A stretch of DNA of 64,000 bases from Octopus vulgaris (Eukaryota). The stretch is taken from positions 47,554,001 through 47,618,000 of the forward strand of contig OX597823.1 of assembly GCA_951406725.2 (NCBI GenBank), read 5' to 3'. Below, one piece after another: positions 1 to 64,000 of the stretch. Under the pieces are notes generated by a model. It had not been told where the DNA came from. It saw nothing but the letters and a program-made list of their open reading frames with translations, and did not search any database. The stretch's first letter is position 1. Each line of letters opens with the position of its first letter. The position numbers and the translations under genes were made by a program.

Positions 1-27
1 ACACACACACACACACATATATATGAC

Positions 28-185
28 AGTCTTCTTTCAGTTTCTGTCTACCAAATCTACTCACCAGGTTTGGTTAGCCTGAGGCAATTTTAGAAAAATT
101 TTGCCCAAGGTACCACGTGGTGGAATTGAACCCTGGAACCATGTGGTTGGGAAGTAAGCTTCTTACTACACAGCCATGCCTACAC
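28..185 (-). mobile_element. SINE family A (tRNA-like head + CORE-like segment), 5' half, reverse orientation
   Basis: Reverse complement matches the head of the + copies at 424 and 4853 (ggctgtgtagtaagaagctt...ggttccagggttcaattcc...ccttgggcaa...gtagacagaaactgaaagaag), with Pol III A/B-box-like motifs. Confidence 0.8.
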
Positions 186-257
186 CTATTTATAAAAATC
201 CCTTTATAATTATGTGTATAAAAAAATATAATCCTTACATAAAGCTTAGAACATAAT

Positions 258-355
258 CTTTTTATCTTTTCACTTGTTTTAGTCATTAGACTGAGGCCAT
301 GCTGGGGCACCAACTGAATCAATCCCAGCATTTATTTTTAAACCTGACACTTATT
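258..355 (-). mobile_element. SINE family A 3' tail fragment
   Basis: Reverse complement matches the tail (gtgccccagcatggcc...aatgactaaaacaag) seen at 1000-1045 and 5205-5260. Confidence 0.65.
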
Positions 356-423
356 CTCACAACTTGGATTCCACTGACTTCATCAATTTCCAATTTACAA
401 CACTAGTGATAGTAGACACTACT

Positions 424-1045
424 GCAGGTGCTGGCATAGTTGTGTGGCTAGAAGCTTGCTTCACTACCACATTGTTCCATGTTCAATCCCACTGCATGTC
501 ACCTTGGGCAAGTGTCTTCTACTATAGCCTCAGGGCAAAGAGTAGATTTGGTAGACAGAAACTGAAAAGTGGCGAGCTGGCAGAAACGTTAGCACACCGG
601 ATGAAATGCTCAGCAGTATTTCGTCAGCCGCTACGTTCTGAGTTCAAATTTCGCCGAGGTCGACTTTGCCTTTCATCCTTTCGGGGTCGATTAAATAAGT
701 ACCAGTTACGCACTGGAGTCAATATAATCAACTTAATCCATTTGTCTGTCCTTGTTTGTCCCCTCTGTGTGTAGCCCCTTGTGGACAGTAAAGAAATAAG
801 AAACTGAAAGAAGCTCATCATATGTGTGAGTGTTTGTGTGTATCTGTGTTTGTCCCCCACCACTGCTTGACAACCAGTGTTGGTGTGTTTATGTCCCCAT
901 AACTTAGCAGTTCAGCAACGGTGACCAATAGAATGAGTACCTGGCTCAAAAGAAAATAAGTACTGAGCTCGATTCACTCAACTAAAAACCCTTCAAGGTG
1001 GTGCCCCAGTATGGCCACAGCCTAATCACCGAAACAAATAAAAAG
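424..1045 (+). mobile_element. Full-length SINE family A, interrupted by a nested Meta-domain SINE (568-798)
   Basis: Colinear with the copy at 4853-5260 once 568-809 is removed; has an internal (TG)n and the tail ...ggtgccccagtatggccacag...gaaacaaataaaaag. Confidence 0.85.
568..798 (+). mobile_element. Meta-domain-like SINE (family B) with 11-bp TSD
   Basis: Contains gaggtcgactttgcctttcatcctttcggggtcgattaaataagtacc (Meta/Sauria-type central domain); flanked by agaaactgaaa at 557-567 and 799-809; near-identical copy at 5385-5617. Confidence 0.85.
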
Positions 1046-1571
1046 CATAGCAGCTTGCTATATTTTATTTTATCATTGGCCACTCATCTACTTGCCCTAA
1101 TAATCAATAGTCTACAATAATTGTATCTGCGTTTGTCTTACCTACAGCCAACTTCTACCTGTTGGTGTATTGACTGTCTTGCCGTTGTAGCACTTGTTAA
1201 TTCATCTAGTAAGACTAATCATATAGCCCTGTGCTGTGAATGACCTGCCAGGTATAGGTCAACAACTTGTGTTTAATAAGTACAAATCAATATCTCTGCT
1301 AGTTGGTTGCATAGCTGTGTGCTGGCTGATTGTGAGACATTGATCTGTGTGACTTGAAATGGATCCATGACCTACATACGTATGCATAGGTAGACTTAAG
1401 CACACACACATACACACACACACACACACAAGCACGTACATGCTATATGCCACAGACTTTTATGTATACATGTATTTAAGTACATTTCTCAGTGTGTGTG
1501 TGTGTGCGTGTGCATGTATGATTTTATATATGTATATGTATGTATGTATGTATACACACACATGTTCACTT

Positions 1572-1609
<38 letters not shown>

Positions 1610-1715
1610 CATACATACCCACATACACACACTTATACCATATACTCACATCAGACTGTTAGACTTTCAGTTGATGTTAGGACTGTGTGTGTGTCTGTCT
1701 GTCTGTCTGTCTGTC

Positions 1716-1961
1716 CATAGTTGGTTCCATATATGGCTTCCACAGGGCAAGTTGGTGCATGACCTCTATCTTCTGAGTACTGATTGTGAGGCCGAAGTCT
1801 TCACAGAAAGCAGTTCATATTCTGCTCTGTCTGAGCCTGTGTGGCAAGCATTGAGTGCACAGTTGTCTGCAAACAGTGCCCTCTCTCCACTTTGATTTTG
1901 GTTAATAGCCTCCAGTAGTTGAAAAGTCTGCGTCAGTCTTGAATCTTATCTTCATGCTGTC
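1716..1961 (-). pseudogene. RTE/BovB-clade LINE reverse transcriptase fragment (frameshifted)
   Basis: Minus-strand translation gives LFADNCALNA...(frameshift)...EDFGLTISTQKIEVMHQLALWKPYMEPT, matching the RTE motif LFADDCAL...FGLTISTKKTEVMHQPAPGKPY.EP. Confidence 0.85.
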
Positions 1962-2354
1962 TACACCCACACCCACACACACACATTGACATCAAACTGT
2001 TGAGTTGTCAGGTATTGTCTAAGTCCCATAGACAATGCCTTCACTGTACATGTTCATGGGTGCACACACACACACTGTGGCATACACAAATATGTTAGGC
2101 TTCTCCATGTAGTTGCTCCCTGAAAGCGCAGGTCAACCCCAGACAAAAGACAAAAACCACTTGCTCAAGGTGCCATGCAAAAAGCATAACCCCAAAATCA
2201 CAAGATCACAAAGCAAACATCTTAATCATCACTCTGTGTGTGTATGTGTGCGTATGAGTGTGAGCAGATAAGAAATAAACGAAGATGATGATGATGTTCT
2301 AGTTTTATTCGGTTTATTATAACTTCTCCCCTTGGTATCATAGTCCACCCGGCC

Positions 2355-2845
2355 ATATAGGCCAGGCATAGCTGTGTGGCCTGAAAAGGCAACAGAAAGA
2401 ATCTCATTAAGCTTACAGTCCTGTAGGAAGAAGGGTGTGATCAAGCCTTTGAATGCTAAGTACCAGAACCTTCTGTGGGACTGCAGGGAGAATGGATGGC
2501 AGGCATGGCTATTTTCAGTCAAGGTGGTTATAGAGGATTCCCTGCCCAGTCAGTATGGAGAATCCTTGTAGATGTTGGGATAAGAAGAGGAAAGAGAAAG
2601 GATGAGAGAGGCAGCAGAAAAAGTCTGTTGCTGGTTATGGATGGAGCAAGAGGGAAGAAGTTAAGCTGGGAGTGAGGAGGAAATGATGAGCAGTGATTTG
2701 GCCACCATTGCTGACCCACCTGTTGGAAGGTTTTTACAGGTTGGAGTAAAAACATTGAATGGTCATTAGACACCTTCTAATAACATTGATTGCTCCTAGT
2801 CAAAGTGGATGACTTGTTGCAGGAGATGGAGTTTATATGAACGTT
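2355..2845 (+). pseudogene. 3' end of an R2-group (Hero-like) non-LTR retrotransposon: restriction-like endonuclease domain plus 3' UTR
   Basis: Across frameshifts it reads RPGIAVWPEK / IKLTVL*EE / AKYQNLLWDCRENGWQAWLFSVKV / GYRGFPAQSVWRIL / AAEK..CWLW, matching RPD..W / IELTVPWEE / KY..L...C...GW....PVEVG.RGF / AAE.AS.WLW. The 3' boundary is approximate. Confidence 0.8.
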
Positions 2846-3349
2846 TGTTAATTTTTTCTGACTCATGCAATCAATTTTGAGCGCATGCTGTTTTGCATAC
2901 TGACTTTACGTACCAGGTAATATCACAGGGTCTTAGTGTGGGTGTTTGATGGCATTGGGAGGTCTTGTGCAGCTACATGACATGACCTGACAGCCTATAT
3001 GTTTGTATATGCATACGGTTGTAGAGGCATGTGTGTGTACTTCTACATCAGCAAGTGCTACTAATCGTACAAGTGTATTTGCATTTGGGCCTATTTTTGT
3101 TTGAGTACATGAGTGTGTGCATGGTAATATGTAACCGACAGCTGAACTCCGTCTTTGTCTTGGAGCTCTTTTGAACCTAACCTTTGCCATCTCTATCAAA
3201 TAGTATTTGTTCCGGTTAAATACCATAATGTTGTCAGTAGTCATTTTCTTACATTTTTTTCTAAACTTTCACCTTTGACTTCTTGTGGTTGGGCTTTTCA
3301 TGGTGTTACTTTTACTGTCATTGTTACAGGTTTGTAGGTATATTTATTA

Positions 3350-3680
3350 GTGGCATTCATCCGTTTTTATGTTCTAAGTCCAAATTCCACAGAGGTTGAC
3401 TTTACCTTTCATCCTTTCGGGTTCAATATAATAAGTACCCGTTAAGCACTGGGGTCAATGTAATTGATTTACCACTTGCCCTGAAATTCCTGCCCTTATG
3501 CCAAAACTTGAAAGCAGTATTACTATTATTATTGGTATTATATTAGGCAGTGAGCCAGACAAAAGAGTTAGCAACATTTCCTGGTCACTCTTTACATTCT
3601 GAATTCAAATGCTGCCAAGTTCATCTTTGCCTTCCATCTTTTCAAAGTCGATAAAATAAGTACCAGTCAAGTATTGGTAA
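3350..3680 (+). mobile_element. Two tandem older Meta-domain SINE copies (~3350-3525 and ~3545-3680)
   Basis: Both carry the ctttcatcctttc...aataagtacc segment and the tRNA-like ttctgagttcaaat box. Confidence 0.7.
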
Positions 3681-3759
3681 AACAAAAGGTACCTGTTTGA
3701 GTCATATGGACACAGAAGGACCGGTTTTCCTAGTTTCATGGCATGTATATTCCCCACCT

Positions 3760-3935
3760 GGACAGGACGCCAGTCTGTCTCAGGATGACTCATTTTTGCC
3801 AGCTGAGTGGATTGAAGCAACGGGAAATGAAGTGTTTTGCTCAAGAACACAATGGGTCGCCCAGCCTGGGAATCAAAACCACAATCTTATGATCATGAGT
3901 TCGTCACCCTAACCACTAAGCCATTCATCTCCACT
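3760..3935 (-). mobile_element. tRNA/CORE-type SINE (family E)
   Basis: tgaagtgttttgctcaagaacacaa...gggaatcaaaaccac...ccctaaccactaagcc; the same block occurs at 21300-21410 and 52120-52228. Confidence 0.75.
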
Positions 3936-4661
3936 TGTTTAGACTTCTCTCAAAATTGTGCCAAAATTAGATAGAATTTAGCACACTGTTTTACTATTTT
4001 ATTTTATTGATATTCTTGTTATTTGTTACTTTGTCCTTTTTGTTGATACTGTGTTGATTGGAGGCCATTTCTTCCTCGCTTCATCCTCCTTACCATATAT
4101 GCATATGTGTGCATGCACAACTGTGTGTCAGCGCAAACAGGTCTATTGGAGTGGTGTTGGGACAGGCATAGCCTTGATAGCCTTCCTATTGCCACCTCAG
4201 AGGAGGTAGAGGGAGAGTAGGAGAGAAGCTGATGGGTAGAGAGACAATAAATAATATATCACTGAAGGAATTAAAGCATATGATACTTGAAAATTTATTT
4301 GAAAAACAAGGAAAATGGTGTACTAAAAATGAGAATTATAAGTTGAAAAGTTATTTAATCAGTTTGACATGTAAAACAATAGCAGGCTTTATAAATGTGG
4401 ATTGACATTGATAAAAAAAACCATGTTTGTATCGAATGTAAACAGAAATATGTTTCCTATTTGGTAAAATAAGAACAAATTAAGACATACTTGGGAATAT
4501 TATATGAATGTAAGTCCGTGTAATTATAGACACACATGCACACAAAAGTATATAAACATACATGCATACACAAATGCATTTAAATAAATACACACGTATA
4601 CATTTGCAGATATGCATGTCTCTGTACAATCACTCTATCTCTCTCTTACATACACATACAC

Positions 4662-4706
<45 letters not shown>

Positions 4707-4852
4707 TATTTAAGGTAAGGAAAATCTTTTGCTTTGGAAAATTAGTATTCATCTCAACATTTTGTGTAAATACAAAGAAATTTGATAAAAGTTAAATAAG
4801 AATTCTTGTATGTATAACATATTTCCTGCTATTACTTATGATCACAAAAGTA

Positions 4853-5013
4853 CGTGGCTATGTAGTAAGAAGCTTGCTTCCCAACCACATGGTTCCAGGT
4901 TCAGTCCCACTGCGTGACAACTTGGACAAGTGTCTTTTACTATAACCTCTGGCCGACAAAAACCTTGTGAATGGATTTGGTAGACTGAAACTGAAAGAAG
5001 CCCATTCTGTGTG

Positions 5014-5046
<33 letters not shown>

Positions 5047-5260
5047 TTGAGTCTGTGTTTGTCACCCATCACTGCTTGACAACTGGTGTTGGCGTGTTTA
5101 CATACATATAGCATAGCAGTTCGACAAAAGTGACCGGTGGAATAAGAACTCGGCTTAAAAAATAAGTCCTGGGGCTGATTTGTTGGACTAAATGCCTTCT
5201 AAGCAGTGCTCCAGCATGTCTTCAGTCAAATGACTGAAACAAGTAAAAGCATAAAAGAAA
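4853..5260 (+). mobile_element. Full-length SINE family A
   Basis: Head, CORE-like segment, internal (TA)n(TG)n and A-rich tail aagtaaaagcataaaag; colinear with 424-1045. Confidence 0.85.
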
Positions 5261-5384
5261 AGAATATAATATTATATTAATAAATATGATTTATATTCAT
5301 GTATATTTTCTATGTTGGTATATATGTGTGTGTGCATTTGCATGCACACACACACACCTGTTATGCACGGAGAAACCTGTTCAT

Positions 5385-5617
5385 CAGGCAGCGAGTTGGC
5401 TGAAACATTAGCACGCCCGGCGAAATGCTTAGCAGTATTTCGTCTGCCGCTACATTCTGAGTTCAAATTCCACTAAGGTCGACTTTGCCTTTCATCCTTT
5501 CGGCGTCGATAAATTAAGTACCTGCTACGCACTGGGGTTGATGTAATCGACTTAGTCTGTTTGTCTGTCCTTGTTTGTCCCTCTCTATGTTTAGCCCCTT
5601 GTGGACAATAAAGAAAT
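5385..5617 (+). mobile_element. Meta-domain-like SINE (family B) with 15-bp TSD
   Basis: Colinear with 568-798; flanked by gagaaacctgttcat (5370-5384) and gagaaacatgttcat (5618-5632). Confidence 0.85.
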
Positions 5618-5752
5618 GAGAAACATGTTCATACAGGGATCACAAATATACATGTGTATGGCTGTACACATGTATTTTATTTACCCAAAGTCAGGAACTT
5701 TCTGGCACCCACCTCATGTATATGTATATATAAATATATATGTGGGTGTGTG

Positions 5753-5980
5753 TACGAGGGTGTGCTGAAAGGTTCCTGGCTTTGGGTAAAAGGAAATAAT
5801 ACAGGAGGATCAGTTAATTATGATTTTATTCAACATATTTCCCTCTCAGATTCACACACTTATTGCAGCAGCCCTTCAGTTTCTCTAAGCCCTGTAAAAG
5901 AACTTGGAAGATTAGGCCAGCCTCCAGCCAGGCCTTTCACAATACTCTTAAAGCTAGGAATTTTCCAGCACCCTCTTGTG
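5753..5980. mobile_element. Non-autonomous mariner-type MITE (~225 bp); an extra solo TIR lies at 5687-5720
   Basis: Left end ta-cgagggtgtgctgaaaggttcctggcttt and right end aaagctaggaattttccagcaccctcttg-tg are imperfect ~30-bp inverted repeats with a TA target site. Confidence 0.75.
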
Positions 5981-6916
5981 TTTGTGTGTGTGTGTGTGTT
6001 TATAGTATGTATATATTTGAATTTATTTTGTATATGTGTGTGTGTGTGTGTACACATACACACACCTGTTACGCACACAGAAATGTACATATAAGGATCA
6101 CAAATATATATGTGTAAAGGTGTGTGCATGTGTGCTAAAATGCATGTATTTGTGTACACACACTTATGTATGTGTGATCTTCATATGTGCATGTATTTTA
6201 TACATACATGTACACTATATATATACCTTCACTCAATATTTCCCATGCTGATTGCAAATATGTCTGCTTGTGCTGCACACGTGTTTTTTTCCTATATTAA
6301 TAGAAAATTTATGACTAGCATAGACACATAAACGCTTGCACACCCACACATGTTCTTGTCCTCACACACACACACACACACACACACATAAAGTGTGTTG
6401 TCTGTGTGAATTGAGGACATGTTTAATTGATCACTGTAAAAGACATGCATTGGCACACATTCGTTTCGGATCTTTATTGACTTTTGAACAGCTTTGTATC
6501 AAACACAACATGCAAGTTACCTCGTAAAATTCCACAATATTTTATACACACCCAGATCTGAACTGGGTTTTTTTCTTTGTTGTTGTTGATTTTTCTTTTT
6601 TTTCTTTTTTCTTTTAAACTTTTTCTCTCTCCTCCCTCCCTTTCTCTCTGTAAACCACATGATATTAAATGCTTGAAATATTTGGAGTTTTTTCTTGATT
6701 TTTTTTTTTTTTTTTGGTTTCTTTTTAGTTGTCCTCGTTCATTTTCTTTCTGTTTTTGTTCGTTTCCACTATCGCTAGATATTTTTTTTGCAAAAAAAGA
6801 TAATAATAATAATAATAATAATTTTGGTTTTTGGTTTTTTTCATACATTATCGTTCTCTTGTAATAATTAAAAATGAACTTTGTGTAACAGTACTTACAT
6901 CAGATCACATATCTTC

Positions 6917-7005
6917 ATTATTATTATTATTGTTCTTATCATCATCATCATCATCATCATTATTATTATTATCATTATTATTATTATTATTATTATCATT
7001 ATTAT
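6917..7005. repeat. Compound (ATT)n/(ATC)n microsatellite
   Basis: Directly visible. Confidence 0.95.
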
Positions 7006-7329
7006 TCAACCCACTCCAACATACTCTTACTGTAAAGATTAGTTCTCGTTTTAATAATTTTTCTGTAAGGAATTTCTATTCATTTCAATTCGGAATATTT
7101 CACATGATGGTTTATTTTGTTTGTTTTTTTCTTTCTTTCTTTTTTATGTTTTGAAATTTTGAATTTTTTCTTTTTTTTTTTCTCTCTCTTTCTGTAAAAT
7201 TGTGTTTAGACGTGCTATTTCAAGAATGTCGCTTACTGCGATATATATACACGCATAAGCCATCACCATCTGCAGAGCGTCCTACTTGTGCCATCACACA
7301 CACACATTCTCTCGCTCTCTCTGCATCCT

Positions 7330-7730
7330 TATATATATATATATGTATATATGGATATATATATATATATATATATATACAGATATATATATATATATAT
7401 ATATATAGATATATATATATATATATGCATATGTATATATGTATGTGGATGTATATGGATGTGTATGTATGTATGTGTGTATGCATGTGTGTGTATATAT
7501 AAATATGTATGTATATATATGTACATCTTTATGTATATGTATATATGTGTGTGTATATGTGTATGTATACATATATGTGAGTGTATATAGATATATATGC
7601 ATATGTGTGTATATATACACACACAAACACATATACATATGTGTGTTTGTGTAGCCATTCCTTTTCTCTTTCATGATATGTGTGTGCACACACACACACA
7701 CATGCAGATATATAAATATATATATATATA
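7330..7730. repeat. Degenerate (TA)n/(TG)n microsatellite array
   Basis: Directly visible; explains the overlapping YI/CV-repeat ORFs. Confidence 0.95.
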
Positions 7731-8469
7731 GTGGATCTCTGTTTAACCAACTTCGTTCCCTCTTCCTGAATTTACATACATATATCTGAGTATTTCACAG
7801 ACAAATCTTACCTTAACCTTACACTCCAAGAGAATCAGTATCACAAGTGTGAGAGCAATGAAGCTTTACCCAACAGGTTTCCATACATTTCCCCCTAATG
7901 AGTTTCACTCACAAAATATTGGGCAATCCATAACTATAGCAGCAGTCTTCTGTCCAAAAATGCCACTCTGTGGAATTGAACCTGAAACCATAGTTTGGGA
8001 AGCAAGCATTTACCTTCTCTTCACATTTTTTTTGCTATTTTCTTTAAGATTTAAGATAGCATGGTGTAATTTTATGAGGATTTGGTTGCTATTTCTAGCA
8101 GTTTAAATGACTTCATATAGGCTACTTCATGGAGACTAAAGATAGGGCATGTGAGTGTTTGTGTGTCTGTGTCTGTGTGTTTCAACTATCTCCAGCTCCC
8201 ATAAATTGTATGTAGTCAAACTGCTAGAAAGAGCAGCTAAATCATCATTAATGCAATGGCATGATGTCATTGATAAAAAAATTACATTAGTGTAAATGCA
8301 ATGTTATTACCGGTTCAAAATGCCAGTGGCATGTTCGAACTCATAAGCAACCCATTCACTGTGTTTTCATGCATACACATAATCCATAAGCAAATTTAGA
8401 AGTTGATATATGTGTATATATGTGTATCTGAATATGTATAGGTTTGTGTATGTGAATATATTTATATAT

Positions 8470-8698
8470 CTAGATAAATAGATAGATAGATAGACAGACA
8501 GACAGATTGATAGATAGATAGATAGATAGATAGACAGGTAGAAAGACAGATAGATAGGTATATAGATAGATAGATGGACAGGTAGGTAGATAGGTAGGTA
8601 GGTATATAGATAGATAGATTGGTAGACAGATAGACAGACACATAGATAGATACATACATACATACATACATACATACATACATACATACACACACACA
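8470..8698. repeat. Compound tetranucleotide array (GATA/GACA/GGTA/CATA)
   Basis: Directly visible. Confidence 0.95.
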
Positions 8699-9209
8699 TG
8701 GCATACTCGAACTATTAAAAGGTTTACATCAGAAATGCAATGTTCCTGTTTCAATCTTGCTCTATGGCATCTTGAGCAAGAGTTATTTTCTCCTACCTGA
8801 AGTGAACCCCTATGTAGTTATAGAAGTTACTTGGATGAAGATTGCGCAGAATGTCCATCGAATGGATTGTACCTTTTTGTTATTAACAAAGAAGTACTGG
8901 GGTTGATTTGTTCAATTAAGACCCTTCAAGGCAGTACCCTGCCCCCTTCCCACAACATGCCCACAGTCCAATGACTAAAACAAGCTGAAGAATAAAGATT
9001 ATACACATACACACACATGCACGCACACACACATAACCTTAGTATTTGCTATCTGCCTTGATCTACCTATACATATCCCCTGTCTGTCTCAATCTGATAT
9101 TACATCTCCTAAATCTAGTGTTTCTACTCCTGTATAAGTTTACACTTCAACCTATATTTGACCATAAACTGCAGCTATTTACCCCTTGTGCATGTCTGTG
9201 TGTGCGCGC

Positions 9210-9248
<39 letters not shown>

Positions 9249-9315
9249 AATTTTTTGTGTAATATATGTATGTATTTATATATATATATATAGATAGATA
9301 GATACACATATATGT

Positions 9316-9467
9316 CCACTCTGCTGGGTGGTTGGTGTTAGGAATGGCAGCCAACCATAAAAACCTTGCCAAAACAGACACAGAAGTCTGGTGCAGGTTC
9401 CTGCCGGGCCAGCTCCTATCAAACCGTCCAACCCATTCTAGCATTGAAGGCGGACGTCAAACGATGA
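9316..9467 (+). mobile_element. SINE family C 3' part ending in (GAT)n
   Basis: ggttggtgttaggaatggcagccaacc...aaaccgtccaacccattctagcattgaaggcggacgtcaaacgatgat; related tails at 48790-48905 (+) and 56070-56280 (-). Confidence 0.7.
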
Positions 9468-9470
9468 TTT

Positions 9471-9504
<34 letters not shown>

Positions 9505-9839
9505 TACACATACACACATTCCTCTGTTATCTCTTCCATTATATCTTTACTACATTTTGTCAACGCCACCACACATACCAACTGCATGTAATTGTCTTTA
9601 ACCTCTAAACTCCTCTTGTTCCCATTGGAGAGGCATGTCGAAAGCTACACAACACAATGATCAACTGATTGAAATACATAGGATCTATTACTAATACCTT
9701 TTTTTTTTTTTTATTTTGCATTGGAATCATATGTCAGTTAGACAAGGGTTTTGCTGATTTTAATATACTTCATTTTCGCCTGTATTGTATGGTTTACACA
9801 GCTATTGACTTCAGAGTAAATATATACATATATAAGATA

Positions 9840-10290
9840 GGCAGAAGGGTGGCTGTGTTGGAGGAAGTTTTCTTTTCAAGCACATGGTTCCAGGATCAGT
9901 CCCTTTGTGTGGCAACTTGGGCAAGTGTTTTCTGTTATAGCCTCAGGTTTTGATTGATGGAAACGGAGAAAAGCCTGTCATGTACTCACTCATGCGCACA
10001 AGCACACACACACACACACAAACACACATATAGGCAAATTGAAAATAAAAATAAAAACATGAGTCAAAAGACATACATAGGGAATGTATTAGATTGAAGC
10101 TCAATTTAACATGAAAAGAAGTGGGCGGGGTGATGTTTTGAGCATGGCTCAGCTCTTTGTTGGAAAGAAGAAAAATCTGAAGCAAGGAAAAAGTATATAT
10201 ATATATAGTGGGAGGGTCTTTATCCACCACCACCACCACCAGCATTTGACAACCAGTGTTGGTGTGTTTACCTCCCCATAACTTAGTAGC
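9840..10290 (+). mobile_element. Degenerate SINE family A with expanded internal region
   Basis: Head at 9840-9980 and the post-microsatellite block (ttgacaaccagtgttggtgtgtttac...cataacttag) at 10245-10290. Confidence 0.7.
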
Positions 10291-10567
10291 CTTGTGGATA
10301 AGAAAGAGTGTCATTATTCTAAGTTTAGGAAGAAAAAATTTCATTTCAAATACAATCTGGTACAGTGAACACTTTCCAGATCATGACACTTGTTACAATA
10401 AGATATGCACCCAGCCAAAGCAGTATAGATGTAAATATCTAGGAAAATGTTGCATTTCTAAAGATGGAATGAGTATGAAAAATTATTGTTAGTTCTTAAA
10501 AATAGTTAAGAAATTCTGTTATTATGATGTAATTTACAATTTCGTTGCTATGAATGCTTTAATATTT

Positions 10568-10595
10568 TCATTTTTTTTTTCTTTTCTATTTGCAG
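10568..10595 (+). promoter_or_regulatory. 3' splice acceptor of the coding exon
   Basis: Polypyrimidine tract ttttttttttcttttctatttgcag ends at 10595, 36 nt before the ATG. An in-frame TAA lies between acceptor and ATG, so upstream exon(s) are 5' UTR. Confidence 0.75.
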
Positions 10596-10631
10596 GCATT
10601 GACTGTGATAAACATCTAACTGTGATACAGA

Positions 10632-12089
10632 ATGAATACAGCCTCCAAAATTGCACCTACAAGCTCTAAGTACACCGTACAAGTGGTCACAAAATACATG
10701 TGTCGCAACTGTGGCCAGCAGTTTGAATCTACGGATGATATGGATGCTCACATTGAAACACACAATCGGGGAAATCCACCGCACAGCTGCTTCGTGTGCG
10801 GCAAGTCGTATCGCACGCCCTCCAAGCTGCGGCGTCACGTTCGCGTACACAGCGGTGAGAGACCGTATGCCTGCAGCCTGTGTGAGCGACGTTTTACGCG
10901 TTCCGACCATGTTAAGCAGCACATGAAGGTGCATCAACCCCAACGGCAGCGCAATCAGTGCCGACTGTGTGGGCTACGCTTCAGCAAACCAGCCACACTC
11001 TACACCCACCTTCAAGGCCATGGTATCGAAACCTTGCACATGTGCGATTTATGCGGAGAGACATTTCGGGAGGAGGACCACTTAGCTAGACACAAGAGAG
11101 TTCACCACGGCGGTGGTGGCGGTAACGGTGGAGTCGGTGGTGGTGGTGGCGGTGGTGTTGGCAACATCAACAGCAACAGCAATAACAGCAACAACAACAG
11201 CCAGGATACAATGCACCAGAATGCTGTCAGTACGACAACACTCGTAAGCGATGATATTGAGCAAGAATTTAAGATGGATCATAATAACGATGAGAATGTA
11301 AATGCTCTTTCCATTGCCTGTTTTGGTATGAGTGCAACAGGCAGCAACAGACTAACACCTGTACGCATCCTTCCAGATGAAAGCCGGCCAGCCTCCAACG
11401 AACAGCCTCCTCATTGTATGATAAGGCTTGACAATCCAGACAGATTCCTGGATCAGAGAATGTGCGACGATTACGAAAACAATGCACTGAACTTAAGCAC
11501 GAAACCAGACGTCAACACCACCCTGTCCTCCTGTTACACGCCCACTGAATCCACTCCTGTGACAAACCACAACCTAACATACATCAAAACAGAGCCAATC
11601 AACAATGGCGTAGGCATGTATATGACGCCTAACTACTCAGGAGAGGAAAGAAACGACGATTTGGGTGAACGTGGAGAGGAGAACTCTTCTTTGTCTGAAG
11701 AGCGGTTCACCGCAAGCTCTCCACTGATGCAAACTCCATACGCACATACTTTGCAAACGACTACAACAACTACCACGACTACAAACGGAGGCACGATTGC
11801 CTCTCTCTTGCAACAACACACAGATTCGATACCACCATCCTTTTCACTGCAACGAAATTCCCCACATTCTTCTGAGTCTTACCCACAGCCATTCCCAGGA
11901 AAAAGATACCATCATTGTATGTCTTGTGGTATCTGGTTCGAAGATCTGGCTATGAGTATGCTTCACAATAGTTTACATTACACAGATGGTCTCAATGAAT
12001 TCTCCTGTAAGAAATGCTCGAAAAAACTGAGCAACAGGCTGGAATTCACAGCACATTTAGTCTGGCACCTGGAACCTAACACTCAATGA
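10632..12089 (+). CDS. C2H2 zinc-finger transcription factor (485 aa): 5 N-terminal fingers plus a C-terminal Ikaros/Hunchback-like finger pair
   Basis: Long GC-richer ORF; C-x2-C-x12-H-x3-H motifs at aa 22-44, 51-73, 79-101, 108-130, 136-158, 429-449 and 459-479; near-canonical linker HSGERPY; poly-G, N/S and poly-T tracts; preceded by a splice acceptor. Confidence 0.95.
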   Translation: MNTASKIAPTSSKYTVQVVTKYMCRNCGQQFESTDDMDAHIETHNRGNPPHSCFVCGKSYRTPSKLRRHVRVHSGERPYACSLCERRFTRSDHVKQHMKVHQPQRQRNQCRLCGLRFSKPATLYTHLQGHGIETLHMCDLCGETFREEDHLARHKRVHHGGGGGNGGVGGGGGGGVGNINSNSNNSNNNSQDTMHQNAVSTTTLVSDDIEQEFKMDHNNDENVNALSIACFGMSATGSNRLTPVRILPDESRPASNEQPPHCMIRLDNPDRFLDQRMCDDYENNALNLSTKPDVNTTLSSCYTPTESTPVTNHNLTYIKTEPINNGVGMYMTPNYSGEERNDDLGERGEENSSLSEERFTASSPLMQTPYAHTLQTTTTTTTTTNGGTIASLLQQHTDSIPPSFSLQRNSPHSSESYPQPFPGKRYHHCMSCGIWFEDLAMSMLHNSLHYTDGLNEFSCKKCSKKLSNRLEFTAHLVWHLEPNTQ

Positions 12090-12112
12090 AGAAGAATAAT
12101 TAACGAGGAAAA

Positions 12113-12135
12113 AAATAAATAAATAAATAAATAAA
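12113..12135 (+). terminator. Proximal AATAAA cluster at the start of a long AU-rich 3' region
   Basis: (AAAT)n gives several overlapping AATAAA hexamers ~25-45 nt after the stop; may be only a microsatellite. Confidence 0.3.
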
Positions 12136-12291
12136 AGCACTTAAAAAAAAAAAAATCTTATTGATGGTGGCTAAAGGGAGATAATAGTAAATTTTGGTGT
12201 CACCAGCAAAGCCAGCAGAGTAAAATTGTGAAAAGCAAATGAGAGAATGATAGCGCTTGGGTAAATAAAGATGATGATAATTATCATCATC

Positions 12292-12324
<33 letters not shown>

Positions 12325-12898
12325 TTAATAATAATAATAATAAATAATTATAATGAATATAAAGAGAAAATATATATATATATAATATGAATTATAATGA
12401 TATAAGTAAAAAGAGAGACTAATACATTGTAAAAAAAAAATAAATAAAATAATATAAAATACAGACAAGCAGGAAAATGAGGCAAGATCAACAGATCAAT
12501 TTATATGAAATGGAAAAAAAAAATGGGATTTTGTTGTCCCATGGGAATTTTTGTTCTTGTTATATTTTTTAACTGTAAAATTGGACCAATTTTTAAATTG
12601 TTTAAACCTACAGATTCCTATATTATGAATGTGTTTCCAACATTTATCGAAGACGAAAACAAACAAAAAAAAAAAAAAATGATTTAAAAAAAAAACACAC
12701 ACAAAGGAAATGGGGATATATGTTGGATTAAATTTTTTTTTTTTTTTTTTGTTTTTTTATTTTCTCAAATTTCAAATTTTATTAATAAGTTATTTAATTA
12801 AGCATTTTAGTTTGAAAGAAATCTGTGAATGAAAAAAAGAAAGAAAAACTATTGAATCTGTAATTTAAAAAAAGAAGAGGAAATCTACTTGTCTTTTT

Positions 12899-12932
<34 letters not shown>

Positions 12933-13017
12933 CACATACATACACACACGCATATATAGATATGTTTATGTATGTATCTGTTATATGTATCTGTATATGT
13001 GTATGTATATGTGTATA

Positions 13018-13057
<40 letters not shown>

Positions 13058-14673
13058 ATCTGTAAGCAACTATCCTCTTTATCAATAAGAAATACCTTCC
13101 TTTTTTTCTCTTAAGTTTATTTATCCTTTTTGTTGCCAAAACAAGGCTGTATATCTTTATTGCCCTGTTGTATCCTATTTGGATGACATAATTTGTGATA
13201 TTAGACTTAATGCCATCTAACAGAAATCTTTGACATTTTTATGGGTCTTTCTTAAAAAAAACAAAACAAACAAAAATAATCGTTTCACTCTTTTCTACTA
13301 CTACTACTACTACTAATACAGCTCATTTGTAGTAAGATTATTATTTTTTTTTTCTTTTTGTTAATCTATAATTTTTAGTTTATCTCTTAAAAGTTAAACC
13401 TATCCCCTCCCCCCTCCATACTAGCTCTATTTATGCTTACACACCTATTTTAATTGTTCTTTGTTTTTTTTGGTTGTAATTTTTTTTTAAAAATTTATAT
13501 TTTAAAATAACGTAAGAAATGAGGGCAACATTCATGATTTCTTTTTTTCTGTATTATTTTTATTTCATCTTTTATTTTTTTTTTGGTACTGTATTGAAAT
13601 AGATAATATAGAAATTACTTATTATTATAAATCACTTATACAACTATTATCATTGATAGTATTAATTCCCTCCCACCACCCCGCCTCCTTTCCTTTACTG
13701 CTGTTATTTTGATGATAATGTTACGTTGGAAGACAAACTTTTATTTTCTCACATTGTCTTTCTTTTATTCCACCCACCCCCGCCACCACCTTTATCACAG
13801 TCTGCATTTTTTTTTTTTAATATTTATTTATTCACTATTTTTTTTTTCTTCATTTTATTTCATTTTTTTTTTTTTTTTTGTAAATTCACTTTTAAAGAAA
13901 CTGTTTTGCTTCTCTGCTTGATTGTTTCTTTACCATTTTGCCATCCACTGTCTTTCGCCTGCCCTCATTCCTCTTAAGACTCTCTTCATCATGTATTTTG
14001 TTTACTATTCACAAGTACTGTCAACGTCTACAATAATAATATACCCTTTCATTGACACTGGTATTGTCCATACCAGAACTAGTGTAAAGAAAGATGGCTC
14101 TCTTCTTCCGATTCTACGGTACCATGGTTTCTTGCCACTTGCCACCCCCACCCCTATGCCTTCTCTATGAAGCTCTGATCTCTCAAGTGAGTGACAAGAA
14201 TATCTGGCCCTGGTCGGAACCAACATTCAAAGAAGGAATAAAATATGTTTGTAGAAGGAAAGAAGAAAAAAAAAAAACACAAAATAATAACAATAACAAT
14301 AATAATAATAATGATATGGTACACCCTTTTTTTAAAAACTATCTTAAATGAAAGTCTGTTGATGATTTATTGAAATTATTATTAAGAAGGAAAAGAAACT
14401 AGGATGGTATTTGAGATAATATATAGTAAAGAGAATCAGTTGGATGAAATAGTTTCACATGCCTTCATCTTTTTCTGTTGGCCTCAGTCTACTTCAATCA
14501 CTTCTTCATCTCTCTCTCTCATTTTATCTCTGTTCTGGTTATTTTCATGCTTTTGCAGCCTTTTGATTCTCGCTTCTGACTTCTTTAGTTTTTCTGGAAA
14601 TTTCTTTTATAGGTATTGAAAATTATCTCCCTTAGGTCAAGTCCATTTGGGCAGTACACTCACAAAAAAAAAA

Positions 14674-14712
<39 letters not shown>

Positions 14713-16565
14713 CTTTACCTTAATCTCTGCTTTCTCCTCTTCAAAGATGCATAAAGCCCCTGTTCACATTCACCCACAAACACACCTGAAACAATAAATT
14801 GTATTACATCAATCTATACCTCTTAATCATTGTAAGATTATTTACAGTCATTCCAAGTTGTGTACGTATGCAGCTATATACGAGTATATATTTGTGTATA
14901 TATACATGCATACATGCATACATATATACATACATATGTTTATATGTATTATGTATAAAAATACATGACAAGTACCACAGCAATTCTAACAAAATTGGAA
15001 TGAAGATATGATATAACTCTATTTCCAAATGCAACTTCAGTTTTTCACATGCACATATTAATGGAATGTTCCAGAATATTCAAATTTAGTTCACCTTAGA
15101 CATAATGTACTACTGTGATATGGCAAAATTTTATTATTATCATTATTATTATTATTATTAATAATACATAATTTTGAGTTTACACAATTGTAATTTAATA
15201 TTAGCATAATGCATATGTGGCAATGTTTACAAATTATGTGAATTACTCTCACCCAACACACACACAAAAATATCACTATGTACTCCTCCCGTTCCTCCTC
15301 TCTCTTCCTCTCTTGCCTGTGAGATACTAAAAATCTGTGATGTATATCATCATCTTTTGCTTCTTCTCACGTTTGCTCCTCTTCTCAGTTTTATTATCCT
15401 CTCTCCTTAGTCTTACAAACTTGAGTTTTATTAAAGTTCACTTCTTTCATTCAAGCTCTCAGGCTGCCATCATCATTTTTGCTGTGTGTTTCTACAGCTG
15501 TAATGGCCACAAAACCCCTGCAGCTCCTTCCCATTTCCCCCCCACTTATATTATTGAAATAACTAAGAATTAAATCACATCTATTGGAGTAGAGATAAAG
15601 CTGTGTATTGCTTATGTGTATATATGGTGTGTTTGTGTAGGGTATTGCATTTACTTGCATAATATCTTGTATAGGATATAAAAAAAGTGATATCTATATC
15701 ATATAGTAACCATCCCTTCACATTCAGATTACATGGTTGGTAATAAGAAATATAAAACAAACAATATATCATTATTACTTCTAAACTGTAAAGCTTTTTA
15801 TTTATTATTACAATTATTATTTTTTTAATTTCATTTTGTGAATGAAATAAGTTTTGAAAATTGATCCGTCTTGCTTTGATTCTGTCAAGAAAGAAAAAAA
15901 TAGTTTCTTGAATCGAATGAAATGAAGCAAAGCAATGTTAAATAATATATTGAGAGCTGTGAGAGTTGTTTAAAAGTTATTTACTGCTCCATCTGATAAA
16001 GCTGTGACTTTTCTGCCTATCATGTGATATTTAATGATGAAAGTTGGCTTAAACTAATTATCTAAACGACTGTCATTCTTCTCTCAAAATGATCAATCGA
16101 TCTTCCATTATACTGAGAATGAAGCTTTATTATTTTCATAATGGTCTATTATTATTATTATTATTATTATTATTATCATTATTATTATTATTATTATTAT
16201 TTATCTTGATAATAACTAAACAAACTTAACTACAGCTCAGAGAAGGATAGAAATTAATTAATGACTGAAATTGTCTAGAAACAGTTATAAAAATATCCTG
16301 ATAATCATAGTTAACCTGTTTTTTAAAACATTATTCTTTTATTTGGAATGGTTTCTTGGACATTTTTTATGTAATATTTATTTCCTGGAATCATGATTAC
16401 AACTAGCTGAGGTTTGCTCTTTGGGCATCATAATAAATCTTTGAATATACAGAACAACAACAACGACAACAGTTATAATTTCTAGGCACAACACTATTCA
16501 TCAACAGCAATTCAATTTTATATATCATATCCCCAAATCTTGATATAATAAAACTATGATGATGA

Positions 16566-16748
16566 TTTCTGGCAAAGATAGGAGGACAGAAATTTGATAG
16601 GACCTTGGAAGGATGAGAAACAAAGTTGAATTCTAATTTTCATCTTCTATGTTGATAAGATTAAGTACCAGTCAAGTACTGGTGATGATATTATCAACCG
16701 TTTCCTTCCAAAAGAATTTCAGACCTTGTATCTATCTTGGAAATTATT
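16566..16748. mobile_element. Fold-back remnant of two Meta-domain SINE pieces in opposite orientation
   Basis: Minus-orientation gaccttggaaggatgagaaacaaagttga followed by plus-orientation tttcatcttc...attaagtaccagtcaagtactgg; outer ends are partly complementary. Confidence 0.55.
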
Positions 16749-17364
16749 GGAAGAATTAATAGGAACCTTGGTAAACATTTTCACTCATGAGTGTTATAAG
16801 AAACAATGTTAAGCAAAACACAAATTCTGTGGGAACTATTATCTATAAAATGTGAATGTTTATAATTATAAACCCATTCAACCCATTTGTCTTGTAGAAT
16901 AGCCTTGGCCTGGTAGATTATCAGTTATATTTTCAAGCAGATGTGATAATTCATGCATAATTTGTATTTATAATAAAATGTTTTTTTGCCCCAAGATCTC
17001 AAATTGTAAGGACGGCTAGAATATCCTTTAAATGTTTCTACAAATGAACTGTTATACCATTTCAACTAGTACAACTTTAGACTCCACCTTAAGAACCCTT
17101 GACTAATAGGCCACACTTCATATTTCCTCTCAAACATCACAACAATAGTTTCTTTCTTGAGTCAAGCAGTTTGTGTTCGAAAATGTCTTGACCAAAATAT
17201 TCAGTTCCTGACTTCTTAATATTTGGTTAAAATTCCAACAAATAAAATTACGTTTTTAATTTAGTTATTTATTGCTTGTTATTTGAAATATTCACTAATA
17301 GAAACTAAATTTTTTTTCTTCATATATATTTTAATAAAAATAATCACTGTTTTATTTTTTCTCA

Positions 17365-17395
<31 letters not shown>

Positions 17396-18507
17396 TAAAT
17401 TAAATGCAAGAAAATATCAAAATTGTTTGACTCTGTTGAAATAGCTATATTGCAAACAACTTTATAAACATTTTATATTGATTTAGTAAGTTCTTTCTTG
17501 AACGTTAAGACATATGAAGTAATATGCTAGGTACTGACATCACATTTTAGAAAGTAGTTTATTAGAATACATATACCAAAGCCTAATTTCAAGGTCTCTG
17601 TTATTTTATTCCAGTTTTATTGCATAATAATAGTTTGATAAAACCCTGAGGGGATTTTATTCCTTTATTTTAGCTGTATGATGAATCAGTAATACCAGTT
17701 TAAAGTTTAGGAAATGAAAAAGGCATCACTCACTAATTGCTGTAATCAGGTGATAAGATTTTGATAAAATTGTTCTGAAATATTATATACACACGTGTGT
17801 GTGTTTACTTATAAAAATATATATATTGATAGATAAAAACACATAATTGAAAGATAAACACTGATAAATATGATACAAAGAGGGAAACATCTCTTGTTGT
17901 CTACATCTGTCACATTTACTCTTATATACAAAATATTTATGTAATAATAAATCTCAGCCAGCTGGAGAAGATGTTCTCCTGGGGCTACAAGCTACAGTAA
18001 CATCCACCCTTAGTGGTTAGCTAGATTTAGATGGCAAATATACTTCACACTTATGTAATGTTTAAAAGAAAATCGTTGTACACCCACATTTAGATGGAAA
18101 TGCTGGTAGCTAGACATCATCAGAGAATAAACTGCAGATGTGTAAGTGAGGCCTCTGTTGGTGTATAATTAGTTATCATGTGCTAAATATGTGACTGTTT
18201 CCTATTAGCATTAAGCAGGTTGTGAATCAGTCAATAAAGATCCAACATCAAGCTTAACCAGAAGCCCAGATTTTCAGCAGGATGCTGATTCTATTTACTT
18301 TTGGTTTCTTTGGATCCGCAGCAGGAGTTAAAAGTTTGTTCTATTGGAACGTTACGTTGGTAAATTACACATTTGGTTTTCTACAACAATGACATGTAAC
18401 TACGCATAGCACCTATTAACTAAAACATTGAAAGTTGTTTGGGGAATGACTACAATACAACACGCAGCACCAGTTAACGCAATCCAAATGAGCAATTATT
18501 TTGCTCA

Positions 18508-18520
18508 GTTGCTAGGCAAC
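18508..18520. promoter_or_regulatory. RFX X-box-like motif
   Basis: GTTGCTAGGCAAC matches the palindromic RFX consensus; abuts the inverted repeat tgagcaa-ttatt-ttgctca (18489-18507). Confidence 0.45.
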
Positions 18521-19796
18521 CAACTAATATATTCTTGAGCACTTTGGTTCTGCTTATCTCCCTCTCAGTCGTATCCAAGATTAGTTAAACTTTCCAGTCT
18601 GTTATTACTCTTTACAAATCAAAATTTAAATAATTGACAAGAATAATTGATTCCATACTTAGAAAGGTGATAAACTTTTTTTCTTTTCTTTTTAAATTTT
18701 TTTTTTATTGTTAATATATTTTTTTAACATTTATGTCTTTTTTTTCTTTTTGCAGATATATAACATCTTAAATAACTAGTTCACCATCACTAATTTTAAT
18801 CAAGTCAACTCTTCACATATGACATATGACTCTTAAATGGCTTAGCTAGGATTTGCAGCCCTTGGCAGAGAGTCAAAGACACTTTTAATGACCCTAACTT
18901 AATTAACAGGCGTGATAGACCACAGGGAATTTTGTGACCCTGCACATGTTTACCCGAAGTCAACAGGTCTCTACTATTGCTATGACTCCTATTAAACTCC
19001 TAGTTTTATTTTCACTATAGGTTCACATGAGACTTGCACTATAACTAAGACATTTAGTTAATGTTTCGCATTTAACCTTTCATTCCTGGAAACCATTTCT
19101 GCATTTGTATTGTCATCTATTTATGATATTTTGGCAAATGTGTGATAACATATCTATTGATGATGAGAATACAAAATAGCAGCATCTGAAAAACTCCTTT
19201 GATGGCTTTGGTTAAAGCTGCTGCTTTGCATTATATTACAGAGAAGGTTGAAGTTAGGCAACTGTCCTGTTTCCCTATATAGCTTTTACTGGGTCTCGGT
19301 ATCATACAATACACACTCTCTTAATGAACAAACTATTGAAGAGTTGTTAGAGTAGTTCTCCTCATGTTTGAGGGAATAGTCTCCTATGAACAATTTAGTG
19401 ACTTTCATACAATATGTTAACCTGAGAATAATTCTTCTTTAAATGAAAATTGCAATAGATGTATACAATTTTGTAAGTAATATATATATGAATGTGCATG
19501 AGTGTGTGTGCTCTTTCTCTTACACATACACATATAAGTATTGGTGTGTGTGTGTGTCTATATGTATAAATATATATATATATGTGTCTATTTATGTATA
19601 TTGCTTAAATATTTGTAACATTGTACTGTTTATATATAAGTAATGATTTAGAGAGGCACAAATTGAGTATGTCTGTAGCTGTGCACAGTGAAACACGTTT
19701 TGTATGTTTATTTAGATTATTCTGTTACGACCTGTCTCCAATCCTTTCTTATAATTTATATTTCTATCTGGTGATAATACAAAGTAAGAGACAGAA

Positions 19797-19812
19797 ACTA
19801 TTATTATTATTA

Positions 19813-19868
<56 letters not shown>
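19797..19868. repeat. (ATT)n microsatellite
   Basis: Directly visible. Confidence 0.95.
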
Positions 19869-20973
19869 GGAGTTTATGAAACTTGTTGATGACTATAATG
19901 AGTTTGTTTTATTTCTTTGTTAAAAATAAAATTTAAACCCTTATTGTTATTATTCTGTTGCGTTATTATCTAGCCATATGTTTTTGTTACCAATCTTTAT
20001 TTACTGACAAACTACATCTTACTGCTCGCAGCTATTCACTTAGACATTTTCATTTATTTGTTTTTTTGTTTTTTTTTTAAATGAATATTTCAGTTTGTTT
20101 TTATTTTATTTTATTCTTTTGTTATCAATTTATAATTTCAATTATTTTTCTCCCTAATGCTAGATTCCCAATATTTTCTAAATTGCTACCTTTTTTTTTT
20201 TTCTCTCTCTCTCTCTCTCTCACTTTGTTACATTCTCTCTTTTTCTTGCCTGCATCCCTTCTCTTATCTCCATTTGTTTTATCACATTAAAATATATTTA
20301 CACCATTTTCAAAGTGATTGAATTCAAAACTATCATTCATTTAGAATTTCCAATTTCTTCAATATCACCTATTAATTCTAATTAATGCCATTAATTTTAT
20401 CCCTTATTTCAATTAATTTTGTTCCCATAAATGCCAACAAAGAAATTTTTACATAGCACTTCTCAATGATTTGCTGATAATTTTAGAAATAATATTTTTC
20501 AAATTGGCTCAAAATAGAAATGGTTGTGCTTTAAAATGAAATAATGTCTGATATGGGGTTAAGTACTAAGTTTTATCAGTTATTAAATAATAAACTCCAA
20601 ATGATATAATTAAGAAAGGATGGAGATCAATGTGTACAGCTACATATAAGTTTGATTGTGTATACATGTGTATAATAAAATAGACTTTCATATAACTGTG
20701 TGTGTATACATGCAATGTGCAAAGATGTGGAATTAAGCACCACATTTGACCCTCGAACTCACATCTAACCAGCATGGTAATAGTGGTTGTAAAATGGTGA
20801 GATGTCTATCTTCATGTGTATGTATGTGAATGTATGTATATATATATATATATACACACTACTTTATACATATATTTGTGTATGTATGTATGTGTGTGTG
20901 TGTATATATATATATATACATATAAATTGATAGAATGGGATAAAAAAAAGACCATAACATCTATCAAGAAAAG

Positions 20974-21021
20974 GTCTTACAGCTGTTTTCATGATATTTT
21001 ATATGTCCCTTCATCAGAGAC
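20974..21021 (-). ncRNA. Minimal type I hammerhead ribozyme motif (decayed) in a Penelope-like short element (~20930-21200)
   Basis: Minus strand reads gtct-CTGATGA-agggacatataaaatatcat-GAAA-acagctgt-a-agac: stem I gtct/agac, palindromic stem III, GUA triplet; one extra A and a weakened stem II. Confidence 0.7.
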
Positions 21022-21224
21022 GGTGCGAGAAAATGTTTGAGTTTTAATTATTATAGAGAAGATATGAAATACAGAGGGAAAGAAGTGAATGAATATAGAA
21101 CTGAGATACGTAAGGATATATTTAGATACGCAATGGAATCCCATCGAACACAGTGTATGAGTGTTCAGATTTTGCCGAATGACCTGCGCAAATGATTTGT
21201 TTATGGTGGTGGTCAAATGTACAT

Positions 21225-21410
21225 GCTGTACATGAGGTCACTTCCTCCATCAAACTGACATTGTCTTTACAGGTGCATATGTCAGATGTCGAAATGATCC
21301 CAGAGCAACATGGAACTAAGTGTCCTGCTCAAGAACACAGCACACTACCCATTCCAGTAATCAAACCCACGATCTAACAATCATTAGTGCAATGCCCTAA
21401 ACACTGGGTC
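21225..21410 (-). mobile_element. tRNA/CORE-type SINE (family E)
   Basis: cagagcaacatggaactaagtgtcctgctcaagaacacag..., colinear with 52040-52228. Confidence 0.7.
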
Positions 21411-21826
21411 ATACAAACATATATAAATGAGATAAATTCTGCAAAAGTTTTGAGCAATGCAGGTGATGAATTATGCAAAATAAGTAGAAAAGCATCAATG
21501 AATGACAGCAACGGGTAAAGATATTATATATTATGTTACATAAATTTTTCAATTTTCCTATAGTAGTTTGGGGGAAAATTCTCAGTTTGAAAGAGAAGAA
21601 TGGAAACTATCAGAGCTCAGAGAAATGTGTTTTTACTTTCTTGTGTGTGTTTCCAAGTTGGAAGATGTAATCATCGTTTTTATGTCTGTTTTTCATTCAT
21701 TGCATTTGTTTTCTATGTCTTCTCCAGCAACCAGTAGCTCACTGTTAGTTGCTATTCTTTGTCATCCCTTTCATGAAATTCAGCCCTTATGAGACCACCT
21801 CTACCACTTTCTTCCTGTGCCTTCCT

Positions 21827-21870
<44 letters not shown>

Positions 21871-21939
21871 ATCATTCACAAACATGACACAGCTCAGTCT
21901 CTCTCCCTTGCCGAGTACATCTAATTTGCCCTATAATCA

Positions 21940-22090
21940 GACAAACTTCTTTCAGTTTCCATCTACCAAAATCCCCTCACAAGGCTTTGGCCAGCCTGAG
22001 GCTTTAGTAGAAGACACTTCCCCAAGAAAGTAGGACTGAACCTGCCACCATGGGGTTTGAAAGCAAACTTCTTACCACAGAATTGCACCT
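21940..22090 (-). mobile_element. SINE family A head
   Basis: ttctttcagtttccatctaccaaa...tagtagaagacactt...gaaagcaaacttcttaccacag. Confidence 0.75.
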
Positions 22091-22479
22091 GTCCATCTTT
22101 TCCTTATTCTTCTTCCAGAATTTCTACATCCTTCGCATTCATTGCCCATTTTTCACTACCATTCAGTGTATCACCTAATGCAAAGAAATCATCCAGTCTG
22201 CCCTTCACACAGAGGGAGAATCCTTTTATTTTATTTTACCAGCACAGGTTATTGCTCCCTGGACTTTTCCAGCTTCTTCTTACTCTGGCTTTCAGAACAC
22301 CTACCATAGACCCCTGTAAGCATTTCAAAATATTTATTTCATGAGTGATCTTACTGCTAACTCCTCTTGCACATCTCTCATATATAAGACTTCTTGTTCT
22401 CACACTCGACAAGGTATATATATTTATATATATATATAAATTTATGCAGCCTTGGGTATACCATACAGAACATTTACCT

Positions 22480-22870
22480 ATTTTCAGTGACTGGATGGTG
22501 CTCACTTGTTTCCACCCTTCACCTTTGTCACAAGGAAACTAATATTTCTCCCATGGCTAGACATGTTCCTACAGTATATTGGAAATTAATCACACTGCTT
22601 GTATGACAGTGAGACTCATTTTCAACTATCATTAGATGTCAAGACAAGAAGACACAAACACACACATACACATATACATATATATATATATATAGAAAGA
22701 GAAAGAGAGGTAGGCTTCTTTCATTTTCTGTCTACTAGATACGTTCACAAGGCTTTAGAGAACCCAGGACTGTACTAGAAGATACTTGCCCAAGATGCCA
22801 CCCAATGAGACAGATAGTGAAAACATGTGGTTGGAAAGCAAACTTCTTAAGCACAGAAATACCTGCATCT
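22480..22870 (-). mobile_element. Composite SINE (family A head + family C body)
   Basis: Family A head at 22715-22870, an internal microsatellite, then a body ending gactggatgg... related to 54325-54650 and 48430-48905. Confidence 0.6.
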
Positions 22871-23105
22871 CCACACTTCCATTCCTGTGTTGCATATGTA
22901 AATATGTGTGTGTGTGTGTGTGTGTGTGAGCCTTTATATGTATATATGTGTTTGTATATGTGTACATGTGTGTGTATATTTATATATATATATATATAAA
23001 TATATGTGTGTGGGTATATATGTATATAAGCAATAATAATAATAATAAGGATTATTACGAAGTTGCATTGCTTTTAATTCTTTTGATATATATACAGCTT
23101 TACAT

Positions 23106-23191
23106 AGACCTATACGTGTTTCAAGTGCACCGATTAGTAACTGTTGCAATTGCAAAGCTACTATAGTACCAGTACAGTTTCTTCAGGGTCT
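23106..23191 (-). ncRNA. Type I hammerhead ribozyme motif with long stem II
   Basis: Minus strand reads agacc-CTGAAGA-aactgtactggt...atcggtgcactt-GAAA-cacgta-TA-ggtct: 5-bp stem I, extended stem II capped by ttgcaattgcaa, ACGT palindrome in stem III with one mismatch. Confidence 0.75.
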
Positions 23192-23207
23192 TCGCTTAAC
23201 ATCCCTT

Positions 23208-23247
<40 letters not shown>

Positions 23248-24707
23248 TGTAGAGGGAACTTACTCTTACCAATTTGTGGTGACTCTTTGACATAAAAAAA
23301 AAACTTGAAATAAAAAGAACAATAGACATAAAAACATTAAGAAGAGGACAACAGTAGGTAGACTTAGGCAGCAATAACTGCATCACATCTGCCCTATCAC
23401 AGAGGGCTTCTTGCAAATGTATACATCCATATATACATGTGTGTGTGTGTGTGCATATATATTCTTTTATTTGTTTCAGCAATTTGACTATGGCCATGCT
23501 GGAGCACCATCTTGATATATATATATATTATATATATGTATATGTGTATATATATATATATATATACATATATACACACACACACATGCAAATGTGTCTG
23601 CATAGATATTTATATTGTTAAATTTTCAAGATTTCTCACCAATAGAGGAAGCAATGCTCTTCCATAAGAAACAAGACTTATCCACTGAAATTTAGACAAC
23701 ATGAACAGGGTAGTCATATATGCATACATATATGTATATAAACATGTGCATATATATATATATATGTGTGTGTGTGTATGTGTACATGCCTCTATATATG
23801 TCAACTTCATTGAATGCTACACTTGTATGTTTGGCATTTTGGCAGTACCTTTCATAGCATGTTGCTGTGATCTCTTGTTGAAGCATGTCTTTCTTGTTTC
23901 TGTGAAACTCGGTTTCTTACAATTGGTAGTGAGGCAATTGGTCACTAGTCTAAATACTCCAGTAATTATAGGTAGAAGTTCTAAAGATGGTCAAGATTGA
24001 GAGACTAAACATTTGCCGTTGTTTTGGCATGTATATGTGTCTATATGTATGGCATACATATATGAATGTATGTGTGTGTGTGTAGTTATGAATGTATACA
24101 TATATAAAGATATAAATATACATACATTATATATATATATTTATCATTTGTATATATAGTTGCATATATGGAAGTATATACATATGTGCATTAATTGGTA
24201 TGTATATCTATATTTTTACCATCATTTAATATCCAATTTCCCATGCTGGCATATTTTTATACATACATACATACATGTGTGTGTGCGTGTAATTAAATGA
24301 ATTTTTAATTGCTTTTTGTTTAATGAAGGGAAATAACCTACTGAATTAATAAGTGGCTAAGTTCCAGTGATATGTGTATTCTTAATGTAATTCTTATGAA
24401 AAATTTGCATGGCTGTGTTTGCAACATAGTTGGATTTAGAATTACAGGTATGAGCTGTCTAGTAAATTTTGCAGAGTTTTTATCTACCTATTTTCATGAA
24501 CAGGACTTATGCTCTTATATATTTGTTGAAGATGTATGAGGATTGAACCAGGTAACTCAGCCGTGAAACAAGCTTCTTAAGCATTCAGCCACATGGCATT
24601 CACAAGCTGACGACCACACTCATACATATACATATATATGCATATATATATATATGTGTCTCTATATTTATATATGTGTGTGTTTACCTGTTCATATGCA
24701 TATAAAG

Positions 24708-24738
<31 letters not shown>

Positions 24739-25081
24739 GGATACATGTATATGTAAAATATGTGTATGTATATTGTGTGTGTATATGTATATACTTCTAT
24801 ATGTATGAAAATATGTGCTTGTATCTATATGTATATAAATATGAGTATATGCATGAATTTCTGCGTAAATCTATGTAAATGCATACACATATATACATAC
24901 ATATATGTGTATAGATGTAAGAATCTATAAATATATATTTATACATACGTATGTATATATATTTATACACTTACATTCATATATAGTATTATATGCACAT
25001 ATACATATATATATGTTATATATAGTTTTATATATATAGAAAATTCAAAAGAGGAGAATGCTGGTGTTATTTAGCTATTCC

Positions 25082-25166
25082 ATTCTTACACGTGTTTCAG
25101 TGATGATTATAACCTAATTATATAACTTATGGCAGATTTATTTATATCTTCACTTCACTAGAGATT
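25082..25166 (-). ncRNA. Decayed type I hammerhead ribozyme motif
   Basis: Minus strand reads aatct-ctagtga (cf. CTGATGA)-agtgaagat...atcatcact-GAAA-cacgtg-TA-agaat; stems II and III intact, core has two changes. Confidence 0.55.
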
Positions 25167-25340
25167 TCTCCAACTAAAATAATCAGATTCTCTTCACAGC
25201 CTTTCTATGTATAACGATGCAGATAGAATTCTCATAGTGGTACTGCTTTTATATAATGCACTTTATCTGGTACTAAACATATATATACGTATAAAAACAC
25301 ATGTTATTTTGTCTCTAAATTATATGTTAATGTTATGGCG

Positions 25341-25412
25341 CAGTTACTGATGAGAATTTCACCTAGCAAATTATTTTATTTGCTAAAAAACTTTGAGACC
25401 TAGGTATAACCG
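25341..25412 (+). ncRNA. Type I hammerhead ribozyme motif (GAAA changed to GAGA)
   Basis: cagtta-CTGATGA-gaatttcacc tagcaaat tatttt atttgcta aaaaacttt-GAGA-cctagg-TA-taaccg: stem I 5/6 bp, perfect 8-bp hairpin in stem II, palindromic stem III, GUA triplet. Confidence 0.7.
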
Positions 25413-28157
25413 TAAAAACTAGCACGGTAAAAGTTTTTGTTTTTCATTCCCTTCGAAATTGCTCTTAAATGTGGGTTTGGTCATTTTGACTGTTTCTTCT
25501 AGCGTGTAAAATTACCTGTTAAAGATAGTTTCTCTTGTGTTTCAATGTATACTATTTTATATTGAATTATATATAGGTAGTTTGACATGTCTGTCTGAAT
25601 ATGTATGTACATATATATAAACATACATATCTGAATACATATATATATATATATATATGTTAATAAAATAGAACATATGCATATATATAAACATATATGT
25701 ACGTACCTACCTCTACATGTACATATACACGCATATATATATATATATATTTACATGTATGTATGTTTGTTCTTGTATACCTAGTTTTATGCCTATGAAA
25801 AACAAAATTCAGTTTAAGATATTTGTGTGTATACATATATATGTGTGTGTGTGTGTGTTTATGTATAGTTATGTAAATGTGTATGTATGTATTCATTTAT
25901 ATGCATGAATCATCAAATTTTGACAAATATTTTGTTTGTTTAATGCTTGAAATGCAGACTTTAGTCCAGATATAGGTATATATTTCCGAAAATCAGGGAG
26001 GTGATTTTTCGTTAGGTGTGCCTTCAAAAAGCCCCTTAAGTCACAGTCAACTATGACTGCTGAAGTCCTTTATCAGAAACAAAAAACAAAAACCGAGAGT
26101 GAGAAAAATTAGGGAACATATAGCAAAAGATATTTACAGAATTTTAGAAAGTTAGAAAAGTACAAAATTTTAAGAATTGATTTAAACTTTAGAGCAATGA
26201 ACAGTTTGGAGACATCCTCATCATCCAGTGTTTTAAATTTGGGTTTTGTCCTCGTTAATGGGGGTGGCCAGATCTACCTCACTGCCATAGCAACTTAGGT
26301 AGGCAGTCCACGCCAATCTTTGGGCTGGCTGGTGCCCATTCTCCTTTGCTAACATGAGGCTTTTTTAGAGCTAGATTTTCTACAGGGAGCATGTCCTTGC
26401 TTACTCCCAACCTCAGTTTCTAGACATGAGTGGTCCCAAGACCAAACCCTCTACCACGAGGTAATGCTGTTCTATGGTGATTTTGAGGCTGAGTAAGGAG
26501 GAAAGGGACAAATGTATATTCATATATTATTGCATATGTGTGCACAGCCTATCGATTAAGATGCTAGGCTCACAATCTTAAATTCATGAGTTCAATTCCT
26601 AGATCAGGGTAGTGTATTATGTTAACAAGGAAAATCATTTGCTTGCTGTGCAAGACTACTTAACTGAAACAAATATCAGGTGATTGTCTTTGCTGCCATC
26701 TCTCCCACTTCAGATGTTACACCTTTCATGTTTAGCTATGTCAGTGATGTCAAGGCCAGAAAGGTGACTGTCAGCTTGCAATTACTTAGGTACTTAAAGC
26801 TATAAGCAAAACTATGGTGCATTCATAATGTTTATACTTCCTTACTAGTGATCACTGGATTGTTATGTATGAAAATAAATGTGTGCGTATGTATAAATGT
26901 CTCTGTATACATGTTACATTTGTGTGTATATGCACATATGTGTATTATATGTGTATGTATATTATATGCATGTAGATTATGTATATGTATATATGTATGC
27001 ATATTTGCATATATATATATGTATATATGAGTGTATATACATATGTATGTATATATGAGTGTATATATATATACATACGTATGTATGTATATATACATAT
27101 AAATACATACATGTGATATCACTTTATATCTGTTTTCCTAATTTCTTTTGAACAGATTGTCTATGTTTGAGTCAATTCCCACTGGCATTTACCCTCCTGT
27201 TAGGGGTTTCTGTGACACCTGTACCTCGCTTCCATTTCTTTTGACATGGTTTCTATGACTGGATGTTCCTTGCAACACCAACTTTTTTGCAAAGTATACT
27301 GGCTACAGTTTATCTTGACACCAGCACTAGTGTGGTTGTCCTTTCCTCAAAAACACAAGGCAACATCTATCTGACACCATCATGCTTCTGCTCATTCACC
27401 TCAGACTTATCAGAGTTTATACAGTGCATTTTATCTAAGCACTTTGTGTCTTCTAAAGCAGAAAAGAATTCTTACTGCCCTACATATGTTTCAAAGAAGA
27501 GAGTGAAATTGATGATACAGTACTAGAGCAGTATTAAGATGTGGTAGTAACTGCAGTATTTGCAGTTCAGAGGAGTACAAAATTTATGGATATTCAGTGG
27601 TGTGTGCTGTGGATGCTAGTGACAGTGATAATATTACCAAGCGAGAGGGAGAAGCAAGCAGTCTATATTGAAGTAAGGTGGGGATAATATTAACATGGTG
27701 ATTAAGAGGTTGAGATGGAGAAAGAAAGGGAGTGAAGACTGTGACTAGATTGTATAGAACAATATATGCAACTAGTTAAACAAGTAACTGTCAATGAAAT
27801 GTATGTGTCTCTAGTTATATGTGTGTGTGTGTCGTGATGGCTTTATATGTGGATATGTATATTTATATATGTATGTCTGTTGTTGGGATTATATATACAG
27901 ATACATGCAAATACCTATGCATATATAAACAATGCTTTCATAATATAGATTGTTATATCAACCAGTCAGTGACCATTCAAAACAGCTGTAAATATATGAA
28001 ATGATTACATTATGTAAATTGTATACACAAATTTCTGTATATACATGAGTACATATACATGTATACACACACATATTCCTTATGTCTGCTATCATTTGTT
28101 TTCTATGTATATATACATGCACTCATCTACATACACACATACACCTATATGTGTATA

Positions 28158-28204
<47 letters not shown>

Positions 28205-29668
28205 TTGTGTGTGTGTATATACGTGTATGTATATCGGTAGATATAGACATATGTTAATATATATGTATTTACATGTGCTCCTCTGTGTATATGAATCTAT
28301 ATATAAATCTATACATATATATTAAGTGCGTATATCTTCACATGTTCCTGTATGCAGACACATACATGTGCATATGGATGTCTTTCTTATCACTAATCAT
28401 TACCTTCTTTAATGCAATTTAAATTATTTTCAGAATTGTAATATTTTATCAAGAATTCTTATAACATCATTCTCTGATTCTGTTGTCAAAATGACATAAC
28501 GGCTGGTGAATATTACATTTTAGAATACTTGCATTACTATATATATATACATACACTTTTATAAAAGATACTACAAAACTGTAGGATACAAGGTCTTTGT
28601 CAGTGATTTGAATTTAAATTAATTTCTTCAGATGATGCATAAGGAAAGAGATAGCTTCAACCTTCTGAAATATACAAATATTTATGTTAATTAACTTTCA
28701 TTCATCAAAACTTTAGGTATTTCATGATTAATTTATATATCAGTGTTTATCTTTGAATTTTCCTTGAGATCTAAAGCTATACATTTCCAGGCAACTTTAG
28801 GAATAGTTATGAACCATATTGTACCATTATGGCAAACCAATCACCAAGACTATTTATGTTATTACTCAATTTGCAAGAAAAATAATCAAATCACCTCCAA
28901 ATCCTACACTTTTAAAACAAAAAAAACAAGTCATATTGGACAATTTAGTCTGAGATATACCATACATGGAAAAGAAAAAAGAATAGATGAAAATCAGGGC
29001 AGGAATGGTTACAGTCCTAGGTTTGCATCAACAACCAGTTTTCTGGCACATTCAAACTTTTCATTTAGAACTGATTCACTTAATTTTACATTGTTGATTT
29101 CTTTTGGAAAGGTATGGCCACCACAGCTCCCCGTGTAACATATTCTACGCTACACAACTTATAAGAAGCAGTAACTGGCAATCCTCATAACCAGTAATGG
29201 AATTCTCCTGAAAATTACATTATACTGGTGAAATGAGATGTGAGCAATAATAATAAGAAACTGGTTTTAATTCAGGCTTAATTTGCTGCAGTGTTTCATA
29301 AATAAGAAAAAGAAGACGCATAGGCAAGCTGTCATAGTTCTATTGTTACCTGAACAGGAATATCTACTTCTGATAATGACCAATGCGAAGTTGTGATGTT
29401 TGGTAAAAGGATGTATAAGACACACCGTTAATTAAATGAAGTTAACTTACCGAGAACATCATAGCAAGATATTAAAGTAGTAAAAGTATTGAAATTAATT
29501 ATCTGTTTCATGAATATGAGTTATTATCATTGTCATTATTAACTTTGCTTTTCATCCTTCCAGAGTCAATAAAGTACTGTAGTATATTCATATATATATA
29601 TATATATATATAATTTATGTCATAAAAACATATACATTTTGTCTAACATACAATTTTTGTGCATTTTC

Positions 29669-29689
<21 letters not shown>

Positions 29690-29708
<19 letters not shown>

Positions 29709-29905
29709 GATACATATATATGTATATATATAATATATATATAAAATATAGATACATATATATGTGTATATATAATATATATATATATATAAAATATAGA
29801 TACATATATATGTGTATATATAATATATAAATATAAAATATAGATACATATATATGTGTATATATAATATATAAATATAAAATATAGATACATATGTATG
29901 TGTGT
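29690..29905. repeat. AT-rich minisatellite, ~42-48-bp unit, 5 copies
   Basis: aaaatatagatacata recurs at about 29701, 29743, 29791, 29835 and 29879. Confidence 0.85.
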
Positions 29906-29926
29906 ATATATATATATAACCGATAA

Positions 29927-30021
<95 letters not shown>

Positions 30022-30172
30022 CATAGATAGATAGTTGAAATAATCATAGAAAACAAGTCATTGATATTTGAGTCCATCATTACCATTACAATTACTTTTG
30101 TGGGCTTTTAACAAAACAGACCATCTTAGGTGCTGATATCAAAATATGTTACTTATTTTAGCATTTTACTAA

Positions 30173-30216
<44 letters not shown>

Positions 30217-31419
30217 CTTCCTTTACTCTTAAAATATATGGTCTTGTGCCAATATCAGAAATATTTAATGTCAAATATGAAAGGAGAAACAAACTACTGC
30301 CATACAAATTCTGTAGGTCAGTTTCAATTCCTGTTTGAGGTTAATTTACTTATTTCACAAAGACTCTCTTTAAATAGCCTTGAATGTCCGTTTCTTTTTG
30401 AATATGTAGCATTGTACTTAAGTAAGGAAATTATTGTCGTTGTTGTTGTTATGATTAAAAGGGGTGGTGGAGTGGCAGAAATGGTAGTGAATTACTGAAT
30501 TTCATGAAATAATTAATTTTGTTCCCCTGCAATCAAATCTCTCAGAGTTGACTCCAGCTTATCTACTTCCAGGTTGATGAAAAAAAAAAAAATCCAAGTT
30601 ATATATATTGGGAAGTTGATGAATCAATTACACCTTCTGCTCCCATAAAATCTTAGTCTTAGGCATAAACTAAAAGTCATAATAATAATCATTAATTTAC
30701 TTTTACTTTCACTATCAAAAAAGTACTATGAAATATCAGTGTATTTTTACCTATTCTTTGAATCCTTGAATGCAAACAAACTGCTTCTGATACATCTAGA
30801 TACATACATATGCAAACACATTACTTTTCTTGACCTTATTGCTCTCAAGAAATACCATTTTTAGCTTCTTTTTACTACATCAAGTCCCATCCCCTTTTAT
30901 TTTTTTCCTTGTCATAGTCTTCTGTTCATATCTAACTTATTCTGTTATATTGTTATCAGACAAATTTTATTTATTTTTCTTTCAGATTTCAATAATTTCT
31001 AGTCAATTTTGTTAATAAAGTACATGTAACAGTTTGTTCTGGGAGATTTTTTGTTTTATTTTTATTTTATTTTGTTTATTTTCCATCCTAGTTTTCTTTT
31101 GTTTGCCTTTAATTTTGTTTTTATTGTTTTATGTTGTTTATTTTTCAGCATTATTATTATATTTACTTTAGTATATATTAATAATCCTCATTAACCATGA
31201 AGTATATTAGCAAAAACAATTTTTATTAATTTATAACTAATATATTATCATAACATAATAACTAATATAATTTGCAAAGTTAGGTTTGTCATTTTAAGTG
31301 ATAACCAATTCTAAATAACATAACGGATAGACATTCAAATTTAAAAGAAACAAATAATAATTGTAAAGCATATATAGGAATGAAATTTCAGAATGGTTAA
31401 AGTGAACTGAGATACTTAC

Positions 31420-31471
31420 CCCAGGGTAAGTCTAAAGTCCACTTCCTTGCCACCATATTTGCCACAAATAT
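31420..31471 (-). other. Candidate 52-nt orphan exon
   Basis: Minus strand: tgtaac...ttcctccatgcag | 52 nt | gtaagtatc; two of three frames open ([17 protein letters not shown]; [16 protein letters not shown]). Confidence 0.3.
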
Positions 31472-31519
31472 CTGCATGGAGGAATATTTGCGTTACATAT
31501 ATAAATATAGAACTTATTT

Positions 31520-31676
31520 ATAATTATATATATATATGTATGCATGTGTATATATATGTATTATATATATATATGCATGTGTGTGTGTATATGTATTATA
31601 TATATATATGTATGTGTATATATATATATGTATGTGTATATATATATGTATGTATATATATATGTATGTATATATG

Positions 31677-31722
<46 letters not shown>

Positions 31723-31860
31723 TGTATGTATATATATATATATGTATGTATATATATATGTGTATATATATATGCGTATGCATGTGTGTGTATATGTATC
31801 ATATATACGCATATATAATTATATATATATATATATATGTATGTATATATATATAAATGC
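31520..31860. repeat. (TA)n/(TATG)n array
   Basis: Directly visible. Confidence 0.95.
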
Positions 31861-34672
31861 AAGGAACTGTATTTAATATTAGGCCATATACTTCATATTT
31901 GCATACTCCAGTTACTCTGTCTCTTTCTTTTTCTCCTCCTCCCACATTTTCTCTCAAAGCGTCTTAATAGACAGGATAGTTCTCCCTTCCTCCTCCCCTC
32001 TCTTTCTTACTCTGCTGTAGAATTTCAATCTATTTTCACAGAAGAGCATTCACTCAACATTATGAGCCACCGCTGAAAGAATGAATGAATGCTTGGTTGG
32101 GTAATATTTGCTACAAAAGTAAAAAGATCAAAAGAACTGTATAAAAACTACAAACTACCTTAGAAAATATTTGCAAACCAGAAAATTGCTTCATAAAAAA
32201 AAAATAAATAAAAGAGAGAAAGATAGCAAAGTCATTTACAGCAACCAAGAAATGACAAATGCGTTCTTCACCCACCCCCCGTACTTGTAATTTATAGTAA
32301 TACTCTTTGACAGATGATAGTTTGCTCCTTTTCTTTCCCATTTCCTTCAACCATAATTATCAAAGCTATTAAACAACATGCCATAATTGTCAGCGCCCTT
32401 CTGTATACATACACTCACACACACACACATGCACTCTCTGCCCTTGTATTTTAAATGAAAATAGAGATGTTATACCAAGATAATGATACAGTATACTAAA
32501 TATATGGTTATAAGATTCACATATACATACACATATGTAAATTTATCAATTAAATTATTATCATTCAGTTTTGGATTTCATTCTAATACAGATGCGAAAT
32601 TCCAGTTCCACATGATAATTTACCAAACTTTAACTTTGCATAACAATTTTTGTTTTATTTAGTTATTTCTTTTTGTTTATAAGCCAATGAAAATTTATTG
32701 TGCATTGGTTATATCAAGATACCTGACTTATTTCCCAATTTCTTTACATTTATCTGGAACAGCTAAGTTTATAACAAATGGTTGTTAGCATAAAATATTT
32801 TCATTTTCCCCAGATATTAGTCTTAGAATTTTACTTGTTGCTTCAAATTTACTGAAGCTTCCTCTCTTAGATGAACGTTACTTTGTCTTCACTTCAATCA
32901 GTGTAGAAAGTATATCAAGTCAATCTAACAGCTTTAGCAAATATTTGATGTGAATGTCTTGTGTTTTTAACATAGCTTTTGCAGATATATCTTAGCATCA
33001 TGTTTACTTCTATAATACTTTTCTTATATTCTTTTTCCAGTTTCTATATTATCACTTTTAGATTGAAAGTATGTTTATTTTCAAAATTTATATCAAGAAC
33101 AAAATTAAATACTGAAGAATACTCACCTTTTATATTTTCATGAATTTTTTTTTTATTCTGGTAAATTGAACAACTATCAAAATATACCTGTCCTGTTGAG
33201 AGTCACAAAACAGAACTTGCATAAGAAAATAGTTTGTGGTTTTATTTTATTTTTCTTAATACCTCAAAGAAAATGTAGTATATAAAACTATTGTAAACAC
33301 AAAATATATATTTGTTTTAGAATGTATTAGCATTTAAAAAAATATTATTTTTATTATCAAGATGCAAAAAATTATTTTAGTGAAAAGGAAAAAAATTCCT
33401 CCAAGAATGTTGTTCTTTTCTTATTTCTTCTACTAAACCATTAAGTATCTTTTGTCAACAGTAAATGCTTAAATTCTTTATTCCTTGAAAAGATATCATT
33501 TATATGAAAAGTATGCAGATTTATTTATTTATATTCTTTTTTTTTTCTATTGTGAATTAAATTTGTCATGTTATGGAATAGAATGTGGCTAAATGGAAAA
33601 AAAAATGTTATTAATAATTTAGAAGAAAAACAATATTTATGATTTAAACAAGTATTAGTTTTATCTAAATCATTAATAATTTGATGATTTCTTTCTTACA
33701 ACTCTATTTGCCATCTGTTTCACTTAGTACAGTGATAATTTGTACAAGTAATATTACTAAAACATATCTCCGTCTTCGTTCTTTGTGGCATTTCAAACAT
33801 TAATTCATATCCACATTCTTCTTTGTCTTGTCCCCATTCATCTTCAATACCCACAATACATATATATATATACATGTGTGTGTGTATGTTTGTGAGAGTG
33901 AGTGTGTGTGTGTGTATTAATTCACCTTATTTCATCATCAACATTAATTCATCCTATATGTGGCAGTTACATAGCTGTAATGATTTTCATTTTATTTTTC
34001 ATTTCATATTCAACCACTTACAGACATTAATTTGTCTGATTTGCTTGCTTCATTTTTTTCACTCAGAATATCACTGAGATGAGCAAGCAGACGGGTAACT
34101 AATTGGATAGATGGATGTATGGATAGCTAGGTGAGTGAGAGTAAGTGATGTCGAAAGAGGCTTTCACTTCTCATTGCTCAATATCAAATCGGCTGATACC
34201 ACGGATCAGTCTCTCACACCGATGGTGTCCTGCCAGAAAAAAATTACTGGTATCCCAACTAACCTAATTCCCATCAAAAATTAAACTTAATATGGATTTT
34301 GATAATATTGGAGCTTGCATAAAACTTGAAATCATTGTTCAAAACCACTTTAGTTGTTCTTTATTTGTATTTTTCTATAGAAATTAATGTGAGTCCAGTC
34401 ATTGCCTAGAACTCTATTCACTAAAATCTCTCTCAAATGGCTACTTATGTTTTACTGCCTGCATATTTATATTTTGTGTCTAAAAGCTTTTGACAAGCAT
34501 ATATATATATAAAAGTTCTATGAGATAACTAAATCCTTTCTGATCAGTATCAACTGTGTAGCATCGACATTTGACTGCTTTCTCTCCTAGCTTATAAATA
34601 TTAAACTTAATGAATATTTGACAAAGCAGTTCCAAAATATTTTTATAACTGATGCAAAATTACGAATTAAGC

Positions 34673-34722
<50 letters not shown>

Positions 34723-36257
34723 GATAACGTTGGTGAGTTTGTCTTCACCTTGATAACCCTCTCACTCTGCTCTATTACGTATTGTTTCTTCTTCTCTTCT
34801 GACCTTTCACACTTCCTTGCTCATTATCAGGACTTTATTAGCAGACCTCTAAACTGTTTTTTCAGCTAAGGAAACCAAAAAAAAAAAAAAATGAAAAGTG
34901 AAAAGGTAAAAAAGAAAAACAGAAAATTAGTGTTGTTATCGGAATGTCTGTCTAAATTATATATTTTCCTTTGTAACATCAAAAAAATTACTGATCCCTC
35001 GTTGTATTGTTTGCTAATTTTCACAATCTTGCATTGTAACTCTGTTTGTCTGTCTGTCTGTCCCAAACTCCATTCATCTAATACTCTAATATCGAAGTAT
35101 AATAATCTAAAATATGCACTTCAAGTGCTATCATCTGCAGGGATGGATAACCTCTTTTAGTACTGCTTGTTCTGCTCTTTACAAGAAGAAAACAAAAAAA
35201 AGAAAACAAATTCCATGATAATTCTCCAATCAATAACAAAAAAAAAACAACAAAAAACATTATACCCTTCAAATTTACACTTCACTTAATGAACCTGATT
35301 TATATATTTTGTATAAACAATTTTTTTTTTATCTTCCCTATTTCTTCTTGCTTGTTTTTATATATGGAGGCAGAAGTTAAAAGTTAACCACTTGTGTGAA
35401 AATTGGAAAGTAACCATCTGGTTATTATAGCCTTCTTTGTAATAATTTAATTTGTTTTTATTTAAAAAAAAAAAAAATCATTGAAGACAACAGTTTTGAG
35501 ACATTCCCATACCAATTTTCGATGTAAATTCATCACTCATCAATTCCAGTCATTACCTGTCTCTCGATTGCTTCAGTTTAGTTTATTTATGCTTAATGAA
35601 ATATCAAAACTTTACGAAATACATTTTAACTTGATACAGCAAAATAATAAATAAAAAAAAAAGAGAAAGAAACTGAACAAGAAAAAGAAAAAATAAGAAA
35701 AGAAAAGAACGCATTCTACAATGGTTAACTACTTAGACGCAACAAATGGTGAAGTGTTTGTCATTCCATTTGTTTATCTGTTTCATTGCCATTAAGTATT
35801 TCCTTTAACAGTCAGACTATAATGCTGGAAAGATAGCCAAAAGACAACAGCTGATTATCCGAAATATTGCCATCATGTCGCTTACATATTCAAAACATAT
35901 AGAAAATAATATCAGTTGAATATATTTCTAAACTTCTCTTCTATGGGGAACAGAATAACAACAACAAAACAAAAAAATATATTCATCTGATTCATCTTTT
36001 TTTTTTTTTTTTGTAAACTTTCCTTATCTTTTCAACATCTGATCTGGTTTCGTAGATCTTCCCACAATGAGTTTTTTTATATATACCGCCTCTGAATAGG
36101 AAATCTAAATCCTGGTCTTGTTATTTATACTCTGGTATAAAAAGTAAGTTGTGTATATTGTTGAATTAGTCTACGTGTATATGTACACACCTGCAAGTAC
36201 AAATAATAGAATTTTTATCAATATACATATATATGTGTGTTTGTGTGTGTGTGTGTA

Positions 36258-36340
36258 TACAGGGGACAGCAAAATATCCCTCCTAGATTTACCATTCTTG
36301 ATAAACGTATATATGAGAGGATTTTCTGCCATACCCTGTA
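36258..36340. mobile_element. 83-bp Tc1/mariner-type MITE
   Basis: ta-caggggacagcaaaatatccctc ... gagaggattttctgccataccctg-ta: imperfect ~24-bp TIRs starting CAGGG with TA on both sides. Confidence 0.6.
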
Positions 36341-37209
36341 AATAATTCTTTATCCCCTTCAGGTTATATGCAGATTTGCAATAACTTTCAACGTAAATCT
36401 CCCCAATCAGTTTAAGATTCTATTGGTATATGTTTATCATTTCATTACATCATTTTCTCATTGACATCTTTGGAACCCTTCGACTAAATTTATTTGATAA
36501 GTTTTCCAAATCCCCTATTCAAGCGTTAACATGCAGCGTATTAAACCATTTTAGCATTATCTGAAGTGTTTCATTTCTCTCCATGTCTACCTTCCTTGCA
36601 GTGCAGTTTTATTGAAAGACTAACAGTGGCTGGGCTGTCTGCATCAGCTTTATGTTTCTTATCATGCTGCATTGCTACATAGACTGTTAGCAGCTTTCTT
36701 GCTGCTTTAATTGCTATGGGCCCGTCTCTTCCAGTGTTATTTAAAGTGTAAATAGCCACAGGGTTTATTAATTTTTTTTCATTTTTCCTACTCCTTTTTG
36801 ACTTTTAAATTTTCATTTCCCCTCAATTATTCTAATATATAAAAAAAAAGCAAAATGGTTTATCATTAGTTTTGAATGTACCTTGTGTGGTTATTTGTAG
36901 ATTTTCTTTGACTTTGAACCTCAAATATAAATCATAAATTTGTGCATTTTGCTTTTCTTAGTGACCTGTGTGAAGAATCTTTGTTTTATTCTCTCAATAT
37001 ATGCTTTATTTATAGCATATTTTGAGGAGTATATCTGCCTTTAAAGGTCAAAATCCAATGATTGTTCCCAAATAGTGTGAATTGTTTTCTAACCAAATTT
37101 TCAGTTCGGTTTTCATTCTCAGGATCATTTGTATGTTAATATAACATTTTGTTTTATTTCTTCCTATTCCCTGTTGTAATGTTTAAGAAGAAACTGTAAC
37201 TTATCATTC

Positions 37210-37578
37210 ATATATATATATGTGTGTGTGTGTATGTATGTATCTATATATTTGAATATATATGTGTGTGTATATATATGTATATATACATATATGCATG
37301 TGTATATATATATGTATATATATGTGTATATATATATACGTATATAAATGTATATTTATATATATGTATATTTATATATATATATATATGTATATATATA
37401 CACATGTGTATATATATCTATATATATATATATACATACATATATATATATACATATACATAGATATATGTACATATATATACATATATATATACATATA
37501 TATATATATAGATATATACATACATATTTATATATACATATATATATACATATACATAGATATATGTACATATATATA

Positions 37579-37621
<43 letters not shown>

Positions 37622-37675
37622 TATGATATATATATACACAGATGTATATACATACACACATACATATATATATAC
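37210..37675. repeat. Long degenerate (TA)n/(TACA)n array
   Basis: Directly visible. Confidence 0.95.
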
Positions 37676-38206
37676 GCTGATGATATAAGTGTTTCATATA
37701 AAGATGAATGCATACATACAAATATCTGATGTGGAAACACATCATGCATATGTGTTGATTTTAGACCTTGAAATTGTGCCATCCAGCTAATGTATACAAA
37801 AAAAAAATGGTGGGGTGGGGGGATATTAACAACAACAACAAAAAATGTGGTATGCTTAGTAATGAAATACTAATTCTTTAGATTATATATATATATATTA
37901 GCTTTTTGAGCTCCCTTCTGCAAAAAAATAAATATAATGTATTTTTAATTTTGGGAATTGAAATTAATTCAGGGTCAGGTGGTGGCTACAATGCTCCCTA
38001 ATTTACAAGGAGCAATTAATTAGAAACAATGTGATATGCCTAAGTATTATTGTAATTCCAAACTTTTGTTTCTTCCACAAAAAAAATATTAGATACCCTG
38101 CAGCTAATGTAAAAAAGAATATATAAAATTTATGTGGATGGCATTATTTCCTATGCATTCACTAATATATATATGTGTGTGTGTTTGTATATATATATAT
38201 ATATAT

Positions 38207-38274
<68 letters not shown>

Positions 38275-39504
38275 GTATGTATGCATATATATGTATGTAT
38301 GTATATTTATGTGTTTGTGCATGTGTGTAATGTATATTTTTTCTGAGCATATAAGAAATATATATCTGTACATGTAACCAGTCTTTCGCTTCAGAAATTT
38401 TAGTATTTTCCACATTTTATAAAAAAAAAAAGAAGAAAAGAAAAGAAAATGAAAAATACAAGAAAGCGGAAGAATGAAATATGGTATAAGTTTTGTAGAA
38501 ACTGGAAGGTAAAGGCCAAAACTAACCCATATTTTGATTCGTGTTGATCATTTAAAGATTTCAGAAAGCTTTTATTTACAGTATATTTAACCCTATTTAA
38601 TTCCAATTTCACTTGTTCATTTCCAAGCTCCCTCCATTCTAGAAACTTCATAACTAACTAATATTATGGTTGTACAAATTTGGTATGATGAACAATGAGG
38701 TGATTCTCTTGTTCTCTAAACCTGAAATAATTCCATCCAACGACCCATCCCATCTCCCCTTGCCTGCCTGGTAAACTGCTTAAAGAGAAAAACGAAATAG
38801 TAAATTAAATTTTTTTTTTCTTTTTTTTTTTTTAATCACACCTTAAAGCATGCATGGCCAAGACAGCAGCAATGATAGTGTACAAGGGGAACAAAAATCA
38901 TCTTTGAAACATCTTTTGTCTATTTCTTGCCATCAATTTGAGAGTTCTTCTGAACAGTCAATACCTGTTAAAGAATACACTCTACTATGTGTTGTTCCCA
39001 GTCTCTCTTAGATGGCTTCCACATAAATGTTGGCTGTGGTTTTTCTTCCTCCCTCCCCCACCCACCTGCTTTAGTTGTTTATCTGGATCTAAAGGAGAGG
39101 TTTGCAGTTTTAAAAAAAAAATTACATAAATATTTATACCTCTATTCTATACAAAATTACCAAAAATTTTACTGTTTTTGTTTTTGCTGATATTTCAACA
39201 AATTAATTAATTAACCAGATTATCTTTGACTATGTTATTTTAAAGCATGTGCTAGGTCCAGTAGTTAGGTTTTAAATGTTCTGGTATATAGAATCTATAA
39301 GTGGTTGCTTAAGAAATAACATACCGTCATTTAAATCATATCACATCTGTCCCTCATTCATTCTCACTGCACTTTCTTTTCCATAACTCATTATCAGCAT
39401 TTCTTTGATTCTATCCCATGTAACTACTTGTTCTAATAGTAATACAAGCAAGTTTTAAACTGAAGAGGCTTTGTCTTAACATAGCTATTCAAACCTTCCT
39501 AAGT

Positions 39505-39820
39505 TTGCTAATGTGTCTTTCATTGATGTCTATTAGAGAACCCGCACCTACTTATTGGTGGTCAGTCTTGGCTAGCTTTCATTGATGTCTGTGTTAGGAA
39601 ACTCATGTATTTGTCAAAATTCAACTATAGCCATATTTCATTGATTTCAATTGTCTGTCTGTCAGCAATCAGTCTTGACCATCTTTCATTGATATCTATA
39701 ATAGAAAAACTCATTTGTCTAGCTGTCAGGAATCAGGAATCAGCCCTGACCATCACTCATTGATGTCTGTGTTAGGAAACTCATCTGTTTACCTATCAGG
39801 AGTCAGTCCTGGCCATCCTT
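39505..39820. repeat. Degenerate minisatellite, ~48-71-bp units with invariant core TCATTGAT (5 copies)
   Basis: Core-containing units start at about 39517, 39576, 39635, 39683 and 39754; shared flanks tcagtcttg(g/a)ccat and gtctgtgttaggaaactcat. Confidence 0.85.
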
Positions 39821-42800
39821 CTTGCCAAATGATCCTTTTTGTTGCAACATTTATTCATTGTTGGTACGATTTCCTTGGATCAGTATAATCAAGAACAAAG
39901 AACTTTTGGCCAATGTCTTTTATAAGAAAGAAACTAACTTTCCTTTCTGTTTATGTCACTACTGGACAGTTTGATGATGTCAAAAAAAATCATGAGGTGT
40001 TTATTCATAAGTCTAATCAGATATTTTCTTTCTGAAAAGGATGGAGTTGCTCTCTTGAGTTCCAAGTTAACTTTGTTTCTGATTTATTTCTTATACAAAA
40101 GTAAAAAGAAGTCTAATAATAATTTGCTTTTGTAACTCACTAATTAATCTTCCTTTCTTCTTCCTATTGGAACCTAACCAAAGCAGTTCTTAAAGAGAAA
40201 TTCTAAACTCAGGCATTATAAAAATTGGTAGTCAATCTGAAAACTCATTTGCAATCTACTCTGAGTAAAAACAAAAATATTCCAAACTTCTTTACCAGTT
40301 CTTATTTTCAGTTTCCTCTTGTGTACAGAGCTCAAGTAGATCATGAGAGTTATCTGTAGCAACAATTAATCATAGTTCATTTCAACAGCTTTTGTTGTTA
40401 GCAATATGGCAAGATCTTTTTCATCTTGACTTAGAATCCGATTGGCTTCAGATACTGCCTCATGGTCTATTTTGGTTTGAACTGGAATATTTTATTAGAT
40501 GTTTTTCATATATTTTGCATAATTTTATTGAGACAGACAATAATTATAATTTCTTTACTATAATAGTTTTATTAGTTGAAGTAGTGCTGTGATGTGTGAA
40601 GTGATTTGTAAATTGGTTATTATAAATATTGTTTATAATATTGTTTATTTATGTCTCTTACATGATTAAGCAATATTACGAATATGGTTTAATTATGTTG
40701 GAGAATTTTCTCTGCATTCAGTTATTTCATTCAATCCCACAAATATACCATTAACCATTGATAAGAAACATTTTAAGGTTTATCAACCAAATATGTTGGA
40801 ATATATATATGAATATATATCTTTATATATATATATATATATATAAACTCCTGAAATTTCACATTATAGCTGTTATAAATGGAATTTAAAAGGGGTGATG
40901 TAAAAGTGAAATATTTTCTCTTAATAAAATATCTGATGTCCAGATGATGAGTTTTGGGAGTGAAAATATGGATAAATCTGGAAATCTCTCATTATACATG
41001 CTCCTTCGCTCCCTCAATAAAAGACCAATGCTTATCTCACAGAAATTAATTATATTTTTACAGGTCATATTTATCCTAGTTATTCTACATTTCACAGTTT
41101 TATTTCACTTTACTCTATTACATTTCAGTTTCTCTAGCTGAGGGCAGAAAATAATAAAATGTTTGAAGCTTTCTAAAAACAAACAAACAAACAAGAAATA
41201 AAAAAAAAAGAACAAGACATTACACACATGCACTATAAGTTTTTATATTTTATTTTCCATGGGCAATTCTTTCTGTCCAATTTGGGTAATCTCATTTTTA
41301 TCATTATAACATCACTATAAAAAGTTAAAGGTTATAACATTCTTTTTCCTCCAATTTGAAAACTTATTTTTTATCATTTTTTTACAAAAGAAAAATATTT
41401 AAAAAAAAAAAAGAAACTTCTCTTACTATATATATATAATTCAAATTATAACAATGAAATAGAATGCAAATGTCTAGATATCACAATTAAGGATGTGTTG
41501 AAATGAAATCAGTACAAAGTTATGGTACTGGGATGATAGAATACAATTGACTATTATATTCAATGCTTATGGTTTATGTGTGGTTAAGAGTGATACAATG
41601 TAAACTAGTTTTGAATACTTTTTTTTTTTTTCGTTATCTCAATATATTACATTTCGCAACTTGGCTAATGTTCTTGTTTAGTGATTTTGCAATAATGGGT
41701 GGACTTGTGCATCATACTCAACAATAGCCAAGTGTTGAAGGAAAAGCATATTTTCAATGAAAATTAGAACAAGATACAGCAACAAACAAAACGCCAGTAA
41801 ATACTGCTTTGGTCTTGGAGTGTTTCATGTTAATATTCAGTCGTATTGGAACTGATCTATTTTTTATTCCATATGTCTGAATTAATGGTTTTTAGCTGGT
41901 TATATTAAGCTTCACCAAAAACAAAAAAAAGATGAAAACAAAGTAAAAAAAAAATGATGATAATAATAATAATAATAATAATAATGTACTTAAATGTTGC
42001 TCATGTGTTCCAAATTAGTAATCTAGCATCATATATGGAAAACTCGGATTTTCCCTTATTGTAAGCTTTCCTGGAGACAACAGTATTGGCCTCATTGTTT
42101 CTAGCTTATCATTTAGTTCTGGTGGAAGAAGAAACTCTTCCACAGAACAATATTATTATTATATCAGGAGAACTGAAACATAAAACAGCAACAGCAACAA
42201 CAACAGGGTGGATTGAAGAACCTGAAAAAGTTTCATTTCTCAAAAAACAAAACAAAAAAAAAACTTGTTTTTAAACTTTTTCTTTTTGTAGCAAGGAAGG
42301 GGAGAGCAGGAATTTTGTTTCCCTATAATATTAATTTGTGATATGTGTATTCAACAAGAAGAATCCATGTTTAAGACAGGTCTTGCTTGGATCTTAAACT
42401 CTATTCTTAATAAATAAAAAAATGTATGTAAAAAGAATAAGAAAGACAAAAATATAATGAAAAAGAAAAAAGATATATATATATATATGTACTAAATACT
42501 TATTCAGCCTAAAATTCTTCCTGTGTTGCTATCTGCTTCCATCTGGAGGTAGATTACAGATCGTGGTATTTTTTAGCAAAAGAAAAGTTGAAAATTAAAA
42601 AAAAAATCAAAAAGAAAAAAATAAACAAATAAAAAAAATGACATGCATACATATGTATCCACACTCATACATATGTATTTCCTCTTAAACACACACATAC
42701 ACACATACATATTATATATATATACACATGTATATGCACTCCTACATACAGATATATAATGAAAATGGTGATATTGTTTGATTGTCAGCAGTTTTGAAAA

Positions 42801-44218
42801 GGAAGGTGAACATGTTTGTGTTGATGAAAAAATATATATATATATGTATATATATACATGTGTTCTTTTTTTTTAAATTTTTATGTTCTCTTCATCTTTT
42901 ACTGTTGCAACCTGGATAATATATTCACATCTCCAATATTCCCAAACTTGGAAAATATCAAAGTAAAGAATCACCAAGAACAATATTTTAATCATGTATG
43001 CAACATTTCTCAGGTTTTCATAATTCTCTGAAAGGTGAAGAGAAAAAAAAAATATGTGGGGGTGGGTTAACAGTTGTGAACATTGAATTTGTGTTTTATT
43101 CTATTTTTATGTGTTATAAATTTCTTCATTTTATGCTGTTCCTCTTAAGCTTTATAACAACAAAATTGAGTCTATTCCTTAAAAAGTATGGTTTCTATGA
43201 AATATTTTCCTATGAAAACAAATTTACATTCCAACATCTGGTGGCAAACTTCGGCAGTACCTTTTCCTTTTTTTTCTTTTTTCAATATGTTCCGAATTAC
43301 TGATTGTTAGTCAATCAATTTAAACGAAGAAAGGTAGTTTTTCTCCTACACCATTTTATTGATAAGTTTTCTGTTATTATTGTTGTGATGGCTTATTTAT
43401 TCATTAATTTATTTATTTTTTTGTTGTTTCCACAAACTGCCACTTTGATATTTTATCAACTACTGTCAAAAACAGAATGGTATGTATAATCTTAATCCTA
43501 GTTTCCAATATATTTTGTCTTCATGTTGCAGTCAAGTTTCTATTTTTCTATATTGTTTTATCATTGATTATTGTAAGGGGAAAAATTCTTGAAAAAAAAT
43601 TTATGTAGAACAGTTTTTTTTTTACTTCTTTTGTGTTTTCTGTTTTTTTTTTTCTTTTTAGAACTGCCCATTTTCTGTTAGATTCTGCTTTCAAACTTAG
43701 AAGAAAATGAAGAATTTAAAGTAAACTTTGAATCAATAAGCAATTCAAGAGTTTTCTGAAATGCCAGTTTATAAACATGACTGTTTAATTTTCATTGGTT
43801 ATTGCATTTACACTTGCAATCAGTTATTTCCGATTCATTCTTGTCCCCTTGATTCTTCTGACTAATCATCCTTACAATCAACGAACCAATGCTGTGAACC
43901 ATTTTGCTATAATACTCATTTTGTTTTGGTTACATTTATTCCATCAAATAATTGTTTGGTACAATTTAATTAATAATTCTGTAGTCACTCATTAGATTTT
44001 TATCTAGTATTTGTCAGGGTTTTTTTTTTTGTTGTTTGTTTTTGCATCTTCATTATATATAACTGCATTGCATATTTAGATTATCTTTGACAGACATGCT
44101 TATTAGATTGTTCCTTCCATTATGGTCGTCTCTGGAATGTTGTAGACTAAATGAAGCTACACAATTTCAGTAGTGTCCACTGGATAAGTACAAAAATAGT
44201 TTAGTCTGTTTAGCTTGT

Positions 44219-44232
44219 GTAACCATAGCAAC
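44219..44232. promoter_or_regulatory. RFX X-box-like motif
   Basis: GTAACCATAGCAAC is a 14-bp match to the GTNNCCATNGNAAC consensus, in a TE-poor block. Confidence 0.45.
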
Positions 44233-46091
44233 ATTTAGAATTGCTGACAAACAGGAATTATCAGTTTTGCTCTTAACTTTCACTATGTGAAATACAACAG
44301 TTCTTTGTTGCAAATAACTCAGGAAAAATAATCTAGATGGTTTTGTAGAATGGAATCAAGTCTTTGAATAAACCTGCTAGGACCATCTTGAACTACCTCT
44401 CCAGTTTTCTCCAGCAAGCAAAATTTGTTCAACTTATCAAGAACAAAAATTATTATTTATGTTTCCATAATGAACAAATTAAAAAAAAAAATTTAATTAT
44501 ATTGGTAGAATCAATTTTAATTGTAAATATGACCGGATTTTTTTCTTTTTTTTTTGTCTCTGATTACTCAAATCTTGACTAATTATAAGTATTTCCAAGT
44601 TTGTTGCAATAGTTTTCATCTTTTTCCAAGATGCTTAAATTATGTTCCCTTATATAATTACTATATTAGAATGGCTTTTTTCCCTTTCAACTAAATACAT
44701 TCTTGTAGACTGACATTCTTGAGAGTCTGTTTTGGATAAAAGGGAGTAAAACAATAAATAGAATTACGAGGAAAATTTTGATAGATTATGTTGAGCTGGT
44801 CAGAACAATATCTGGATTGGATGGTGAGGTTTTAAATTGACCTGGAAAGAGAGAAAGAATGAGAGAGAGAGAGAGAGAGAGATCAATTAGTGTCATATCT
44901 AATGAATTAGTTATAAACTGTAATTATCATGATATCTGGCTTTCATTAAAGGTTATATGAGAATATTAAGAACTACCATTATTAGACACAATTTAATGTT
45001 AAACATGAAAATGGATTCCATCAAACTATTTATTTACCGATTAATTGCAAATTATTATTAAGCAAAATGTATTTGGAAAGCCAGTATGTTTATTTTTAAT
45101 CCAAAATTATGCAGCAGTTTGAAATTAGTTTAATATATCTAATGTATGAGATAAGAGTGCAAAAAATGTTAAATACAAAGAAGAGGTGTCATATTGTTTG
45201 ATGTGTTTCAGGAGATCATAATATCGAATGTATTCAGATGTATAGAATGAGGGGGGGGGGAGTACAGCATATGGATGTTTGTCTTTCAAAATATATTTTC
45301 TTGCAATATCAATGTCTTTCTCAGGTACAATAGATTTATCTCATTTGCATAAAACAAGCACATAAATATATCAAATCATTCATATGCACATACACACACA
45401 CATACATACATGGTGTAATGGTTTTGCATATATTAAATTAGTGTACATTTTGTTCATAGATGATGTCGGATCTCAGTTACATGATTGCTGTTAAAATGCT
45501 CAATAGCTATTCTTTCTCATATTAGCCATCTTAATATAGCCTACCATTCGACATTTTATGCCATGACACCACTATTAAATATTGTAGATAAGGCCTCGCT
45601 GTCTAACCTTCTTCATTAGCAATGAAAGTTTTCTCACTGTTTTGTTAAGATTTTCCTACAGGGTGGTTACAATACTAAAATACAGCTTTTTATTCTTCTG
45701 TATATATAGGTGTTAAACAATATGTGGACAAAGCAGGTAGGGGGCCCTTGTGGGGTAAATGCAATTTTCATTCAAGAGTTTACGTTTTAGCAAATCTGAC
45801 AAATATTTATTCTGTGAATACTAAAATCAAAAACTTGAGTTTATTCTGGAAGAATTTATATTCATGAGTGGATACCTTAAATTGTGAACTTTAATACTGC
45901 AATAAAACTACAAAATTCATAACCAAAACAAAATTAGTTGACCAACAAATGAAGTATCTGGATTTCATCTTGATATTCTTCAAGGCAAATTAAATAATCT
46001 ATTTTATCTTATCTCATTGCTTAGTCAGAAGAAACAGAACTGGGCATTAAGTTTTTGTAGGCCTTCCTCCAATATGTAAACTACAATATCA

Positions 46092-46122
<31 letters not shown>

Positions 46123-48372
46123 TCCAGGGGATCCCAAGTTCAAAGAAGCTATGTCTGGTCACTAAGAATAAAGAACTCAAAGATAAGTCTGAGGGGGAAT
46201 AAATACACAGGCACACATACATGTGTGTATGTGTGTGTCTTTATATAAACACACATATTAATCTATATACATTGTATATTTATGAAAAAGATATACCTTA
46301 CGTTACATTCCAAATTAGCCCCCACTAAAATAACAAATATTATATAGCTTTATTAATTAGTTATGTCATTACATGCATTGTTATGCAAATTAGACAGATA
46401 AGTTTAGCTGTCGAAGTTTGTATAGACTATAATTATATCTATGTTTCGTGGGCAGAAGTTGGATATTCTTTCTCTAAGCAAGGTCTAAGAAGATCAAAAG
46501 CTAGCCAGATTGACCTCACTTTTGCTGCCTGTGGAGAGATTAAAATCCTTTAGTGTTATCACTTTGCTAACTTTTCACAACAAAGCTAAATTTGTTTGTT
46601 TGTCAGAAAAGGTTGTATCTTGTTATGTTGCAAATAATATACATGACGGAATTGTAATATTGATCTCTTGTAATAACTTATGAACAATTCAATCAGCTGA
46701 AATCAATATTGAATCAAAGTTAGTTTCACATAATCCCTGTTAGTCATATTGGAATGGGTGCTTTCCAATAAGGCTGATTGAAGAATTAGGTGGTAATCAT
46801 GAAAAGAAACTTTGAATTTCAGTCGATATTGGTTTCAGCTAACACACAGGTATACACAGACACACACACACACACACATATGAGAAAAATAGAATTCCAT
46901 CATTATCTCTTGTTTTGTCCTGTTCTCAATTCTGATTTCTTTTGTCAAATGTGCAGTTTCTTAGTTCCACCATAACTACCTCATCCCATCTAAGAATGGC
47001 TGGATGTGTAATGTGACTAAGAGAGAAAAAAAAAAAATTATAAGAATCGGTCAAGATAACCTGATTTGCAGTTATAGAGTCTGAATGTCATTTACTAGGA
47101 AGGACATAATATGAACAGTTAATGGAAACCAAATAAATGACGGCTATGTTGCTAGTTCATAAGTTCAAGAGAATCATGTAAAGTTTCATATATCTCTGGG
47201 AAAGCCCTTACTCTGCTCAGCAGCACTGAAAGCTTTTCTCTTTATTTTCATTCTATGTCCTGATCAGTTCTATATGTTAGGTACTTAGCTATTATTGATG
47301 TTGCATTGCTTCAACATCCAACATATATGTTTTCTCATGGATTCTAAACAATTAACTTTCAACCTTTGAGTATTCCAACTCAATCCGGTTGTCTTGAACT
47401 GTTATAGCATTTTCAGACAGCACCAGACTATCAAAGTGTGAAGCAACTGCCCTTTCTAACTAAAATCAATTACAATAAATTCAAATCTATCAAACTACTT
47501 TCTTACTTTATAGCCAGAGTCTGCTATTTTCTTTGCTATATTAAAATACCTATTCTCTATGGCAGGTGAGCATTTTGGATGCTTAAATAATCTAACACTG
47601 TCGAATGATTTGAAGATTCTTCAAAAAGGATTCTTCAGTATTTCTATATTACTTTATTCTTTTAGAAGTTACTTTTGAAGAGTGATTTTTTTAAAAAAGC
47701 TAGCTACTATTTAATCCAATGGTTAATTAACTCTTCTTTCACCATTACAATTTGTTGGAAAACATTCTTCATCACTAACAAAAACACTCTTTAATTATTT
47801 TTTCCTTTTAGATATTCTCAATGCTGGCTTTTTTTTTATCAAAGCTGGCAGGGTTTTCTATAAACTTCCATGTGATGGATTGAATTGGCAGGTAAATGAT
47901 GACAACCACAACATCAGAAATCATCAAAAATTAAGATTAAACTTGATTTGTTTATATAAAGGCAGGGATATTTCTCAGGGAATATACGATAAACAGAGAC
48001 GGAAGATGATTGATATGTAATATATTGATGTTGATATGCAATATCTCATACTGATATTGATTATGTTTTAATTAGAAATACATACGTTCCTACATACATA
48101 TATATATATATGTGTGTGTGTGTGTATGTATGTATATGCATGTGTTCCAGGGTGAATGGTACACATTCATTAGTTGTGTTATTTGTGTGTCTATGAATTC
48201 AAATAGAGCAACAATTACAATAATTTTATCATTAATGAGAAAGTACTTGTACTTTGAAATGTTATAACCTATCCCAAGCACTGGAATTTTACAAGGCATT
48301 TGTCTATGTCTTACTAAATATATGTCAATCCATGCATAATTTCAAGCATATATGCTAGTATGCAGATACATC

Positions 48373-48409
<37 letters not shown>

Positions 48410-48429
48410 CACACACACAAACAGATACA

Positions 48430-48905
48430 AGCATGGCTGTATTGTTTGGAAGTTCACTTCCCAACCATGTGGTTGGTCCTAACGTAATGTTGGGCAGGTG
48501 TCTTCTACTATAGCCCTGGGTGACCAGAAGCCTATCATAAATGTGTGTGTATGTATATATATATATATAAAATATATATGTCTGTGTGAGTGTTTGTATG
48601 TTTCCCTCATGTTTACTGGTTTCCAAACAGTGACTCCCTGCAGTTCACCCACAAGAGCTTGTTGACATGTTGCACAAAACTTTGTAAACAAGACTCATTT
48701 ATTAGGTGTTGTTTGTTTCTAATTCCCCAAGTAAAACGTGTACAGATTACTGGTTGTTTTATCGACTGGGAGATTTTTTTTTTATCAAAAACTGGGGTGG
48801 GTGACAGGAAAATCATCCAGCCATAGGATAATTCTGCCTCATTGTATTTTCATCTGCCCCTCTAACCCATACAAGCATGGAAAAGTAGATATTAAAATGA
48901 TAATG
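48430..48905 (+). mobile_element. Composite SINE (family A head, internal microsatellite, family C tail)
   Basis: Head gcatggctgt...ttgggcaggtgtcttctactatagccc; tail ggtgacaggaaaatcatccagcc...aacccatacaagcatggaaaag...atgataatg. Confidence 0.65.
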
Positions 48906-50231
48906 AATATATATGTATATATATATGTGTGTGTGTGTGTATATATATATATAGACAGACACACGTATATACATTATATTATATTATATTATATTGACAT
49001 TTGTTTTTTATGTTCAGTTGTAATAAAAATAATTTTACATTAATCTGTTGGGTTACTCTATACTTCTATAGGGCATAAATTTATTATTCTTATACAAGAA
49101 AATTATTGACAGTGATGTCAAAGCTTGAGCCTTTTAAGCCATCTCAACAACAACTTAACATGCCAAAACTTTGAAGTTACTGTCAAAAATATTCTTGTGT
49201 AAGAATGATATATATAAACCTTCAGAACAGCTTACAATGTAATGTTATCTGACTGCTTCACTGGACTTCTCATGTGGCTACATGGCTGGCTGAAAATAGT
49301 AGCAAAATTTCTCACCAAAACACATACATGACCATTTCAAAAATTGGAAAGATATTGTATAATGCAATCTCAATAAGCACTGTATCTGAAAATTTGACGA
49401 AATGGTCTTTGACTAAATGGTCTCTGATCATAGAGGTCTGCTAGATCAAGGCTTAACTTGGAATTAAACAGGAATAGTGACCTACAAAGTATTTAATGAT
49501 ATACTATTTAATCAAAGTCGTACCTCACTCTATATTGTCGCACGTTGACATGAAAATAATTCCTGATCTTCAAGCAGTAAACATCAGTTGGTGTGTGTGT
49601 GTATGTGTGTGCATAGTAGTGTTGTTTAAGGCAGGGAACCATAACTACATGAGGCAATTAAAAGAATTGTTCTTCCACTGGAAGAAGAGGGCCGCTACAA
49701 CCCACAGTGGAATAAGGAGATTATGATTGGTCTGATGAGTTATTATATTGTTTTAAAGTATTTATTTGATAGTTTCAAATAAAACAGAAAGAGATAAGGA
49801 GCGAAAGAGAAGTGGGCAAGGAAAATCGACTGAAGACAGATAGTGTTTTCTATGCCATTTCCATATAAGGTTGAACTGGTATGTTTTGTAGGGAAAACTT
49901 CATTGAAACCAACGATAAAGTCAAATGTACCATTTAGAACTATCTGCTTCAATGGTCGCTGTATAAAATATATCATCTGACCCCTTAAGGTCACCATGCA
50001 TGCTCACACACTCTTGCAGCTATCATGTAATCACCCAACATTCTCATCACTCATTTGCACCTATCTTGCTATGTATCTGTTGTAGCTCCATCTCTGTTTC
50101 TTCAAAGTTACAAATTTTGGTTATTCTTAAGCTGGTATTGACTAAAGGCACTTCTTTTCAATTTCGCTTGTAGTCAGTTCTGTTTCTAAGTTAATATTCC
50201 TCCCTTTACTATTTGTGGTTATGTCAGCTCT

Positions 50232-50460
50232 TTAACTCTCTAGCATTCAGGTTATTCTGTCAAATGTTATGGTTATTTATTCACACTGTTTTGAATTAAT
50301 CATGCATTATCTCAAAGCTTTAAGATTTTGATGAGGTAACTTTTAATTTTTAGAATGATATTATATGATTGGTGTGAGAGCCCACATTTGGCTAGTTTGT
50401 GCATAAAAGCAGGTAGAATATTTTGACTAGATATGGCCAGTTCAAATGCTAAGCGGTTAA
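50232..50460. mobile_element. piggyBac-type (TTAA) MITE, ~225 bp
   Basis: ttaa-ctctctagcatt ... aatgctaagcgg-ttaa; colinear second copy at 55185-55413. Confidence 0.75.
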
Positions 50461-52039
50461 AAACTAATACTGATAATTCTACTACCAAACAATACTACTT
50501 CATGATAAATGAACCACTGAGGAAGCTTCTACATAGTTGGTCAAGCATCATTGTCGTTTAATTCTTTTCCATGTCACCATGGCTTGAACAGGTCTGAATC
50601 AATTCTTCTTTGGAGAATACACAGATCAAAAGTCATATCCTGTCTATTATGTCTTATTTTAAGCATGCTTGCTACTGTTGGATGTTCTTCTTATGTTAGT
50701 CACTTTACAGGGGGTATCTTTTAATGACACCTCACAAGAGAGACTTGCATCTTCGGCAGGACTAAAATGTTCCCTTCCCTGTGTAGTCTCTGTTCATTGT
50801 TCAATAATTTTACAAATAATGTCCTAATCCTGCTTGGCGACACCTCCACCATTTTATATTTTTAATGATATATATAAATATATATATGTGTTTGTGTGTA
50901 TGTATGTATATATGTGTGCATATATATATATATATGCATGTGTATATATATATATATATGCATGTATATATATGCATGTATATATATATATGCATGTATG
51001 TATATTCATATATATGTATATCTATAATATACATACATTAACATAAGCATATGTATGAGTGTGTCTATTTATTCTCTACGGCGAGAGACGAATGAGAATG
51101 ATTGCGTTGATTTGCAAAGAAGAATCAGATTCTGTTTCTGAGTTTTCTCTGTCCCCCACCAAAAGATTAAAAGAAAAAAGGGAGAGTGCTTAAGATAAAT
51201 TGGTCTTAAATAGTCCCTAAAAAAGAAAAGCATGGATGGTGATGGCTGGCATGCAATTACTTCTAATCAATAACTATTTGTGATCTAATGATATTTTCAA
51301 AGGAAAAAAAAATATCTATGTTCTACAACGTACTTAAATCAAAAGATCTCTCATATTTAATAAACATCTGAATTGATATAAGTATGTGCAGTATGTACAT
51401 ATATATATCACAGACATGGCTGTGTGGTTAGGAGTTTACGCGTCAACTGTATTGTTCCAGGTTCAATCCCTCTGCACACAACTTTAAGTAAGTGTCTACA
51501 AGATTTTGGATTGACCAATAGGTTGGGAATGGAATTTGGTCAGCAAAAATTATGCTGAAGCCCATCATTTGTTTAAAAATATATGTTTAATGTCTGTGAT
51601 TTAGGTTACTTATAGAAATCAGTAAAATAGTTCTGGACTGCTAAGTATTACGGTCTATCTGATCTGCAAAAGCTAAATGATGACAGTGTCATAATGAATG
51701 AATTAAGTAATATATAAAAATAAATATCTACACACACTCACTCATATATATATATATATAGATAGAGAGAGGGGAGAGATAGAGTGTGTGTTTGTGTGAA
51801 TCATCATCATTTAACATCTGTTGTCCATGCTGCCATATGTATGTATATATATATATATATATGTATCATATTATTCATATATATATATAATACTTGTGTG
51901 TATATATATAAATTATGTGTGTGTGTATATATATCATCATGGATTCTCCCATCATTAGACAATGTATGAGAGTTCGGCAATTTCTTGCTGAAAAACAACA
52001 CAAATTATTTGTTTATTGTGATCAAATGTTTGTGTACAC

Positions 52040-52228
52040 ATAAGCTCACTCCCTTCATCAAATCGACATTACCTGTACAGGTGCTTCATGTGTCACATCA
52101 TACAAGGAAATGATTGCAGAGCAACATGAAATGAAGTATTTTGCTCAAGAACACAACATAATGCCCAATCTAGGAATCGAACCCACAACCTCACAACTGT
52201 GAGTGCAACACCCTAACCACTAAACCAT
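52040..52228 (-). mobile_element. tRNA/CORE-type SINE (family E)
   Basis: gcagagcaacatgaaatgaagtattttgctcaagaacac...ggaatcgaacccac...ccctaaccact (B-box GTTCGATTCC on the minus strand). Confidence 0.8.
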
Positions 52229-52475
52229 ATATATTTATTTATTTATTTAACCACTTGTCATCCTTAGAATTACTGCCACTAGACAAGTTTTGTGATAGTT
52301 ACACAGTTCTATGATTCCATAAATTACTCTCTATATATATATATGTATGCACATACACAGTCTTTGATAAAGATTTTAAAGATAGGGAACCTGTGTAATA
52401 GACTGAAATATTTACTTGTAAATATTTTATTGACTTTAGGTTAAGCACAATTGAAAGTTGGTAGTAACCATCTAG

Positions 52476-52545
52476 ATTGAGCGCACCTGTTTCAAGTATT
52501 CTAACCAACTATCTGTATTCTATCACCTGCCCTTCAGTGTTCAAT
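52476..52545 (-). ncRNA. Strongly decayed hammerhead-like motif
   Basis: Minus strand reads attgaaca-CTGAAGG-...-GAAA-cagg-tg-cgctcaat; stem I partly paired, several core changes. Confidence 0.35.
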
Positions 52546-52762
52546 ATAATTAACTATTACATAAATGTTTAAGGACTAATGCTATCAATCACTCACTAAT
52601 TATCAAATTAATTGTTAAACACATTAAATATACTTCTAGAGAAATGCAATATTACATTAATCAGTTTTCCACACATTTTATGGCAGCCTTCCAGATCATT
52701 GCAAAGTCAGTGATTTTAAAGGAAATATGAAGCACACAGCATATGATGTATAAATTAAATTG

Positions 52763-52807
<45 letters not shown>

Positions 52808-52925
52808 GACTTATATGTATATACATATACAAATGTATATATAAATGAATATAATATAAATGAGATATATATACATACATATATATATATATATATATAC
52901 ATTCATACATCACATACGTATATTC

Positions 52926-52957
<32 letters not shown>

Positions 52958-53209
52958 TCATATACACACATAGATATATATGCATATACTATCTATATCA
53001 TATATATTCTATTTATACTTGTGTAAATTAATTATATGTGTCTATGAATATTCATTAATATATATTGTGTGTATGTATGTATATTTATATATATATATAT
53101 ATATATATACATACACACACACATTAATCCAATAGCTAAAACAAGTAAAAGGTGAAATATATTTATATATATATACATACATGCATACATATATGTGTGT
53201 GTGTGTCTT

Positions 53210-53550
53210 TTAGCTCTATACTTGTTTTAGTCATTGGACTACAGCCATATTTTGGCAGTACCTTGGTACTTATTCTATTCTTCTCTTTTACCAAAATCGC
53301 TAAGTTATGCGTATGTAGCTAACCTAACATTTGTTGCCAAGTGGTAGTAGGAAGACGAAGCTTGAATGAATGATATACACACATAGATACGTATTCAGTG
53401 GGTTTTTACACAGTTTTTAGCTAATTAGATTTACTCACGAAGTACCAGTCAGTCTGGGGCTATAGGAAAAGACACTTTCCCAATGTACTCTGCAGTAGGA
53501 CTGAACCTGAAACCATATATCTATAAAGTGAGCTTCCTAGCAACACATGG
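53210..53550 (-). mobile_element. Old near-full-length SINE family A
   Basis: Tail (cttgttttagtcattggactacagccat) through head (gacactttcccaa...ggactgaacctgaaacca) in reverse orientation. Confidence 0.7.
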
Positions 53551-53917
53551 CTATAAGTACAGGCATTGCTTCAATTAGGTTCTTAATCATAAGGCATTGA
53601 TTTCAATTCCCAGTGAAAGGAATTGGACAAGGTACTTTACTTTATGTTGGTGCAGTCAATGAGCAAGTAAAAAATGAGTTTTAAGACTCATAGAGCACTT
53701 TGTTGGTGCCAAGATAGCATGGCACCAATGTTTTCATGGTAAGGCATTGGTTCATAGATTTCAGACTAGATGTCAACCAATCAATCCCAGAAATCATCTC
53801 ATAGTTATAGACACTGTCCCTCTTACCCTAACCACACACACACACTCTCTCTCTCTTTCTCCCCCCCCTCTCTATATATATGTATGTCTATATACATAAA
53901 TGTATGTATATATAATA

Positions 53918-54218
53918 ACGAAACTAGACAGATGAGTGACAGCCTGGCCACTAGTGGTGGTGTAACACACCATACTAATCATATCTGTCAGGCATGTGGA
54001 AGAGAGTGTAATTCGGCAGGAGGACTTAAACGACATGCAAAGGTACATGAAGCCCAGTTACAACTACAGCCAGCTATTACCAGTAAAGGTCTTAGTTGCC
54101 AATTTTGTACAAGACTTTGTAGATCTTTAGCTGGGCTAAAAAGTCACATTCGATCACAGCACCAGTAACAGTGAAGCTTCGTGCAATAGCCATACTCGAT
54201 AACGAGGGGGCAACCATA
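53918..54218 (+). mobile_element. 5'-truncated RTE-type LINE: C-terminal two C2H2 fingers, stop codon and 3' stem-loop
   Basis: CQACGRECNSAGGLKRHAKVH and CQFCTRLCRSLAGLKSHIRSQH match the RTE C-terminal C..C.R.C.S..GL.SH.R.H finger; 3' hairpin ctcg-ataa-cgag; candidate TSD atatataata at 53908-53917 and 54219-54228. Confidence 0.8.
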
Positions 54219-54324
54219 ATATATAATATAGATAGATTTATACATTGTGCAGAGTATCTTGTAATTTGTTTAATATTTGTTTCTTCCTTACTAGCATTTG
54301 TTGGATAAGAATATATCTCAGGCA

Positions 54325-54650
54325 GAATTTTATGACTGGATGCTCTTCCTGTTGCCCCAGTATCTACCTATCTTTCATGAGAGGGATTTCTTAATCCTCA
54401 GGCCTCTGAAAGCAGAGTGACTGGTCAGTTGTAATGTCAGCAAAATATGCAAACACAACACTCTTTCACTCAAGTGAAACCATAGAATATCAGCATTCAT
54501 AGACACAATGAGTTTCTTACAGTTCATGTCCCTGAAATTCACTCACAAGTCTTTGGTCAGCCCAAGGTTATTGTAGAAGACACTTGCTAAAGAACCCTCA
54601 CACTGGAGCCTGAACCAGAGACCACTTAACTGTTAAACTTCTAAGCTACA
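54325..54650 (-). mobile_element. Degenerate composite SINE (family A head + family C body)
   Basis: gactggatgctcttcctgttgcc at the left end; attcactcacaag...gtagaagacacttg head at the right end. Confidence 0.55.
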
Positions 54651-54684
54651 TAGTCGTGTCTCTCTCTCTTTCACTCCCACCATA

Positions 54685-54849
54685 TATATGTGTGTGTGTA
54701 TGTATATGAATATGTGTATATATTTGTATATGAGTATGTATATATATATTATATATATACATACTCATATATGTATGTATGTGTGTGTATATATATATAT
54801 ATATGTATGTATGTGTATATATATATGTATGTGTATATATATGTATGTA

Positions 54850-54917
<68 letters not shown>

Positions 54918-54925
54918 TATTTATA
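54685..54925. repeat. (TA)n/(TATG)n array
   Basis: Directly visible. Confidence 0.95.
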
Positions 54926-55184
54926 TGTAAATGAGAATGCTGATGCCTGTTATGAAATTATTCCCCCAATATTTCCAGTCCTTTAAATAGGAAGAGAGCT
55001 AAAAGACTACAATTTCAACTTTTATATTATCTTGGGATTGTGCTGAAGTTGTCGTTAATATATGTTCTAGTATATACATTATATAATGGCATTTTCTCTT
55101 CTAAATTTCAGTGTGTGTATGTATGAGAGTATTTTGATAATCTTTCAAATTACAACCTAATTAACACATCAGAATAAAATTTAA

Positions 55185-55413
55185 TCAACCCTTTTAGCAT
55201 TCGGATTATTCTACCAAATCTAATACTTATTTATTCACATTGTTTCGAATTGACCATGTACTATCTTATAGTTTTAAGATTTCAATGATGTGATTGCTCA
55301 GTTTTAGGATGACATTGTAGGGTAGATGTGAGAAGCTGGATCTGTCCAGTTTGAATGTAAAGCAGACAGAATGTTTTGGCCTAATATGGCTAGTTTAAAT
55401 TCTAAGGGGTTAA
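55185..55413. mobile_element. piggyBac-type (TTAA) MITE, second copy
   Basis: tcaa-cccttttagcatt ... aattctaagggg-ttaa; internal sequence colinear with 50232-50460. Confidence 0.75.
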
Positions 55414-58400
55414 ATGCAGATATCAGGAATTCCCATCATTTAACAACTTTCTTGCCATTTTTAAACATTGATTTGCAATCTTTAATAACATATTTATATT
55501 ACTATATATTTTAATGTAGCTTATTAAGATAGTATTCATGTCCGAATGGATTGTGTAACATAAGCTGGAAGTTTAGCAGTACATCATATTCTGTGATTGT
55601 GTTGTGTTATTACCATACTCCAAATGACCATACTACCAAATGACTTAATCCATCTGTCAGTAAAATGGTAACAACTCACCACATAAGCAGTTGTAGAGTA
55701 GTATAATTCACAAGTGATTTGTTAGCTTGTAGCACTGATTTTGAAATTTTTTTTTGTGAATATCGAGAAATCATTCCTGTACTCAGTCTCAGATCTCAAT
55801 CCTCCAACTCTCTTCATCTGCCTTGATATTGGTCTTGGATTCTTGTTCTGATTACAGGCTACATATAACGGCAGGTGTGCAACAATAGCTCAGATGACAT
55901 AAGCATTTACTATCAAGTTGGCACCTTCTTTAGCTATGAGAAGCTGCTACTACTGGTATATATATATATATATAGTGTGAGTGTGTGTATGCACGTATGT
56001 ATGTATGTAAATATATCAATGAGTGCTATCTGGTCTAAATGGTATGAGGTATTTGTAGTGTCATTATCATCATCATCATCATCATCATCTGCTTTCCCTG
56101 CTGGCATGGGTTGAATGGGTCCTCTCAGTTCTTATTCAGAATTATTGTCCTCCTACATGGGTCAGGGGATTACATTTCGCTTGAACATTCCATTTTTTTT
56201 TTTTTTTTGCATGATTTCTATGGCTGTATGTTTTTTCTGACACCATCCTCTTTAAAGAGTGCACTAAGTGCATTTTATCATGGCACTAGTACTAGAGAGA
56301 AACTGTCATGTCTTTCACGGGACAAGACTTCAATGTTCCTCTTGAGTTCACATTTCCAGTCATTTGTCCCCCACTTTAACAAAGTATTATTGGTACATTT
56401 TATTGTAGCACCAGCACTAGTGAGGTTGGTTGTCTTGTACTGCAAGACAAAAATCTTCTCCCTACTCTGTGTTATCTCCATGTTATTTGTTGATGAAATA
56501 TCATCTTTGAGTTTGCAAAATGGGAAACCCTTGTATTTGTGATATAGGAAAATATGCAAAGTAAACTTTCCCTTGCAATATATTATCATTTGATAATATT
56601 TATCGTTTGATCTTATTTCGAAGAGAAAGCCAAGGATTAAGATTGTGTAAAAATTTAACTGAAGTGAACTGGAGCTTACATGTGCTGTGACATGTTATTT
56701 CGTTTCTGTCATGATTCTGATAGCAGTAGAGGTATTGCTACTATTATTATACATCATCACCATATCATATTATCTATCATCTCTCTAACTGAAGCTTGCC
56801 AATTTTAAATTTCAATTTTGAATTAAAAAAAAAAAAATCAAAATTCCTGATTTGTGATATAGATTTGAAACCTAAAATTCTTGGAACTGGTTATTACTAT
56901 GTCTTGACACCAGAGTAAAGCGACAACTTAACTTTGTTTTCAGCAATATAGCTTCTCTATAATCTTTCAACTAGTTCAATCTAGCAACAACATCTTGGCT
57001 ATCTTTAAACGAAAATTTTTGTTATTTTAAATCGCAATTAATGTATGATTGCCATGGCTGGAATGCTGTTCTTATGATTTACATGCCTGCTCAGCTAACT
57101 GATATGGCTAACGTTTGTTTTATTGAACCTGCTGGTTGTTTTCAAGCATTCAGTTGTGATATAGATGAATCTGTTTAAGCTATGATCAGAACTACTGAAC
57201 AACAACAACAACAACATGAAAGGTCTGAAAATATAATTTACTGACTACTCTTAGGTTTTCATTACTGTTACAAGGTTGGAAATGAAACCACTTCTTTAAT
57301 TATAAGTTTAAACATTTCATCTGTTTGAACTTGAAAAGATAGCTAATGTGACATTAGATAGGAAAGAAATTAGATGAAAAAAAAATAGGAAAAAAAATGT
57401 ACACTATTTCATGGTCTCTGAGAGGTGCAACATCAATTATAATTCAATAATTGAAAAGTTTAAAGTTAAACAAAACGGAAAAAAAAAAAATGCATTTCAG
57501 TGAAATAAGATCCACTTTAACCTAACATATTTTATAAAGACGTGAAGTTTCAAAAGTTAAATTTCTCATTTTGAGTCATTAAAGATCTGATCTGAAGGTA
57601 AAGGTTGTTAAAAGAAAGTCAATAAAGTTGAAAGTATTTAGGTTTCTCACTCAAATAGAAAAAGATACTGATTTTATGTTTTTAATTTTTTAAAATTTAT
57701 CTCTTCATTAAGAGCTTTGATGTTTCTAAAACTACGGCTGTTTACATAAACTTCTATTATAGGTAATAACTAGATGTCCTTTGAAACACTTGTTGATGTT
57801 AGTTATTGCTTAATATAGTAGAATGAAGCTGAGTAATGTTTCATCAACCAGCGCTGTATAAAGTAATATCAATGGTGTGATTTGAAACCATGGTTTATGG
57901 CAGTTTTCTAATGGTTTAAACCACCCAGCCATTACATTCTTGGTTTTAAACTATTACGACTACTTTTATCATAAACAAACAAAAACAAAGTTTGTGATTT
58001 AATCCTTTAAGTACATCAGACCATTGTTTACATGAAAAAATCTTCCTAAACAATTTTCTTGCCTTGCCTTTGGGGTAAAACAGCTTGTTTCAAAGTAGAT
58101 TTTAGTTCAAATTTAAATCTGCTTGCAGTATAGCAATTTGCATGCTTAACACACTAAAGCTGTATCCCTAAATGAAATTTTTTCAGGAAATAATGATGTA
58201 ACCCTTTAGCAGGTTTCCAGTTGAACAACATAAAAATAAAGATATATATATATATATATATATTAAACATATCCAGAGGAAAGTTTTCTATTTATTTCCA
58301 TCATTCTCAATCTTAATTTTAATAAAGCAAGCTTGGATGAAGAATTATGATATGTTGCAAAATATGTACAACTCTCAAAAATTGTTATATCAGTTATGGA

Positions 58401-59020
58401 TTACTCTATGATTTCCAAAAGGTAATTTCATTCCTTGATACTGCATATATCTATAGGAATATATAAATGTTTGTTTATTTATTTATTAATATTTCTTTGT
58501 CCTACTGAGTAGAGAATATTCTTACATTTTCTTCATCTCTCTATAAAAGATTTGAATCCTTGCATGGGAAATCAGTCTTACAATGCTGAATGTAGTAAAA
58601 GTATCTGTTTTTACCAAGCATAGTAAAGTACCTTGCCTAAGGATACATTTTACTACTGGCTCTTTTAATGTCAAGATGTCTTTTGGCTTATAATCACCAC
58701 TATTTATTTAACCACAGGACAGTGTTAGAATTTCTTCATGTTTCCTTATGTGATATAATATATTTTTAACATGTTTTAATGTAAATATGTGTGTGTTTTG
58801 GATATGTTAATTCCTAGTCTGGCATTTAAAGTTTTTAACTTTAAAATTTTATGTTACCTTCACTTCTTTTTACCATTTCTGTGTTTATTTATCTTTTGTG
58901 TTTGTTTTACCAATTCCTTCTGGGGCACGGTGTCTTTATTAATTCAGCTTTATTTCTCTGTTTCAAAATTGTCTTTTAGCTACACATTTGTTTGATTTAA
59001 AAGTGGTCTCTCCCCCTCTA

Positions 59021-59021
59021 T

Positions 59022-59105
<84 letters not shown>
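59021..59105. repeat. (CT)n(AT)n compound microsatellite
   Basis: Directly visible. Confidence 0.95.
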
Positions 59106-59109
<4 letters not shown>

Positions 59110-61214
59110 AACAAACTAAGGAAAATAATTCCTTCAAAGGGGTGTGTAAGACATCCCATTCACTGGTACATCAGTTGAATACTATATATGTATGTATATG
59201 TGTGTTTGTGCTTTTAGACTATATTTGTCTATAGACATATGTCTATTTAAACTAACACATGCATATTCTTCCAATATTCTCTCTATTTTAAAACTGGTAT
59301 ATGTGTATTTAAAATTTTTTTCCCTCTCTATGTCTTAAAACGTTACCGTATAAATTCTAAGATCAACACCTCTCTATATTCTATTTACAATAGATTCAGA
59401 TTTCAATGTCATTTTATGTTTCTCAATTTATTTATTGAACTCCATTCCAGGTAGCTTTATTTTTATTTAAACTGTTTTTACTTCATATCTCTATTACATA
59501 TTGATTACTCAGAATATTTCTGCTGAAGAGTTCCTCTTGCAGACACTGCATATCTTTAACTCTGCCCAGATGTTTAATTGATCTCACCTTACACAAATGT
59601 TTATTCCTTAGCTTTTTATATACTGCATGAATTGTGCAGTTCTGCAAATTCAGTTAATTTACATGAGATTAATGTGCAATAAAATACCCACTCACACATT
59701 ATAAAGTACTATACTATATTGGGAAGTTAGTCGTGTGGCTTTTCTAAGAACAAAACTCCATTCAGTAAGGCTTGGGATAGAATTCACTATTGAAATAAGT
59801 ATCACCAAATCATTTGATCTTTTCCTTACTGAATCATATTATCCTTAATAGAAAACCGTTCTTCTATCGTTAGTTTATTTACATATCCTTTGGTCGTGTT
59901 CTACTCTGAAACAAACCTGTTATGAAAAGTACTGCTGACAGTGAGTTTCCTGGGAATATACATTTACTAATGCTTACTTTATTCATGTTAAAGCTCAGTA
60001 TTGTTGTTAATAAGAGACTTTCTTGATGCATCTAATGATATTCTGACAGATATTAACAAAATTCCCATTTCCTGAGAATACTGCCATTCCATTGAATCAT
60101 AAGCTTTTCTATAGCCAATGTAAATCATTTTCACATTTTATCTGCTTGGTTCTATCTGTTAGAAGCAGATGTTTGGACCTTTCTATGTAATTTTGGTCCT
60201 ATTATTTCTGTAATTCTTGTTGTTGCAGACAATCTTTTCATTCAGTATTAATAAGTTAGTTTCCATTACCAATTTGTAATGTGTAAGCCATGGAACTTGA
60301 CCAAATCAGCTCTGTTTCTGTTTGTATAACAACTAGTGTAGGATCTTCAAATCCATCTATTTTTTCCTGGCTGCAAGGACTACTTACAGCAGCTCATTTA
60401 ATGTACAACAACCTCTAGGCTTTGTTATTTATAATTACATGGCAAGATTTAATTTGTTTGCTTGTCATTCACTAATAATGGATAATTGTCAGAAACATAT
60501 CCATTTCTATAAAATCAGTTGGTTATATTATTCGTTCGATGAAGGAATAAAATTCTTTAAACTACAGATTAAAGTCACTGTTATATCAATTTTAATAGAG
60601 TATTTTTTTAAAATTAGGATACTTTCCAGTTTGTTCTGGTTCTTTGTGGTCCAAGTTAAAATTCCAGCTCCTCATGGTGTTCACTTCTCTGAGAGTCCAG
60701 CTGGGATGATGGCTCATGTTAGTCAGCCACATGCCACATGGTCATGGTGGATGAAGAAGTATTTTGGGATATTGGTCAGAGAGTTATCTGGAACAACCCA
60801 ATTAAATACCAACAAATGGTGGATTCAGCAATACATTACAGTGATACATGGTCCCATACCTGGCCTAACCTGATGGTAGGAATCAGGATCTGCATGATCT
60901 GGGTAACAATGATTGGACTCCAGAGTCAGGCAGTAACATGTTGATTCAAGCAACACTTTTGGTGCATCAATCGGATCTGCACACCTTGTATTGAAACAGG
61001 ATATATTTTAGAACAAAAAAGTCTATTACATATCACCATGATAATTTGACATTTGAACTGAGTCAGTGCCACACTAGGACAGGCAATTTCCAGTTTTAAT
61101 TATAATATTTTAGTATTCTAAGTTCATATTCCCCTTGGATCAACTCTACCATTACTGCTTGTATTCTTGACATTGAGCTGCCCATTAAAAGCACCGTTAT
61201 CTAAGAGTTAAATA

Positions 61215-61420
61215 GGGCAGTGGTTTGGTAGAATCGTTAGAGCAATGGGGAAAATGCCTTGTATTATCATCAAATCATACTAAGAAGAAGTTCTCATTTC
61301 ATTCTTTCAGCGTCGATAAAATAGAGTACCATTGAAGTACTAGATTTGATATATCCAGCTGAAGTACAGGATTTGATATACTCAATTTCTGGACATGTAC
61401 CAATAGTAGAAACAATTATT
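61215..61420 (+). mobile_element. Old Meta-domain SINE
   Basis: ggcagtggtttggtagaatcgttagagc...tttcattctttcagcgtcgataaaatagagtacc. Confidence 0.6.
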
Positions 61421-62847
61421 TGAGAATGAAAGGTATTGAGGTTCAAACTTCATTATAGAGGCACATATTGTGGGGCAAATATTGACATTAAACTTTAAGT
61501 AAACTTTAAGTGAATCATTTAACATCTTCAAAGCTTTGCACTAAATTCAAATAAAAGTTTTTATCAATTTAGAAATTCCTTTTAAATTTATGTTTGTAGT
61601 ATATCTTGCCAAGCATTTATTTAGTGGTAGCAGCAGATTGTCCACTGTGGTACTTTGAGGATAATGAAATGGTAGATTAACTAAAACACATTTTGTTTCC
61701 TCTATGTTCAAGCCCCACCATTACTTTTATCATCCCAAAGTCAATAAAATAAACATGAAGTACCCACTGGAAATAAATCATTCAACTTCTCTATCTCTCT
61801 CTCTTTTCTTGAACAAAATTGTAAATATCACCACTTAACTAATTCAAATTCATGACTTTGACTCATTTGAGTTATTTCCCTTAGCTCATTTTTTACATTC
61901 ATTTACTGGATATATGGATATATTACCAGTATATTCATTTGCATTTGCTCCAAGAATATGAAGTAAATTTGGAGGTAAACTAACTTTTGAATAATGTGTT
62001 TTAACTAAATTTCAGCGGCATTGCATTTCCTTTACACATCAGTCTGGCCTCGAGACAGCACAACAATCTTCATTTTAATGGCATTCCACTAAATCTCTTC
62101 CTTTCCATATTCTGGTCCCAGTTAGTAATTCTAATATGAAATTTATTCATTATACTGCATTATTACATCATACAGGGAATTATCTTTCAAAGGTAAATAC
62201 TATTGATAGAAACTCGACAAGAGAATGTACTCTTTGACTTATTGCCGATATTTCACACTACCTCTAATGCTACCTGACACAAGGAATAAAATTCAGCAAG
62301 CATGATTGTGCAGTGAAATATATAAAATTACATATTCTACTAGCTTCCATCATTCTGCATTTGCTATCCCTGGAACAAATTTTGCCACTTTAGCATCCTT
62401 TATATCAACATTATTCAGCGCTTCTTGTGATTTCTAGTGCAAATTTGCATAGCACTGCTCTATTGGTTTAGCTTTTATGACAGTACCGTTCTCTTACATT
62501 TCACTGTTAACATGCATGGATACACTTTGGCATCGGCGTAGTTCTAGGAAAGTAGTAATGGTTATTTGAATACTGCGTTCACGAGAAACTGTTACACATT
62601 GTTACACTAAATGAACTTTGGGAATATATTCTGGAATATGTTTATTTAAATTATTTTTCAATGTGCTAAGCATTTCATATTACTTGCATTGTGACTGAAT
62701 GACAGAGAGAGATTTGAATGTTTTTGTTTCAGAGCTATAGTGTTAGTTGTATACGTATATTTGTGTATGTGCATGTGCACACACACATACATATATATAC
62801 ATCATACATACATACACAAATATAAACACACAACTAAGCCTCTGTGC

Positions 62848-62903
<56 letters not shown>

Positions 62904-63166
62904 CACAGCACAGAGGTCTAGTTGTGTGTAACATGATACACTGATATATATATATATATACACATACACTTGCGTGTGTAATATGGTTTACATATATATG
63001 CTATTGAGGTGGCATCTTAGCAGTGTATGAGTCACAAAGTTTAAGTATTTTTATATTGTAGCATGCAAACTATCTTCTGAATGTCTTTGTAAAAGCACAG
63101 CTGCAATCTCTCTCTTGAAAGGCACATCCATATACATACAATTACACATATCTATATGTATATGCG

Positions 63167-63197
<31 letters not shown>

Positions 63198-64000
63198 TCT
63201 ACTAAACTAGTTACTGTCATGGACTCTAATGCTCTAATATAATGAATGCTGTGTAGTATACTGTAGTCAGGAATGCAGTATGTGTAACACAAATATTGCT
63301 GAGTAACATTCTGTACTTAGGAGTACAATATATGTGACACACAATGGTGTAGTGACAACTGGCTGTGCAACAGACTGTATTATTTGATAACTAATGTGTT
63401 GTGAAAGCTGAGAAATATAGAAATATTGTTTTAACTAAAATGTTTCAAGTTTCTGTGACATCTGAATTACTTTTTGTTTTAAAAGTTTTTCTATATTTGA
63501 TTTGTTTTATTGAAAACTCACAATAAACCAAAAATATAGTTTATTGAAAAATGACAACGATGTGTATTGACTTTTGGAAGCCATTGCTATAGTGTTCCAA
63601 AATAGCAGTTCTATAATAATTTTTCATTTGTTTTTATTACCAGTTGGTCTTTCTGTATTTTAGGCAAACGAAGCCTGAAGAATTCAAGGTGTAAAATGAC
63701 TTCTCTCTTTACTCTCATGAAACATGCTGATCTTGTTTAGAAGCTTAACATTTATCATCATTACTATTTTGTTTTAAATTCTATTTCTGTAGAGTTTTGT
63801 AAATGGTTTACAATTGTGATATGAATCAAATTGTTACATGGCTTTATTCCTGATTCCTCTTTACAAATGAGGGGTATTAAGTTTCATACGAGTCTTGTAT
63901 AATTAGTGTCACTCATTTGACTGTTCTTTAATGTTCAGAGATATTTATGGTTATTTAGTGTATCGTTGAATTAGTCTCAGTAAACTATAAAATCAACTTT

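Follow-up and report, generated by a model that had tools for sequence, protein, structure and literature searches.

Four mutated hammerhead motifs in a TA-rich stretch of the Octopus vulgaris genome as likely end-pieces of Penelope-like elements

Why do four different minimal hammerhead ribozyme motifs lie within 4.4 kb of one another in the genome of Octopus vulgaris? A first-pass annotation of the window (the whole 64,000-nucleotide stretch analyzed here, contig OX597823.1, positions 47,554,001 to 47,618,000) had proposed that each belongs to an independent family of short, non-autonomous, ribozyme-bearing retroelements inserted in (TA)n. We find that each motif is very probably a mutated hammerhead, likely no longer active, carried on a 3' end that 5' truncation has left behind. 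The four ends represent four unrelated families (F1 to F4), all likely Penelope-like (Hydra-type), whose landings in TA-rich DNA were likely independent. The motifs are ordinary end-pieces of an already described type of mobile element, and only F4 adds anything.

Four motifs against the genomic background

We searched the window with a descriptor of the order stem I / CUGANGA / stem II / GAAA / 6-nt palindrome / UH / stem I. Exactly four matches with three or fewer defects were detected, at 20974-21021 (-), 23107-23190 (-), 25083-25165 (-) and 25343-25410 (+), compared with a mean of 0.27 in block shuffles (n = 30); at two or fewer defects, there were two real matches and none in the 30 shuffles. 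The four placements are therefore confirmed, and shuffled sequence does not yield such motifs at a similar rate. The motifs are M1 (20974-21021, minus strand; loop CAGCUG; predicted cut after 20978), M2 (23106-23191, minus strand; long stem II, loop CACGUA; predicted cut after 23111; z -3.3), M3 (25082-25166, minus strand; loop CACGUG; predicted cut after 25087) and M4 (25341-25412, plus strand; loop CCUAGG; predicted cut after 25406). The stem III palindromes given earlier hold for M1, M3 and M4, but the loop of the M2 family is CAUGUG (16/30 copies), with CACGUG in only 2/30. The Rfam scan of the window gave 391 weak matches; none of the 150 listed was to a hammerhead family, and those listed were only TA-repeat hits on miRNA models.

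The minimal type I core (CUGANGA ... GAAA ... UH) is present in the family majorities, whereas all four window copies are defective. Compared with its family majority, M1 carries A in place of G12, has a weaker stem II and, in computed folds, forms an alternative hairpin; M2 has an A at G16.2, and M4 has GAGA in place of GAAA. The core of M3 has decayed to CUAGUGA instead of CUGANGA. Because each carries a core or core-adjacent change, all four window copies are likely dead.

TA-rich repeats adjoin every motif-bearing piece: F1 ends 3' in a TA/TG-type microsatellite (20816-20920), F2 meets (TA)n on its truncated 5' side (23207-23245), and TA-rich arrays lie at the 3' end of F3 (24622-25038) and immediately past the 3' end of F4 (25599-25764). 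The description of the motifs as islands between TA microsatellites fails for M1, which has a TA array only on its 3' side and none listed 5' near 21119.

Next, we considered whether the cluster is itself unusual. Random tiles totaling 400 kb contained 16 such motifs compared with a null of 0.67, equating to ∼1 per 25 kb and an estimated 10^5 motifs genome-wide, so that four in one window is background (P = 0.26). Given four in the window and uniform insertion, their confinement to 4.4 kb has a P of about 0.001-0.002. This improbable spacing would fit a functional host locus, for example one in which the ribozymes process a local transcript or the facing M3 and M4 cooperate. We regard that explanation as highly improbable: none of the window copies is free of changes in or next to the core, the strands are mixed, the stems I and palindromes do not match one another, and ∼90 equally tight clusters are expected genome-wide by chance. 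Further, the window copies of F1, F2 and F4 are farther from their family majorities (0.82, 0.77 and 0.81) than the average sampled copy (0.87, 0.85 and 0.87), a gap that partly reflects search selection. The tight spacing is rare yet requires no system; being improbable under uniform insertion, it may owe something to a local TA-rich insertion hot spot. As background in a genome with so many motifs, the cluster itself is unimportant.

Ends of protein-coding elements and their probable clade

Minimal hammerheads are known from the terminal repeats (pLTRs) of metazoan Penelope-like elements (PLEs; Cervera and de la Pena 2014, PMC4209133). As described there, they are of type I, with a short stem I, a long stem II and a palindromic helix III; they form many families per genome, are mostly solo motifs from truncated PLEs, are proposed to act as dimers and sometimes occur in opposite-strand pairs 100-700 bp apart. 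The octopus motifs resemble them in these respects but have a helix III that is a 6-nt palindrome inside an A-U pair and a stem II of up to 57-60 nt.

The F1 copy (20901-21119, minus strand) is read as the 5'-truncated pLTR of a PLE that ends at the first 3' site, in the TA array, and it is an 82% match to the natural copy L040; 40 of the 1549 first-look candidates of this family were scored. The F2 copy (23030-23204, minus strand, the 23030 end being approximate) appears to be the 5'-truncated pLTR of a Hydra-type PLE, with its truncation ∼15 nt before the hammerhead. Both core halves and the C15.2/G16.2 pair are intact in 22/30 copies of F1 and in 11/30 each of F2 and F4. F1, F2 and F4 all show PLE traits, namely 5' truncation, an optional 3' tail and back-to-back inverted 5' partners (9/29, 5/30 and 20/71 loci, respectively). 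The first-pass annotation's claims of minimal type I hammerheads of Penelope-like elements and of several independent multicopy families ending in (TA)n are borne out; each motif belongs to a dispersed family whose majority core is intact.

The claim that the families are non-autonomous fared differently. As noted before, the window holds no Penelope ORF, and no Penelope protein match was found within the 64 kb. Elsewhere in the genome, a PLE protein match was present in 12/30 F2 loci, and the longer F2 copies extend up to ∼900 nt upstream of the repeat into GIY-YIG endonuclease sequence (E = 0.0015, under the Pfam cut-off); one F2 locus (L132) retains an RT fragment with 43% identity to the RT of an intact element. 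F2 is therefore linked to Penelope RT/GIY-YIG coding sequence lying upstream of its ribozyme-bearing repeat. For F1, it is the start of an ORF that lies downstream, the tail entering the ORF N terminus (42% identical) in 1/30 loci only (L049). Self-comparisons of F1 and F2 revealed no short head-to-tail period. These results bear on the proposal that all four are dedicated, ribozyme-driven retrozyme families: they refute it for F2 and, weakly, for F1. It holds for F4 and a sister family (described below); for the four together, we consider it very improbable. On sequence grounds, M1 and M2 are 5'-truncated pLTRs of protein-coding PLEs.

Protein motifs, rather than a tree, point to the Hydra clade as the home of the M1 and M2 parents. 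This clade of C-terminal EN+ PLEs (Craig et al. 2021, PMC8557442), which includes the octopus member Hydra-1_Obim, is defined there by RW(K), DKT, a CxCx5C linker, CxxC and CxH around E and N, and the lack of CCHH, and its members have a canonical hammerhead near the 3' end and insert into (TA)n. Consistent with this, TA-rich repeat follows the F4 ends in 51/70 cases, with F1 and F2 alike by eye, and the F2-type endonuclease loci carry the CxCx5C linker (16/30), CxxC-EE (13/30) and CxH (21/30). The ORF start joined to F1 has a broken RW-like stretch; the F2 N terminus was not recovered, so RWK/DKT is not seen there. Assignment to the Neptune clade was rejected, because its CX2-5CxxC linker and CCHH finger are absent from L129 (an intact element elsewhere in the genome) and from the F2 frames, where no cysteine pair was found between the IY and YIG motifs; the Neptune linker pattern occurs in 7 of 120 listed homologues.

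L129 has the order pLTR-ORF-pLTR, with an 899-aa ORF in a 3.7-kb unit and 331-bp terminal repeats that are 99% identical and each carry a CACGUG hammerhead. It has RIRWL and DKT (RW and DKT occur in 98 and 112 of the 120 listed homologues, respectively) but differs from the described Hydra clade in its size and in lacking the linker cysteines of CxCx5C, and its 899-aa ORF had no RT match in Pfam or PDB. As a young, intact copy, it is usable for biochemistry. The ribozyme listed for Hydra-1_Obim differs from all four window motifs. The clade was based on few families and is called small in PMC8557442; here it seems to contribute repeats on a large scale, with many families and the estimated 10^5 motifs, clade membership having been checked for few. 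Penelope-like families in an octopus are also reported in PMC13282606, in passages that do not mention ribozymes. In the literature searched, we found no paper describing F1 to F4, although Repbase, Dfam, the Zenodo set or the supplements of a 2026 preprint (10.64898/2026.07.22.740005) may hold them.

F3 (25050-25180, minus strand, approximate limits) appears to be an old, diverged hammerhead-bearing repeat end. A DNA search with M3 returned only itself, and the family emerged from pattern searches (32 matches compared with 0 in the reversed control) and alignment, in which 2 of the 30 rows (L236 and L241) are mis-oriented and uninformative. Same-strand coding matches were found in 0/30 F3 loci and opposite-strand matches in 2/30, and no parent element was found.

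An ORF-less tandem family and its sister

The description as a non-autonomous, ribozyme-bearing family does fit M4. The F4 copy (25297-25564, plus strand) comes from a ∼461-nt tandem mini-element that has no ORF; it has lost its 5' part and is an 85% match to the natural dimer L192. F4 and its 65%-identical sister family each have about 2,300-2,400 first-look candidates (2426 for F4, of which 40 were scored). The F4 tandem period is 461-466 nt, with one type I hammerhead per monomer; the tail-to-head junction is crossed in 38/71 distinct loci and two ribozymes stand in tandem in 2/71. The longest stop-free frame is 101 codons, and the monomer is self-paired (circular MFE z -3.7). F4 is a retrozyme-like, ORF-less unit in partial head-to-tail tandems.

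Like the metazoan non-LTR retrozymes (Cervera and de la Pena 2020, PMC7229834), F4 is a non-coding, AT-rich tandem unit with a self-paired monomer. In contrast to them, it is dispersed as 0.3-2 units rather than in long arrays, it bears PLE insertion scars (inverted 5' partners and 3' ends in two clusters), and its ribozyme is minimal, PLE-type and palindromic, whereas the 2020 definition has a canonical ribozyme with loop 1-loop 2 contacts; F4 is known from DNA sequence. Li, Clavereau and Pollet, in the 2026 preprint, argue that retrozymes (units 51-972 bp) are non-autonomous pLTR derivatives and admit minimal ribozymes, in a genome set that includes no mollusc.

Between F4 and the sister family, stem I changes from GGUUA/UAACC to CCUG/CAGG, the base of stem II from GAAUU/AAUUY to GACU/AGUC and the loop from CCUAGG to CCAUGG, such that, in this between-family comparison, both stems have changed in a compensatory manner.

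F4 likely hitchhikes on the protein of other elements, and no parent element was found for F4 or for the sister family. Three kinds of candidate link were rejected: an endonuclease upstream of the F4 locus L085 is of another family, 0/29 other copies of which continue into F4; an ORF that follows the sister-family copy L318 is part of a different family, in which that tail precedes 1/30 copies; and matches in L089, L187 and L200 are either on the other strand or past a finished 3' end. One of the 29 other copies of the L085-upstream endonuclease family holds a sister-family piece. F4 pieces were present in 4/4 contig sets guessed to be RNA, which are of uncertain kind and do not show transcription, cut sites or circles.

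Insertion into (TA)n and proposed cleavage as dimers

We posit that the insertions arise as follows. A tandem transcript would be bound by the element's RT/GIY-YIG protein, which would nick (TA)n; F4 would use a Hydra-type protein supplied in trans. Reverse transcription would begin at an internal position of the RNA, 100-350 nt beyond the ribozyme, and would usually stop early, such that most insertions would consist of the ribozyme-bearing end alone. For F4 and its sister, we tentatively extend this to a reading that is plausible but somewhat short of probable: they may be ∼460-nt ORF-less mini-Penelopes copied in trans by a Hydra-clade RT/endonuclease, with the nicked (TA)n priming through internal UAU words and the co-change of stem I and palindrome keeping dimers private.

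The priming step has a serious competitor, to which we give a little less than an even chance, namely that the words at the 3' ends reflect later slippage deletion between (TA)n and an internal TAT rather than paired priming. Among M4-family copies, the 3' boundary falls on an internal TAT word abutting (TA)n in 37/51, compared with 9.6% expected. Microsatellites are unstable, and copies that are 10-20% diverged have had time enough to slip; in addition, the purified PLE of the anole (Poseidon PAc; Frangieh et al. 2024, PMC11167929) begins reverse transcription in the absence of homology with the cleaved DNA. However, the 3' ends of each family fall into two zones ∼85-190 nt apart, matching the two internal start sites and optional tail known from PAc. 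Moreover, L318 is joined to a non-microsatellite target through a common TAAT, and in L129, a young element, the end likewise falls at an ATA word. PAc, which resembles the octopus families further in its AT-rich targets, differs from them in its very short tail and, as to homology, from F4, the ends of which share TAT with the target. The anole ribozyme is reported there to be dispensable for insertion in vitro.

F4 and its sister offer clean natural material for asking whether PLE proteins mobilize retrozyme-like RNAs and how priming works at (TA)n targets. If true, the mini-Penelope reading would supply direct evidence from the genome for movement of retrozyme-like units by target priming of the PLE type, not only by local tandem expansion.

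Dimer cleavage is the subject of a paper by Lunse et al. (as cited in PMC6765202). Here, the computed stem III is unstable as a monomer hairpin (+2.0 to +2.4 kcal/mol) and stable as a homoduplex (-6.0 to -11.4 kcal/mol). On this model, active copies would cut as dimers, in which the 8-nt palindromes of two copies would pair with stems I swapped. The palindrome had been suggested to act as a family-specific dimerization code. The same palindrome is common to several families, so alone it is no family code; the suggestion stands only for the palindrome together with stem I, which is also needed for dimer specificity because stem I of one partner must pair with the other.

Four hammerhead motifs in a TA-rich window

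The window, ~30% GC and rich in TA-type microsatellites, comes from contig C10 of assembly G000 (2.8 Gb, 227 contigs). A minimal type I hammerhead descriptor returned four matches with three or fewer defects in the 64 kb against 0.27 in shuffles, confirming the motifs M1 to M4 of the first-pass annotation at 20974-21021 (-), 23106-23191 (-), 25082-25166 (-) and 25341-25412 (+). Their mutated state was likewise confirmed: the defects fall at G12 in M1, at G16.2 in M2, within CUGANGA in M3 and within GAAA in M4. Since each copy carries a change at the core or next to it, established hammerhead chemistry makes it likely that all four are inactive. Further, only M2 folded better than its shuffles (z -3.3), and M1 is predicted to favour a different hairpin. 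The group sits ~9 kb beyond an open frame of 487 aa (10626-12089, +) that encodes several C2H2 zinc fingers (Pfam zf-C2H2, E 8e-23) and is likely an exon of a host gene; a 132-aa frame (53770-54168, +), in which two weak fingers of C2H2 type occur, is possibly a retroelement or gene fragment. A protein search of the window gave no Penelope match, in agreement with the earlier reading that no Penelope ORF is visible there. Other abundant short repeats, with many matches at unrelated loci, lie between the ribozyme elements (21900-22050, 22600-22850 and 23400-23550).

The same descriptor found 16 motifs in 40 random 10-kb tiles, compared with 0.67 in shuffles, which gives one motif every 25 kb and about 112,000 genome-wide. 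At least four motifs per 64 kb has P = 0.26, and four within 4.4 kb would occur in ~1 window in 500 under uniform insertion, with ~90 such cases expected genome-wide; (TA)n targets in common would raise this expectation. Because the motif copies are unrelated and their strands mixed, no joint function of the four is indicated.

Ribozyme families and their coding relatives

DNA searches with M1, M2 and M4 gave 1549, 483 and 2426 first-look candidates for their repeat families F1, F2 and F4, respectively; 40 of each were scored and lay within 78-93% identity. In the DNA search M3 matched only itself, and pattern searches for its family F3 gave 7 and 32 matches (controls, 0), which aligned as an old family with the majority core intact. 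Both core halves and C15.2/G16.2 were intact in 22/30 F1, 11/30 F2 and 11/30 F4 copies, and the loops CAGCUG, CAUGUG and CCUAGG were present in 20/30, 16/30 and 15/30, respectively. The islands are thus multicopy with intact consensus cores, through dispersed candidates for F1, F2 and F4 and through patterns and alignment for F3.

The proposed adjacency to Penelope reverse transcriptase (RT) or GIY-YIG sequence was also found for F2. Upstream, longer F2 copies run into a GIY-YIG endonuclease whose linker has the CxCx5C pattern, 12/30 F2 loci have a Penelope-like element (PLE) protein match, and one locus (L132) holds an RT fragment, 43% identical to the RT of an intact element, with an F2-type ribozyme downstream. 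The F1 tail continues into an ORF start at 1/30 loci (L049). F1 and F2 are thus ends of coding elements, the F1 link coming from that one locus.

Of 15,409 candidates from a protein search, 150 were scored, and one of these is an intact element (L129:3847-7834; G000:C5, about 7,066,800-7,070,800) consisting of an uninterrupted 899-aa ORF between 331-bp repeats that are 99% identical, each containing a CACGUG hammerhead. It has 398 relatives in the database. As described for the Hydra clade by Craig et al. 2021 (PMC8557442), criteria include RWK, DKT and the CxCx5C linker, CxxC and CxH flank E and N, CCHH is absent, and members, one from octopus, have canonical hammerheads and (TA)n insertion. 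L129 carries these motifs save the linker, whose cysteines it lacks, and a long low-complexity insert precedes its endonuclease; F2-type endonucleases carry them with the linker in 16/30 loci. Among the 120 homologues in the matches listed, 98-114 have Hydra motifs and 7 the linker pattern of Neptune, another PLE clade. Assigned by motif, the elements would be Hydra-type PLEs, and L129 a young-looking one.

In another abundant PLE family (L275-L304; 1774 candidates), the 3' region is long and TG-rich and the hammerhead is compact, with a CG loop. A common short hammerhead-like repeat (L133, L135, L137, L165, L179, L184, L045, L046) has a 2-nt CG loop and carries U or C where A6 is otherwise conserved (CUG-Y-NGA); it was not found in the window.

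F4, a gene-less tandem unit, and its sister family

Among 71 distinct F4 loci (90 fetched), 38 have a tail-to-head junction, at which sequence downstream of the ribozyme re-enters its upstream sequence with a period of 461-466 nt, and 2 hold a tandem pair of ribozymes. The longest frame without a stop is 101 codons, and PLE protein matches at 4/71 loci are linked to F4 in none; F4 carries no gene of its own. The monomer folds well as a computed circle (z -3.7, 30 shuffles). An inverted 5' partner, back to back, which is a PLE hallmark, accompanies 20/71 F4, 9/29 F1 and 5/30 F2 loci. Together these features suggest that F4 is a retrozyme-like derivative. A relation of this type, a retrozyme-like unit derived from a PLE, is argued in a 2026 preprint (10.64898/2026.07.22.740005). 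Two candidates for its parent element were examined, and neither held up. The description of the four motifs as non-autonomous ribozyme retroelement families is therefore partly supported, holding for F4, which has no gene, but not for F1 and F2 as ends of coding elements. From their sequences, the window elements would join kinds already described, as end pieces of Hydra-type PLEs and, in one case, as a retrozyme-like derivative.

When L066:1230-1860 was compared with sequence runs X1-X4, one X2 contig showed dense A-to-G differences near 1704-1750; these may resemble hyper-editing, with copy variation as the alternative.

A sister family (L305-L334; 2338 candidates; 65% identity to F4) has a period of 454-471 nt in 12/30 loci and the palindrome CCAUGG in 25/30. 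Relative to F4 it differs in stem I, at the base of stem II and in the palindrome, all altered together, and the inner hairpin is kept; the paired changes in stems I and II bear out the predicted covarying stems, and the joint stem and palindrome change is real covariation. The sister core is UUGAUGA in 16/30 copies (U at position 3, G8 kept) and CUGAUGA in 2/30, despite ~2,300 candidates, so that either the U3-G8 variant is tolerated or the family has spread independently of cleavage. At L318 (G000:C2, about 204,449,600), a sister-family tail joins directly, through a shared TAAT, an RT frame that belongs to another Hydra-type family.

3' ends and the palindrome as a code

Counted from the core, the 3' ends of three families fall in two zones each: near +120 and +270 in F1, near +160 and +352 in F2, and near +218 and +301 to +310 in F4. 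This agrees with the anole PLE Poseidon, for which two internal start sites and an optional tail have been described (Frangieh et al. 2024, PMC11167929). A TA-rich repeat follows 51/70 F4 ends, and 37 of these 51 ends fall, at seven sites, on an internal word of at least 3 alternating A/T bases, compared with 9.6% of simulated random ends. Paired priming, which differs from the homology-free start of purified Poseidon, would account for this; we offer it as a hypothesis, because the initial search favoured copies extending to +217, de-duplication was by sequence only, and slippage after insertion could have trimmed the ends to A/T words.

The palindrome had been proposed as a family-specific dimerisation code. 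Computed 8-nt palindrome hairpins are unstable (+2.0 to +2.4 kcal/mol) and homoduplexes stable (-6.0 to -11.4); 13/15 hetero-pairs are at -3.0 or weaker, and 2/15 equal or exceed the F2 homoduplex. CACGUG, CAGCUG, CAUGUG, CAUAUG, CAAUUG and CGAUCG are common to unrelated families. In the known dimer architecture stem I too forms between the two partners, and specificity therefore needs the palindrome and stem I together. Dimer action of such ribozymes is itself already described in published work.
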